A stretch of 43,070 bases of DNA from Candidatus Rifleibacteriota bacterium. Lineage in GTDB: Bacteria; Muiribacteriota; Ozemobacteria; Ozemobacterales; Ozemobacteraceae. How positions within the stretch are numbered: position 1 is the stretch's first letter; each line of letters opens with the position of its first letter. Shown here one piece after another: positions 1-43,070 of this stretch. Under the pieces are notes generated by a model. It had not been told where the DNA came from, did not search any database, and was given only the letters and a program-made list of their open reading frames with translations. The stretch covers positions 1 to 43,070 of the forward strand of contig JBNJGH010000020.1 in the NCBI GenBank assembly GCA_051747585.1, in the 5' to 3' direction. The translations under genes were made by a program, and so were the position numbers.

Positions 1-15
1 TGCTGAAGAAGGAAA

Positions 16-58
16 AGCCGGGCGGTGAAACCGCCGGCTATTTGTCCACAGGACAAAT
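16..58. repeat. Two adjacent inverted repeats (hairpins) at the window start
   Basis: AGCC-G-GGCGGT-GAA-ACCGCC-GGCT (16-39) and ATTTGTCC-ACA-GGACAAAT (40-58) are near-perfect and perfect stems. Could be a terminator or REP-like element. Confidence 0.5.
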
Positions 59-85
59 CCTGGCTGAAAAAGATTAAAAAATTAA

Positions 86-112
86 CTCCGTGCCCTCGGT
101 GGCCTCAGTGGT
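86..112. repeat. Three 9-bp units CTCNGTGSN (REP-like dispersed repeat)
   Basis: CTCCGTGCC CTCGGTGGC CTCAGTGGT. The same unit family recurs at 34363-34391. Confidence 0.55.
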
Positions 113-379
113 TTAAATTCTTTATTTGCCCTAAATAAATAAAACCAGAACTTTTTGTAACCAGCTAATAATGACTGACCGAGAATTCCTGGAGATTTTC
201 TCAATTATTCTTAATTTAGCTTTTAAACAATATTTAAATTGTTTTGAGACGGTCGAAGTTTTTAATTGTGCAATTATCAGAGCCTGCTATTTATCTCAAA
301 AACATAAGGCGGAAAAAACGAAAACCTGGCAAAACCGGCAAATGAACTGAAATGGAGAATTTGAGCAGCATGTTTGAAA

Positions 380-862
380 TTATATATGCTGGAAAAAACG
401 TCGCATTAGTATATGAGTCCAGGCAATGCTGATGGCGTCGGCTTCATTATCATCTTTTACTTTTGCGTTGAATTCAGCTTGTATAAATCTGGCTACATCT
501 GTTTTGCTTGCATTGCCATAGCCGGTAACCGCCTGTTTAATCTGACGGGGAGCATAGAAGAAAACAGGAATGTCTTTTTCGGCTGCGCAAAGGCGTGCGA
601 CTCCCCTTAATTCACCCAAAGAGATAGGGGTTTTTCTTGACGTTTTTGCCGGAAGAAAAACATCTTCGATTGCAATTTCAGCAGGTTGGTATTTGGTAAT
701 AGTTTCCTGTAAAAGCAAATACAGATTCAGCAATCTTTGCTGAATCTGATTTGCTTTTGCCAGTTTTCGAGTTGTACTGAACAGTAGTTTGTTAGTTGTG
801 CTGTCAATAACACTGAGACCGATCTGATTTGCCAGGTCGAGACCCAGTATGTTGCTTTTCAT
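380..862 (-). CDS. ruvC: Crossover junction endodeoxyribonuclease RuvC family
   Basis: ILGLD, IAIEDVF, LGELRGV, YAPRQIKQAVTGYGNASK and DNEADAISIA motifs typical of RuvC. Confidence 0.85.
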   Translation of the reverse strand: MKSNILGLDLANQIGLSVIDSTTNKLLFSTTRKLAKANQIQQRLLNLYLLLQETITKYQPAEIAIEDVFLPAKTSRKTPISLGELRGVARLCAAEKDIPVFFYAPRQIKQAVTGYGNASKTDVARFIQAEFNAKVKDDNEADAISIAWTHILMRRFFQHI

Positions 863-890
863 TCAGGTTAGTTCCTGTTCTTTATTCTGT

Positions 891-1046
891 TTATTTGTCA
901 TCGGGTTTGGGAAAAAGAACAACTGAAACTCCGCTTGAAACGCCTCCGGTTAAACCTGCAAGGACAATGGAATTTCTGCCGATATACTCGGCATACAAAA
1001 GTACCGGAAACATAACACAGAACATAAAAACCATTCTTTTAATCAT
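891..1046 (-). CDS. Putative 51-aa small membrane protein (not in ORF track)
   Basis: Manual translation MIKRMVFMFCVMFPVLLYAEYIGRNSIVLAGLTGGVSSGVSVVLFPKPDDK. Two hydrophobic segments, GxxxG motif, and it fills the gap between two co-oriented genes. Confidence 0.5.
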   Translation of the reverse strand: MIKRMVFMFCVMFPVLLYAEYIGRNSIVLAGLTGGVSSGVSVVLFPKPDDK

Positions 1047-1063
1047 GTAAGGAGGTAATTTAC

Positions 1064-2983
1064 TCATCTGCTGGAACCTGAGCTGTTATTTTTGTTGGGA
1101 TTCGGCCTTCTTCTACGCTTGTTAGACGTGCGACCAGGTTTGCGCCGGGTATTTCCGCGACTATTGTTATTATTGTTGCGATTGTTGCTTGATTTTTTCT
1201 TTTTTGGCGGTGGGGGATTGTAATTATAAAGATCATGCTTGTTCGACTTAATCGGCGGTATGTGATTTGGATCTTCTAAGAACTCTTCTTCGGGCCGTTT
1301 AGGTTCGAGTTCAGCTTTTTTCTTTGCTTCTCGTTTTTCAGATTCGTAGCGACTCATAGCAAGAGCAAGTCTGACCGAATCCAGGTCTTCTTCTGTTTGT
1401 CCGCCAAAAGACTCAAAATGTCGATGTTTTGATTCATCGCACTCGTTTGGTTTCCTTTTTTCGCGACGCAACGGTGCTGGTTCAGGAGCTGTTGTATTTT
1501 GAACTTCACTTTGTTTATCCTGTTTTTCCGCTGTTGCTGAATCCTTTACTTCATTTTGGTATTCAGCTTTCTTTCTGGTTCTATCAGCATTATCTTGATT
1601 ATGCCTGTTGTCGCTGCGTCTGGTTTTCTGTGAATCGTTTGCCGGTGCCCTGAAGGCTTCTTTGCGTGCCTCGGCCAAAACTTTAGCATCCTGAACGAAT
1701 GCCTGGGGAAGAAAAGCATTGAGATTGAACTCCTGAGCGGGTAGATTTAATGCCTTGGCCAGCTGATTCCTAAGCTGGTATATGTCTTCTTCGGTCCATT
1801 CTACCTGTGGCACCAGATGCTTAAGTTTTTTCGAAGCATTGATAATTCGTAATTTTGCATAATTTCCCGCCATAATTCCCTGGAAAATTCCAAGCTCATC
1901 AAGGATTTCCAGGGGGTACTGGGTTTCTTTTTCGCCTTCAAAACCGCATCTTTCAAGAAGCTGATTAAGAGTGGTAAAAACAGAAAGTCTGGCTTTCAAG
2001 CCATCCTGGTTGCTTCTAAATTCTTTAAGAAATAGACTTTTAAGATATTCAAACGGAGGTGTTTGACTAAAACAGGCAAGAAATTTGTTCAGAGCCTTTT
2101 TGTGTCTTGCCGAATTCTTTTTAATTTCGTCGGCAAGATTGGTTTCGCGAGTGAAAATTGCCGAAATAACCTCTTCAGGTTTCTGAGAAAAATCTTCTAC
2201 CTTTTTAAATTTCCGGCTTAAGACCTCGCCGGTTTTCCCCTGATAGATAGTGGAAAGAATTATCAAATAAAAATGGACATTGGGATCCATGATTTCTCTT
2301 TCAATCCATCGCCAGAGTCCCTTGCGAATGTATTTGTTTCGCCGCTTGTGCATGGTTGAGAGACATTCGTGTACAATGGCTTCTTTAAGCGCATACAACA
2401 GATCTTTAGATACTACCTGATTGAATTGCTTTTTGCTTTCAGGTCTTTTGTCTCTATTGTCGCGCTTGTCGCGCTTGTCCCGATTATCTCTATTGCTACT
2501 TGGTCTCTCACTTCTTTTTTTTCGAGAATCAGGCATGATCCTCGAAAGTTGAACTTCTATGATGGGGCAGCGAATTCGGGAAGGTCTGGTAGAAACTGTT
2601 TCTGTTCCTTTTCTGACAAGAATAATTGCTTTTTTTATGCGATTCAAAGGCACTTTATGCTGTTTATGAAACAATTTTGCTTTTGCAGGAAGAAGATATT
2701 TTTGTCCAATTTGTAAATGGGGCACAGATATATCGATAAGAATATATCTGGTCTTTTTCTTGTCGTTTGAGCAGAAAATCAGGTCGATACTTTCTTCGTC
2801 TTCTTCCAGCTTGAAATTTGATTTCCAGAATTGCCAGTTACCAGGCCCAATTCTTGACTTCAATGAGTCTGCAATTTTGTTGCTGTAATTTTCAAGACCC
2901 TTGATAATTGAATTTAAGTCGATGCTTGAACTACTTGTAGCAGACTTGCTTTGTTTTTCGTTTTTCGATGTTTGTTTAACCAC
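1064..2983 (-). CDS. Hypothetical protein, 639 aa, with long charged/disordered tail
   Basis: Long ORF with GTG start and GGAG RBS. RDN/RDK repeats and a K/R/N-rich C-terminus. Confidence 0.8.
   Translation of the reverse strand: MVKQTSKNEKQSKSATSSSSIDLNSIIKGLENYSNKIADSLKSRIGPGNWQFWKSNFKLEEDEESIDLIFCSNDKKKTRYILIDISVPHLQIGQKYLLPAKAKLFHKQHKVPLNRIKKAIILVRKGTETVSTRPSRIRCPIIEVQLSRIMPDSRKKRSERPSSNRDNRDKRDKRDNRDKRPESKKQFNQVVSKDLLYALKEAIVHECLSTMHKRRNKYIRKGLWRWIEREIMDPNVHFYLIILSTIYQGKTGEVLSRKFKKVEDFSQKPEEVISAIFTRETNLADEIKKNSARHKKALNKFLACFSQTPPFEYLKSLFLKEFRSNQDGLKARLSVFTTLNQLLERCGFEGEKETQYPLEILDELGIFQGIMAGNYAKLRIINASKKLKHLVPQVEWTEEDIYQLRNQLAKALNLPAQEFNLNAFLPQAFVQDAKVLAEARKEAFRAPANDSQKTRRSDNRHNQDNADRTRKKAEYQNEVKDSATAEKQDKQSEVQNTTAPEPAPLRREKRKPNECDESKHRHFESFGGQTEEDLDSVRLALAMSRYESEKREAKKKAELEPKRPEEEFLEDPNHIPPIKSNKHDLYNYNPPPPKKKKSSNNRNNNNNSRGNTRRKPGRTSNKRRRRPNPNKNNSSGSSR
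2444..2494 (-). repeat. 9-bp coding tandem repeat encoding NRDNRDKRDKRDNRDKR
   Basis: Degenerate 9-bp period seen in the DNA (cttgtcgcg-like units). Confidence 0.7.
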
Positions 2984-3115
2984 AAAAAATCTCCAAATTC
3001 ACGGATATCAAAAAAATTAATCCGTTAAATTTAAGGCGGGTTTAATTTAAATTCCACCTTTTTGCCGTCTTGTTATATGGGCCGGCAGCCATAAGATTCC
3101 ACTAAAAGAATAAAA

Positions 3116-3745
3116 TTATTTTAGTGGAGTGTTGAAAGATATTATATGGTGCAGTCTTAAAAAATTAGATGGCTCAATTTTAATATTTTGTGCACCTGCA
3201 TCTCTCAGTATTTCTACCAGGTCGCGGTCTAGCGTGAATAAGCCCAGTCCGGAAAAAATCGGATGAAACAGGTCCTCAATAGCGCCTAAAATGGAACTAT
3301 TACTGCGAAGATGATTGATTAAAACAATTTTTGCTCCGGGTTTGGCTACTCGAAAAATCTCTTTAACGGCTTTGGCAGTGTCTTCGACTACAGTTAAAAC
3401 ATAGGCGGACAGTATGTAATCAAAAGAATTGTCTGCAAATGCCATGCTCTGAACATCCATCTGTAAAAGATCAGTTTTGCAATAATCGTCACAGCTTTCA
3501 GTCTTCTTTTTGGATTCTTTTAACATTCCAAGACTGAAATCAAAAGCAGTTAGAGAAATATCATCAGAATAATAATCAAGACTTAAACCTGTGCCTATGC
3601 CCACTTCTAAGACTTTTGCGTCGGCAGCAGGTGAAAGATGTTCAATTGCATTTGCTCTACCCGATTCAAGAAAAGGGCGTAGAAAAAGATCGTAGGTAGA
3701 GCTGAATTTATCATATGTTTCCTGAATGCTTTGCGAGTTAGCCAA
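3116..3745 (-). CDS. Class I SAM-dependent methyltransferase, PmtA (phospholipid N-methyltransferase)-like
   Basis: YDKFSSTYD, VLEVGIGTG, FADNSFD, EIFRVAKPG and VLINH motifs. Start moved to TTG at 3745, after GGAGAAGGA. Confidence 0.75.
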   Translation of the reverse strand: MANSQSIQETYDKFSSTYDLFLRPFLESGRANAIEHLSPAADAKVLEVGIGTGLSLDYYSDDISLTAFDFSLGMLKESKKKTESCDDYCKTDLLQMDVQSMAFADNSFDYILSAYVLTVVEDTAKAVKEIFRVAKPGAKIVLINHLRSNSSILGAIEDLFHPIFSGLGLFTLDRDLVEILRDAGAQNIKIEPSNFLRLHHIISFNTPLK

Positions 3746-3919
3746 AATCCTTCTCCAAACTGGTTGATGCACAATGCACCAGATTCTATACTGTATACTT
3801 AACATAAAAAACAACAACTTTCAATGTTTGTTTAGGGCGGGTAAACTGGACAAGGTTTGATTGCATCTGGTAAGATGAACCTTGAGTTTTGAATTGGTTA
3901 ATTACAGGCAGGTGACAAT

Positions 3920-4672
3920 ATGGTTAGACCCTTATATCCTCCGCGAAAGAAGGCTCCGCCACCACCCCCACCACTCTGGAAAAATCCTCAGCTGGTCGGG
4001 GCAACAGCGATAATACTAATACTTGTTGTTGTTTTTGTTTACCACTTTTACAGCTCAAGAATTATTAATCCACAGGCTTTACCCGGGGGAGAAAAATCAG
4101 AAAGTATGTTTTCTTTTCTTGAACCATCCCAGTATTTTAAAGCCAACTCTAAGATTGCCGACCTTCAAAAAGAAAAACTGAAGAAGATGGGTATTAACGA
4201 GTCATCGAAAGCATTGAACAGTGAAGTTGAAGCTAAAGATTTGCGTGAACAGCGGAGAATTCTGGCAATTCGCAAATATGAAGCAGCCCGTGAAACAGCC
4301 GAACGTCGAAGAAGGGAGCGGGAAGAACTTGTTAAACGTTTGAACTCCAAAACTTCTCAGGAGTTAAAGCGTGCCGTAGTTGCCCTGGAGGCTTCAGATA
4401 ATCTTGGCATCATGAAGCTTGAATCTCTTCTTGAAGAAAAATTGATGGAAAGTGGCGCTAAAAGCCAAGATCTGGATGCTATTATTTATGCTTATAATTC
4501 ACTGGCAAAAGTTTACGAAAAAAAGCGCATGCATGATAAGGCAAAAAATGCTTATGTAAGTGCTTTCAGATTAATGAAAAGACGGGCCCCTGCTGATCAG
4601 GAGCCTGAATGGAACGCTGCTATAGATGAGGTCGAGCAAATGCAGACACCTGCTACATCTGGTAGCAATTAA
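3920..4672 (+). CDS. Membrane-anchored coiled-coil protein with TPR-like C-terminus
   Basis: N-terminal TM helix, charged helical middle, TPR-like AYNSLAKVYE...AKNAYVSAF. AGGTGA RBS. Confidence 0.7.
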   Translation: MVRPLYPPRKKAPPPPPPLWKNPQLVGATAIILILVVVFVYHFYSSRIINPQALPGGEKSESMFSFLEPSQYFKANSKIADLQKEKLKKMGINESSKALNSEVEAKDLREQRRILAIRKYEAARETAERRRREREELVKRLNSKTSQELKRAVVALEASDNLGIMKLESLLEEKLMESGAKSQDLDAIIYAYNSLAKVYEKKRMHDKAKNAYVSAFRLMKRRAPADQEPEWNAAIDEVEQMQTPATSGSN

Positions 4673-5126
4673 GTATACAGTTCTGGTTAATAGGAATATG
4701 ATTGGAAATAAGAGGAGCTACATCGGAAACAGGTCGCATAATAACGAACCTTCTGGTTTCGCCTGGCTCGAGATTTTTAACATCATGTTTAAGAATATTT
4801 ACCAGACTGGATCTGTTAAGTCTGCTGTCCGCAAAAGTAGGGAATATTCTGAGATGTTTTACTTTCTGATCAGTAGTATTAATAACATACCCACCAATGT
4901 AAAGATTTTTTCTATCCATCCTCACACCGGTCTTTTTTACAACAACAGAACTGGCTTCTACCTGGGGAAGTTTAACGTAGTTTTTGCCAACTTTTTTAAA
5001 AGCAAACGCTTTCGCAGTTTGCAGTGCTTCTGTTGTTTTTTTGGCCGCCTGGGCAAAGTGACTGTTAAAGGAGAGTGCCATGAGTGATGCTAGAATTAAT
5101 CCAAAATGTTTTTTATTTGCCTTCAT
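4653..5126 (-). CDS. Secreted hypothetical protein, FxLYD-like Ig domain
   Basis: Signal peptide ending AQA. IGGYVINTT...TFAD...NLEPGETRRF pattern. GAGGT RBS. Confidence 0.6.
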   Translation of the reverse strand: MKANKKHFGLILASLMALSFNSHFAQAAKKTTEALQTAKAFAFKKVGKNYVKLPQVEASSVVVKKTGVRMDRKNLYIGGYVINTTDQKVKHLRIFPTFADSRLNRSSLVNILKHDVKNLEPGETRRFVIMRPVSDVAPLISNHIPINQNCILNCYQM

Positions 5127-5198
5127 ATTTGTTTACCTCGGAAAATCTTTCTTTTTCGAGAAATATATCGGCCAATTACTGGAAGGAGTTTACCCGTT

Positions 5199-5753
5199 TT
5201 GAAAATAAATTTTAAAAATAGAGTTACACGGGTTGGTTTAACCCTTGTTGAAATACTGGTAGCTCTTTCGGTTGCATCTTTGGTGATGTTGCCGATTATA
5301 CTTTTGTTCGGAGTTTCTGAAAAGGTTACTTATAAAAGCATTAATGAAGTGGTGGCCTGTAATCTGGCTTTACAGAAAATAGAAGAGCTTAAAAGTCGAA
5401 AATTTCAAGAGCTGCGCAAAATTATCGAGGTCGATGCTGCTGACCCGGTCGAAGGGCCATTTCGTGAAGTTAAGTTGCCTCTCGAATTAAATGGAGTTTG
5501 GAATTCACCTGGGGTCGAATATGCTCGAGAAGCACGCTTGTCATTCTATCCCTTTGTAAACCCAATTCCTACCAGACCGGATTTTGAATTGCAGAAAAGA
5601 AGAATCAGAATCAGAGTTCTGGTCAGATTTATCGAAAATATCTCAGGACAGGAACAAAAAGAAAGAACTTTTGAGCTTGCAACAATTCTAAGCGACGAGA
5701 CTTATGGCTCCGGCTTGAATGCTTCTTTCCCGACAAATATCGGCACACCTTAA
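5199..5753 (+). CDS. Prepilin-type N-terminal cleavage/methylation protein (minor pilin/pseudopilin)
   Basis: G|LTLVE class III signal followed by a hydrophobic helix. Start moved to TTG at 5199, after AAGGAG. Confidence 0.8.
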   Translation: MKINFKNRVTRVGLTLVEILVALSVASLVMLPIILLFGVSEKVTYKSINEVVACNLALQKIEELKSRKFQELRKIIEVDAADPVEGPFREVKLPLELNGVWNSPGVEYAREARLSFYPFVNPIPTRPDFELQKRRIRIRVLVRFIENISGQEQKERTFELATILSDETYGSGLNASFPTNIGTP

Positions 5754-5766
5754 GAAGGATAGAACA

Positions 5767-6477
5767 ATGAAAATGTTTGGCAATAAAAAAATCAGGTCAG
5801 GTTTTACCCTGGTTGAAGTAATGATTTCTTTTCTTATTCTTGGAATCGTTCTGGCAATAGGTTATACCTTCATTCATCAGACTTTTATAAGTTTGGAGCG
5901 CCAGAGACAATCTCTCGACACATTGCATGAAGCCAGAAATTTTTTGATGATTATCGAACGCGATTTGAGGTCGATGACTGAAGTTATCGAAATCGATACA
6001 ATTTTTAAATCGAGTATATTCGATGAAGAGAATGCTTTGCTCTATAAACTGGTAATAGAAGTGCCGGAGAGAAAGGGCAACGGTTATCAGAAGGTTACCT
6101 ATTCTTACGAGGGGCCAAACGACTATAAAGACCGTCCTGGAGCAAACAAAGTAATTTATCGTCAGATTGAGGGCGGCGTAAAAAAGGCCTTTATTACCAA
6201 GCAGTTAAATTACTTGAAAATATGGGGAACAGATGGAACCATTTTTCGTAACAGGAACCCCGACGAAAGTCTTGCTCAGTATCGCAAATATCTTGCTCCT
6301 CATTATTATCATCCTTCCAACCCTGCAGCGGATGGATTGAGAGATATAAGCAAAATCAAGGGGATTGAAGTACAGCTTTCCATGCATGAATTGCTTGATT
6401 CACAAAATAAACCCATAAAACAAAGAACTTTTGTTACCAGAATTTATCCAAGAATTCTTAATGCAAAATACGAATAA
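5767..6477 (+). CDS. Prepilin-type N-terminal cleavage/methylation protein (PulJ/PilW-like)
   Basis: G|FTLVE motif, hydrophobic helix, IERDLR. Start moved to ATG at 5767. Confidence 0.8.
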   Translation: MKMFGNKKIRSGFTLVEVMISFLILGIVLAIGYTFIHQTFISLERQRQSLDTLHEARNFLMIIERDLRSMTEVIEIDTIFKSSIFDEENALLYKLVIEVPERKGNGYQKVTYSYEGPNDYKDRPGANKVIYRQIEGGVKKAFITKQLNYLKIWGTDGTIFRNRNPDESLAQYRKYLAPHYYHPSNPAADGLRDISKIKGIEVQLSMHELLDSQNKPIKQRTFVTRIYPRILNAKYE

Positions 6478-6525
6478 ACCTGTTAATCTGTCGCAGATAA
6501 TACAAAAACAGTCAAGGAGACCACT

Positions 6526-9114
6526 GTGAAAACAGCAATAATAAGGCAGAAGTTTTTAGATTTTTTTGGCAAAAAAGATCATAAAGTAGAAAAATCAGCT
6601 CCGCTTATTCCTCAGGATGATCCAACCCTGTTGTTTATAAGTGCCGGAATGGCGGCATTCAAGCCTTATTTTCTCGGGCTTAAAACCGATCTTGACAGAG
6701 CCGCATCATGCCAAAAATGCTTTAGAACTACAGATATCGAAAATGTTGGTTATACTGCGCGTCATCATACTTTTTTTGAGATGCTTGGTAACTTCAGTTT
6801 TGGAGATTATTTTAAAAAAGATGCAATTGCCTGGGCATGGGAATTTATAACCCGTGAACTTGGTTTGCCAAAAGATAAACTTTATATCTCGGTTCATCAC
6901 AGTGATGATGAGGCATGGAACATCTGGAACCGTGATATTGGCGTATCTTCGGATCGTCTGGTGAGACTCGGCGATAAAGACAACTTCTGGACTATAGGAA
7001 TAGGGCCTTCAGGCCCCTGTTCGGAAATTTATATTGATCAGGGCGAGGAACTTGGTTGTAAAAGCCCTGATTGTGGGCCTGGTTGCGATTGTCAGAGATA
7101 TCTGGAGTTCTGGAACCTGGTATTTACTCAGTATGATCGTGCCGAAGACGGTTCGCTGACCCCCCTGGTAAGAAAAAATATCGATACAGGTATGGGGCTT
7201 GAGCGTTTAGCTGCAATTATGCAAGGTAAAATCGATAATTTTGAAAATGATGTTTTTAGTCGCATAGTTAGCAAAACAGAAGAAATAACCGGACATAAAT
7301 TTCACAGTTCTCAGAAAGATAGAACAGCTTTAAAAGTCGTTTCTGACCATGTTAGAGCTTTGACTTTTGCAATTTCAGACGGAGGCTTGCCCGGTAACGA
7401 AGGCAGGGGTTATGTGTTGCGCAAAATTTTGCGTCGGGCCTCGAGGTTTGGTTTCAGTCATCTAGACCAGCAAAAGCCGTTTTTGCATAAAATTATTCCT
7501 TCTGTTGCTGAAATAATGAGTGATTATTCTGAAGTTTCAGAAAATCAAGACCATGTAACCAGAATTATTAAAAATGAAGAAGAGCGGTTTTTACAAACTT
7601 TAAAAACCGGTAGTGAGATGCTGAATCAGTATATCGAAAAGGCTGCGAAATTCAGCGAAAAAATCCTCCCGGGAGAAGAAGCATTTCTGCTTCACGATAC
7701 TTACGGTTTTCCCCTTGACCTTACAAGAGAAATCTGTCGCGAGCAGGGGTTAAAGGTAGACGAGAAAGGATTTGCCGCCGAACTGGAAAAACAGCGTGAA
7801 CGAGGTCGTGCCAACGTGGTATCGGCTTTTGTAAACTTTAAGGCTATTAACCCCGGCGATTATCCTGAAACTGTTTTTACCGGCTACGAAAAAATGCAGG
7901 ATACCGGTAAGGTTCTCGATATAGTGGATGAAAAAGAACAGACTATTGTAATTACAGACAAAACGCCATTTTACGCTGAAGCCGGAGGTCAGATCGGCGA
8001 CCGTGGAGTTATAAGCAGTGGTAAGGCTGAGTTTGTTGTAAAAACAACAGAGAAATCAGAGGGTGCTTTTCTCCATATCGGCCATTGGAAAACAGAAGAA
8101 AAATTTGCTACCGATGATGAGGTAGAATTAAAAGTAGATTATATTTCTCGTAAAGCCACTATGCGCAACCATACTTCGACACATCTGCTTCATAAGGCCC
8201 TACAGGAAGTCCTTGGAGACCACGTTAAGCAGGCGGGTTCTTACGTCAGCCCCGAAAGGCTGAGGTTTGACTTTACTCATTTTGAATCTATCGCACCTGA
8301 AGATCTGGATAAAATAGAATCAAGAGTCAATCAACAGATATTAGAAGCTCACCAGGTCAGCAAAAAAGAAATGAGCTATGACGAAGCGGTAAAGTCTGGT
8401 GCTATGGCTTTGTTTGGTGAAAAATACGGTGACAAGGTTAGAGTTGTATCTGTGGGTGATTATTCATGTGAATTATGTGGCGGAACCCATCTGGATAATT
8501 CGGCAGAAATAGGTCTTTTTGCAATTACCTCAGAAGCATCGGTTGCCGCAGGAGTCAGACGAATAGAAGCTGTTTCCGGAGCTTATTCGCTTGAAGTGAT
8601 TCATCAACTCAAAGAAAACGAGCGAGCTTTGACCAGATTGCTCGATTGTGACGCCGTCGGTTTGCCTCAAAAAGCTAAAAAGCTTGTCGATGAAAACAAA
8701 CAGTTGCGTCGCGAACTTGATCAGTTAAGAAAAGCTCAGGCTCATGGAAAAATAGATGATATTAAAAACAAGGTTGCGAATATTTCCGGGGTAGATGTAA
8801 TTATTGCCAGAGTTGATAATATGAATGTAAATGAGCTTAAAGAAATCTGTGACGAAATTATTGCACAGAAAAACGAAAACACTTTGGTATTGCTTGCTAG
8901 AAGCGACGACAAAGCCAATTTCGTGACCAAACTCAGTAAAGACCTTGTTAAGCGTGGGCTTCATGCCGGTAAACTGATAAAAGAAGTTGCAAAAGTAGCC
9001 GGTGGCGGTGGTGGCGGTCGCCCAGACATGGCTACAGCCGGCGGTAAAGATGTCAGTAAAGTTGACGAAGCTTTAAAGAAAGCTCAGGAACTTATAGCCG
9101 AACAAATAAAATAA
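6526..9114 (+). CDS. alaS: Alanine--tRNA ligase
   Basis: DPTLLFISAGM, HHTFFEMLGNFSFGDYFK, editing-domain HTSTHLLH and ELCGGTH, C-terminal GGGGGRPDMA. Confidence 0.99.
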   Translation: MKTAIIRQKFLDFFGKKDHKVEKSAPLIPQDDPTLLFISAGMAAFKPYFLGLKTDLDRAASCQKCFRTTDIENVGYTARHHTFFEMLGNFSFGDYFKKDAIAWAWEFITRELGLPKDKLYISVHHSDDEAWNIWNRDIGVSSDRLVRLGDKDNFWTIGIGPSGPCSEIYIDQGEELGCKSPDCGPGCDCQRYLEFWNLVFTQYDRAEDGSLTPLVRKNIDTGMGLERLAAIMQGKIDNFENDVFSRIVSKTEEITGHKFHSSQKDRTALKVVSDHVRALTFAISDGGLPGNEGRGYVLRKILRRASRFGFSHLDQQKPFLHKIIPSVAEIMSDYSEVSENQDHVTRIIKNEEERFLQTLKTGSEMLNQYIEKAAKFSEKILPGEEAFLLHDTYGFPLDLTREICREQGLKVDEKGFAAELEKQRERGRANVVSAFVNFKAINPGDYPETVFTGYEKMQDTGKVLDIVDEKEQTIVITDKTPFYAEAGGQIGDRGVISSGKAEFVVKTTEKSEGAFLHIGHWKTEEKFATDDEVELKVDYISRKATMRNHTSTHLLHKALQEVLGDHVKQAGSYVSPERLRFDFTHFESIAPEDLDKIESRVNQQILEAHQVSKKEMSYDEAVKSGAMALFGEKYGDKVRVVSVGDYSCELCGGTHLDNSAEIGLFAITSEASVAAGVRRIEAVSGAYSLEVIHQLKENERALTRLLDCDAVGLPQKAKKLVDENKQLRRELDQLRKAQAHGKIDDIKNKVANISGVDVIIARVDNMNVNELKEICDEIIAQKNENTLVLLARSDDKANFVTKLSKDLVKRGLHAGKLIKEVAKVAGGGGGGRPDMATAGGKDVSKVDEALKKAQELIAEQIK

Positions 9115-9125
9115 TAAAGCGTTTA

Positions 9126-9548
9126 ATGAAAATATTGGCAATTGATGTAGGAAAAAAAAGAATAGGACTTGCTACTTGCGATCCATTAGAGATTGCTGCC
9201 AGTCCGTATTCAATAATAAAATCGGGAAAAAAAGCTGTTAATGAAGTTGTTAAAATAATAGAAAAAGAAAACATTGAGTTGGTTGTAGTAGGTTTACCGG
9301 TCTCATTTGACGGTAAAGAAAGAGAAGCCTGCACCATTGCAAGGTTTTTTAAAAACCAACTGGCTGCAGTTTCCAAGGTGGAAATTGACTTTTTTGATGA
9401 AAGGTTTACTTCTAAGATTGCAGAAAATTCTTTGATTCAAAGTGGTATGAACAGTCGGCAAAGAAAAGGTAAAATCGATGATGTTGCCGCTTCAATAATT
9501 TTACAGGGATATTTGCAAGCTAGAAAAAACAGGAGCTCGGCTCCGTAA
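9126..9548 (+). CDS. ruvX: Holliday junction resolvase-like RuvX/YqgF
   Basis: ILAIDVGKKRIGLA, VVGLP, DERFTS, IDDVAASIILQGYL. Classic position after alaS. Confidence 0.95.
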   Translation: MKILAIDVGKKRIGLATCDPLEIAASPYSIIKSGKKAVNEVVKIIEKENIELVVVGLPVSFDGKEREACTIARFFKNQLAAVSKVEIDFFDERFTSKIAENSLIQSGMNSRQRKGKIDDVAASIILQGYLQARKNRSSAP

Positions 9549-9571
9549 AAATTTAAGCAAAGGTATGGTAA

Positions 9572-9979
9572 ATGAGTAATTTAAAGTACAAATGTGTTTT
9601 GGTATGTGAAGATATAAGACAGGAAGTTGGCGGCAGAGTTAGCCTCATGGGAGTTCTTGGTTCTAAACTACTGGTTCAGAATTTTCCTTTGCCTTTTCCT
9701 AAATTATGTCTTTTTATTGAATGGGGTGTTATTAAAGGTAAGGTAAATGTTACTTTGAATATAATTCCACCAGAGGGAGTAGAAATTCCCGATGTTAAAC
9801 CTTCGGCACCAATTCAGGGGCAGCCCGGTCTGGTTGCCAGGTCTATGATTGTGCTTAACAATTTCGCTTTTCCCGCACCCGGCACCTATGTTTTTGAATT
9901 TATGGCAGATGGAGAAGTAGTTGGCCGAGAAAACTTCGAGATCGAAAAATATGAACCCCCAACTACTGCACCTAATTGA
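9572..9979 (+). CDS. Hypothetical protein, DUF6941-like
   Basis: CEDIRQEVGGRVSLMGV...FP.PGTY pattern recalled for this family. Confidence 0.6.
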   Translation: MSNLKYKCVLVCEDIRQEVGGRVSLMGVLGSKLLVQNFPLPFPKLCLFIEWGVIKGKVNVTLNIIPPEGVEIPDVKPSAPIQGQPGLVARSMIVLNNFAFPAPGTYVFEFMADGEVVGRENFEIEKYEPPTTAPN

Positions 9980-9988
9980 TTTAACCCT

Positions 9989-11236
9989 ATGAACAATAAC
10001 AAGGCAGGTTTTGAACAACGGCTCGAAAAGGCATTTAACCATCCGGACAGTTTTCTGGAAACGATGGCTAAAGAATTTGACCATTATGACGAAGCAAAGT
10101 TGAAAACTCTGGTAGGGGTCTTTGCGGAGGGCGGGACGGTCGAACAAAGTCTTGTTTCTGAATTTGGCGTTAAAAAGCTTGATGAACCAGCCCTGGAATT
10201 TCTGGCTACCCAACTGGATGAGAATAAACCTGAGGTTTTTATTCAGATTGCAGAAATTCTTGGGCAGCGTAATTTTATTAAAGCTCTTGATAGAATTTGG
10301 AAACCCGTAAAGGAAAACAATTCTCGACTGATAATGCCCGTAATAAAGGCTGTGTCAAAATTTGAGCAGAACAATCTGGTAGATAAGCTGCTATTAGATT
10401 TTTACCTCACCCACGAAGATGAAAGCAGGCTTTTTTCCTGTATAAGGTTCCTTTTGCCTCGACAGGAGTCTATTGTACACAAACTGCTTGAGAGTTACAG
10501 AGGGTTAGATGCTGATCGCAAAATGTGGGCTTTAAAGTTCCTTGCCGAAACCGGTAATCCCGAAGCTCTTAGGCTTTTTGCAGATGAACTCGATCATATG
10601 CCTCTCGAACGAGGGCTTTACTGTATTTCCGGCTTGGGTCGCATCGGAAAACAAGCTTCAGTAAAAATATTGTTGAAGAATATAAATCATCCTGAATGGT
10701 TTTTGCGCAAAAGGATTATTGAAGCTCTGGGGCAAACGGGGCAAGTAGAAGCTGTGCAGCCCGTAATAAAAATGCTGGAAGATGTTTCGGTGCAGGTTAG
10801 AGCTGCTGCTGTCGAAAGCTTGAGCAAACTCGGGCATCTTAATCCTGAAATGATAATAGATAAGCTTAAAAGCAGCTCGGGCGACCTTAAAATAAATTTA
10901 ATCAGGGCAATAGCTCAGTTAAAAAGCGAAAAATTTGTTGCTCCACTCATAGAAGAGCTTAATGATAAAAATACTTTGTTTTTTACCGTCGATGCTCTGG
11001 GCGATCTGGGGTCTCTTGAAGCAGAAAAACCTCTAAAAAAGCTGCTGCTAGATAAAGAGTGGTTCAATAGATTAAACGCCCTCGAGGCTTTAGCCAAGTT
11101 GCCTTTAAACAATAAAATGGTAGAAATAGCAAGAGGGCTGACAAATGATCATAATGATATGGTAAGAACCTCTGCCGCTCGCATTGTTTCCAGTAGAAGG
11201 TCAGCGGCAGAAGAAGAAGAAGAAGAGGTTAATTAA
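9989..11236 (+). CDS. HEAT/PBS-lyase repeat protein
   Basis: Repeated units such as WFLRKRIIEALG, VQVRAAAVESL, WFNRLNALEAL. Confidence 0.85.
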   Translation: MNNNKAGFEQRLEKAFNHPDSFLETMAKEFDHYDEAKLKTLVGVFAEGGTVEQSLVSEFGVKKLDEPALEFLATQLDENKPEVFIQIAEILGQRNFIKALDRIWKPVKENNSRLIMPVIKAVSKFEQNNLVDKLLLDFYLTHEDESRLFSCIRFLLPRQESIVHKLLESYRGLDADRKMWALKFLAETGNPEALRLFADELDHMPLERGLYCISGLGRIGKQASVKILLKNINHPEWFLRKRIIEALGQTGQVEAVQPVIKMLEDVSVQVRAAAVESLSKLGHLNPEMIIDKLKSSSGDLKINLIRAIAQLKSEKFVAPLIEELNDKNTLFFTVDALGDLGSLEAEKPLKKLLLDKEWFNRLNALEALAKLPLNNKMVEIARGLTNDHNDMVRTSAARIVSSRRSAAEEEEEEVN

Positions 11237-12741
11237 TCTTCGCCTTTTTTGCCGAATACAATTCGCTGGGCATTCAAAAGAATAATAATTTTATTGTCTA
11301 TTTTGCCCACACCCTTGAGATATTCAATATCTACGTTTTCACTAACTCTGGCAGGTGGCTCTATCGATGTTTCAGGTAACCTGATAACCTCTGAAACGGA
11401 ATCTACCATAAAGCCGGCTTTGACCTTTTCTTCTTCGAAGGCCAGTATGATAATCTGGCTATCTTTGAAGCTGGCTAAAGTAGGCAATTTAAGACGCCGT
11501 CTTGTATTGATAACCGGAACTATTTCACCTCTAAGGTTAATTACTCCATCTATATGTGGAGGGGCTTTGGGTACCCTGGTAATGGGAACCATGTTGATAA
11601 TCGCTTCGACCTGATGAATTTCGAGCGCATACATTTCTCCGGCCATGCCAAAAGTGACCAGCTGAACCATTTCAATGATTTCTTTGTTTTCTTCATCTTC
11701 ATCCTCATCTTCGTCTTGCTGTGGCTGCTCTGAAGACTGCTCCCCGGATGGTTGTTGGGCGGGAGCCGGAGCTGCAGCTGGTGCTGATGGAGCTGCCGGG
11801 CCCGATGAGGGTGGCGGAGAAGGTACATGAACCTCGGTTTCCTGGGGAACTTCAGCCGCCGGTTGCGGAGCGGGTTCTGCCGGAGGCGGTGAGGCACTGT
11901 CGCCAAGTGAGTCGGTAATATCTTTAAGCTCGACCGATTCAATTTCTGATATTGATTCAATACCTTCTTGTATTTGCTCGTCCTCCTGATCTGTTGTCAG
12001 GATCATTTTGAAAGAAGATTCGAATTTTTCATTTTCAAGGTCCTTGACTTCAGGTATTGATTTGACAATGTCGCAATGTGTATCATCAAGGGTTCTTAAA
12101 ACCATGAAAATACGCGGGCCTTTGAGCAGACAATCAGAAACAAGAGAAATTTTAAGCAGCACTACTCTTTTACCCTCATCTCCTGCTGCAGAAAGGCCTG
12201 ATAAATCGAAGTCACTTAATTCGAAATCTGCTATTTCAGTATTCGCCCCACCTTGAGACTGCTTTGCCGATTGGGGTTGTTCCTGACCGGCATCAGTTGC
12301 AGCTTGTGGTTGCTGGGCTGCCGGTGGAGGTGAATCCTGTGCTGCTGTTGGAACCTGTCCGTTTGCCAGTGCCGAAAGTTTGCCTGAGATTTCATCCAGG
12401 CCTACATTTGAATCTGTTTGTTCGATACTGTCGCTTACCAGAGTTCTTAAAACGTCAAAAGTTTCGAATATTATGTCTACTACTTCTGTGGTAACAGGTA
12501 TATCTTCATTGCGCAGTTTGTCTAAAACTGTTTCCATCTCATGGGTCAGGTGAGCTATTTTTTCGAAGCCCATGGTCGCCGACATACCCTTAAGGGTGTG
12601 GGCTGCACGGAAAATTTCTTCGACTGCATCAAGGTTAGAAGGGTTCTGCTCAAGGTTGAGCAGCATTTTATCCATGGTGTCGAGATTTTCCCGGGAACCG
12701 TCTATATAGGCACCCATATATTCGGAAAGATCTAGATTCAA
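11233..12741 (-). CDS. HPt (P1)-P2-CheW fusion protein lacking the kinase core
   Basis: FRAAHTLKGM HPt motif, CheA-P2-like segment, CheW-type C-terminus (ITRVPKAP..GVINLRGEIVPV). TTG start after AAGGAGG. Confidence 0.85.
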   Translation of the reverse strand: MNLDLSEYMGAYIDGSRENLDTMDKMLLNLEQNPSNLDAVEEIFRAAHTLKGMSATMGFEKIAHLTHEMETVLDKLRNEDIPVTTEVVDIIFETFDVLRTLVSDSIEQTDSNVGLDEISGKLSALANGQVPTAAQDSPPPAAQQPQAATDAGQEQPQSAKQSQGGANTEIADFELSDFDLSGLSAAGDEGKRVVLLKISLVSDCLLKGPRIFMVLRTLDDTHCDIVKSIPEVKDLENEKFESSFKMILTTDQEDEQIQEGIESISEIESVELKDITDSLGDSASPPPAEPAPQPAAEVPQETEVHVPSPPPSSGPAAPSAPAAAPAPAQQPSGEQSSEQPQQDEDEDEDEENKEIIEMVQLVTFGMAGEMYALEIHQVEAIINMVPITRVPKAPPHIDGVINLRGEIVPVINTRRRLKLPTLASFKDSQIIILAFEEEKVKAGFMVDSVSEVIRLPETSIEPPARVSENVDIEYLKGVGKIDNKIIILLNAQRIVFGKKGED

Positions 12742-12784
12742 CCCTTAACCTCCTTGAATGTAAATTTAGTAATTTTCATAGTTG

Positions 12785-15130
12785 TCATTTTATATTTTTG
12801 GCTTTCTGAAAGAAAGACGGAATATCGAGAATAAGAGCAATGCTACCGTCACCGCGCATGGTTGCACCCATTATACCGGGCAGACCGCCAAGAAGGTTCC
12901 CAAGCGATTTAATAACGATTTCCTGTTGGCCCACAAGTTCATCGACCATGAATCCGGCGCTTTTTTCTCCGGAAGAACATACAACTATAGCAATTTCTTC
13001 CTCTTTAGCTTCAATTTCTTTTTGCTCATCTTCTGAGGTGGGAACATCTAATACTTTTCTCAATCTGATTATGGGCAGCACATCTCCTCTAAGCAGTGTG
13101 ACTTCCTGATGCTGCACAATATTGATGTCACTTTTGGTAATATCCATGGTTTCCTGAACAGAGGCAAGTGGAATAGCTAAGGTTTCAAGACCAACCTTGA
13201 CCATAAGAGCCGGTAGAATTGCCAGCGTGAGAGGCAGTTTTATAATTATTCGGCTACCCTCGCCAACTTTTGATTCTATATCGAGTTGACCGTTGAGGTC
13301 TTCAAGCTTTGCTTTAACCGCATCCATGCCGACACCACGACCAGAAACGTCGCTTACTACCTGGGCAGTAGAAAAACCTGGCAAGAATATTATTTTTATA
13401 ATTTCTTCGGGTGGCATTTCATTTATTTGTTCAGTGGTAAAAAGGCCTCTTTCAACGGCAAGTCTACCTATAATAGAAGGATCAACGCCCTTGCCGTCGT
13501 CTTTAACTTCGATGATTACATTATTGCCTTCATGCCGGGCAACCAGGGTAATTGTTCCCGCCTCTGGTTTCCCTTTAGTTACTCTTTCTTCAGGCGCTTC
13601 GATTCCATGATCTATGGAATTTCTGATCAGGTGAACCATTGGATCGCCGATTTCGTCGATAACTGTACGATCCATTTCGGTTTCTTTTCCTTCAACTACC
13701 AGATTAATTTTTTTGTTAAGTTTTTTAGACAAGTCTCTAACCATTCGAGGAAAGCGATCGAAGACTTGTTCGATAGGAACCATTCTTACCTGCATAACCA
13801 CGTTTTGCAGCGAAGAACTTATTTGGGAAACTCTTGTAAGAGTTTCGTTGAGGTCTTTTAACTTATGGGCAGCACCGATATCCTGCAATCTGGTGCGATT
13901 TATAACAAGTTCACCGACCAGATTCATAAGCTCATCAAGCCTGCGCATATCTACACGAACAGTCTGACTGCTTCTCCGGTCTGCTGCAGCGGCTTTCTTT
14001 TTCTTTTTAGCTCCAGGCTTTGCTGGAGGGTTCCCCGGTGGCTTTCCACCTGGTGGTGCAGGCCTTGCTGCTGCCGGAGGTTTGGGCGGAGCTGCCGCTG
14101 GTTTTGGTGGGGCTGCCGGTTTTGCTGCCTGAGGCTGCTTTGGTTCTGCAGGCATGCTTCCTGTCTTTGGGGGGGCGGGTTGAGCAGGCTCTTTCGCCGC
14201 TGGTGGAGCGGCTGGCTGTGGAGGAGGCTCGGGTTTCTTTTGCGGTGCCGGGGCTTCAGGTTGAACCGTGATCTCTGCCGGTTGTAAAGAAAAGTCTTCG
14301 GGGGTAAGGGGCGTAAGCTTAACCGAAGCGATTTCTGAAATAGATTCAATACCTTCTTGAATCGTTGCTGTATCGGCTTGGCCTATTATTACCATTTTAA
14401 AAGAAAGGTCAAACTTTTCTTCTTCAATGTCTTTTGTATCAGGAACAGTTTTAATTATTTCGCATTCAAGTTCTTCGAGGTTTCGGGTAACCATGAATGC
14501 GCGAGGTGCTTTAAGCAGGCAATCAGGCTCGAGCGAAACAATCAGCAGATAAATATTTGAGCCCTGTTGCTGCGCTTCTTTTAAAACCTGAGTTTCAAAT
14601 TCATTAATGGTTATGTCGGCAAGTTCAATCGCTAATTGCGAGGTATCTTGAGCCGGTTGTTCTTCGCCCTGGGCAGATTCTTGACTGGTAGCAGCAGGTT
14701 CTTCCTGCGTTTCAATAGGTTTAGCTTCATGTTTGGTTGGACTTTTTCCCTGAGCAACCTGATTTAATTTTTCAACTATTTCATTAATATCTATATTGGA
14801 ATCTGTTGCTTCAATGCTGTCATTTACCAGTATGCGCAAAAGATCGAAAGTTTCAAAAAGCGCGTCGATTAGATCGGTTGTAACCTGAACCTGGTGATTT
14901 CTTAACTGGTCAAGAATATTTTCCATCTCGTGGGTAAGGTGGGCAACCTTTTCAAAACCCATGGTTGCCGACATACCCTTCAATGTGTGGGCAGCACGAA
15001 AAATTTCTCCTACTGCTTCAAGATTTGTTGGATCCTGTTCAAGCGACAGGAGAAATTTGTCCATGAGGTCGAGGTTCTCTCGGGAACCATCGACATACAT
15101 TCCCATATATTGCGACAGATCAATATCCAT
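12785..15130 (-). CDS. cheA: Chemotaxis histidine kinase CheA
   Basis: HPt, P2, dimerisation (VRVDMRRLDELMNLVGELVI), HATPase (HLIRNSIDHGIE, DDGKG, GRGVGMD) and P5 domains. Start moved to ATG at 15130, after GGAG. Confidence 0.98.
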   Translation of the reverse strand: MDIDLSQYMGMYVDGSRENLDLMDKFLLSLEQDPTNLEAVGEIFRAAHTLKGMSATMGFEKVAHLTHEMENILDQLRNHQVQVTTDLIDALFETFDLLRILVNDSIEATDSNIDINEIVEKLNQVAQGKSPTKHEAKPIETQEEPAATSQESAQGEEQPAQDTSQLAIELADITINEFETQVLKEAQQQGSNIYLLIVSLEPDCLLKAPRAFMVTRNLEELECEIIKTVPDTKDIEEEKFDLSFKMVIIGQADTATIQEGIESISEIASVKLTPLTPEDFSLQPAEITVQPEAPAPQKKPEPPPQPAAPPAAKEPAQPAPPKTGSMPAEPKQPQAAKPAAPPKPAAAPPKPPAAARPAPPGGKPPGNPPAKPGAKKKKKAAAADRRSSQTVRVDMRRLDELMNLVGELVINRTRLQDIGAAHKLKDLNETLTRVSQISSSLQNVVMQVRMVPIEQVFDRFPRMVRDLSKKLNKKINLVVEGKETEMDRTVIDEIGDPMVHLIRNSIDHGIEAPEERVTKGKPEAGTITLVARHEGNNVIIEVKDDGKGVDPSIIGRLAVERGLFTTEQINEMPPEEIIKIIFLPGFSTAQVVSDVSGRGVGMDAVKAKLEDLNGQLDIESKVGEGSRIIIKLPLTLAILPALMVKVGLETLAIPLASVQETMDITKSDINIVQHQEVTLLRGDVLPIIRLRKVLDVPTSEDEQKEIEAKEEEIAIVVCSSGEKSAGFMVDELVGQQEIVIKSLGNLLGGLPGIMGATMRGDGSIALILDIPSFFQKAKNIK

Positions 15131-15256
15131 CAATTGCTCCGGCAAATTTCTTTGATTGATAGAATAATATGCAACATGAATTAAACATTATACAGTAAAA
15201 TCGGTAATAATTGGGAAAAATATTATAATTCAAGGCAGTTTCAGCATATAAAAAAG

Positions 15257-16810
15257 TTAATAATGCTTGTATGCCCTTTCAGAAAAGAGCTTTGTGTTGA
15301 AAAAATTAAAGTTTGCTTTACAAAAATCTTCCGGAACTTTTTGCCCGTTGGTAATATAGGCAAGTGATTTCCCGGTTTCAATTAGTAGAGCAAGTAACGG
15401 GCCAAAAGTATTTGTTTCGTCGATTTTGGTGAAAATCAGATGTTCAAAACCAATATGGTCAAAACAGGTTACGGTCTCAAGCATATCGTTATATTTAGCC
15501 GTGGCTGATAAGACAAGATATTTATCGGATTCCGGCATGCGGTCTAAAAAATTGCCCAGCTCACAAAGTTCTTCGCTGTCTTTCTGGCACCTGCCGGCTG
15601 TGTCTACTATAATAAGGTCTTTGTCTAAATGCTTGTTAACTGCCTGATCAATTTCTTCCGGACGATATAAGATCTCCATGTCGACATCGATAATGCGTGC
15701 GTATTGCTGAAGTTGGTCTGCAGCTCCGATTCTAAATGTATCGAGGGTAAAAAGAGCAATGGATAACCGATTTTCTGCGCTTAAGCCATAAGAGGCTGCA
15801 ATTTTGGCTATTGTTGTAGTTTTTCCTACACCGGTTGGACCAATGAGGGCGATGATCTTAGGGCCATTGCTATTGTTGAAATTGGGGTCTGGCGAAAATT
15901 TCAATTTATTTTCCATCCACTGGCTGGTGTATTTCATTGCACTTTCAGCTTTTTGCAAATAATGTTCAGGCAATCTTTCTCTCAGGTCATAAATAACTCT
16001 GTCTGCGATTTCGACTGGAGTTTCTATATCAAGAAGATTTTTTTTGATTTGGTGAAGGACTTCAGGAAGCTTTGGCGGTTCTTTTTCAATAGTTTTGTCA
16101 AATCTCTGGTTGATTTCTCGAAGCATTGCATACATTTGGTCGAGACGTGTTTCGTATGTGTCCATTTTGTTGCTGTCAGCACGGCTTGTCTCAAAATTGC
16201 TTTGTAACGTTCCTTGACTTTTTAGATTGCCATTTGCAATTTTTTCTTGTCTTTCGCGAGTCTCTCTTACTGCTATAAGTTCTTCAAGTATTTCATCAAT
16301 CTGGGTAGATGCTATTTCCTTATCATTAAGAATCTTTTGCGATCTGGGCTCTTTGTTGCCTTCCTGATTTGAGCGCAGGCCATCGACAGCCCTGACTTTG
16401 GTTCGCGATGTTGACTTGTAGGCTCTTATTCCTTGAGAAGTGTTCTGGGCCGGTCGAATTTTTGTGGGAGGGGGGGGCGTAAAGTTGTAAGCCTCAGATT
16501 GGGCAGAAGTGTTTGTTGAGGCTGTATTAGTTTCGCTCTGGGATGAAAAAACAGGGTTTGTTTTTTTTACCTCAATCGACGGTGAAGGCCTTGAAGGAAC
16601 TTCAGTAACTACATTTTTGTTGCCTATGGGTCTGATTATTCCTACAGTGATCTCGAACATTTCTCTGTAGCCCAGGCCAAAATAAATCGGATGTTTTACT
16701 TTTTTGCTGGTAATGACTTTAAAATTATCTTTTCCGTAGGTTTTTTCAGCTTTTACTTTGGCTTCAAATAATGTGTCGCCAAGTATTTTGGCATAATCAT
16801 CAAAATGCAT
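15257..16810 (-). CDS. flhF: Flagellar SRP-family GTPase FlhF
   Basis: GPTGVGKTTTIAK, DTFRIGA, DTAGR, TKIDET, GQKVPED, plus an N-terminal B domain. Confidence 0.95.
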   Translation of the reverse strand: MHFDDYAKILGDTLFEAKVKAEKTYGKDNFKVITSKKVKHPIYFGLGYREMFEITVGIIRPIGNKNVVTEVPSRPSPSIEVKKTNPVFSSQSETNTASTNTSAQSEAYNFTPPPPTKIRPAQNTSQGIRAYKSTSRTKVRAVDGLRSNQEGNKEPRSQKILNDKEIASTQIDEILEELIAVRETRERQEKIANGNLKSQGTLQSNFETSRADSNKMDTYETRLDQMYAMLREINQRFDKTIEKEPPKLPEVLHQIKKNLLDIETPVEIADRVIYDLRERLPEHYLQKAESAMKYTSQWMENKLKFSPDPNFNNSNGPKIIALIGPTGVGKTTTIAKIAASYGLSAENRLSIALFTLDTFRIGAADQLQQYARIIDVDMEILYRPEEIDQAVNKHLDKDLIIVDTAGRCQKDSEELCELGNFLDRMPESDKYLVLSATAKYNDMLETVTCFDHIGFEHLIFTKIDETNTFGPLLALLIETGKSLAYITNGQKVPEDFCKANFNFFNTKLFSERAYKHY

Positions 16811-17745
16811 TACTGAGAAGCCTCCCCTTTAAAAAAGCTTGAAAGGCGGGTTAAAAAGCCTTCGATGCCGCTGTTTTCACTATGTTCCGGGATTTCGTGA
16901 AAAGTTGTTGAAACAATTTTTCTAATGCCATTTGCAGCAGGTGACATTGGTGAAAACAAAATTAAAGGCGTTTGCTGTCTAACTGCCAGATGCATTTGTC
17001 TATCCTGGAGAATGTTCCCCAGGTGATGAATTTTAAATTCGAGAAATTCGTCAGCTACTCTAGACAGTCTTTTGTGAATTTCAAGTCCTTCATTTTCGTT
17101 ATCTACACGATTGACAAGAAGAGAAACATGGCTGTCGGGTCTTTCGCTGCTCAAAATTTTGATTATACCGTAAGCATCGGCAAGAGCGGTCGGCTCAGTA
17201 GTTGTTATGACAATTATCTGGTCAGCGGCCTGGCAAAATGAAATAACGCTTTTGCTTATCCCGGCTCCGGTATCGATCAGCAGGTAATCAGTTTTATCTT
17301 CGAGGAATTTCAGCTGATCAAAAACCTTAGCCGCTTTGTCTGTTTCCAGTTGAGCCAACTCAGATATACCTGAACCTCCGGCAATAATTTGAATGTCATT
17401 GGGCCCTTGTACCATTACTTCATCGAGGCTCATTTGGCCATTGATTACATCCATTAGATTATGTTTGGGCCTTATGCCAAAAACAACATCTATATTGGCA
17501 AGTCCGAGGTCTGCGTCAAGAATTATAACCTTTTGACCTGCCTGGGCAAGACAAATGGCAAGATTGGCAACCAGACTGGTCTTTCCTACGCCGCCTTTAC
17601 CCGAAGTAACTGTTATTGTTCGAGCAATTTTGTTGCCGGCTTTACGTGGAGTTCTTGCCTGCAACCTTTTGAAGACATAAGGCTGAATCTCTTTGCGAGT
17701 TTCGGCTATTATTGCTTCAATTGGCTTAATTATAGGTTCGGTCAT
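16810..17745 (-). CDS. flhG: MinD-family ATPase FlhG/FleN
   Basis: SGKGGVGKT, DADLGLAN, IDTGAG, EPTALADAY, C-terminal amphipathic GFLTRLSSFF. Confidence 0.93.
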   Translation of the reverse strand: MTEPIIKPIEAIIAETRKEIQPYVFKRLQARTPRKAGNKIARTITVTSGKGGVGKTSLVANLAICLAQAGQKVIILDADLGLANIDVVFGIRPKHNLMDVINGQMSLDEVMVQGPNDIQIIAGGSGISELAQLETDKAAKVFDQLKFLEDKTDYLLIDTGAGISKSVISFCQAADQIIVITTTEPTALADAYGIIKILSSERPDSHVSLLVNRVDNENEGLEIHKRLSRVADEFLEFKIHHLGNILQDRQMHLAVRQQTPLILFSPMSPAANGIRKIVSTTFHEIPEHSENSGIEGFLTRLSSFFKGEASQ

Positions 17746-18591
17746 TTAAAATAATCCTGGTAATTGATAAATCAGACTTTCGGATAAACAATAGAGAAAA
17801 TCTCTTGAAGACGGTTCTACCGCCGTTATTCTTGCTCTAAGGTTGGCCTTGTTTTCCGGTGGAATGTAAGTGCTATTAGAAAGTACCATTCCTGCAGGGA
17901 CAAGGTCAAGAGCCAAAAATTGTTTTGCAACATTTTTTATTCTTGGACTAATAGGCTCTTCTGGTGCTGAACTGGTGGGTGATATGTCCAGAAGACCAAT
18001 TGGTGAAAAGTATCCAGATAAATGGATAGATTTAACCGCTTCATAAACGCTTAAAAGAGAATCTTTATGAAAGGGAACGGTAACGCATACTGCATCGGTT
18101 GCGTGAAGCAGGGGATAATATCTGGGTAACTCACTTGCTTTAATGCTTATCCATACCTCAGAAAAAGGCTTTAAGACTCTTGCCAGATGCTGTAAAAAAT
18201 CAATACGTCTGGCCTCTGGTCCTTTGCATATTTCTATAAACGATTCCACCTGAGGCATAATGCTTAAAGGCGTCAACCCCTGTTCGATTCGCAAAGGAGT
18301 TGGATAGCTGAGCTGAATTTGAGTTCGGGGTAGTCGTTCTTTTTCAATGAAGCCGGCTTGATCCCAATAGCAGGACCTTGGCGAGTGCTCCATCAATGCA
18401 ATTATCCAATCGATTACCGGTGGAATTCCTTTAATAATATTGTCTGGTAAAACTAAAGCCATGCAGGTAAAGGGGCAGGGCTTGACAATTGTATCTAAAA
18501 AGGTTTCGCCGTCAATCGGCTTCTTTACAGCTGTTTCAGACTGATCTACGATTTTTTTCAGTCTCCTTAATGTGGTTGCCTGGTCATTCAT
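17746..18591 (-). CDS. Degenerate FlhG-like protein (no Walker A) with DQAxxLR N-terminus
   Basis: Starts MNDQATTLR. An 81-residue segment aligns without gaps to the neighbouring FlhG (17 identities by hand count). Confidence 0.7.
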   Translation of the reverse strand: MNDQATTLRRLKKIVDQSETAVKKPIDGETFLDTIVKPCPFTCMALVLPDNIIKGIPPVIDWIIALMEHSPRSCYWDQAGFIEKERLPRTQIQLSYPTPLRIEQGLTPLSIMPQVESFIEICKGPEARRIDFLQHLARVLKPFSEVWISIKASELPRYYPLLHATDAVCVTVPFHKDSLLSVYEAVKSIHLSGYFSPIGLLDISPTSSAPEEPISPRIKNVAKQFLALDLVPAGMVLSNSTYIPPENKANLRARITAVEPSSRDFLYCLSESLIYQLPGLF

Positions 18592-18600
18592 CGTTATTCT

Positions 18601-20706
18601 TTAACCTTGTAGTGAAATTAATCCTATAGATTCAAGCTTGATTGTTGTAGGGATTTCCTGGTAGGACAATACGGTGAGTCTGGGAGCAATCCTTTCTGTC
18701 AGTCTTTTTAGACTTAGTCTTAGTGCAGAACTGCATAGCAATATTGGAGAATGGCCTTCCTGCATTACTTCTTCAATTTTATCTCTGATTTTCTCAAGCA
18801 ATTTGGTCGCAGAATTTGGATCGATTGCAAGTTGAACCGATCCATCAATTTTTTGTAAAGCATTGGCCAGAGATTGCTCCAATTGAGGGTCCAGCGAAAT
18901 AACCTTTAAAACTCCGTTTTCATCAAGCAGGGATTTACAGATATGTCTCGAAAGACCCTGTCGGGAGATTTCGGTAAGACTGTCGATTTCGGTTATTCCT
19001 TTGCAGTCAGACAAAGATTCGAGAATGTTAACCATGTTTCTGATCGAGACATTTTCTTTAAGAAGATTTTGTAGAATTTTTAGAAGACTGGATTGGCTGA
19101 CAACATCAGGTACAACTTCTTCAAGTATAAGCGGATAGTTTTCTTTGACTGTATCAAGAAGCTGTTGCAGTTCCTGGCGGCCAAGAATTTCATGGGCATT
19201 TTGACGAACTACTTCAGTCAGATGGGTCGCAATAACCGTAGATGGGTCAACAACAGTATACCCTGCCATTTCAGCTCTTTCGCGCAGCGAACTCTGTATC
19301 CAGACTGCAGGAAGACCGAATGCAGGCTCTTCGACCTCGATGCCGTTAAGTTTGCTTGTAGCAGTTCCGGGGTTCATAGCCATGAACTGGTCTGGAATTA
19401 TTTCATATTGAGCAAACTCAACCCCTTTAATTTTAAACACATAGGTAGATGGCTGTAACTGAATATTGTCGCGGATCCTGATTGGGGGAACCACCAGACC
19501 AAGATCCAGTGCTATTTGTCGCCTTATTAAAGTTATTCGGTTAAGTAGATCCCCACCTTGATTAGCATCTACCAGGGGGATAAGATTGTAACCAATTTCG
19601 AGTTCGAGGGGGTCTACGGTAAGTAAAGAAGAAACATCTTCCGGTGCGTTAGCCTCGCTTTCTTCTTCTGCCTGTTTGTCCTCGCGTTCCTGTTGCGTGG
19701 CTTGTTCGAGGTTTTTGTGCATAACATAAGCCAAGGTTGCAAAAACAAAGGATAAGAAGAGAAAGCTGAATTTTGGCAGACCGGGAATAAGCCCGAGAAA
19801 GCCCAGTAAAGCAGCGCCAATGCCAAGTACCTTGGGGTGAGATAACAATTGGGCGCTGATGTCATGACCAAGGCTTGAATCTGAACTTGCGCGGGTAACG
19901 ACAATACCTGTAGCGGTTGCAATCAAAAGAGCAGGTATCTGTGAAACAAGCCCGTCGCCGATCGTAAAGAGTGCATAGGTTTGAAGAGCGTCGTAAGCCG
20001 TTTCGCCTCTTTGAAAAATGCCGATTACCAGACCGCCCAGAAGATTGATGACTGTTATGATTATACCGGCAATCGCATCGTTTTTAACAAATTTACTCGC
20101 ACCATCCATAGCCCCGTAAAAATCGGCTTCTCGTTGTAAAGTTAAACGTCTTTGGGTAGCTTCTTCCTGATCAATTGCTCCGGCATTGAGGTCTGCATCA
20201 ATTGCCATGCCTTTGATAGGCATCGCATCCAGTGTGAACCTGGCGGCAACCTCAGCTACACGCTCTGCACCTTTGGTAATTACTATGAATTGAATCAATA
20301 CCAGTATAATAAAGACAACAAATCCTACAACGTAATTTCCGCCGACAACGAAGTTGCCGAACGCTTTGACGATTTCAATCGAAGCACCGCGCCCTGATAA
20401 AATTATACGGGTGGTCGAAACGTTAAGACTAAGGCGAAAAAGGGTGGCTATAAGCAGCATGCTTGGAAAAGCGGAAAACTGCAGTGCATCCTGGTTGTAT
20501 ATAGAAACTAGTAAAATTGTAAGAGCAAGGGCGACATTAAGGGTTAAAAAAAGGTTTAGTATCATTGCGGGCATGGGAACAACCATCATGATGACAATCG
20601 AAACCACGCCAAAAGCAAAAAGAACGTCTCTGCTTTTTAATAACGAAGCAAAGGGCACGACGTTCAAAGAACCAGCCTTTGTTTCTGCCAAAGTCGCCTC
20701 CGCCAA
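18601..20706 (-). CDS. flhA: Flagellar export gate protein FlhA
   Basis: LFRLSLNVSTTR, AEVAARFTLDAMP, FYGAMDGASKFV. Confidence 0.98.
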   Translation of the reverse strand: MAEATLAETKAGSLNVVPFASLLKSRDVLFAFGVVSIVIMMVVPMPAMILNLFLTLNVALALTILLVSIYNQDALQFSAFPSMLLIATLFRLSLNVSTTRIILSGRGASIEIVKAFGNFVVGGNYVVGFVVFIILVLIQFIVITKGAERVAEVAARFTLDAMPIKGMAIDADLNAGAIDQEEATQRRLTLQREADFYGAMDGASKFVKNDAIAGIIITVINLLGGLVIGIFQRGETAYDALQTYALFTIGDGLVSQIPALLIATATGIVVTRASSDSSLGHDISAQLLSHPKVLGIGAALLGFLGLIPGLPKFSFLFLSFVFATLAYVMHKNLEQATQQEREDKQAEEESEANAPEDVSSLLTVDPLELEIGYNLIPLVDANQGGDLLNRITLIRRQIALDLGLVVPPIRIRDNIQLQPSTYVFKIKGVEFAQYEIIPDQFMAMNPGTATSKLNGIEVEEPAFGLPAVWIQSSLRERAEMAGYTVVDPSTVIATHLTEVVRQNAHEILGRQELQQLLDTVKENYPLILEEVVPDVVSQSSLLKILQNLLKENVSIRNMVNILESLSDCKGITEIDSLTEISRQGLSRHICKSLLDENGVLKVISLDPQLEQSLANALQKIDGSVQLAIDPNSATKLLEKIRDKIEEVMQEGHSPILLCSSALRLSLKRLTERIAPRLTVLSYQEIPTTIKLESIGLISLQG

Positions 20707-20745
20707 AAAATGTCAAAATTTTAATGTAGAATACACTGTCTAGAG

Positions 20746-21894
20746 TTAGGCCGCTCCGCTTTTCATGCGATAAACACGGGTAAGAATCTCAACCACGGCA
20801 CCATATAAATCAGAGGGTATTTCCTCTCCTATTTCTACCATTTTATACAAAGCTCTGGCAAGAGGTTTATTTTCGATAACCGGAACATCGTTTTCATTTG
20901 CAACTTCTTTGATTCTTCGGGCTATGAGTCCTGCACCCATTGCTACAACAATCGGTGCATTGCTTTCTTCTCGATTATACTTTAGTGCACAGGCAATATG
21001 AGTTGGATTAGTTACAACTACGGTGGCGTCGGGCACTTCATCCATCATTCGGCTGGTAGAAGCCTGCCGCTGTTTTTCTCTGATTTTTTGTTTGATTTTA
21101 GGATCACCTTCACGTTGTTTATATTCTTCTTTAATTTCTTCTTTAGACATTTTCAAGTTTTCTTCATGGCGCCACTTCTGAAAAAACCAGTCACCTATTG
21201 CCAATACCAGTAAAATCATAACAATTTTCATAGCCATATAAAAAATTAGTTTTAATAAAATAATGATAGAAGGCACTGGTTCCATTTGAACAAACTTAAT
21301 TATTAATGGAATTTGTTCTTTGATAGTAGAGTAAGGGATGTAGGCAATTATCAGAATTTTGAGTATAGATTTTACCAGCTCTCCAACAAGCTTCCAGCTG
21401 AACATGTTTTGAATGCCCGAAATCGGGTTTAAGCGATCGAATTTGGGGGTAAGAGGATCGAATCTGAAGAGGAAGCCGGTTTGAATCATGTTTGAGGCTA
21501 CTGCGCTTAACATTATTGCCATCATAAAGGGTGAGAGTGTTTTTAAAAGAATATAAATAAGCTGGTTGAGTAAAAGAATTGTTTCGGGCAGATCTAACCT
21601 GGTATGAATCGAAATTGTCATGGTATGACGCATATATGCGCCGCAGGTTTCGTACAGTTGGGGGCCGTAATACCTTAACATTAGAAAACCTGCTAAGAGG
21701 ATAACTACAGAGCCGAGGTCTTGAGATTTGGCTATGTTTCCCTGTTGCGTGGCTTCTCTTCTCTTTTTTTCGGTGGCAGGTTCGGTTTTCTCACCGGCAA
21801 AAAGCTGCAGGTCAAATGGTCGGGCATCGAAGTCTATATTACCTGCTGCCCAGGATTGCTCAATGTATTTTTGAGGCATGATAAAATTTTGCAT
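20746..21894 (-). CDS. flhB: Flagellar export switch protein FlhB
   Basis: EKTEPAT, EGDPKIK, NPTH autocleavage motif. Confidence 0.98.
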   Translation of the reverse strand: MQNFIMPQKYIEQSWAAGNIDFDARPFDLQLFAGEKTEPATEKKRREATQQGNIAKSQDLGSVVILLAGFLMLRYYGPQLYETCGAYMRHTMTISIHTRLDLPETILLLNQLIYILLKTLSPFMMAIMLSAVASNMIQTGFLFRFDPLTPKFDRLNPISGIQNMFSWKLVGELVKSILKILIIAYIPYSTIKEQIPLIIKFVQMEPVPSIIILLKLIFYMAMKIVMILLVLAIGDWFFQKWRHEENLKMSKEEIKEEYKQREGDPKIKQKIREKQRQASTSRMMDEVPDATVVVTNPTHIACALKYNREESNAPIVVAMGAGLIARRIKEVANENDVPVIENKPLARALYKMVEIGEEIPSDLYGAVVEILTRVYRMKSGAA

Positions 21895-21896
21895 AG

Positions 21897-22673
21897 TTAC
21901 TTCATATGGTTGATCAATGTATTGACTTCGCCAACACTGATATTTATCAGGCTTCTTATTAGCTCAGAAATGTATGGCATTAAAATAACAAGCATAATTA
22001 GTCCACCGAGAATTTTTAAAGAAAAGCCCACTTGGAAAATATTCATTTTTGGCACGGTTCGAGCGATAATTCCCAGGCTAACATCGCCTACAAGTATTAC
22101 TCCAATGACGGGCGTTGCAATCTGAAATCCGGTAGTAAAAATTATGCGACTGTATAAAACAATTTCCTCGACTACTCCTGAAGTCACCTGAAGTTGGTTT
22201 AATGGAATAATTTCGAAGCTCTGAAAGAAGGCTTGAAGCAAAAGCAGATGGCCGCCGATTACCAGAAAAAACAAAGACCCCATCATCTGGAAAAACTCTG
22301 CAACAATTCCAAGGCTTCTGCTGGAAGCAGGATCAGCAACCTGAACAAACGAAAAGCCTATCTGCATGCCGATTACCTGGCCGGCAAATCTGAGCGTGTC
22401 CATTATGACAACAACGGCAAAGCCGATGCAAAAACCTAATACTAATTCTCTAAGTCCCATTAAAGCGTATCCCGGAATGCTTAAAGAAGGGAGGGTTTGG
22501 GTTGTTGCAATATGTGGAGTTGCGATAAGAGCGCACATAGCCGATAGGCCGGCTTTTACCTGCTTCGGAATTGTTGATTCGCCGAAAACAGGCATTATAA
22601 TAAAAAAGCCGCTGAACCTGACCAGGGCGACAAGAAATATTCCAACTGTATTGAGAAAAAGCTCTTCGGTCAT
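21897..22673 (-). CDS. fliR: Flagellar export protein FliR
   Basis: Multi-TM protein with AGQVIGMQIG and ARTVPKMNIFQVG. Synteny. Confidence 0.96.
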   Translation of the reverse strand: MTEELFLNTVGIFLVALVRFSGFFIIMPVFGESTIPKQVKAGLSAMCALIATPHIATTQTLPSLSIPGYALMGLRELVLGFCIGFAVVVIMDTLRFAGQVIGMQIGFSFVQVADPASSRSLGIVAEFFQMMGSLFFLVIGGHLLLLQAFFQSFEIIPLNQLQVTSGVVEEIVLYSRIIFTTGFQIATPVIGVILVGDVSLGIIARTVPKMNIFQVGFSLKILGGLIMLVILMPYISELIRSLINISVGEVNTLINHMK

Positions 22674-22679
22674 CGTTTA

Positions 22680-22949
22680 TTAGCGGGCAAACATTTGCAG
22701 TTGTCCAAGTAGCTTGGTTGCAAACTGCATGAGTTTGGTCAACATCCATGGGGCCAGGGCAATAAGTGCCAGGGCGGTTATCAGTAATTTGGGAATAAAG
22801 GTTAAGCTTTGTTCCTGAATAGAGGTGGCCGTTTGAAATACGCTTACCGTGATACCTATCAGCATGCCCAAAATTAATATTGGCGCTGAAAGGGTAAAAG
22901 CCAAGAATATTGTTTCTTTGAATAGTTCGTAAAGTGTATATTCAGTCAC
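22680..22949 (-). CDS. fliQ: Flagellar export protein FliQ
   Basis: FQTATSIQEQSLTFIPK. GTGA overlap with the fliP stop. Confidence 0.96.
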   Translation of the reverse strand: MTEYTLYELFKETIFLAFTLSAPILILGMLIGITVSVFQTATSIQEQSLTFIPKLLITALALIALAPWMLTKLMQFATKLLGQLQMFAR

Positions 22950-23806
22950 GCGTTTCCTCCAAAGCTTACTACTAGAGACTTAACAACAAGATTCCACCCA
23001 TCTACAAGAACGAAAAGAAGTATTTTGAATGGCAATGAAATCATAACTGGCGGAAGCATTATCATTCCCATTGACATTAAGAGGCTGGCTACAACCATAT
23101 CTATTACCAGGAATGGCAGGTATATAATTACACCCATCTGGAAGGCGGTGCGAAGTTCGCTGGTAATAAAGGCGGGAATCAGCGCAACCGTACTGAAGTC
23201 ATCTTTTGTTTCGGGTTTTACTCCGCCTTCCATGCCGGCAAAAAGCGCAAGGTCATTTTTTCTTGCATGCTGGAACATGAAGTCTCTGACTGGATTTATG
23301 GCATTGTTATAAGCCTGAACATAATTTATATCGCGATCAATGTATGGCTTGAGGCTGTTCTGGTAAATCTGGTCGACTACCGGAGACATGGTAAAAAAAG
23401 TAATAAATAGTGCCAGGCCTATAATTATTTGATTACTTGGCTCCTGCTGGGTTCCAAGGGCACGGCGCACAAAACTCAGCACTATAAGTATCCTGGTAAA
23501 ACTGGTAAGCATTATTAAAATGGAAGGTGCCAGGCTTAAGATTGTGAGCAGAATCAAAATTTGCAATCCGGTTCCGAGTTGGCTTCTTTCTTTTGAAGGA
23601 TCTACCTGAATACTGATGGAGGGGATCGGAAATGGAGTGTTTTCGGTTTGCATTCGATCTACATCTGTGCTGTCTTCGATATTGACACGAGCTTGGCCGT
23701 TTTGTTGCGCTCGTGCGGGATTTAGCTTTATGAGCGAAAAAAACAAGCATAAAGCTGTAATAACAAAGATAACAAAGTGTTTTTTTAACCTTAATAAATG
23801 GTGCAT
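22946..23806 (-). CDS. fliP: Flagellar export protein FliP
   Basis: MLTSFTRI, PAFITSELRTAF, MGMIMLPP, LFVLVDGW. Confidence 0.97.
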   Translation of the reverse strand: MHHLLRLKKHFVIFVITALCLFFSLIKLNPARAQQNGQARVNIEDSTDVDRMQTENTPFPIPSISIQVDPSKERSQLGTGLQILILLTILSLAPSILIMLTSFTRILIVLSFVRRALGTQQEPSNQIIIGLALFITFFTMSPVVDQIYQNSLKPYIDRDINYVQAYNNAINPVRDFMFQHARKNDLALFAGMEGGVKPETKDDFSTVALIPAFITSELRTAFQMGVIIYLPFLVIDMVVASLLMSMGMIMLPPVMISLPFKILLFVLVDGWNLVVKSLVVSFGGNA

Positions 23807-23845
23807 TTTGTATAAAATAAAATATAGGGCACGAACTTATTAAAA

Positions 23846-23874
23846 GTTATACAACGAACAGAAGTCTAACGCAA
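23846..23874 (-). promoter_or_regulatory. Possible internal sigma-70-type promoter upstream of fliP
   Basis: Minus strand TTGCGT-N17-TATAAC in the fliO-fliP gap. Confidence 0.35.
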
Positions 23875-23897
23875 GACCCCAAAAGAATAGAAAAAAA

Positions 23898-24551
23898 TTA
23901 TTCGTCAGATGGGGGAGTGTCGCTGGTGCGTTTTATTAGAAGGTCGTTGAGTTTTTTCAGTCTTTCCTGGTTTTTTTCTCTGTTTTTCTTTAGATCCTGG
24001 CTTGTATATTCTGAAATATCATTGTCCTGATTTTGATTTTTCTTTGACTTTTTCAGGAAACCAAAAAACTTTTCCATTCCGGGGATTCCGGGAGTTTCTC
24101 CCTCCAGCCGCAAGGAGTCAATAGTGTCTTTGTCGGTTATTTCGCAAAGGAGATTAATATTGCTGTCGGTTACTCCAAGGACAAGCACTCGTCCAAGAAC
24201 GTCTACAAAATAAATTATGCGCCGGTTATCGAGTGGAAGAATACCTATTACTCTGCCTAAAACATTGTTGCTAAAGCCGCCTTTTCTTTGAATAAACCAG
24301 GAGATTGCCAGGGCAATAATGATAACGGCAAAGAGTGCAGAAAGGACTCGCAGAGAGGTGCCAAAGGGGTCTGAATGTGGAAGGAATGGCATTGAAGCCA
24401 CTGGTTGCTCTGGTAAAAACGGCTCAGAAGCAGAAGAAAACCCCTTGCTTAAAGTAGCAACGGGTGTGATACTGGCAACCGACTGCGCTTGCGCCATGCA
24501 ATCGCTGATCGGCATAAACAAAAATAAAAAAAATGTAAAAAAAATTTTCAC
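23898..24551 (-). CDS. fliO: Flagellar biosynthesis protein FliO/FliZ
   Basis: TM helix then VIGILPLDNRR...VLVLGVTDSNINLL. Position before fliP. Confidence 0.85.
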   Translation of the reverse strand: MKIFFTFFLFLFMPISDCMAQAQSVASITPVATLSKGFSSASEPFLPEQPVASMPFLPHSDPFGTSLRVLSALFAVIIIALAISWFIQRKGGFSNNVLGRVIGILPLDNRRIIYFVDVLGRVLVLGVTDSNINLLCEITDKDTIDSLRLEGETPGIPGMEKFFGFLKKSKKNQNQDNDISEYTSQDLKKNREKNQERLKKLNDLLIKRTSDTPPSDE

Positions 24552-24589
24552 GTAAAGCCAGATTGATACTATATTGTTGTTTTTGTTGA

Positions 24590-24952
24590 TCAGCGTAGCG
24601 CTTTTTGAACTGCTTCAAGGACACGATTGGGCTGGAAGGGTTTGACAATAAAGTCTCTGGCTCCCGCCTGAATTGCATCAATAACCATGGCTTGTTGGCC
24701 CATGGCGCTACACATGATAATTCTGGCAGAAGGATCAATTTTCTTTATTGCACGAACCGCATCAATTCCATTCATTTCCGGCATTGTAATATCCATTGTG
24801 GTCAAGTCGGGTTTCAGTTTCTGATATAACTCAACCGCTTCTTTGCCGGTCTGGGCTTCGCCCAGAACTTCATAACCATTCTTGGTCAGAATGTCCTTGA
24901 TCATCATGCGCATAAATGCTGCATCGTCTACTATAAGAATTGTTTTACCCAT
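24590..24952 (-). CDS. cheY: Chemotaxis response regulator CheY
   Basis: ILIVDDAAFMR, MDITMP, CSAMGQ, FIVKPF. Firmicutes/Thermotoga-type CheY. Confidence 0.96.
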   Translation of the reverse strand: MGKTILIVDDAAFMRMMIKDILTKNGYEVLGEAQTGKEAVELYQKLKPDLTTMDITMPEMNGIDAVRAIKKIDPSARIIMCSAMGQQAMVIDAIQAGARDFIVKPFQPNRVLEAVQKALR

Positions 24953-24970
24953 ACGAACCGGTAATTCTCC

Positions 24971-26407
24971 TTAGAGGGCCTGGAGTCTGTCTTGTGGATT
25001 GATTATACTGGTTATTCTCACTGCAAAGTTTTCATCGATAACAACTACTTCTCCTTTGGCGATTAGCTTATTATTAACAAAAACTTCAACAGCTTCACCT
25101 GCAAGTTTATTTAACTCTACTACAGAACCAATACCCAATTCAAGAACATCTTTTATTAACATACGAGTTCTGCCTAATTCAACTGTTATTTGTAGTGGAA
25201 CATCTAAAAGTAGATCGATGTTTGACTGTAATCCAACACCCATAGGCATTTGCAGCATTCCAAATTCTGCAGGATTACCCTGAAATTGATTTGGCATTCC
25301 ACCCATTCCCGGCATTTGTCCGGGCATCTGACCTGGCATTTGTCCGCCCATTCCCGGCATCTGCCCGGGCATCTGCCCGGGCATTTGTCCCGGCATCTGC
25401 CCAGGCATCTGACCTGGCATTTGTCCGGGCATGCCCTGTCCTGGCTGCTGCTGCTGTTGCTGCTGCCCGCCGGGTTGCTGTTGATTTGGTGCTTGATTTT
25501 GCTGGCCTTGATTGCCCATTGGTATTCCTCCGGGGGGGGGTGCTGGTTTCGCTTTCTTAGGTGGTTCCTTGTCGGGTCTGGTAAGTTCAGAAGCCATCAA
25601 TTTAGCAAAATCGGCCGGTAGAAGCTGAACCATTTCTGTTTCTGCAACTTCGCCAATTTTTAAGTTGTAGCCAATTCTAAGAAAATTTGCTGTTTCACTG
25701 AAATCTGGAAGATCGGGTGGGCCTTCGGAATAATTTACGAGGAACACATCCGGGGGGGAAATGTCAACTCTTTTTTTGAAAATTTCTGAAAGTGATGTGG
25801 TTGTTTTTCCCATCATCTGGTTCATCATTTCACCAACCGCTGAAGTGTGCATTTCCTGAAATTCTGCGCCAACGCCTTCGCCGCCCATCATCAGGTCGCC
25901 GATAACTGCAGAAATCGATTTTTTTAGAACCAGATATGAATTGCCGTCGAAACCCTCTATGTATGAAATTTTGGCAAGAACAAATTCTTCTGCTCCGCCT
26001 TCATCTTTAAGATCCTGGAAGGTTACAACTCTTATCTGTTCCAGGTTGATTTCAATTTCTTTGTTGAGTAAAACCTGAACAACAGAAGAGGTTGCACCCA
26101 ACGATAACTTAGCTACTTCTGATAATTGTTCGATTGCTTCATCTGATATTTTTACTTTTGGAACATTGGCTGAATCAGATGAACCTGAGGAGTCGGAACC
26201 TTCTCCTGATGAACTTCCTCCGGCTGCTGGTGCAGGTGTTGCCTCGGGGGAGGGTTCTTCAGATGGAGCCTCTGCTACAGGCTCCTGTGGCGTTTCTGCA
26301 GGTGGAGCAGCTTGCTGGGCAGAGTCGTCTCCTGACTCTTCTTCTGAATCAGAGCCTCCGGCATTCAGCAAAGCATCAATTTCTTCTTGTGATAATAGAT
26401 CGTTCAC
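24971..26407 (-). CDS. fliY: Flagellar switch phosphatase FliY (CheC-like domain + FliN domain)
   Basis: LLSQEEIDALL, SAVGEMMNQMMG...ISPP, C-terminal SpoA/FliN domain (LLLDVPLQITVELG, GEVVVIDENF). Confidence 0.92.
   Translation of the reverse strand: MNDLLSQEEIDALLNAGGSDSEEESGDDSAQQAAPPAETPQEPVAEAPSEEPSPEATPAPAAGGSSSGEGSDSSGSSDSANVPKVKISDEAIEQLSEVAKLSLGATSSVVQVLLNKEIEINLEQIRVVTFQDLKDEGGAEEFVLAKISYIEGFDGNSYLVLKKSISAVIGDLMMGGEGVGAEFQEMHTSAVGEMMNQMMGKTTTSLSEIFKKRVDISPPDVFLVNYSEGPPDLPDFSETANFLRIGYNLKIGEVAETEMVQLLPADFAKLMASELTRPDKEPPKKAKPAPPPGGIPMGNQGQQNQAPNQQQPGGQQQQQQQPGQGMPGQMPGQMPGQMPGQMPGQMPGQMPGMGGQMPGQMPGQMPGMGGMPNQFQGNPAEFGMLQMPMGVGLQSNIDLLLDVPLQITVELGRTRMLIKDVLELGIGSVVELNKLAGEAVEVFVNNKLIAKGEVVVIDENFAVRITSIINPQDRLQAL
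25302..25465 (-). repeat. 12-bp coding tandem repeat (PGQM)n plus poly-Gln in the FliY linker
   Basis: Units such as ggcatttgtccg, ggcatctgacct, ggcatctgcccg with synonymous variation. Confidence 0.9.
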
Positions 26408-27525
26408 TCTAATTCTTCCTCCTCATCGGGGGGCTCAAGCTGGTCAGTTATAGAAATAGCCATTTTTTTGCCAATAATTCCAGGGCGGCCACGATATTTG
26501 ACCAGATTTCCTACTTTAATATTTAGATCGTCTTTTACCAGTTGATCTGTTACAAGAATATCTCCCGGGCCAAGACCAAGTATGTCCTGTAGTGCTACGG
26601 TAGCGCTTCCCAGCTCTGCAATTACCGGCAGATGAACTTCTTTTACCTGATGGCTGATTGCATCTACATTGGTCTGCATCGGCTCTTTTCTGACTGCTGC
26701 AAACCATGAAGCTGCGTTAAATTTATGAACAATGGGTTCAACCGTATTATATGGTATGCATAGGGTCATAATCCCGGTGACATCGTGAATTTTGATTTCG
26801 ATTGTAATCGAAAGGACAATTTCGGTTGGAGGAACAATCTGGGCAAATTGAGGGTTTGATTCAACCAGTTCCATGGCAGGGGCTAAATCTATGATGTTAA
26901 TCCAGGCTTCTCTGAGGCGGTCTATTATGCCGACCATAATTTTGGTCATAATCTGCTTTTCGACCTCAGTGAGCTGTCTTAATATACCCAGAGGTGTTCC
27001 GTTGCCGCCCAGAAGACGGTCGAGAATAGTAAAAACAATATTTAGATTGATATCTATCAGGGCTTTTCCGTCAAGATTGTCAGAGCGGAAAATTGTAATG
27101 AAGGTCGGATTGTAAATGGAATGAATCAGTTCTTCAAAGGTTCGTTGTTCAACCGAAATAATAGTTGCCTGAGCAAAGGCACGTAGCTTGGTTGAAAGAT
27201 CTGTTCCGACCAGCCTTGCAAAAGTTTCGTGTATGAGTTGAATGGTGTTGAGCTGTTCTTTTGAAAACTTGGTTTGCCTTTTGAAGTCGTAGTTAACAAC
27301 TTTTTTCCTGGGCTTATCTGAGTCTTCATCATCGGTATCAAAGAAAGAAGATCCGCCTTTTGCTCTTCCTGAGTCAGCTTTTGGCGCTTTCTCGGGCTCG
27401 GCAAAAGCAGCTGAGCTTTGACCACCGCCACCGGGTGGTGGAGGTGGGGCTTCTTCCTCTTCATCGCCGGTGCTCAAGGCAGATAGTAGAGCGTCTATTT
27501 CACTTTGCGACAGTGTGTCAACCAT
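26404..27525 (-). CDS. fliM: Flagellar motor switch protein FliM
   Basis: LSQSEIDALL, YDFKRQTKFSKEQ, ESNPQFAQIV. Confidence 0.97.
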   Translation of the reverse strand: MVDTLSQSEIDALLSALSTGDEEEEAPPPPPGGGGQSSAAFAEPEKAPKADSGRAKGGSSFFDTDDEDSDKPRKKVVNYDFKRQTKFSKEQLNTIQLIHETFARLVGTDLSTKLRAFAQATIISVEQRTFEELIHSIYNPTFITIFRSDNLDGKALIDINLNIVFTILDRLLGGNGTPLGILRQLTEVEKQIMTKIMVGIIDRLREAWINIIDLAPAMELVESNPQFAQIVPPTEIVLSITIEIKIHDVTGIMTLCIPYNTVEPIVHKFNAASWFAAVRKEPMQTNVDAISHQVKEVHLPVIAELGSATVALQDILGLGPGDILVTDQLVKDDLNIKVGNLVKYRGRPGIIGKKMAISITDQLEPPDEEEELE

Positions 27526-27555
27526 TCAATAACTCCGAAAATTGTTCGAGCTGTG

Positions 27556-28023
27556 TTAATTGATCAGAAAGGTCGGAATAAAGACTTTGATTATCCTGCT
27601 TTCCGATGTAGTTTTGCCAAGAATACGGTTAAGTTCGGTTTCAATGTCCTTATGAAGGAAATGATCGATATAATCTTCTTTGGCTCTTTGTATGTTCAGC
27701 TTCATTAAAATTGTAGTTATAGCATCTCTTAATTCAGCTTTACGTTCTTCGAGCTCTTCTTCAAGATTTCCAATATAACCGATTTCAACTCTAATTTTTA
27801 TGTAGTGCAACTCTTCGTCACGTGAAGTCGCAATAAATTCGCCCAGATCAAAGCGACCCATTTTCGGCGAAGTCGAAATCTCGCCTTGTTCCGGCGGCTC
27901 GGAAGGGGCGCCGCCAGGGCCGGTAATGGCTTTCCTGGTGGTAACATAAGCTATGCCGACTACCGCCAGGGCAATAACCAGCACAACAAGTATAACAACT
28001 ATCCACTTGGTCTTAGATGACAT
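27556..28023 (-). CDS. fliL: Flagellar basal body-associated protein FliL
   Basis: N-terminal TM, HYIKIRV, ELRDAI, C-terminal FLIN. Position before fliM. Confidence 0.88.
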   Translation of the reverse strand: MSSKTKWIVVILVVLVIALAVVGIAYVTTRKAITGPGGAPSEPPEQGEISTSPKMGRFDLGEFIATSRDEELHYIKIRVEIGYIGNLEEELEERKAELRDAITTILMKLNIQRAKEDYIDHFLHKDIETELNRILGKTTSESRIIKVFIPTFLIN

Positions 28024-28096
28024 ATTTTAAAAACCTACCATGAGCAAATTAGCTAAGTCAATGCACAAACAAGCAAATGTCAGATATTATTAACAC

Positions 28097-28324
28097 TTAT
28101 TTGCTGCTTTGACCATTTAACTTTTTGTAAGAAGTTGGCGGAGCCTGCGAAATAGTGCGCCTGAATTTAATAATTCGTTTAAGCACCGTTTTAACAGGCT
28201 CCGCAACCATAACTGTCTTACCGCTAATAAGAGTTATTACTGTATCCGGTGTAGCTTCTATTTGTTCAATCAGATCGGCATTGAGAATGAATTTTTTTCC
28301 GTTGATTCGTGATAACCTGATCAT
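28097..28324 (-). CDS. flbD: Flagellar FlbD/SwrD family protein
   Basis: MIRLSRING..FILNADLIEQIEATPDTVITL signature. Follows flgE. Confidence 0.92.
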   Translation of the reverse strand: MIRLSRINGKKFILNADLIEQIEATPDTVITLISGKTVMVAEPVKTVLKRIIKFRRTISQAPPTSYKKLNGQSSK

Positions 28325-28353
28325 AGCTTAGTTTACCGGTAAATTCCAGTTAA

Positions 28354-31110
28354 TTACCTCTTAAGATTTACAACTTCCTGAAGAATTTCGTCGGAAGTGG
28401 TTATAACTCTTGAATTAGCCTGAAAGGCTCTTTGAGTGGTAATCATATTGGTGAATTCTTCAGAAATATCAACGTTACTCATTTCAAGAGAAGCAGGAAC
28501 AATGACGCCACGATCCATCTCGCCGGCTTTTCCTACTATTGGCTGGCCCGAATTAGGAGAAAATGAATACAGATTCTTACCCATCTTTTCAAGCCCACCC
28601 GGATTATTAAAGGTCGTCAGCGCCATTTGCCCGATTGGTTGCTTCTGACCATTACTGTAAACGCCACGAATGATTCCGTCTTCTTCAAAGTATATTTGCT
28701 CAAGCAGACCCATTTCGTAACCGTCCTGGCTTCTCGCTTTTGTGGTGAAGTCAGAGTCAAATTGAGTTATAAGCTCAGTGTCTAATTTAATACTTAAAGG
28801 ATTGCTTCCTTCCGGTTTCATTTTAACGTCTTGAACGAATGAGCGACCAAGATCGATTTTTCCGTTTTCTTGGAAAAACAGTGTGCCTTCGCGATCGGTA
28901 AGTAATGCATCGTTGGCGCGTTCAAGGTCGTCATCGGTAGGATCCTCGGGGTCAGCTATGTTGTTGGCAGGATCTTTAAGCCAGGCTTGAATTTCGGGAT
29001 CATCATCGGAATATCTGACCTTGTAAATCCACTCCATAGATTCGCTGTTAGTATGTTCCCATTCTGTAACAAGTCCATGTTTCGCACCCAGGGAATCATA
29101 AACGATTATGTTGGTAGAATGCTTTGCTCCCTCGTTTACTGCCCCGGTAATTTCGAAGGTTTCATCATTAACAGTAGTAGCAAATTTAAGAGTTTCTGAC
29201 GAAGGCTGAGGCACATATATGTTAACTGAGTCTGAAGCACCTTTTTCTTCAGTGGTACTGAAATTCATGGTTTCGTTAGGCAACCATTGGTTTAAGCCTT
29301 CAGTAAGAGTGAATGAAAGGCCACCAGAGTCGAACTCACTTATCGCAGCTGTGCCATTGGTTGTGCCGGCACTTAAGCCAAGCTGATTCATACTGTTGTT
29401 ACCCGAAAGAATTACCTGTTCACCAGATCCTGACTTGGAACCGGTTATAACCAGCTGATCAGGACTCCCGTCATTGTTGGTATCTGAAAAAGAGGCTGTC
29501 GCAGAAACGTTTTCCTGAGCAAGCTTCGAGTTGATCTCCGCCAGAATTGCGCCCCTGGTATAGATCTGATTGTTTCCTGCAAGCTCATCGCTGAAGCTTA
29601 TTAAAGCAGAATGTCCGTCTCGGTCGGTTATAGTAAAGCTTACATCGCTGGCCGGATCCCATACGTCATTTGCCGGATCATAGGCCGTGCTGTTTGCAAT
29701 TGCCAAAGCTTCGTCACTGAAAACTTCAGGCCGTGCACCACCAGTCCCGTTTGCAACCTCTTCGGTAAACCCAAGGTCAGCGAAATCGCCGGACGAATTG
29801 AGAATTTCGATTTCCTTATTGCTGCCTTCTTCGTTGCTTACAATTTGAAATTGTTGGGTAACAGAGTCGTAATATGCAGAAGCTCTTACGCCATTGTTTT
29901 TCATAGCCGTATTGATGTTATCTGTTATATCAGAGGTAGAATAAGTAGTACCGGCATCGAAATTTACAGTGGCGACTCTAGGTGGGTTGAACTGATTGTC
30001 TGCTATGTCAAAGGATGTGTTTGTTGCAGGAGTCCAATTTGCCCCAAAACCAACTGTAGTTCCTTTAATTCTAGCTTGTTCTCCACCCAGGGTTCCTGCA
30101 CCAATAAAGCCGCGTTCTGAGCCTACAACTCTATAAGAAGTTGCTCGGGTGGGATCGCCACCATCGAAGATTATTTGAACGTTTTCGTCTGTAACTTCAT
30201 TGCCTTCGGCCAATACTCCGGAACTGATGCCATCCCCCGTATTGCTTATTTCATTTATAGGCATTGTCGCAGTTGCGGGTTGAGGACTTCCGTCAGGGTC
30301 GTAGGTGAAGTAAGGCTCTGACGTTGTTGAGGTATCGCCACTAGGTTCTACGGAACTTTCTATAACATTTCCGCTGGCATCAGTTTTGATAGTGCCTGTT
30401 GCAACATTTCCCTCGCTTTCGTCATTTGCCGACCAGATCCAGTTTGTTGAATCCAGCTTTTTGAATTTGAACGAAAGGTTCTGAAAATTGCCTTCACTAT
30501 CTTTAAATGTAAGTGTATCCAGACCAAATTTAATGTCTCTTTCTTCAGAGCCGCTGTCAAGATTTGAGGCATAATGAATTTCGTTGGTCTGATGAGAATG
30601 TTTTTTAAGATACTTGGTAATATTTATGTCGTATGGCACGACCCCGGTTTCTTTCATTTCAAGGTTCCCGGTCTCGGGATCCTGGGTAGCTAACCAGCCT
30701 TGCATTTTGTAGCCGGTGTTGGCCATAACCATATCGTAGTTAGGATTTATGTTTAGATTTCCGTCTCTTGTGTAGTATGTGTTTCCATCATACCCTCTGG
30801 TGGCAAAGAACCCGGAACCTTCGATGGCAACATCGGTTTGTTTCCCGGTTCCTTCTATGGCACCCTGGTCCATCAGAGTGTCAATCGAAGCATTCTTAAC
30901 GCCCAGACCAACCTGCATCGGGTTTAAACCTCCGTAAGATCCGAAGGCTTGCTGTCCATGTCTTAGTGTCTGTGAAAACAGATCCTGAAACATGACTCGA
31001 CCTCTTTTAAATGCAGTTGTATTGACGTTGGAAATATTATTACTTACAACGTCCATTTTTGTCTGGTGCTGCTTAAGACCCGTTACTCCCGTAAATAAAG
31101 ATCTAATCAT
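28354..31110 (-). CDS. flgE: Flagellar hook protein FlgE, unusually large (918 aa)
   Basis: MIRSLFTGVTGL, NNISNVNT, YTRDG, LEMSNVDISEEFTNMITTQRAFQANSR. Confidence 0.95.
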   Translation of the reverse strand: MIRSLFTGVTGLKQHQTKMDVVSNNISNVNTTAFKRGRVMFQDLFSQTLRHGQQAFGSYGGLNPMQVGLGVKNASIDTLMDQGAIEGTGKQTDVAIEGSGFFATRGYDGNTYYTRDGNLNINPNYDMVMANTGYKMQGWLATQDPETGNLEMKETGVVPYDINITKYLKKHSHQTNEIHYASNLDSGSEERDIKFGLDTLTFKDSEGNFQNLSFKFKKLDSTNWIWSANDESEGNVATGTIKTDASGNVIESSVEPSGDTSTTSEPYFTYDPDGSPQPATATMPINEISNTGDGISSGVLAEGNEVTDENVQIIFDGGDPTRATSYRVVGSERGFIGAGTLGGEQARIKGTTVGFGANWTPATNTSFDIADNQFNPPRVATVNFDAGTTYSTSDITDNINTAMKNNGVRASAYYDSVTQQFQIVSNEEGSNKEIEILNSSGDFADLGFTEEVANGTGGARPEVFSDEALAIANSTAYDPANDVWDPASDVSFTITDRDGHSALISFSDELAGNNQIYTRGAILAEINSKLAQENVSATASFSDTNNDGSPDQLVITGSKSGSGEQVILSGNNSMNQLGLSAGTTNGTAAISEFDSGGLSFTLTEGLNQWLPNETMNFSTTEEKGASDSVNIYVPQPSSETLKFATTVNDETFEITGAVNEGAKHSTNIIVYDSLGAKHGLVTEWEHTNSESMEWIYKVRYSDDDPEIQAWLKDPANNIADPEDPTDDDLERANDALLTDREGTLFFQENGKIDLGRSFVQDVKMKPEGSNPLSIKLDTELITQFDSDFTTKARSQDGYEMGLLEQIYFEEDGIIRGVYSNGQKQPIGQMALTTFNNPGGLEKMGKNLYSFSPNSGQPIVGKAGEMDRGVIVPASLEMSNVDISEEFTNMITTQRAFQANSRVITTSDEILQEVVNLKR

Positions 31111-31130
31111 AGCACAGTTTCCTTTTCATA

Positions 31131-31332
31131 CGGCTTAATGTGCCGATAAACCGATCAGTCAGTTCCTTCTTTCCATCGGTAGCTCCCAGATGGGGGAGCA
31201 GCCAACCGAAAGAGAGCTATAACACCTCGTGTGATGCTCTCTTAACGGCTAACATGCTGGGAAAAAGCTCAGCTGTTTTAACGCCTTCGGTCGTTCGGGC
31301 GCTTAAGACTTCCCCGGGAGGGGTCCGGCCTT
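31131..31332 (-). ncRNA. Putative structured cis-regulatory RNA (seven consecutive stem-loops) in the flgE leader
   Basis: Hand-folded stems at 31305-31332, 31280-31303, 31251-31277, 31204-31250, 31182-31199, 31150-31180 and 31131-31145. More GC-rich than the adjoining A/T-rich spacer. Confidence 0.65.
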
Positions 31333-31339
31333 GTTATCA

Positions 31340-31392
31340 GATTTGTTTGCTTTTTATTTTTTCAGCTTTGCCTGTTCCCGATTTGTTTGCTT
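31340..31392. repeat. 13-bp direct repeat GATTTGTTTGCTT, 40-bp period
   Basis: Identical copies at 31340-31352 and 31380-31392. Partial TGTTTGCT at 31421-31428. Confidence 0.7.
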
Positions 31393-31432
31393 CCTTAATT
31401 CTGTAGTTAGTGCATTTTACTGTTTGCTCTCC

Positions 31433-31837
31433 TTAAATATTCTTCATACTTACACTATCTATATTTGTAACGATTCCGTCCTGCATTTCATCAACGCTCA
31501 TAGCTGTTATCATTGTCCGGTTCGGAACATTAACCAGAAACGCAGCTTCTTTTGTTATAATCAGAGAATCTTTTGCTCCTCTGTCTTCCAGCTCATTGAG
31601 AGTAAGATTTAAAGAAGCTTTTAGCTCATCGCTCAAGATAATGTTTCGATCAGCCAGACGGTTGGTAGCGTGTGCACTTATGCGAATCGGCTCCGTTGCA
31701 GGAGTTTCCAGTGCCCGGTTAAACAGATCAATGAATTTTTTGTTGTTGCCTGAAGTTTGGCTTGTATTTGTTCTGTTTAAGGGTATCCTGGTCCCCAATT
31801 GTGGGCTTTCAGGCCCGATCATTAGTCTGGGATCCAT
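31433..31837 (-). CDS. Flagellar operon protein, TIGR02530 family
   Basis: ISAHATNRLADRNI, GAKDSLI, FLVNVPNRTMITAM, VTNIDS. Sits between flgD and flgE. Confidence 0.9.
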   Translation of the reverse strand: MDPRLMIGPESPQLGTRIPLNRTNTSQTSGNNKKFIDLFNRALETPATEPIRISAHATNRLADRNIILSDELKASLNLTLNELEDRGAKDSLIITKEAAFLVNVPNRTMITAMSVDEMQDGIVTNIDSVSMKNI

Positions 31838-31880
31838 TATATGCCTCTTACTAAAGATTATTTTGTCAAGTAGCTTTTAG

Positions 31881-31899
31881 GGTTGAATCAACTTCAACC
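31881..31899. other. Perfect 7-bp inverted repeat just after the flgD stop
   Basis: GGTTGAA-TCAAC-TTCAACC, with no U-tract on the minus strand. Confidence 0.35.
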
Positions 31900-31908
31900 A
31901 CCTGGTTC

Positions 31909-32376
31909 TTATGCAGATTCGTCTGCTGAATCGCCTGATTCTGATGGATACATGGTGGGGCTGACTATCTGAACTTCGTCGATTGTAAAAGAATGCTCGC
32001 CAACTTTGAGATAGGGTGTTCCACTTTCAAAGCCGATCATTTCAACTACACCGGTAACCGGTTCTTCAAGACTTTGTTTTGTTGCTGTGACTGTAGTCCC
32101 AAGGAATCGCATTGCATCGCTTTTCTGATTTGATTTGAATTCTTGAACAAAGCCTTCAATATTTTCGTTCATATTGAGCATCTGTTCTAATGAACTGAAA
32201 CTTGACATCTGGCTGATGAATTCCATATCTTCCATTGGATTCATGGGATCCTGGTTTTTCAGCTGTTCAGTGAGAAGAAGAAGGAAGTCGTCTTTGCCGA
32301 GTTCCGAACTCGGATTGCGCTTTGTCGATGTGCCGTGTACGCTGGTAACTGGTACATCTACAGTGTCAATTGGCAT
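31909..32376 (-). CDS. flgD: Flagellar hook capping protein FlgD
   Basis: LGKDDFLLLL..QLKNQDPMNPM...FISQMSSFSSLEQM. Confidence 0.96.
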   Translation of the reverse strand: MPIDTVDVPVTSVHGTSTKRNPSSELGKDDFLLLLTEQLKNQDPMNPMEDMEFISQMSSFSSLEQMLNMNENIEGFVQEFKSNQKSDAMRFLGTTVTATKQSLEEPVTGVVEMIGFESGTPYLKVGEHSFTIDEVQIVSPTMYPSESGDSADESA

Positions 32377-32388
32377 TTTTTTTGCCTC

Positions 32389-34176
32389 CTAAACTGTCAG
32401 GTCTACCGATTGAATATTAAGTGCAACAGATCTCAGGTTGGGCAGAACATTCTTTTTGATGATCTGCTCGCCATTAGATTTGCTGACCTTTTCAATGCGG
32501 CTGGATTTGTTTTTACCTTCAGATAATTGTTGTCTATTTCTTTCATCGGGATTTCGGGAAGAAATATCCACAGTTATTTCTGTTAAATTTATTCCCTGTT
32601 CGTTCAGATGCTCTTTTATTTGCAGTGATAGTTGCTCTAGCTTGATTTTTGCCAGTTCGCTTTCAGCCGAGATCCTGGCAGATAAATTTCCATCCCTGGA
32701 GGTCAGTTCCATTTCCATTTTTCCCAATTCTTTTGGGTCCAGCTTCATGCTTAGAACTTTTTTCCCATCATTGGTTTTAAGCATTTCAGCCTTTTCGATA
32801 AGCTGAGAGAGAAAAACACTGTTATTAGGCGATGAAGCTGGTTTGTTTCCTGCAATTGAACTACTGTTTGCTCCGGAATTGGAAGAAAATCCGTTTGAAA
32901 ATCCACTACCGGAATTATTCTGGAAACCAGAAGACCTGTTACCTTGTTTTGTCTGCGGACTATAGGTGAAGGATGCCTCTTTGGCGGAACCTGCAGTTTT
33001 GTTGTTCAATAAGGTCTCAACAAATTTCTTTACTGCAACTTGTGCGCCTGTGTGGTCAGGAGCCTGCTCTTGGGTTTGAGGCTTAAAAGCAGTCTTATTT
33101 TTTGTTAGACCAGGTGCTGGGGTATCATCCGAAGAACTTTCTCTTTGTTGAATAGTTGTTTCACTTTGCTCCGATTCAGCTTTTTTAATCTTTGCGAATT
33201 CCTGACGCAATGTTTCTTTTGTATTTTTATTCTCAAGAGTTTCGGAATTATCCGCACTCTTTGAATTTAGTTTTTCTGCAAGAGCAGCATCAGCTTTTTG
33301 TTCTTTTTTATTTCCTGATTTATTTGAGTTGAATTTTGGCTCTTCAGATTTATTCGTTTCGTTTACTCTTTTGTTTGTGCTCGAGCCAGCTATGCCAGCT
33401 TCAGTGCCGTTTTGAACCTGTTCAGAACTTTCAATTGTTTCCTTTTGTGCCTGATTGTTTTGTTTCTTATTTGCAGAAGCTATCTCGGCAAGTTTTGCCG
33501 TTAACTTCTCTAATTCTTGAGAATCAAGAGTTTCAAGCAATTTCTGCTTCTGTGGTGAATCTGGCAAGCTGCTGATTTCTTCCTTGATGATGTCGGTTAA
33601 CAGTTCGGGATTGCTTTGAAGAGCATTTAACGAATTTTGATCAAGATTTTTGATGATTTCATTTAGAGCTATAAGTTCCTGATCTGATAAATCCGCTATT
33701 AATTCTTCTGCTTTCTTTTCTGAGCCGGTTAAGCTGATTAGTTCCTTCTTAACAGCTTCCACCTTTTCATCAAAGTTTTCGTTGTTTTCAGATTTGTTTG
33801 TTTTTGTCTCCTGTTTTTTATCAACCTGTTCGGCATCTTTCTTATTTTCAATGTCCTTTTTATTTATTTTCAGGCTTTCATTCTTTTTGTTGTAACTACC
33901 AGCTTCATTCTCGATTTTTCTATTATCAGAAAGTTTTTTTGGCCTGGTTAGGCTGAATGAATTCTGCTCGAAGCCGCGTCTTTCTGTTGAATGATTAGTT
34001 TCGAAGCTTTTATTCGCCTGGTATGTAACTTCATTAGAACTTAAGCCCGAAAACAGATTTTTTTCCAGTAGGGCAGAAAAGGCATTGTCATTTTTTTTCT
34101 GGCCAGGACTTTGAAAAACAGGAAAAGAGTTGTTGAGGGTTTCGCCCGATAGTCCATTTAAAAGCGCATTGTTCAT
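32389..34176 (-). CDS. fliK: Flagellar hook-length control protein FliK
   Basis: Low-complexity N-terminal part and C-terminal MKLDPKELGKM..L..HLNEQG domain. Precedes flgD. AGGAGGTGA RBS. Confidence 0.9.
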   Translation of the reverse strand: MNNALLNGLSGETLNNSFPVFQSPGQKKNDNAFSALLEKNLFSGLSSNEVTYQANKSFETNHSTERRGFEQNSFSLTRPKKLSDNRKIENEAGSYNKKNESLKINKKDIENKKDAEQVDKKQETKTNKSENNENFDEKVEAVKKELISLTGSEKKAEELIADLSDQELIALNEIIKNLDQNSLNALQSNPELLTDIIKEEISSLPDSPQKQKLLETLDSQELEKLTAKLAEIASANKKQNNQAQKETIESSEQVQNGTEAGIAGSSTNKRVNETNKSEEPKFNSNKSGNKKEQKADAALAEKLNSKSADNSETLENKNTKETLRQEFAKIKKAESEQSETTIQQRESSSDDTPAPGLTKNKTAFKPQTQEQAPDHTGAQVAVKKFVETLLNNKTAGSAKEASFTYSPQTKQGNRSSGFQNNSGSGFSNGFSSNSGANSSSIAGNKPASSPNNSVFLSQLIEKAEMLKTNDGKKVLSMKLDPKELGKMEMELTSRDGNLSARISAESELAKIKLEQLSLQIKEHLNEQGINLTEITVDISSRNPDERNRQQLSEGKNKSSRIEKVSKSNGEQIIKKNVLPNLRSVALNIQSVDLTV

Positions 34177-34221
34177 TTTTTCACCTCCTTCCTTTTAATT
34201 TTTTATACTTTCCCACTATCT

Positions 34222-34249
34222 TTATCGTCTTCTTTGTTCTTGAATCTTA
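34222..34249 (-). promoter_or_regulatory. Putative sigma-28 (FliA/SigD) promoter of the fliK operon
   Basis: Minus strand TAAG-N16-GACGATAA versus consensus TAAA-N15/16-GCCGATAA, ending 45 bp before the fliK start. Confidence 0.6.
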
Positions 34250-34362
34250 GTTTTATTTTTTTGTGCAAAATGCACAAAGCTGCTTAAAATTTTTCGCTCA
34301 ATGATTATCAACCTTTTACAAAAAACATCCCTCATCCCAGGCCGCAAAGCCAGAATTAATTA

Positions 34363-34391
34363 ACCACAGAGCACTCAGTGCTCTCTATGGT
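34363..34391. repeat. REP-like palindromic element built from CTCNGTGSN units
   Basis: ACCACAGAG-CA-CTCAGTGCT-CTCTATGGT. Contains the perfect inverted repeat AGAGCACT-C-AGTGCTCT. Confidence 0.55.
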
Positions 34392-34404
34392 GCAATTTCA
34401 TTAT

Positions 34405-34434
34405 TTGACGCAATAAATACAAAAAAGTTATTAT
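34405..34434 (+). promoter_or_regulatory. Possible sigma-70 promoter for the M23 peptidase gene
   Basis: TTGACG-N18-TATTAT upstream of the AAGGAG RBS. Confidence 0.4.
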
Positions 34435-34461
34435 GCACAAAACTAATAAGGAGCCAGGAAG

Positions 34462-36429
34462 TTGTATAAAAAATATTTAATTATTTTTGTTCTAATCGCT
34501 ATTTTGGGTTGCAATTTTTCTTTCGCAGCCGCTAAAAAGCCGATATGGCCTCTTGATATAAAAATTTCTCAAAGTTCCAGTTTTGCTGAATTTCGGGGCT
34601 TTAGATTTCACGCCGGAATAGATTTAAGAACTAAAAGAAAAACCGGGTTTCCGGTAAAAGCTATTGAAGACGGCTACATTTCAAGAATTAAAGTGCAGTT
34701 TAGAGGGTATGGTTATGCACTATATATTGATCACCCAAAAATAAACAAAAAGGTTGTGTATGGGCACCTGAGGGACTTTTCCGGCAAACCAAAACAATAT
34801 GTAGATAAAAAACTCAAGCGCATAGGGCAGCGTTTTGGCATTGATGATTATTTTAAGGCGAATAGATTTCCGGTCAAAAAAGGTCAGGTCGTCGGTTTTA
34901 CTGGAGAAACCGGGGCAGGGCCACCACATCTGCATTTTGAAATGAGAACAATGAATAATGAACCCGTGGCTCCAGCTCTGTCAGGTTACAGACCCCCGGA
35001 TAATATATATCCAAATTTTTACAAGTTTTATCTCGAGCCCTTTTCATTCCCCTGTGAAATAAATCGAAGTTTTTCTCCTTACGAAGTTAGAATTCGGAAA
35101 AGAAACAGGAAAAATGGCTTCCTGCCCAATAAGATTTACTTATCCGGCGAAGCCGGCTTGAAAGTCGGAATCTCTGATAATAATGGGGCAGGAAATGTAT
35201 ATACAATTGAAAAAGTAAATTTTAAATTGAACGGCAAAAAAGGTTTTGCCCGGGAATTTTATAAATACTCATATAGTCAAAACTACCAGTGCAGTCTGGT
35301 TTATGATTATTTAAAGTCAAAAATGCGTAATACCGGATACGTGATAAATATGTTTAAATTGCCCGGCGAAACACTGCCATTTGCAAAAGAATACAAAACC
35401 TGGTCTGGCATGTTGAACCCTAAGCAATTCCCATCGGGAAAGCTGCAGCTAAGTGCGCAGGATTATGGTCGGAATTTAATTGAATTAACCGGTTATATAG
35501 AATTTCATAAAGCTGATTATGAGAGACAAATTGATGCAGATATAATCTCTGGTTTTGTTTTTAATAATGTGGAATACACTCATAAATACTTAATTGCCCA
35601 CGGAAAAAGTAAAGGTAAACGCCGGCGTTTTCTAAGAGGTAGTATTGAAAGTCATAACAGTCAGAATTATAAAAAATTGTTGCCCTGTTTAATTTCGGGG
35701 AACAGAATTGAAATCGCTATACCTTTTGAAAAGCATTGGGAGAAGGGTGCCTGGATAAAAGATATTAGAATTTTGCCTGAAAATACATTTATTTCGGCTA
35801 ATGGCGGACAAGTAAGCATGGAAAATGGCGGCGAGGCTGTTTTTAACGGTAAAAGCCTCTTTTTTCCGGTTCTGGCAAGGTTTGTAAAAACTAATCTTTC
35901 TCCGCAGCCTGCAGGAAATAGTAAAACCGGCAGATTGGCTCCTTATTCACCGGTATGGACTCTTAAACCAGACAAACGAGTTTTTGCCAGTTCAGTTAGA
36001 ATAAGAATTAAACCGGCGAAATATGAGGGTGATCCTCAGAAGCTCGGAATTTATAAAGTTGGTAACAACAATAAATATTATCATGTTGGCGAGAAATATG
36101 TTGATGGCTGGTTTGAAGCTTCGACTAGATTGGGCGGATCCTGGACGATTCTCGAAGATAAGGTCAAGCCATATTTGCGCTACAAAAGACGTGGTTCGAC
36201 CTACCATCTTGGCAAAGTCTGGGTATTTGCAGTCAGCGACTTCGGCGAAGGTGTCGATTATCTGAGCGCAGAAGCTTATGCAGGTAAAGAAAAATTCGAA
36301 GTTTATTCTGACCCTGATAAATCTGAAATTTATGTTGTACGACCTTCAAAAAGTCGAAATATAAAATTGAAACTTCAGGTTAAAGACTATGCCGGCAATG
36401 TTGGCGAAATAATCAAGACTCTAAAGTAA
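34462..36429 (+). CDS. M23 family metallopeptidase, secreted, multi-domain
   Basis: Signal peptide, HAGID (HxxxD), YGHL, PHLHFE (HxH). Confidence 0.92.
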   Translation: MYKKYLIIFVLIAILGCNFSFAAAKKPIWPLDIKISQSSSFAEFRGFRFHAGIDLRTKRKTGFPVKAIEDGYISRIKVQFRGYGYALYIDHPKINKKVVYGHLRDFSGKPKQYVDKKLKRIGQRFGIDDYFKANRFPVKKGQVVGFTGETGAGPPHLHFEMRTMNNEPVAPALSGYRPPDNIYPNFYKFYLEPFSFPCEINRSFSPYEVRIRKRNRKNGFLPNKIYLSGEAGLKVGISDNNGAGNVYTIEKVNFKLNGKKGFAREFYKYSYSQNYQCSLVYDYLKSKMRNTGYVINMFKLPGETLPFAKEYKTWSGMLNPKQFPSGKLQLSAQDYGRNLIELTGYIEFHKADYERQIDADIISGFVFNNVEYTHKYLIAHGKSKGKRRRFLRGSIESHNSQNYKKLLPCLISGNRIEIAIPFEKHWEKGAWIKDIRILPENTFISANGGQVSMENGGEAVFNGKSLFFPVLARFVKTNLSPQPAGNSKTGRLAPYSPVWTLKPDKRVFASSVRIRIKPAKYEGDPQKLGIYKVGNNNKYYHVGEKYVDGWFEASTRLGGSWTILEDKVKPYLRYKRRGSTYHLGKVWVFAVSDFGEGVDYLSAEAYAGKEKFEVYSDPDKSEIYVVRPSKSRNIKLKLQVKDYAGNVGEIIKTLK

Positions 36430-36441
36430 AAAACTTCTTTA

Positions 36442-37122
36442 ATGAAAAAAAATAATACTCTGTTATTGACTCCGCTGGTTAAAGAACGCGATATTTTAAT
36501 AAGTTCTTTAATCAGTGAGGGTTATAAAAAAAAGGATTTGACTGCGGGCAAAATAAAGGTCTGGCGTTTTGAAGAACTAAATCTTTTTATAGCCGCAGGG
36601 GGGCATGGTAAGGCTCAATTTGCTTTACAAACTCAATATTTGTTCGACCGACTCGATAGAATAGATTTACTGATTTGTGCCGGGGCTGCTGGTGCTATAT
36701 CAAACACAGTGGTTGCCAGGGATATAGTTGTCGCAACTTCAACCATAGAGCACGACTATAGCTTGAAGTTTATCAAGAAAAAACTACCTGAGTTCAAAGT
36801 GGCGCAAAAATATTTGCCAAAGCTTGAAAAAATTGCCCTGAAATCAAAGGCATATAAACTTCATTTCGCTGCAATTGCCAGCGGCGATGAAGATATAATA
36901 GAAACTGACCGCGCCAACGAAATAAGACTAAAGACCGGTGCTGTCGCAGTTGCCTGGGAAGGCGCCGGCGCTGCCAGAACTGCCCGTTTTAACAATGTCG
37001 ATTATCTTGAAATTCGTGGCATAACAGATTCAGCCGACAAATCGGCAAAGATCGATTTCGAAACTAACCTGCAAATTGCCATGCATCAGGTTGCTGAGCT
37101 TATTGTAAATTTTCTTGCTTAA
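36442..37122 (+). CDS. MTA/SAH nucleosidase-like (PNP/UDP phosphorylase family)
   Basis: GGHGK, GAAGA, IASGDEDI, AWEGAG, IRGITD. Confidence 0.85.
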   Translation: MKKNNTLLLTPLVKERDILISSLISEGYKKKDLTAGKIKVWRFEELNLFIAAGGHGKAQFALQTQYLFDRLDRIDLLICAGAAGAISNTVVARDIVVATSTIEHDYSLKFIKKKLPEFKVAQKYLPKLEKIALKSKAYKLHFAAIASGDEDIIETDRANEIRLKTGAVAVAWEGAGAARTARFNNVDYLEIRGITDSADKSAKIDFETNLQIAMHQVAELIVNFLA

Positions 37123-37178
37123 ATGGTTGCAAAAGAACCTGTAAACCAGGCAAAAACCGGCTCTGTTCTTAAAAAGTA

Positions 37179-38696
37179 TTATCTTACTTCGAGTTTCTCA
37201 CTCCAGATTAATCTTCCGCCGGCTCTAACACAGATTAAAAGTTCTGAACCGGAATCAAAATTTGCTTTAAAATCAATTAATCTGCCTTTAACAAATTCAC
37301 AAGTCTGACGGTATTTTCCATTGACCACAAGGTAGCCTTGTCCGGAATAACTGATCTGGCCTATTTTTTCCCACTCCGGGTCATTTTCAATATGATGCGA
37401 AATCTCGGCATTGATCAAATAAGTGTTCCCATCATGATGAGAAACATCGGCTTTCATTTTAAGGGTTGGAAAAAACAGGTCCGGTAATTTGGAGCAATTA
37501 TAAACTGCCAGAGGAATTAAAACCTTTGCCTGCCCTTCTGCCATTGATTTTAGAACATTCAGTTTTTTGGATTTCAGTTTCTTAATTTTAACTACCGGTA
37601 AAGGAAATAATGAACCGGTTTCTTTTGCCATCGGAACCCATCCTGCATCAGCAAAATATTTGAAATAAACTTCCTTTACTTTCTTGAGCCTTGAAAGCTG
37701 TGGTTTGGGATACGGCCTTTTGTGATTTCTTGGAAAAATCCATTTTTTGTAATCAAAAATAGTGTCATTGCTAAAGAAGTTTTTATTCGTAAATTTAGCC
37801 AAATTTACCATTCTATCTTTTAGAGATAATTCTTCGCTATCAGAAAAGTCTCCAGTTGGTTTGAAGTTCTTGTTTTTCCAGGTATCCTTTATGATTTTGT
37901 ATATCATTTTACCGTTTACGGTTTGCTCAATCGGTTCTTGAACAGAATGAGAATCTGCTCTTACGTGTGCTGGTTGCGCCATGTCTGCCATTAGATGCAT
38001 GGTTTCGCCAAGACACCTGAAAGCCTTGGCAAAAGCTTTCTCACGAGACAATCCATCCATTAAATCTGAATTATTCTCCATGGCAGCTTTATAAATTTTT
38101 AATCCCTTAACCCATGAATGTTCATTATCTGGATGGTTAAAACCCCAGGTAATGGCGTCAATTTTGGGACGGATTACTTTGGGTTGCAATTTCAATTTTC
38201 TTGGTTTGTCACCGAGGGCTTTATTAATATTCCAGTCGTCTGCTCTATAATTAAGAGATTTAAAAAAATCTGCCTCTGATAAAAAATGGGACTTCTTGGG
38301 TTTTCGAAACCATCTTCGTAACCAGGTTAAATATGAAGGTTCATAGTATGGATCGTAAAAGTGCCTGAAACCCATCTCAAATGAAGGAACATCAGCGTCA
38401 TGTCCTCCTCTGGCCAGCCAACCTGTAAAATCTGTTTTATGCAAATATTTTCCTGAAGCTCTTTCAGAAGTCTTAGCCTTTCTAAAAGTGTAACCGGAAA
38501 AAGCCATTTTATAATCAACAATAGCTCTTGTGTATTTATCTCCATAGCACTCTGATTTAGATCTAACAATGAATAATTGCCCCGCCAATCTATTAATAGC
38601 AGGATGAGCATCAACACAATTCCAGGCACGCACTTGCTGAATTGAAATTGCGCATACAAATACCGTTAATACAATTTTTAGAATTTTATGGCTCAT
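37179..38696 (-). CDS. Secreted zinc-dependent phospholipase C / P1-nuclease-fold protein
   Basis: Signal cleavage VRA|W gives an N-terminal Trp followed by His. DAD, RHFYDP and LGETMHLMADMAQPAH supply Zn ligands. Confidence 0.75.
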   Translation of the reverse strand: MSHKILKIVLTVFVCAISIQQVRAWNCVDAHPAINRLAGQLFIVRSKSECYGDKYTRAIVDYKMAFSGYTFRKAKTSERASGKYLHKTDFTGWLARGGHDADVPSFEMGFRHFYDPYYEPSYLTWLRRWFRKPKKSHFLSEADFFKSLNYRADDWNINKALGDKPRKLKLQPKVIRPKIDAITWGFNHPDNEHSWVKGLKIYKAAMENNSDLMDGLSREKAFAKAFRCLGETMHLMADMAQPAHVRADSHSVQEPIEQTVNGKMIYKIIKDTWKNKNFKPTGDFSDSEELSLKDRMVNLAKFTNKNFFSNDTIFDYKKWIFPRNHKRPYPKPQLSRLKKVKEVYFKYFADAGWVPMAKETGSLFPLPVVKIKKLKSKKLNVLKSMAEGQAKVLIPLAVYNCSKLPDLFFPTLKMKADVSHHDGNTYLINAEISHHIENDPEWEKIGQISYSGQGYLVVNGKYRQTCEFVKGRLIDFKANFDSGSELLICVRAGGRLIWSEKLEVR

Positions 38697-38923
38697 ATTA
38701 TATTAATGATAATGATTTTTTGTCTTTACGGAAGTAAGACCCAACGAAACTTTCTTTAAGGCTAGGTGTGAGGCAATTTTTTCTGAAACGAGTTGATAGT
38801 CGCTGACCGAGAATAGCTAACTCAGAATAGTAAAATTGACCAGTATTACCTTTTGTGATAGAAATAAAGTTCTGTTGTACCCTTTAGTTAGAAAAGAAAT
38901 TCTTTGAGGAGCTTGTAATCTAT

Positions 38924-40588
38924 ATGAAAAGAGCTGGATTAGTTATTTTAGCTGTTCTTTTTTTTATGTCTGCCGGCATGGCTTATGCTAAAGACTCTGG
39001 TGTCAGGTTTTCCAACTTGAGTGGAGAAGTTCTGGTCAGACCCGATGAAGATATCCTTGGCTGGGAATTTGCTCAGCTGGATATGATTCTTGATGTAATG
39101 GATCATGTTCAAACTAAACATGATTCAACTGCGATTATGACTTTGAGCGATTTGACTACTTTTGTCATGAAGCCCGAGAGTGAAATCGTTCTTAACACCG
39201 AGTCAGAGAAAGAAAACAAAATTAAATTGCTGGCAGGTAAAGTCTGGGTAAATGTTAAAAAAATGATAAAAGATGGCTCTATGGATGTAGAAATGAGCCA
39301 GGCAGTTGCAGGTATCAAGGGTACCAATATAACCTGTAGCTCTAACAAAGATGGCTCAGAAAATAGAGTAAAAGTTCTTCGAGGTCAGGCCAGGGTAATG
39401 ATACGTGAAACTCGCCAGGAAATTGCTCTTGCAATGGGTGAAGAGCTTGTCATTAAAAAGGGTGTTAAGCCCGAAAAGAATAAAATTGATGTCGAAGAGG
39501 CTCAAAAAGAATGGGATGACGCCACTTCCAAACTTGGTGAATCCATTCAGCTTAACGAAGTGCCTGATATCCTTCAGAAAATAAACGAATCAGAAGCCCA
39601 GGAAATAGGAAGACTTAAAGAAGAATTTGAAAAATTCATTAATCTCGATAAAGTCGAGGCAGAAGAAGTTGCCGAACTTCAGAGAGATGCAGAAAGATTT
39701 GTGGGTGTAGTTCTTGAAGACACGCTCATCATTAACTCTATTAAAAAGAAAATAGATGATGCACTTGCGCAACCAGGTATTTCTGAAACCGAACGAGCAA
39801 AAATGCAGCAGCTTTTGCGTCAAACAAACTCTGTATCTGCCAACATACAGACAAATCGCGAAGAAGCATTAAAAATAATGAGATATCAGTTTGAATTAAG
39901 TGCTTTATATGAAGATATCAGCGCTGAAGTTGAAATGGTAATGAATGATGTTGACTCAATAATCTCAGAAGTAGAAAATATTCAAACTGAAATTTCAAAT
40001 AACCCCAGTGGCAGAAGCCAGGACTGGTTTATAGAATCGCAGGAAATACTTCAAGATAAAATGGCTGAACTGGAAGAAGCCCTGGAAAAAGCTCAGATTC
40101 TGGTAGAAAAAAATCCCGAAGACCAGAGTGCACAGAATCTGGTTAAGCAAATTACAGATCAGCAGTCTAACATTGCAGCAATGATCAAAGAACTTGCAAT
40201 TGTAGAGATCGATCCGGCAACTATTATTGAAATGCAGCAAATCGATGATCTTCTTTCCGATCAGATGGTTGCTCTTCAATCTGAAATTACCGCCTACAAC
40301 AGTATTGATAGCGCTACCACTGATATAGCTGAAAGGCGATTGCAATCTTCACTGAGAATCATGGACAATTACGCCAGAGTTAGAAGATACTATCTCAGTG
40401 CTCAAAGGCTTTATGACAGCACAATGCGCTCTATGCAAAGTGCTAATTATAAAACCAGCGAGCAGGAAGAAATTGAAAATATCTGGCAGAACGTCAGTAA
40501 TCGCTTTCAACAGCTTGGCATAGTAGCTGATGAACTGCAGTCAAATATCGAATCGCTCGAGAGTCAGCTGCGTCATTTCCTTGATTAA
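38924..40588 (+). CDS. Secreted FecR-domain protein with long helical/coiled-coil C-terminus
   Basis: Signal peptide. DHVQT..S.A, IKLLAGKVW, AVAGIKGT, VKVLRG FecR pattern. Acidic heptad-rich tail. Confidence 0.8.
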   Translation: MKRAGLVILAVLFFMSAGMAYAKDSGVRFSNLSGEVLVRPDEDILGWEFAQLDMILDVMDHVQTKHDSTAIMTLSDLTTFVMKPESEIVLNTESEKENKIKLLAGKVWVNVKKMIKDGSMDVEMSQAVAGIKGTNITCSSNKDGSENRVKVLRGQARVMIRETRQEIALAMGEELVIKKGVKPEKNKIDVEEAQKEWDDATSKLGESIQLNEVPDILQKINESEAQEIGRLKEEFEKFINLDKVEAEEVAELQRDAERFVGVVLEDTLIINSIKKKIDDALAQPGISETERAKMQQLLRQTNSVSANIQTNREEALKIMRYQFELSALYEDISAEVEMVMNDVDSIISEVENIQTEISNNPSGRSQDWFIESQEILQDKMAELEEALEKAQILVEKNPEDQSAQNLVKQITDQQSNIAAMIKELAIVEIDPATIIEMQQIDDLLSDQMVALQSEITAYNSIDSATTDIAERRLQSSLRIMDNYARVRRYYLSAQRLYDSTMRSMQSANYKTSEQEEIENIWQNVSNRFQQLGIVADELQSNIESLESQLRHFLD

Positions 40589-40607
40589 TTAAGGCGGGAG
40601 GATAGAA

Positions 40608-42569
40608 ATGAAAAAATCAACGATTATAATATTTTTACTAATCATGGCTCTGTTAGGTCAGCAGTCTTTGCTTGCTCTGTCGGTTTCCAGTCGAAGAGCA
40701 ATAGATGCATTCAGAAGATATGAACCTGATTTCGCAAACTCCTTAAGGCGTCTTCAGGAGCTTGATCGTAAAATTGATAACCAGAATATCGAGCCTGGTT
40801 CATCTAAATACGTGCGGATTATGGATGAAGCCGGTGATAAAATGGACTATGTTCAGCGTCGCTATGAACTGATGGAGGACCTTTTCACCACAGTATCGGG
40901 CGATTATCCCGCAGACAGGGCCGAGCTTTTTGAGGCTTTTTCCAGAATCGACGATATGTACCGTGAAACCCGAAATTTTTATTTATTGAGGTTTGAAGAA
41001 CGGGAAAATACAAAAAGAGGTTCTGCTACCGGCAGCATGGGTCAGTCTTCAACTTCAGATGGCTCAGGCTATGGTCAGATGCAAACTACCCAAAAGACTC
41101 AACCTGCTCAGCAAGAATACAAAAAAGTAGAAGTAAGCGGTGCGCTCGAACTTAATTTCAGAAACAGAAACGAAATTTATCGAACCCAGACAAAAGCCAC
41201 CCCTTTTACTACTACCGAAACAGCACTGCCAAACAATCTCGGTCAGGCAGAGCTTTCTTTGAACTATAAATTCGATGACAAACGTGAACTCTATGTTGAA
41301 GACCGTTTTCTTCAGCGAGAAAGAAATGAACCGGTTCACGAAAACTATTTGACGGTCTCTTATCTCTACAAAGAAAGCAGAGAGCGGGCCTGGACCCTTA
41401 AAAACACCCTGCATCACTCATGGTATCCTGATAACGGGGTAAAAAATTATCGCGATAACCTTTCCGAAATCTTCTACAATGAACGATGGAGCCAGAGAGA
41501 ACGGCTGGCCAATCTGGGCTATCAAAGTCGGGTTTACCCAAACTATACCAGATCTGATTATCACCAGTTCAACCTGTCTGACCAGGAAACCTGGTTTGTC
41601 AACAATGGCAACATATTTGCCGAGTTGAAGGGTAACTGGCGCCGATATCGTAATGTAAACAATCTTGATTACGATAACTTCAATCTTTATACCGAGTATA
41701 ATAAAACTTATAGCGGTAACAAGGCAGATTTAAGCGTTTCAAACACTTATGATAGAAGAATATACGATCGAGAATCGGTAAATCTTTATCGTGCGAGTTA
41801 TTTCGATAACTATTTCAGAGTCAATTATGACCTGCCGATTCATGACAAACTTTCATACTTGTTTGAAGGTCAGTATCAGAAAAGAAACTATCTTGCCGAT
41901 GAACCAAGAGGCTATGCTCAGATGAATCTTTTCACTGCCGCCCGCTTTGTGTTTCCTCGTAGAGCCCGTGGACAGCTTGATTATCGTTACATTTACAACG
42001 ATGAAAATACCAGATTTCGCGCCCATAAAAATCATAAATTCCATGGTATGTGGCGCCGAAGAGTAAATGATCGTTTTAAAATTAGAATAGACGATACCTT
42101 TCATATCAGAACTTCAGTTCAGGGCGAAGTTATGGATTTCAAAGAAAATCTCTTCAATGCCAAGTTTTCATGGAAGCTGCGCAATGATATGTCATTGTCG
42201 TGGAATAACGCATATCTTGCCAGAATTTATGATCAGTTGATTTATCGTGATTATAAATATCTGCAGTCAGGTCTTGAGCTTTCTTATTCTTCAGGTCGAA
42301 AATATGACTGGCAGATAGAGCAAAGTTGGAAAAAATTCTCATTTCGCAATGGTAACAACGTCAGTACTGGCTGGGAATCCGAAGTGCAGCCTCTTACAGA
42401 AGTTAGATACAACGTGGCTCTTAATCAGGATTTGAAACTCAGACTTAGAGCATCATGGGAAAAATCTTACTATCGATCTTTCGACACCAGATCGCAGGAA
42501 CTGCTCTGGGATTTTACAAGACCCATGACTATTACAGAATTCTATGGCGGTCTTGAATACGTATTCTGA
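40608..42569 (+). CDS. Outer-membrane beta-barrel protein with N-terminal helical domain
   Basis: Signal peptide, helical first ~130 aa, then alternating aromatic strands. C-terminal GLEYVF beta-signal. Confidence 0.75.
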   Translation: MKKSTIIIFLLIMALLGQQSLLALSVSSRRAIDAFRRYEPDFANSLRRLQELDRKIDNQNIEPGSSKYVRIMDEAGDKMDYVQRRYELMEDLFTTVSGDYPADRAELFEAFSRIDDMYRETRNFYLLRFEERENTKRGSATGSMGQSSTSDGSGYGQMQTTQKTQPAQQEYKKVEVSGALELNFRNRNEIYRTQTKATPFTTTETALPNNLGQAELSLNYKFDDKRELYVEDRFLQRERNEPVHENYLTVSYLYKESRERAWTLKNTLHHSWYPDNGVKNYRDNLSEIFYNERWSQRERLANLGYQSRVYPNYTRSDYHQFNLSDQETWFVNNGNIFAELKGNWRRYRNVNNLDYDNFNLYTEYNKTYSGNKADLSVSNTYDRRIYDRESVNLYRASYFDNYFRVNYDLPIHDKLSYLFEGQYQKRNYLADEPRGYAQMNLFTAARFVFPRRARGQLDYRYIYNDENTRFRAHKNHKFHGMWRRRVNDRFKIRIDDTFHIRTSVQGEVMDFKENLFNAKFSWKLRNDMSLSWNNAYLARIYDQLIYRDYKYLQSGLELSYSSGRKYDWQIEQSWKKFSFRNGNNVSTGWESEVQPLTEVRYNVALNQDLKLRLRASWEKSYYRSFDTRSQELLWDFTRPMTITEFYGGLEYVF

Positions 42570-42588
42570 TAGAAAAGAGAGGACAAAC

Positions 42589-43070
42589 ATGCAAAAAATA
42601 AAACGAAATTTCCTGGTTTTTATAGTTCTTGTTTCAGCCACTATTCTTGGATGCATGGGAGGCGGGGGCTCTCCCGCGCCTGTTAGCAAAGATGTTGATG
42701 GTATAAATGCTACTATAAGCGGGTTTATGTCATCTATCGCAGCTAAAGATTCAAACACTGCAGGTAAATATCTGGCACAAACATCAGAAGAAAATTATGA
42801 TTCTTCTGTTTATACCCTTATGGTCAGTGATTTTGGCGAAGACATTTATGATCCGGATGATAATAATGAGTATCCTTTCACTGTTTATGCCAGTGATATA
42901 GAACAGCCTACAGAAAGTGTCGCCAGCGTAAAAGCAAGTTATGAGATGAGTAATGGTGAACCTCTGGTAATTATTTTTTATCTGGTTAAAGAAAGTGGTG
43001 TGTGGTATATCGAAACCATAGAAACTTTAGACCACCACTCTTATGAAACAGGTAGTTTTGTAACTGCCAA
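42589..43070 (+). CDS. Lipoprotein, 3'-truncated by the window end
   Basis: ATG after GAGAGGA. MQKIKRNFLVFIVLVSATILG|C lipobox. Open to the end of the window. NTF2-like LVKESGVWYI. Confidence 0.75.
   Translation, partial: MQKIKRNFLVFIVLVSATILGCMGGGGSPAPVSKDVDGINATISGFMSSIAAKDSNTAGKYLAQTSEENYDSSVYTLMVSDFGEDIYDPDDNNEYPFTVYASDIEQPTESVASVKASYEMSNGEPLVIIFYLVKESGVWYIETIETLDHHSYETGSFVTA

Follow-up and report, generated by a model that had tools for sequence, protein, structure and literature searches.

How the ATP cycle of FlhG is coupled to the activation of FlhF and to the assembly of the C-ring is an open question, and it is addressed by a locus in which these tasks have probably been divided between two genes. 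In the FlhGs studied so far FliY/FliM are bound independently of nucleotide, the DQAxxLR motif provides FlhF with its co-catalytic residue, the glutamine, the membrane-targeting helix (MTS) is held in a groove by the monomer, and it is only the ATP dimer that binds to the membrane and to partners like FlrA or GpsB. Outside the model flagellates, the diversification of this switch is largely unknown according to a 2025 review (PMC12826062).

Gene order

The locus lies in a window of 43,070 nt from a Candidatus Rifleibacteriota bacterium and all features given below with positions are on the reverse strand. The gene flhA (18601..20706) is followed after 9 nt by a gene encoding a 281-aa protein that starts with MNDQATTLR, from now on referred to as X (17746..18591), then by a gene encoding a 311-aa FlhG ATPase that starts with MTEPIIKP (16810..17745) and by flhF, encoding an SRP-type GTPase of 517 aa (15257..16810). 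The stop codon of X abuts the start codon of flhG at 17746/17745 (TTTTAA/ATG) and the latter gene overlaps flhF by one base at 16810 (TAATG), which confirmed the open reading frames, starts and tight junctions given in a preliminary description of the sequence. The order flhA-X-flhG, with flhA directly upstream of X, was found in 37 out of 37 loci. Both FlhG copies adjoin flhF but are located upstream of it, in the host family as well as phylum-wide, while in the usual arrangement flhG is situated directly downstream of flhF (PMC12826062). A scan for promoters and terminators gave numbers at chance level (11 promoter-like sites versus 8.7 ± 2.7, and 1 terminator versus 3.5).

FlhF passed the NCBIfam cut-off (175.2 versus 174.15) and contains all the motifs G1 to G5 (GPTGVGKT, DTFR, DTAG, TKID and GQKVP), and the EIDAL motif is present at the start of both FliM and FliY. 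The 311-aa protein was identified as FlhG by its motifs, its homologues and its predicted model (Z 34.8 versus 4RZ2), and its score with the MinD equivalog TIGR01968 was 130, below the cut-off of 213. Each genome of the family gave one FlhG-like ATPase match at E<=1e-20; a second match in genome G007 stems from that gene being interrupted by a contig end.

Homology and predicted fold of X

A pairwise BLASTP of X against the 311-aa FlhG detected no homology (best E 0.64), Pfam and NCBIfam searches of X gave no match, and across 61 members of the X family Pfam returned four families with one member each (E 0.025–0.087), so that it is only by profiles and structure that the relationship is recognised. 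With the X family profile the first match was FlhG of G. thermodenitrificans (4RZ2/4RZ3, E 5e-6) and the next FleN (E 0.005–0.006), both ahead of all other matches. Using HHalign, the X family matched the lineage's own FlhG with a probability of 90 (E 1.6e-6) and 45 canonical FlhGs with a probability of 99.2 (E 1.4e-19, residues 1–244; reversed control 0.2), the latter value being favourably biased since the 45 sequences were taken from the weak hits of the X profile itself.

The predicted model of X (pLDDT 85.8) placed 4rz2 on top in Foldseek (E 4e-8), and in a structural comparison among 48,161 chains the best match was FlhG (Z 17.8, rmsd 3.2, 218 aligned residues). The model was compared with apo-FleN (Z 14.3) and FleN-AMPPNP (Z 13.2), the 311-aa ATPase giving 27.3 and 32.1, a gap too small to lean on. 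The ungapped alignment of 81 residues with 17 identities that had first suggested kinship between X (157–237) and the 311-aa FlhG (166–246) proved exact; the identity count is marginal on its own, at least 17 being reached in 11 out of 300 shuffles, while the BLOSUM score of 40 was equalled by none of the 300 (mean -0.4, sd 7.3, maximum 27). X is a genuine FlhG paralogue with a MinD-like SIMIBI fold, closest to FlhG, and the fold proposed for it in the preliminary description is supported by the profile and structure matches alike.

Motifs retained and lost in the two FlhG copies

The DQAxxLR activator motif of X (residues 3–9, DQATTLR; 18565..18585) is situated within a helix predicted for residues 4–20 and was recognised from the sequence, the homologues and the model. 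It was found in 59 of the 61 aligned homologues, with D3, Q4 and A5 kept in all 59 sequences covering those positions, and in 34 of the 37 genomic copies, two of the others carrying NQAxxLQ and one having lost the motif. Six DQAxxLR strings occur in the six-frame translation of genome G000, and only the one in X stands at the start of an open reading frame. A second WDQA in X (residues 76–79) was considered as another activator and rejected, as the alignment identifies it as the former switch I strand.

When the region of X aligned to GKGGVGKT was analysed (residues 49–58, PDNIIKGIPP; 18418..18447), this former P-loop was found to be bounded by prolines and to lack both the Gly-rich loop and the lysine pair, with a conservation of 0.45 for residues 50–58. 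The deviant Walker A motif GKGGxGK[ST] is absent from all 37 genomic copies of X, and two of the 61 aligned sequences contain a bare GK[ST] at some position. In switch I, WDQA aligns to LDAD, keeping the first Asp and losing the second, catalytic one; in switch II S-I-K-A-S replaces the DTGAG region, and the signature lysine is missing. In the 311-aa FlhG the deviant Walker A (residues 49–56; 17578..17601) is present in 85 out of 85 homologues and D77, D79 and D158 are invariant, so that Walker A is intact along with switches I and II, and the invariant signature lysine, DAD, DTGAG and D190 are kept as well. Neither DQAxxLR nor the looser QxxxLR was found in any of these 85 homologues, and DQAxxLR is absent from the 37 genomic copies. 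The reciprocal motif loss, previously described from a single locus, is thus shared by the relatives.

In place of the activator the 311-aa FlhG carries a lineage-specific conserved N-terminal extension (residues 1–41; 17623..17745), defined by the homologue alignment and the model, with a predicted helix at residues 9–24 and a pLDDT below 50 for residues 24–37. I20 and R27 are invariant and P22 is found in 83 of the 85 homologues, while Q21 is found in just 60. Judged from this pattern of conservation, the N-terminus is a different, strongly conserved extension rather than a decayed activator.

The alpha6/alpha7 face of X (residues 183–238; 17878..18045) could be aligned by profile without gaps, and K187, R217 and F225 correspond to K177, R207 and F215 of G. 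thermodenitrificans FlhG, residues reported as necessary for the binding of FliY/FliM. K187 and F225 are found in 61 out of 61 X homologues, and position 217 is Arg in 49 and Lys in 12. Conservation along X peaks in alpha6 (0.86) and alpha7 (0.85), followed by the activator helix (0.83), compared with 0.61 overall. The FliY/FliM-binding residues are hence, by alignment, retained in X, and binding is predicted. The 311-aa FlhG also retains them (K196/R226/F234), so binding to the C-ring need not belong to X alone.

At the C-terminus the 311-aa FlhG has a predicted helix (residues 293–305; 16831..16869) with a charge of +2.09 and a hydrophobic moment of 0.60, which by its sequence qualifies as a putative basic amphipathic MTS. 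Its homologue in X (residues 264–274; 17770..17802), assigned by global alignment and by superposition on 4RZ2 to residue 286, is acidic (mean net charge -1.56, moment 0.40) and, on the same grounds, does not. The docking of the C-terminal helix was considered as a feature specific to X and rejected, since the 311-aa protein modelled as a single chain shows it too. That alpha6/alpha7 is the best conserved surface of X, and that the MTS-equivalent helix has turned acidic, are observations beyond the preliminary description.

Distribution and phylogeny

X was found in 50 out of 51 genomes of the host family, its homologues being labelled Ca. Riflebacteria, and its frames are open save for one copy with an internal stop and two cut by contig ends. 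The family alignment contains 16 invariant columns. In the genome G019 (96% complete) the body of X is kept and the activator helix is absent.

In sister families an intermediate state was found in four genomes (G039, G045, G048 and G054), where tandem copies both carry Walker A and only the upstream copy has DQAxxLR. All 11 downstream copies, and none of the 11 upstream ones, retain the Asp found at FlhG position 86. The origin by duplication, suggested from the single locus, is supported by these intermediates. DQAxxLR is lacking in every copy examined in two sister families, f2 (six genomes, two copies each) and f6 (three full-length single copies). These cases, together with G019, imply that FlhF is able to function when this activator is missing, Pseudomonas being another example. 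Five genomes lacking DQAxxLR were searched for a relocated activator with a pattern covering some codons and ATG starts, which gave 14 matches, and the five regions that were followed up were chance matches.

In a tree of the core region (36 of 79 rows) the 311-aa FlhG groups with the copies lacking DQAxxLR from families f2, f6, f8 and f9 (96/95), and X stands on a stem of more than 6 changes per column. A tree of the whole domain (40 of 67 non-X rows) disagrees on f6, which is placed with f5, and leaves the 311-aa clade in a polytomy; neither tree places X, and the two together do not show a single duplication.

Proposed division of labour and alternative explanations

The explanation we favour, with a probability of about 0.65, is that a duplication split the nucleotide-independent jobs of FlhG, that is FlhF activation and C-ring binding, from its ATP and membrane jobs. 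Its direct basis is homology, fold, reciprocal motif loss, the conserved activator helix and alpha6/alpha7, the acidic former MTS, the fixed gene order and the intermediates. Having lost all ATP-binding motifs, X would be a permanently nucleotide-free, non-membrane adaptor, predicted from its motif to stimulate the FlhF GTPase via the DQAxxLR glutamine, and also predicted to attach to FliM/FliY in the C-ring; riding on their EIDAL-type N-termini it may switch FlhF off at the growing basal body. The 311-aa copy would take over ATP-dependent dimerisation and membrane binding, cycling on the membrane with partners of its own bound via the same alpha6/alpha7 face and the new N-terminal helix. A tandem duplication was presumably followed by loss of the activator in the downstream copy and then, in the host family, by loss of the ATP site in the upstream one. 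As known FlhGs have nucleotide-independent functions on the one hand and functions of the ATP dimer on the other, the split follows a known boundary between monomer and dimer. Counting against this explanation, the motif was reported for Vibrio to be dispensable for the negative effect of FlhG once protein levels were equalised.

In a wider and more tentative form, to which we give somewhat less than an even chance, the two conformational states of FlhG would now be encoded by separate genes, one for a pseudo-ATPase locked in the monomeric form, carried by the C-ring and activating FlhF, and one for a free ATPase that takes the membrane state, perhaps with a MinD-like job without MinCD. The phylum would then preserve the steps, from a single copy via two ATPases with one activator to one dead and one live ATPase.

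It is conceivable, if doubtful, that the split mainly freed the ATPase copy for such a MinD-like job, marking the pole or division site without MinCD, and left X as the main flagellar FlhG, which is compatible with the favoured division of labour. The 311-aa copy shares with MinD the deviant Walker A, the MTS and the absence of an activator helix. Full-length MinC_C matches were found in families f3 (7/7) and f6 (4/4), both with a single flhG, and in none of the two-copy families f1, f2, f4, f7, f8 and f9, which gave one over-cut-off match of 45 residues (G010) and weak partial ones, but the families are kin and not independent draws, many genomes are incomplete, and the single-copy family f5 also lacks MinC (0/2). 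A MinC_C search of G000 gave no match, nor did the genomes of the family that were searched contain a full-length MinC match. FlhG of C. jejuni is described as taking part in division in the absence of MinD (PMC12826062). Unlike MinD, however, the ATPase stays coupled to flhF in a flagellar operon and retains FlhG-specific residues.

That X and the ATPase form an obligate heterodimer, which rebuilds a complete FlhG switch with ATP and membrane binding from the ATPase and the activator helix from X, appears rather unlikely. The genes are adjacent and translationally coupled in 37 out of 37 loci, the new conserved helix of the ATPase needs a partner, and the X of G019 implies a second role for its body; yet it is ATP, together with the signature lysine and switch regions, that keeps dimers of the MinD type in place, X lacks all of these, and the full invariant set in the ATPase fits a homodimer. 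Moreover, in the planctomycete genomes G087 and G088 the one FlhG carries DQAxxLR next to a damaged Walker A, a second FlhG being absent at E<=1e-15, which indicates that a copy weakened in this way can be maintained in the absence of an ATPase partner.

It is improbable that the DQAxxLR of X has ceased to activate the GTPase, X being only a C-ring chaperone or decoy while FlhF is activated by the N-terminal helix of the ATPase (IQPYVFKR, possibly a worn-down DQAxxLR). Q21 does lie 28 residues before Walker A, a distance that is usual, within a highly conserved stretch, and one X lacks its helix, but elsewhere Q21 is replaced by H (14), K (4), E (3), R (2), T (1) or A (1) beside nearly invariant neighbours, the wrong pattern for a catalytic residue, and X keeps D3, Q4 and A5 throughout. 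Finally, a decaying pseudogene-like remnant or a chance likeness to FlhG, which the failure of BLASTP, Pfam and NCBIfam and the very long branch might suggest, is refuted by the distribution of X, its open frames and invariant columns, and its profile and structure matches.

Comparison with known systems

The division of labour between X and the ATPase can be compared with FlhG/YlxH of B. subtilis and G. thermodenitrificans (4RZ2, 4RZ3), which share with the locus the fold, the DQAxxLR helix, the K177/R207/F215 face, an operon with flhF and a FliY-type C-ring protein. In those organisms a single chain combines activator, ATPase and MTS, and its gene comes after flhF, whereas here the parts are spread over two genes in front of flhF, and the chain with the activator is devoid of an ATP site. 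FleN of P. aeruginosa, an FlhG-family ATPase, is like the 311-aa protein reported without DQAxxLR, but in the accessible part of the literature on it no activator-bearing pseudo-ATPase partner is described, and the 311-aa protein has a conserved N-terminal extension of its own. The literature searched held no report of such a split of FlhG, although supplementary alignments of earlier FlhG studies might list such paralogues.

The components are already known and the organisms are represented by genome assemblies only, function being throughout deduced. The locus offers a natural separation-of-function pair: X tests whether a nucleotide cycle is needed for activating FlhF and binding the C-ring, and with the 311-aa protein the contribution of the ATP/membrane state can be viewed by itself. 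It also illustrates clearly how a pseudo-enzyme arises after a duplication, the intermediates being still alive, and gives a name to a gene family that at present carries the label hypothetical and escapes both Pfam and NCBIfam.

A comparable loss is seen in the planctomycete FlhG P0275 (locus L072) and the similar P0219, P0245, P0279 and P0288, which keep DQAxxLR while the P-loop lysine is lost or the loop degenerate. In contrast to the host locus, L072 has a single copy in the usual order flhA-flhF-flhG-fliA, with no second FlhG in two genomes, and its protein is far less diverged than X. The damage to Walker A there is probably a separate event from that in X. For the context of P0245 a single metagenome locus was retrieved, an ordinary flhA-flhF-flhG-fliA cluster. 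On the wider and more tentative reading given above, FlhGs elsewhere with a damaged ATPase suggest that the activator/C-ring module may operate in the absence of ATP beyond this phylum.

Gene order around X and flhG

The minus strand of the window carries the flagellar cluster fliM-fliY-cheY-fliO-fliP-fliQ-fliR-flhB-flhA-X-flhG-flhF-cheA, where X is a 281-aa ORF (17746-18591, minus strand) and flhG encodes a 311-aa protein (16810-17745, minus strand). FlhA, FlhF, FliY, FliM and the CheA-type protein were named by NCBIfam matches, while the genes we take to be cheY, fliO, fliP, fliQ, fliR and flhB were named from sequence. Re-checking the sequence returned the coordinates, start sequences and junctions of X, flhG and flhF as in the preliminary description. 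The order flhA-X-flhG is kept in 37 of 37 loci; these stretches are short, and 25 of them also show flhF as the following gene, which a separate locus comparison places there in most of the others too. Throughout the phylum flhG precedes flhF wherever the fetched stretch contains both (sister-family loci L031-L054), opposite to the order called constant in a 2025 review (PMC12826062).

Directly after the full cheA lies a gene for a 502-aa protein (11233-12741, minus strand). Its N-terminal part is a CheA-like Hpt region, matched by the CheA model over residues 6-284, and is followed by a Pro/Gln/acidic linker and a C-terminal CheW domain; a kinase match is absent. FlgE (28354-31110, minus strand) is, at 918 aa, unusually long and contains a large insertion in its centre.

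X is a paralogue of FlhG

X is a FlhG paralogue; the single-sequence tools BLASTP, Pfam and NCBIfam detected no FlhG relationship for it. The 17 identities over 81 residues previously counted in a gapless alignment with the 311-aa FlhG were reproduced; this number is marginal, being reached in 11 of 300 shuffles, while the similarity score of the alignment exceeds all 300. A homologue search gave 66 proteins, with source labels mostly of Ca. Riflebacteria/Ozemobacteraceae, and the query was aligned with 60 of them (alignment A1), omitting five fragments and one near-identical match. When run against all PDB sequences, the A1 profile matched FlhG of G. thermodenitrificans (E 5e-6) and FleN, the FlhG of P. 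aeruginosa (E 0.005-0.006), with no other match below E 0.5, and among 1.84 billion representatives it found 121 proteins, about 30 of them family members and the following mostly ordinary FlhGs. Profile-profile comparison gave a probability of 90 against the lineage's own FlhG; against 45 canonical FlhGs drawn from the profile's own weak matches the probability was 99.2 and the match spanned residues 1-244 (reversed control 0.2). The MinD/FlhG-like fold, proposed earlier as a test, was recovered by structure as well: for the predicted model of X (pLDDT 85.8) FlhG was the best Foldseek match, ranked first by full structural alignment, with a Z of 17.8 against 12.6 for FleN as the next entry, and gave Z 18.1 and rmsd 3.2 over 215 residues in a second comparison.

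Conserved and lost features of the two proteins

The activator helix motif DQAxxLR, with which X had been noted to begin, is present in 59 of 61 aligned X sequences, the two others beginning downstream of it, and in 34 of 37 genomic copies; two of the latter have NQAxxLQ and one, in genome G019, has no such helix. The body of the G019 orthologue (L013:1450-2256) is intact. The Walker A is absent from X, as also noted, a proline-bounded loop taking the P-loop position; the catalytic second Asp of the DAD motif is replaced by Ala, Gly or Ser, and DTGAG is missing. The C-terminal helix, by profile alignment and superposition the counterpart of the membrane-targeting helix (MTS), is acidic, with a charge of -1.56 compared to +2.09 for the FlhG MTS. 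Three features that define FlhG, namely Walker A, the switch motifs and the basic MTS, are thus lacking in X, which for this reason is classified here as a FlhG-derived pseudo-ATPase and not as a FlhG.

Conservation within X peaks in alpha6, in alpha7 and in the activator helix. K187, R217 and F225 align gaplessly to chain positions 185, 215 and 223 of the FlhG structures 4RZ2/4RZ3, which by an inferred eight-residue offset (residue types; chain numbering ending at 287) would be K177, R207 and F215, reported in the passages cited as necessary for FliY/FliM binding (10.1101/2022.04.21.489128; PMC12327844).

When the 311-aa FlhG was aligned with 84 of its 120 listed matches, Walker A was found in 85 of 85 sequences and DQAxxLR in none (0/85), extending to the homologues what had been noted for the single protein. 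The switch aspartates are invariant, the MTS is basic at sequence level and the K/R/F face of alpha6/alpha7 is also kept; at the N-terminus stands a different extension, conserved but with a single, poorly kept glutamine. Within the host genome (93.6% complete) neither a further FlhG-like ATPase nor an N-terminal DQAxxLR other than that of X was found. The 311-aa protein is a FleN-like FlhG, being, as FleN, without the activator.

Distribution and origin

X was recovered from 50 of the family's 51 genomes, the exception being 82% complete, and the sole match in 36 other genomes of the phylum was weak and to an ordinary FlhG. Tandem pairs of flhG occupy the equivalent position in 11 of the 24 sister-family genomes, and 13 have one copy. 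Four two-copy genomes (families f4, f8 and f9) have Walker A in both copies and DQAxxLR upstream only, and in f7 the upstream copy is strongly diverged and has DQLSDLR. Both tandem FlhG ATPases of the six f2 genomes (L031, L037, L045, L050, L052 and L054) are without DQAxxLR. As for the single copies, f5 has DQAxxLR (2/2) and f3 has DQIxxLR (6/7, the remaining one ending at a contig edge), while the motif is absent from three full-length copies in f6, one more being cut. FlhG matches in two f6 genomes (G050, L044; G041, L035) cross stop codons near the C-terminus, and these copies are short (273-281 aa), ending without the usual MTS tail.

One Asp is kept in 11/11 downstream flhG copies and lost from 11/11 upstream copies. 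In a core-region tree the 311-aa FlhG joins the DQA-less copies of f2, f6, f8 and f9 (96/95), without f4 or f7, and X finds no place in it; a whole-domain tree is less resolved and places f6 differently. Together, the tandem pairs, the lost Asp and the tree groupings make it likely that the duplication suggested in the preliminary description preceded the origin of the family, in one or more events. The reciprocal motif loss it had proposed to look for in relatives is family-wide, with intermediates in four genomes, but G019, f2 and the full-length f6 copies have no DQAxxLR.

Putative division of labour

According to the review PMC12826062 and passages in PMC12327844, PMC6803595 and PMC11407121, the Gln of DQAxxLR stimulates FlhF, binding of FlhG to FliY or FliM is nucleotide-independent, the MTS is buried in the FlhG monomer, and the ATP dimer binds the membrane, FlrA or GpsB. 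Judged by its sequence, X resembles the monomer state and keeps exactly the nucleotide-free parts of FlhG, without those for the dimer/membrane state, while the 311-aa copy has lost the activator only. This distribution of parts suggests, with a probability of roughly two in three, that X would activate FlhF without nucleotide and serve as an adaptor to the C-ring, and that the 311-aa FlhG would carry out the membrane ATPase role. An EIDAL motif opens both FliY (24971-26407) and FliM (26404-27525), which are encoded on the minus strand, and X could therefore dock on either of them. The linker of this FliY is long and made of Gly/Gln/Met/Pro repeats.

Against the activator role, FlhF apparently runs without DQAxxLR in G019, f2, f6 and Pseudomonas, whose FleN is reported to lack the motif in the passage cited (PMC12713375), and its weight in vivo is disputed for Vibrio (10.1101/2022.03.19.484964). 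A limited pattern search of five motif-less genomes for a relocated activator gave 14 hits, and the five regions pursued further proved to be chance matches. Against a division at the C-ring, the binding face is kept in both proteins.

That the 311-aa ATPase does MinD-like work, which would be compatible with X as activator and adaptor, seems rather unlikely. In its favour, among genomes G000-G060 full-length MinC was found only in two single-copy families (f3 and f6) and in none of six two-copy families; against it, single-copy f5 is also without a MinC match, and the families are kin and not independent. A heterodimer of X and the ATPase is more doubtful still, since dimers of the MinD type need bound ATP and the signature lysine, and X has lost both the lysine and the ATP site.

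Novelty and related proteins

The FlhG split is a real, family-wide feature and a new form of the FlhF-FlhG switch: a literature search, with most subscription papers outside its reach, found no description of a split or duplicated FlhG among the papers listed, and the main text of the review PMC12826062 does not mention one. Its components were known before and FlhGs without the activator occur, which limits its weight, as do the counter-cases among relatives and a function that is inferred.

FlhGs with DQAxxLR but a damaged ATPase site occur also outside the family. One is a single planctomycete FlhG (L072:6001-6867) with DQAxxLR and a Walker A without the second lysine, to which the proteins P0219, P0245, P0279 and P0288 are similar; no second FlhG was found in two planctomycete genomes with a damaged copy. 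The proteins P0254 and P0249 (400-475 aa), with an FlhG-like alpha6/alpha7 stretch, extra domains and no Walker A, are possibly further FlhG-derived pseudo-ATPases.

Follow-up and report, generated by a model that had tools for sequence, protein, structure and literature searches.

The flgE leader described here carries two hairpins, P1 and P2, which form a real, widespread and uncatalogued RNA element found across phyla. It lies directly behind a gene of the TIGR02530/PF12611 family. Judging from the sequences of both, the TIGR02530 protein is a strong candidate partner of P1/P2, and the element is likely its dedicated RNA target. We analysed a 43,070-nt stretch of DNA from Candidatus Rifleibacteriota (the window), whose minus strand holds a flagellar operon with the order fliK, flgD, a 134-aa ORF, flgE (918 aa), flbD, fliL and fliM. 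The operon continues on the same strand with fliY, cheY, fliO, fliP, fliR, flhB, flhA and chemotaxis genes. As a preliminary description of this DNA had stated, the TIGR02530 gene is sited between flgD and flgE. The 322-nt gap that follows it was also rightly called outsized, as between fliK and fliP the nine remaining gaps run from -4 to 91 nt. The features of this region are as follows.

34222..34250, minus strand: sigma28-like promoter TAAG-N16-GACGATAA before fliK (from the consensus)
31909..32376, minus strand: flgD, hook cap (from profile matches)
31433..31837, minus strand: TIGR02530/PF12611 gene, 134 aa (from the ORF list and profile matches)
31344..31427, minus strand: A-rich unfolded spacer with three GCAAACA repeats, at 31427, 31390 and 31350 (from the sequence)
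31120..31124, minus strand: AAGGA, the flgE ribosome-binding site (from the sequence)
28354..31110, minus strand: flgE, encoding the 918-aa hook protein, presumed to be the gene under control (from profile matches)

A sigma28-like promoter of the same form precedes fliK in 12 of 33 loci of relatives, several of which end short upstream. The close relatives used, where named, are mostly Candidatus Riflebacteria or Ozemobacter records. The promoter likely drives a polycistronic mRNA carrying the element; since it precedes fliK, P1/P2 is probably within that mRNA. A hook operon under a sigma28-like promoter would depart from the enteric hierarchy. The spacer between the TIGR02530 gene and P1 showed no folding signal against shuffles (z = +0.76), and one to four GCAAACA copies were found in 34 of the 38 family loci listed. 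These repeats are possibly binding sites for a further protein. The spacer has some likeness to a c-di-GMP riboswitch, for which Rfam offered no support.

The leader had been described as seven stems, whose positions on the minus strand are given below.

31305..31332, minus strand: P1, a stem, a 3x1 internal loop (GG[A/C/U] opposite A/G), a second stem and a variable tip (from covariation and parsed loci)
31280..31303, minus strand: P2, a stem closing a 12-nt loop NGAN-YGAY-NGAN, with strong covariation; some lineages have lost or replaced this hairpin
31256..31273, minus strand: P3, a weak 4-bp stem (from the minimum free energy fold)
31201..31253, minus strand: P4, a long Riflebacteria-specific hairpin with a C-ANGAN-G cap, loop at 31230-31226
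31199-31182, minus strand: P5, part of the lineage-specific extension
31180-31150, minus strand: P6, weak, part of the extension
31145-31131, minus strand: P7, part of the extension

Both conserved hairpins are present as originally quoted, P1 as AAGGC-CGGA-CCCC-UCCC-GGGG-AA-GUCUU with an asymmetric loop (31332-31305) and P2 as AGCGCC/GGCGUU closing the loop CGAA-CGAC-CGAA (31303-31280). The end of the leader had been placed correctly too, with P7 stopping 20 nt before the ATG and AAGGA at 31124-31120. The P1 internal loop is better read as 3x1 than as first described: the C·A position next to it shows the covariation of a wobble pair. We rejected a kink-turn reading of P1, as the required adenine varies among parsed loci. 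A K-loop-like P2 with tandem G·A pairs would be compatible with the sequence.

Not all seven stems are equally well founded. P4 and P7 are firm, with pair probabilities in context of 0.81-0.98 and 0.87-0.93, and the values for P1 and P2 are 0.61-0.94 and 0.78-1.00, but P5 is moderate (0.61-0.63), P6 is weak (0.34-0.53) and P3 has only four base pairs. The 202-nt region folds better than its shuffles (z -2.73, one of 200 as good), but P1 and P2 alone do not (z 0.09), and the signal comes from the 3' part of the leader (z -3.47). The support for P1/P2 is therefore covariation and not energy. No intrinsic terminator was found on the coding strand.

The idea of a conserved unit of seven hairpins did not hold, since the conserved part consists of two hairpins and often of P1 alone. 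Among the loci examined, P3 to P7 are confined to the family of the window, the Riflebacteria. This extension is stable (median z -3.7 across 31 relatives), and a hairpin capped by C-ANGAN-G is found in 28 of the 31. P3 in relatives overlaps the base of P4, so that the two are alternative pairings. Column-wise covariation is not established for the extension, because RNAalifold on a MAFFT alignment of 32 relatives recovered P1, P2, part of P5 and nothing else. The NGAN unit of the P2 loop is repeated in the P4 and P6 loops, and these repeats could be extra sites for one protein.

A similar P1/P2 pair had been mentioned for Firmicutes, and we did find it downstream of TIGR02530 in Bacillota as well as in many further phyla. 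At loci selected by the protein, P1 and P2 occur together in Riflebacteria, Bacillota, Rhodothermia, Fibrobacterota, Hydrogenedentota and others. P1 without P2 was seen in some Bdellovibrionota, Ignavibacteria, Zixibacteria and Armatimonadota records, and P1 is the element most widely kept across lineages. A MAFFT-aligned seed of 31 sequences had 87.0% of its cells paired, compared to 66.5% when shuffled, and 13 of 16 pairs changed on both sides. The model built from this seed, R1, matched 83 of 90 protein-selected sources, 31 of those matched being the seed loci themselves; three of the seven misses are truncated where their contigs stop. Of a further set of 100 sources outside the seed, 89 scored, a result that tests covariation rather than frequency, because most of its Bacilli and Fibrobacterota sources were chosen for a prior R1 match and the alignment was fitted to the model. 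Covariation, which had been proposed as a test, was clear in its 88 distinct rows, where 96.0% of cells were paired and all 15 pairs had two-sided changes; slid controls on the same rows gave 33-45%. Among 30 Bdellovibrionota loci selected by the protein alone, 20 scored with R1 and the other ten have a P1 that is visible by eye.

A strict parser recovered P1 in 171 of 197 distinct loci, compared to 5.5% in shuffles, and P1 with P2 in 152. Outside the Riflebacteria, the end of P2 lies a median of 28 nt from the flgE start (15-71, n=113), while the Riflebacteria element is about 170 nt from the start codon. In two loci (L169, L173) the P1 tip has grown by roughly 70-90 nt of AT-rich repeats, with the internal loop and P2 retained.

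No named riboswitch class had been recognised in the leader, which agrees with our search of all 4227 Rfam families: none reached its gathering score in the window, and at E<=10 only chance-level matches appeared, the c-di-GMP riboswitches included. An earlier report lists Termite-flg (RF01729) and flg-Rhizobiales (RF01736) as orphan structured RNAs upstream of flagellar genes (PMC2864571). P1/P2 resembles them in being an orphan structured RNA ahead of flagellar genes; however, neither was among the Rfam matches of the window. Termite-flg had no match at E<=10 in this genome, its printed sequences are without P1/P2, and we rejected it as an identity for the element. A metabolite riboswitch or a self-cleaving ribozyme would account for the invariant loop nucleotides and for a conserved fold upstream of a gene. 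The element is however only about 55 nt long and is reduced to P1 alone in several lineages, there is no coding-strand terminator and no consistent ribosome-binding-site switch, and the motif is tied to one protein gene. We regard this as the least probable reading, and a very remote one.

The motif had been expected to co-occur with the TIGR02530 gene, and this was borne out in Bacilli, Clostridia and Fibrobacterota. In these genome samples R1 picked up no copy ahead of flgG. Searches of more than 40 genomes used strict filters and scored the best candidates only, so that weak copies may escape. Among 151 Bacilli genomes, flgD was found in 112, TIGR02530 in 71 and an R1 match in 61, and each of the 61 matches lies directly behind the TIGR02530 gene. 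Ten genomes have the gene but no R1 match. Scored locally, two of them reach 34.6 and 35.2 bits; four others carry clear variants of the motif and two an altered form, and of the last two, one retains just P2 and the other is motif-free. None of the 41 flagellated genomes without the gene has the motif: with filters off, 40 of their junctions gave nothing above 10.8 bits, and the gap at the remaining one is just 18 nt.

In Clostridia (150 scored), flhB was found in 56 genomes and the gene in 50; an adjacent R1 match is present in 45 of the latter, with five more by eye. The six flhB-positive genomes lacking the gene have no R1 match, and the four junctions that could be located are short and motif-free. 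In Fibrobacterota, R1 matched in 16 of 101 genomes, 15 times at the junction between the gene and flgE. The window's own genome has a single match. One Clostridia genome carries a second copy (L167:1806-1862) before an orphan flgE, which is followed by a flgK-like gene and has no TIGR02530 gene nearby. Because this copy precedes an orphan flgE, the element belongs to the flgE message.

Gene and motif are physically linked, and one deletion can remove both. The RNA could act on flgE without the protein, by affecting stability or pausing, by ribosome standby or through some host factor, and the two would be lost together only through adjacency. Such passengers would explain why P1 often begins at the stop codon of the gene (25th percentile 4 nt) and why the motif is retained before the orphan flgE, where the gene is absent. 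However, a quick tree built from 60 positive and 41 negative FlgE rows has 13 changes of the label, at least six of them forced, and across these 6-13 changes the motif stayed behind at none of the 41 Bacilli and none of the four locatable Clostridia junctions without the gene. In addition, P1 is altered in the very clade whose protein diverges most, and the lack of an energy advantage for P1 and P2 alone is as expected of a fold stabilised by a ligand. Mere linkage therefore seems to us quite unlikely.

The divergent clade (L150, L152, L154, L155 and L235) is a single Bacilli lineage in which the motif is altered or lost and csrA has no match. It represents a natural test of protein-RNA co-evolution. 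It also bears on CsrA, which might bind the GGA motifs of P1 and repress flgE as it does on flagellin leaders, with the protein at most a modulator. P1 has GGA on both strands, csrA is present in this genome and in most other motif carriers tested, P4 loops read AGGAN in some relatives (4 of 28), and in the clade without a csrA match P1 has changed from GGA to UGC (one event). Conversely, csrA had no match in any of five Rhodothermia genomes (one complete), all of them motif carriers, and is present in 33 of the 41 motif-less flagellated Bacilli. The third GGA base is moreover C or U in 35 of the 171 parsed loci. We rejected CsrA as the determinant, as it is neither necessary (Rhodothermia) nor sufficient (motif-less Bacilli with csrA), and consider a CsrA-centred reading very improbable.

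Some contexts depart from the usual gene order. In nine Bacilli (L157-L165) the best FlgD match is elsewhere in the genome and none was found near the TIGR02530 gene, with gene, motif and flgE still together. Further weak R1 matches lie in non-flagellar contexts (L168, L177, L193, L297, L298 and L299). The one at L299:1540-1585, in a genome of the same phylum, is a near-perfect P1 hairpin, and flgD, flgE and TIGR02530 have no matches in the stretch examined; it reflects either chance or another target.

The protein of the window scores 80.4 bits against TIGR02530 (E 1.3e-22), below the cut-off of 83.2 bits, which is passed in 9 of 31 genomes of the relatives search. Against Pfam PF12611 (Flagellar_put) it scores 24.1, over the cut-off of 21.1. 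The family comprises 2,237 clusters at 50% identity, and a 2026 flagellar gene survey still lists it as 'function unknown' (PMC13277936). The gene is missing from 14 control genomes, E. coli, B. subtilis, Caulobacter and Thermotoga among them, which may be why the module has been overlooked. By tblastn, no TIGR02530 homologs were found in plasmids or viral contigs; one unannotated phage-collection record did match. The phage G gene that an earlier report calls TIGR02530-related (10.1101/2024.12.16.628780) was not recovered. In the literature searched we found no account of the motif or of the protein's function; supplements (chiefly that of PMC11109978) and subscription papers could hold one. 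Flagellar terms are absent from the supplement text of PMC8632094 and PMC6429828 and from the main text of PMC11109978, in the portions available.

The protein has a poorly ordered N-terminal segment of about 28 residues (pLDDT near 50 for residues 1-30), a helix with an FxxxΦ motif, and a predicted BECR-like core at about 50-131. Two of its segments are of interest here.

31721..31735, minus strand: F35-I-D-L-F39, candidate FlhB gate-recognition (export) motif (from conservation, role inferred)
31646..31678, minus strand: helix S54-x-H56-A57-x-x-R60-x-x-x-R64, candidate active-site or RNA-binding residues (from conservation)

The core was at first likened to RelE/DUF4258-type folds. A predicted RNase-like core stands, on weak but consistent signals, but the DUF4258 cut-off was missed: the window protein has no match to PF14076, and the best of 60 members scanned reached 19.1 of 25 bits, over positions 1-20. 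H56, A57 and R60 are found in 188 of 188 homologs, R64 in 182 and T111 in 187, with H56, R60, R64 and T111 assigned to active-site elements by secondary structure only. The predicted alpha/beta core preceded by a short helix, with a conserved His and Arg on the helix and a Thr on the last sheet strand, resembles that of BECR RNases (colicin-like and RelE-like, including DUF4258/Ntox49 and T4 RegB; 10.64898/2026.08.28.747851). The TIGR02530 protein is a candidate BECR-like protein with a predicted RNase fold.

A toxin-like fold brings to mind type III toxin-antitoxin systems, in which the released P1/P2 would inhibit a harmful RNase and control of flgE would be secondary. The predicted fold, the lack of an antitoxin-like gene at the locus, the strict adjacency and the co-loss all fit. 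Leader RNA is also found as a contig in four of four runs of one salt-lake study, in which DNA is not excluded. We draw no inference from these runs, because contigs cannot show strand, ends or levels; flgE is largely uncovered in three of the four, and three leader contigs end near P6. ToxIN likewise pairs an RNase-fold gene with an adjacent structured RNA inherited with it, but the element described here is single and non-repeated, lies 3' of the gene in a housekeeping operon and is anchored to flgE. There is one copy and no tandem repeat in this and nearly all other genomes, most lineages have the element anchored 15-71 nt upstream of flgE, and the extra copy in genome G268 goes with flgE and not with the protein gene. 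An RNA antitoxin is therefore improbable.

The preliminary description did not mention the export-signal-like N-terminus of the protein. The gate-recognition motif of export substrates has the general form FxxxΦ. In Salmonella rod/hook subunits it lies at least 30 residues from the N-terminus (36FLTLL40 in FlgD), behind a hydrophobic signal, as reported in PMC8983047. In the TIGR02530 family, the F is present in 150 of 150 rows and a hydrophobic residue at +4 in 150 of 150. Among locus-derived homologs, with start codons set by a simple ribosome-binding-site score, 167 of 168 have FxxxΦ at a median position of 34, at position 30 or beyond in 159 of the 167, and 10-28 residues before His56. By comparison, 28% of 1,303 proteins of this genome have FxxxΦ in a like window. 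The linker ahead of the motif is rich in S, P, G, Q, A and T. FlgD, FliK and FlgE of the window have FxxxΦ at 31, 33 and 41. The protein thus shows the sequence pattern of an early substrate, an FxxxΦ at least about 30 residues in, behind a poorly ordered linker. On this pattern, we consider it an even matter whether the protein is exported by the flagellar gate; the FxxxΦ helix could be structural instead.

What was observed is the covariation of the RNA fold, its place in the fliK-flgD-TIGR02530-flgE run, the way fold and gene are kept or lost as a pair, the additional copy ahead of the orphan flgE, and the protein's invariant residues. The protein probably acts on the P1/P2 RNA; that it cuts this RNA is slightly less than an even prospect. 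In the model that we prefer, the protein would bind P1 directly, with P2 as a second site or as the loop that is cut, and cleavage of the element rather than binding alone would lower hook-subunit synthesis. Cleavage is favoured over steric blocking because the Riflebacteria element is so far from the start codon and the ribosome-binding site is not hidden. A switch that sequesters this site was rejected: P2 ends a median of 15 nt from it, and opening energies were alike, at 4.8-5.7 kcal/mol, in all states (n=100). The TIGR02530 protein would leave by the rod/hook-type pathway through the FxxxΦ near residue 35. The regulator would thus be drained, and FlgE made, during rod/hook substrate export. 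After the specificity switch, the regulator would build up and shut down hook synthesis.

The negative sign of control follows from the proposed export, and we favour an exported RNase-fold repressor of flgE because a negative regulator would have a use for an export signal. The whole chain, in which the protein binds and cuts the element and damps flgE until export drains it, is tentative on sequence grounds. Its widest form, a domesticated toxin-type RNase that is an early export substrate and cuts the flgE-leader fold as a cross-phylum hook-stage checkpoint, the RNA-level counterpart of FlgM, is more doubtful still.

The same co-occurrence and fold evidence would also fit control of the opposite sign. 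The protein would then cut the polycistronic mRNA at P1/P2 and free a stabler or better translated flgE message, raising FlgE relative to FlgD and FliK, and the N-terminal helix would be structural. FlgE is required in far more copies than FlgD or FliK. BECR RNases work through 2',3'-cyclic-phosphate chemistry, and the 5'-OH ends so produced resist 5'-monophosphate-dependent decay. The stable P4-P7 block 3' of the element would shield the new 5' end in Riflebacteria. However, most lineages have no protective hairpin in the short interval between P2 and the start, and the conserved export-like motif and its spacing would go unexplained. An in silico cut in the P2 loop left the ribosome-binding site more than 1 kcal/mol less open in 36 of 100 cases and more open in 11. 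We therefore consider activation by processing unlikely.

FlgM, the anti-sigma28 checkpoint, is a late export substrate that inhibits a sigma factor. The repressor model resembles it in that export would determine how much of a regulator of flagellar expression stays in the cytoplasm, and the model would be FlgM's mirror image. It differs in that the TIGR02530 protein would leave early, with the rod/hook-type substrates, and would target a single mRNA element. The CsrA-FliW-flagellin leader system likewise controls an abundant axial subunit after transcription, by means of a GGA-containing leader, but P1/P2 does not follow csrA, its target is the hook gene and its partner gene lies in cis. Autoregulatory leaders of ribosomal-protein operons share the small hairpin with an invariant internal loop that is bound by a protein of the same operon. 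Here, however, the element is internal to the operon and follows the gene of the presumed regulator on its 3' side, and this regulator is not a structural subunit. To our knowledge, no known system combines a secreted checkpoint regulator, an autoregulatory leader and a BECR RNase.

For the TIGR02530/PF12611 family, this provides a predicted fold and candidates for the catalytic residues, the export signal and a specific target of about 55 nt. If the repressor model is true, it would add a new layer to the flagellar assembly hierarchy, with hook-subunit supply matched to export state, and would show a toxin fold put to new use in regulating a single target. Should the RNA alone hold, P1/P2 still constitutes a cis-regulatory RNA family that spans phyla and that Rfam lacks.

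Several other features of the window are unusual. FlgE (28354-31110) is, at 918 aa, about twice the usual length and has a large central insertion with a weak Flagellin_IN match. Two tandem CheA-like genes are found at 11233-15145 (minus strand); the shorter (502 aa) has Hpt, P2 and CheW domains and no kinase-domain match. A 281-aa ORF at 17746-18591 (minus strand), between flhA and a flhG-like gene, has no Pfam match at E<=1e-4, and a MinD-like gene comes before the flhF-like gene in the gene order of the window. In contigs of two RNA runs, fliK positions 33870 and 34066 are joined, skipping 195 nt (65 codons, in frame). The join may reflect a shorter hook-length ruler allele within the same population, or an artefact of the library.
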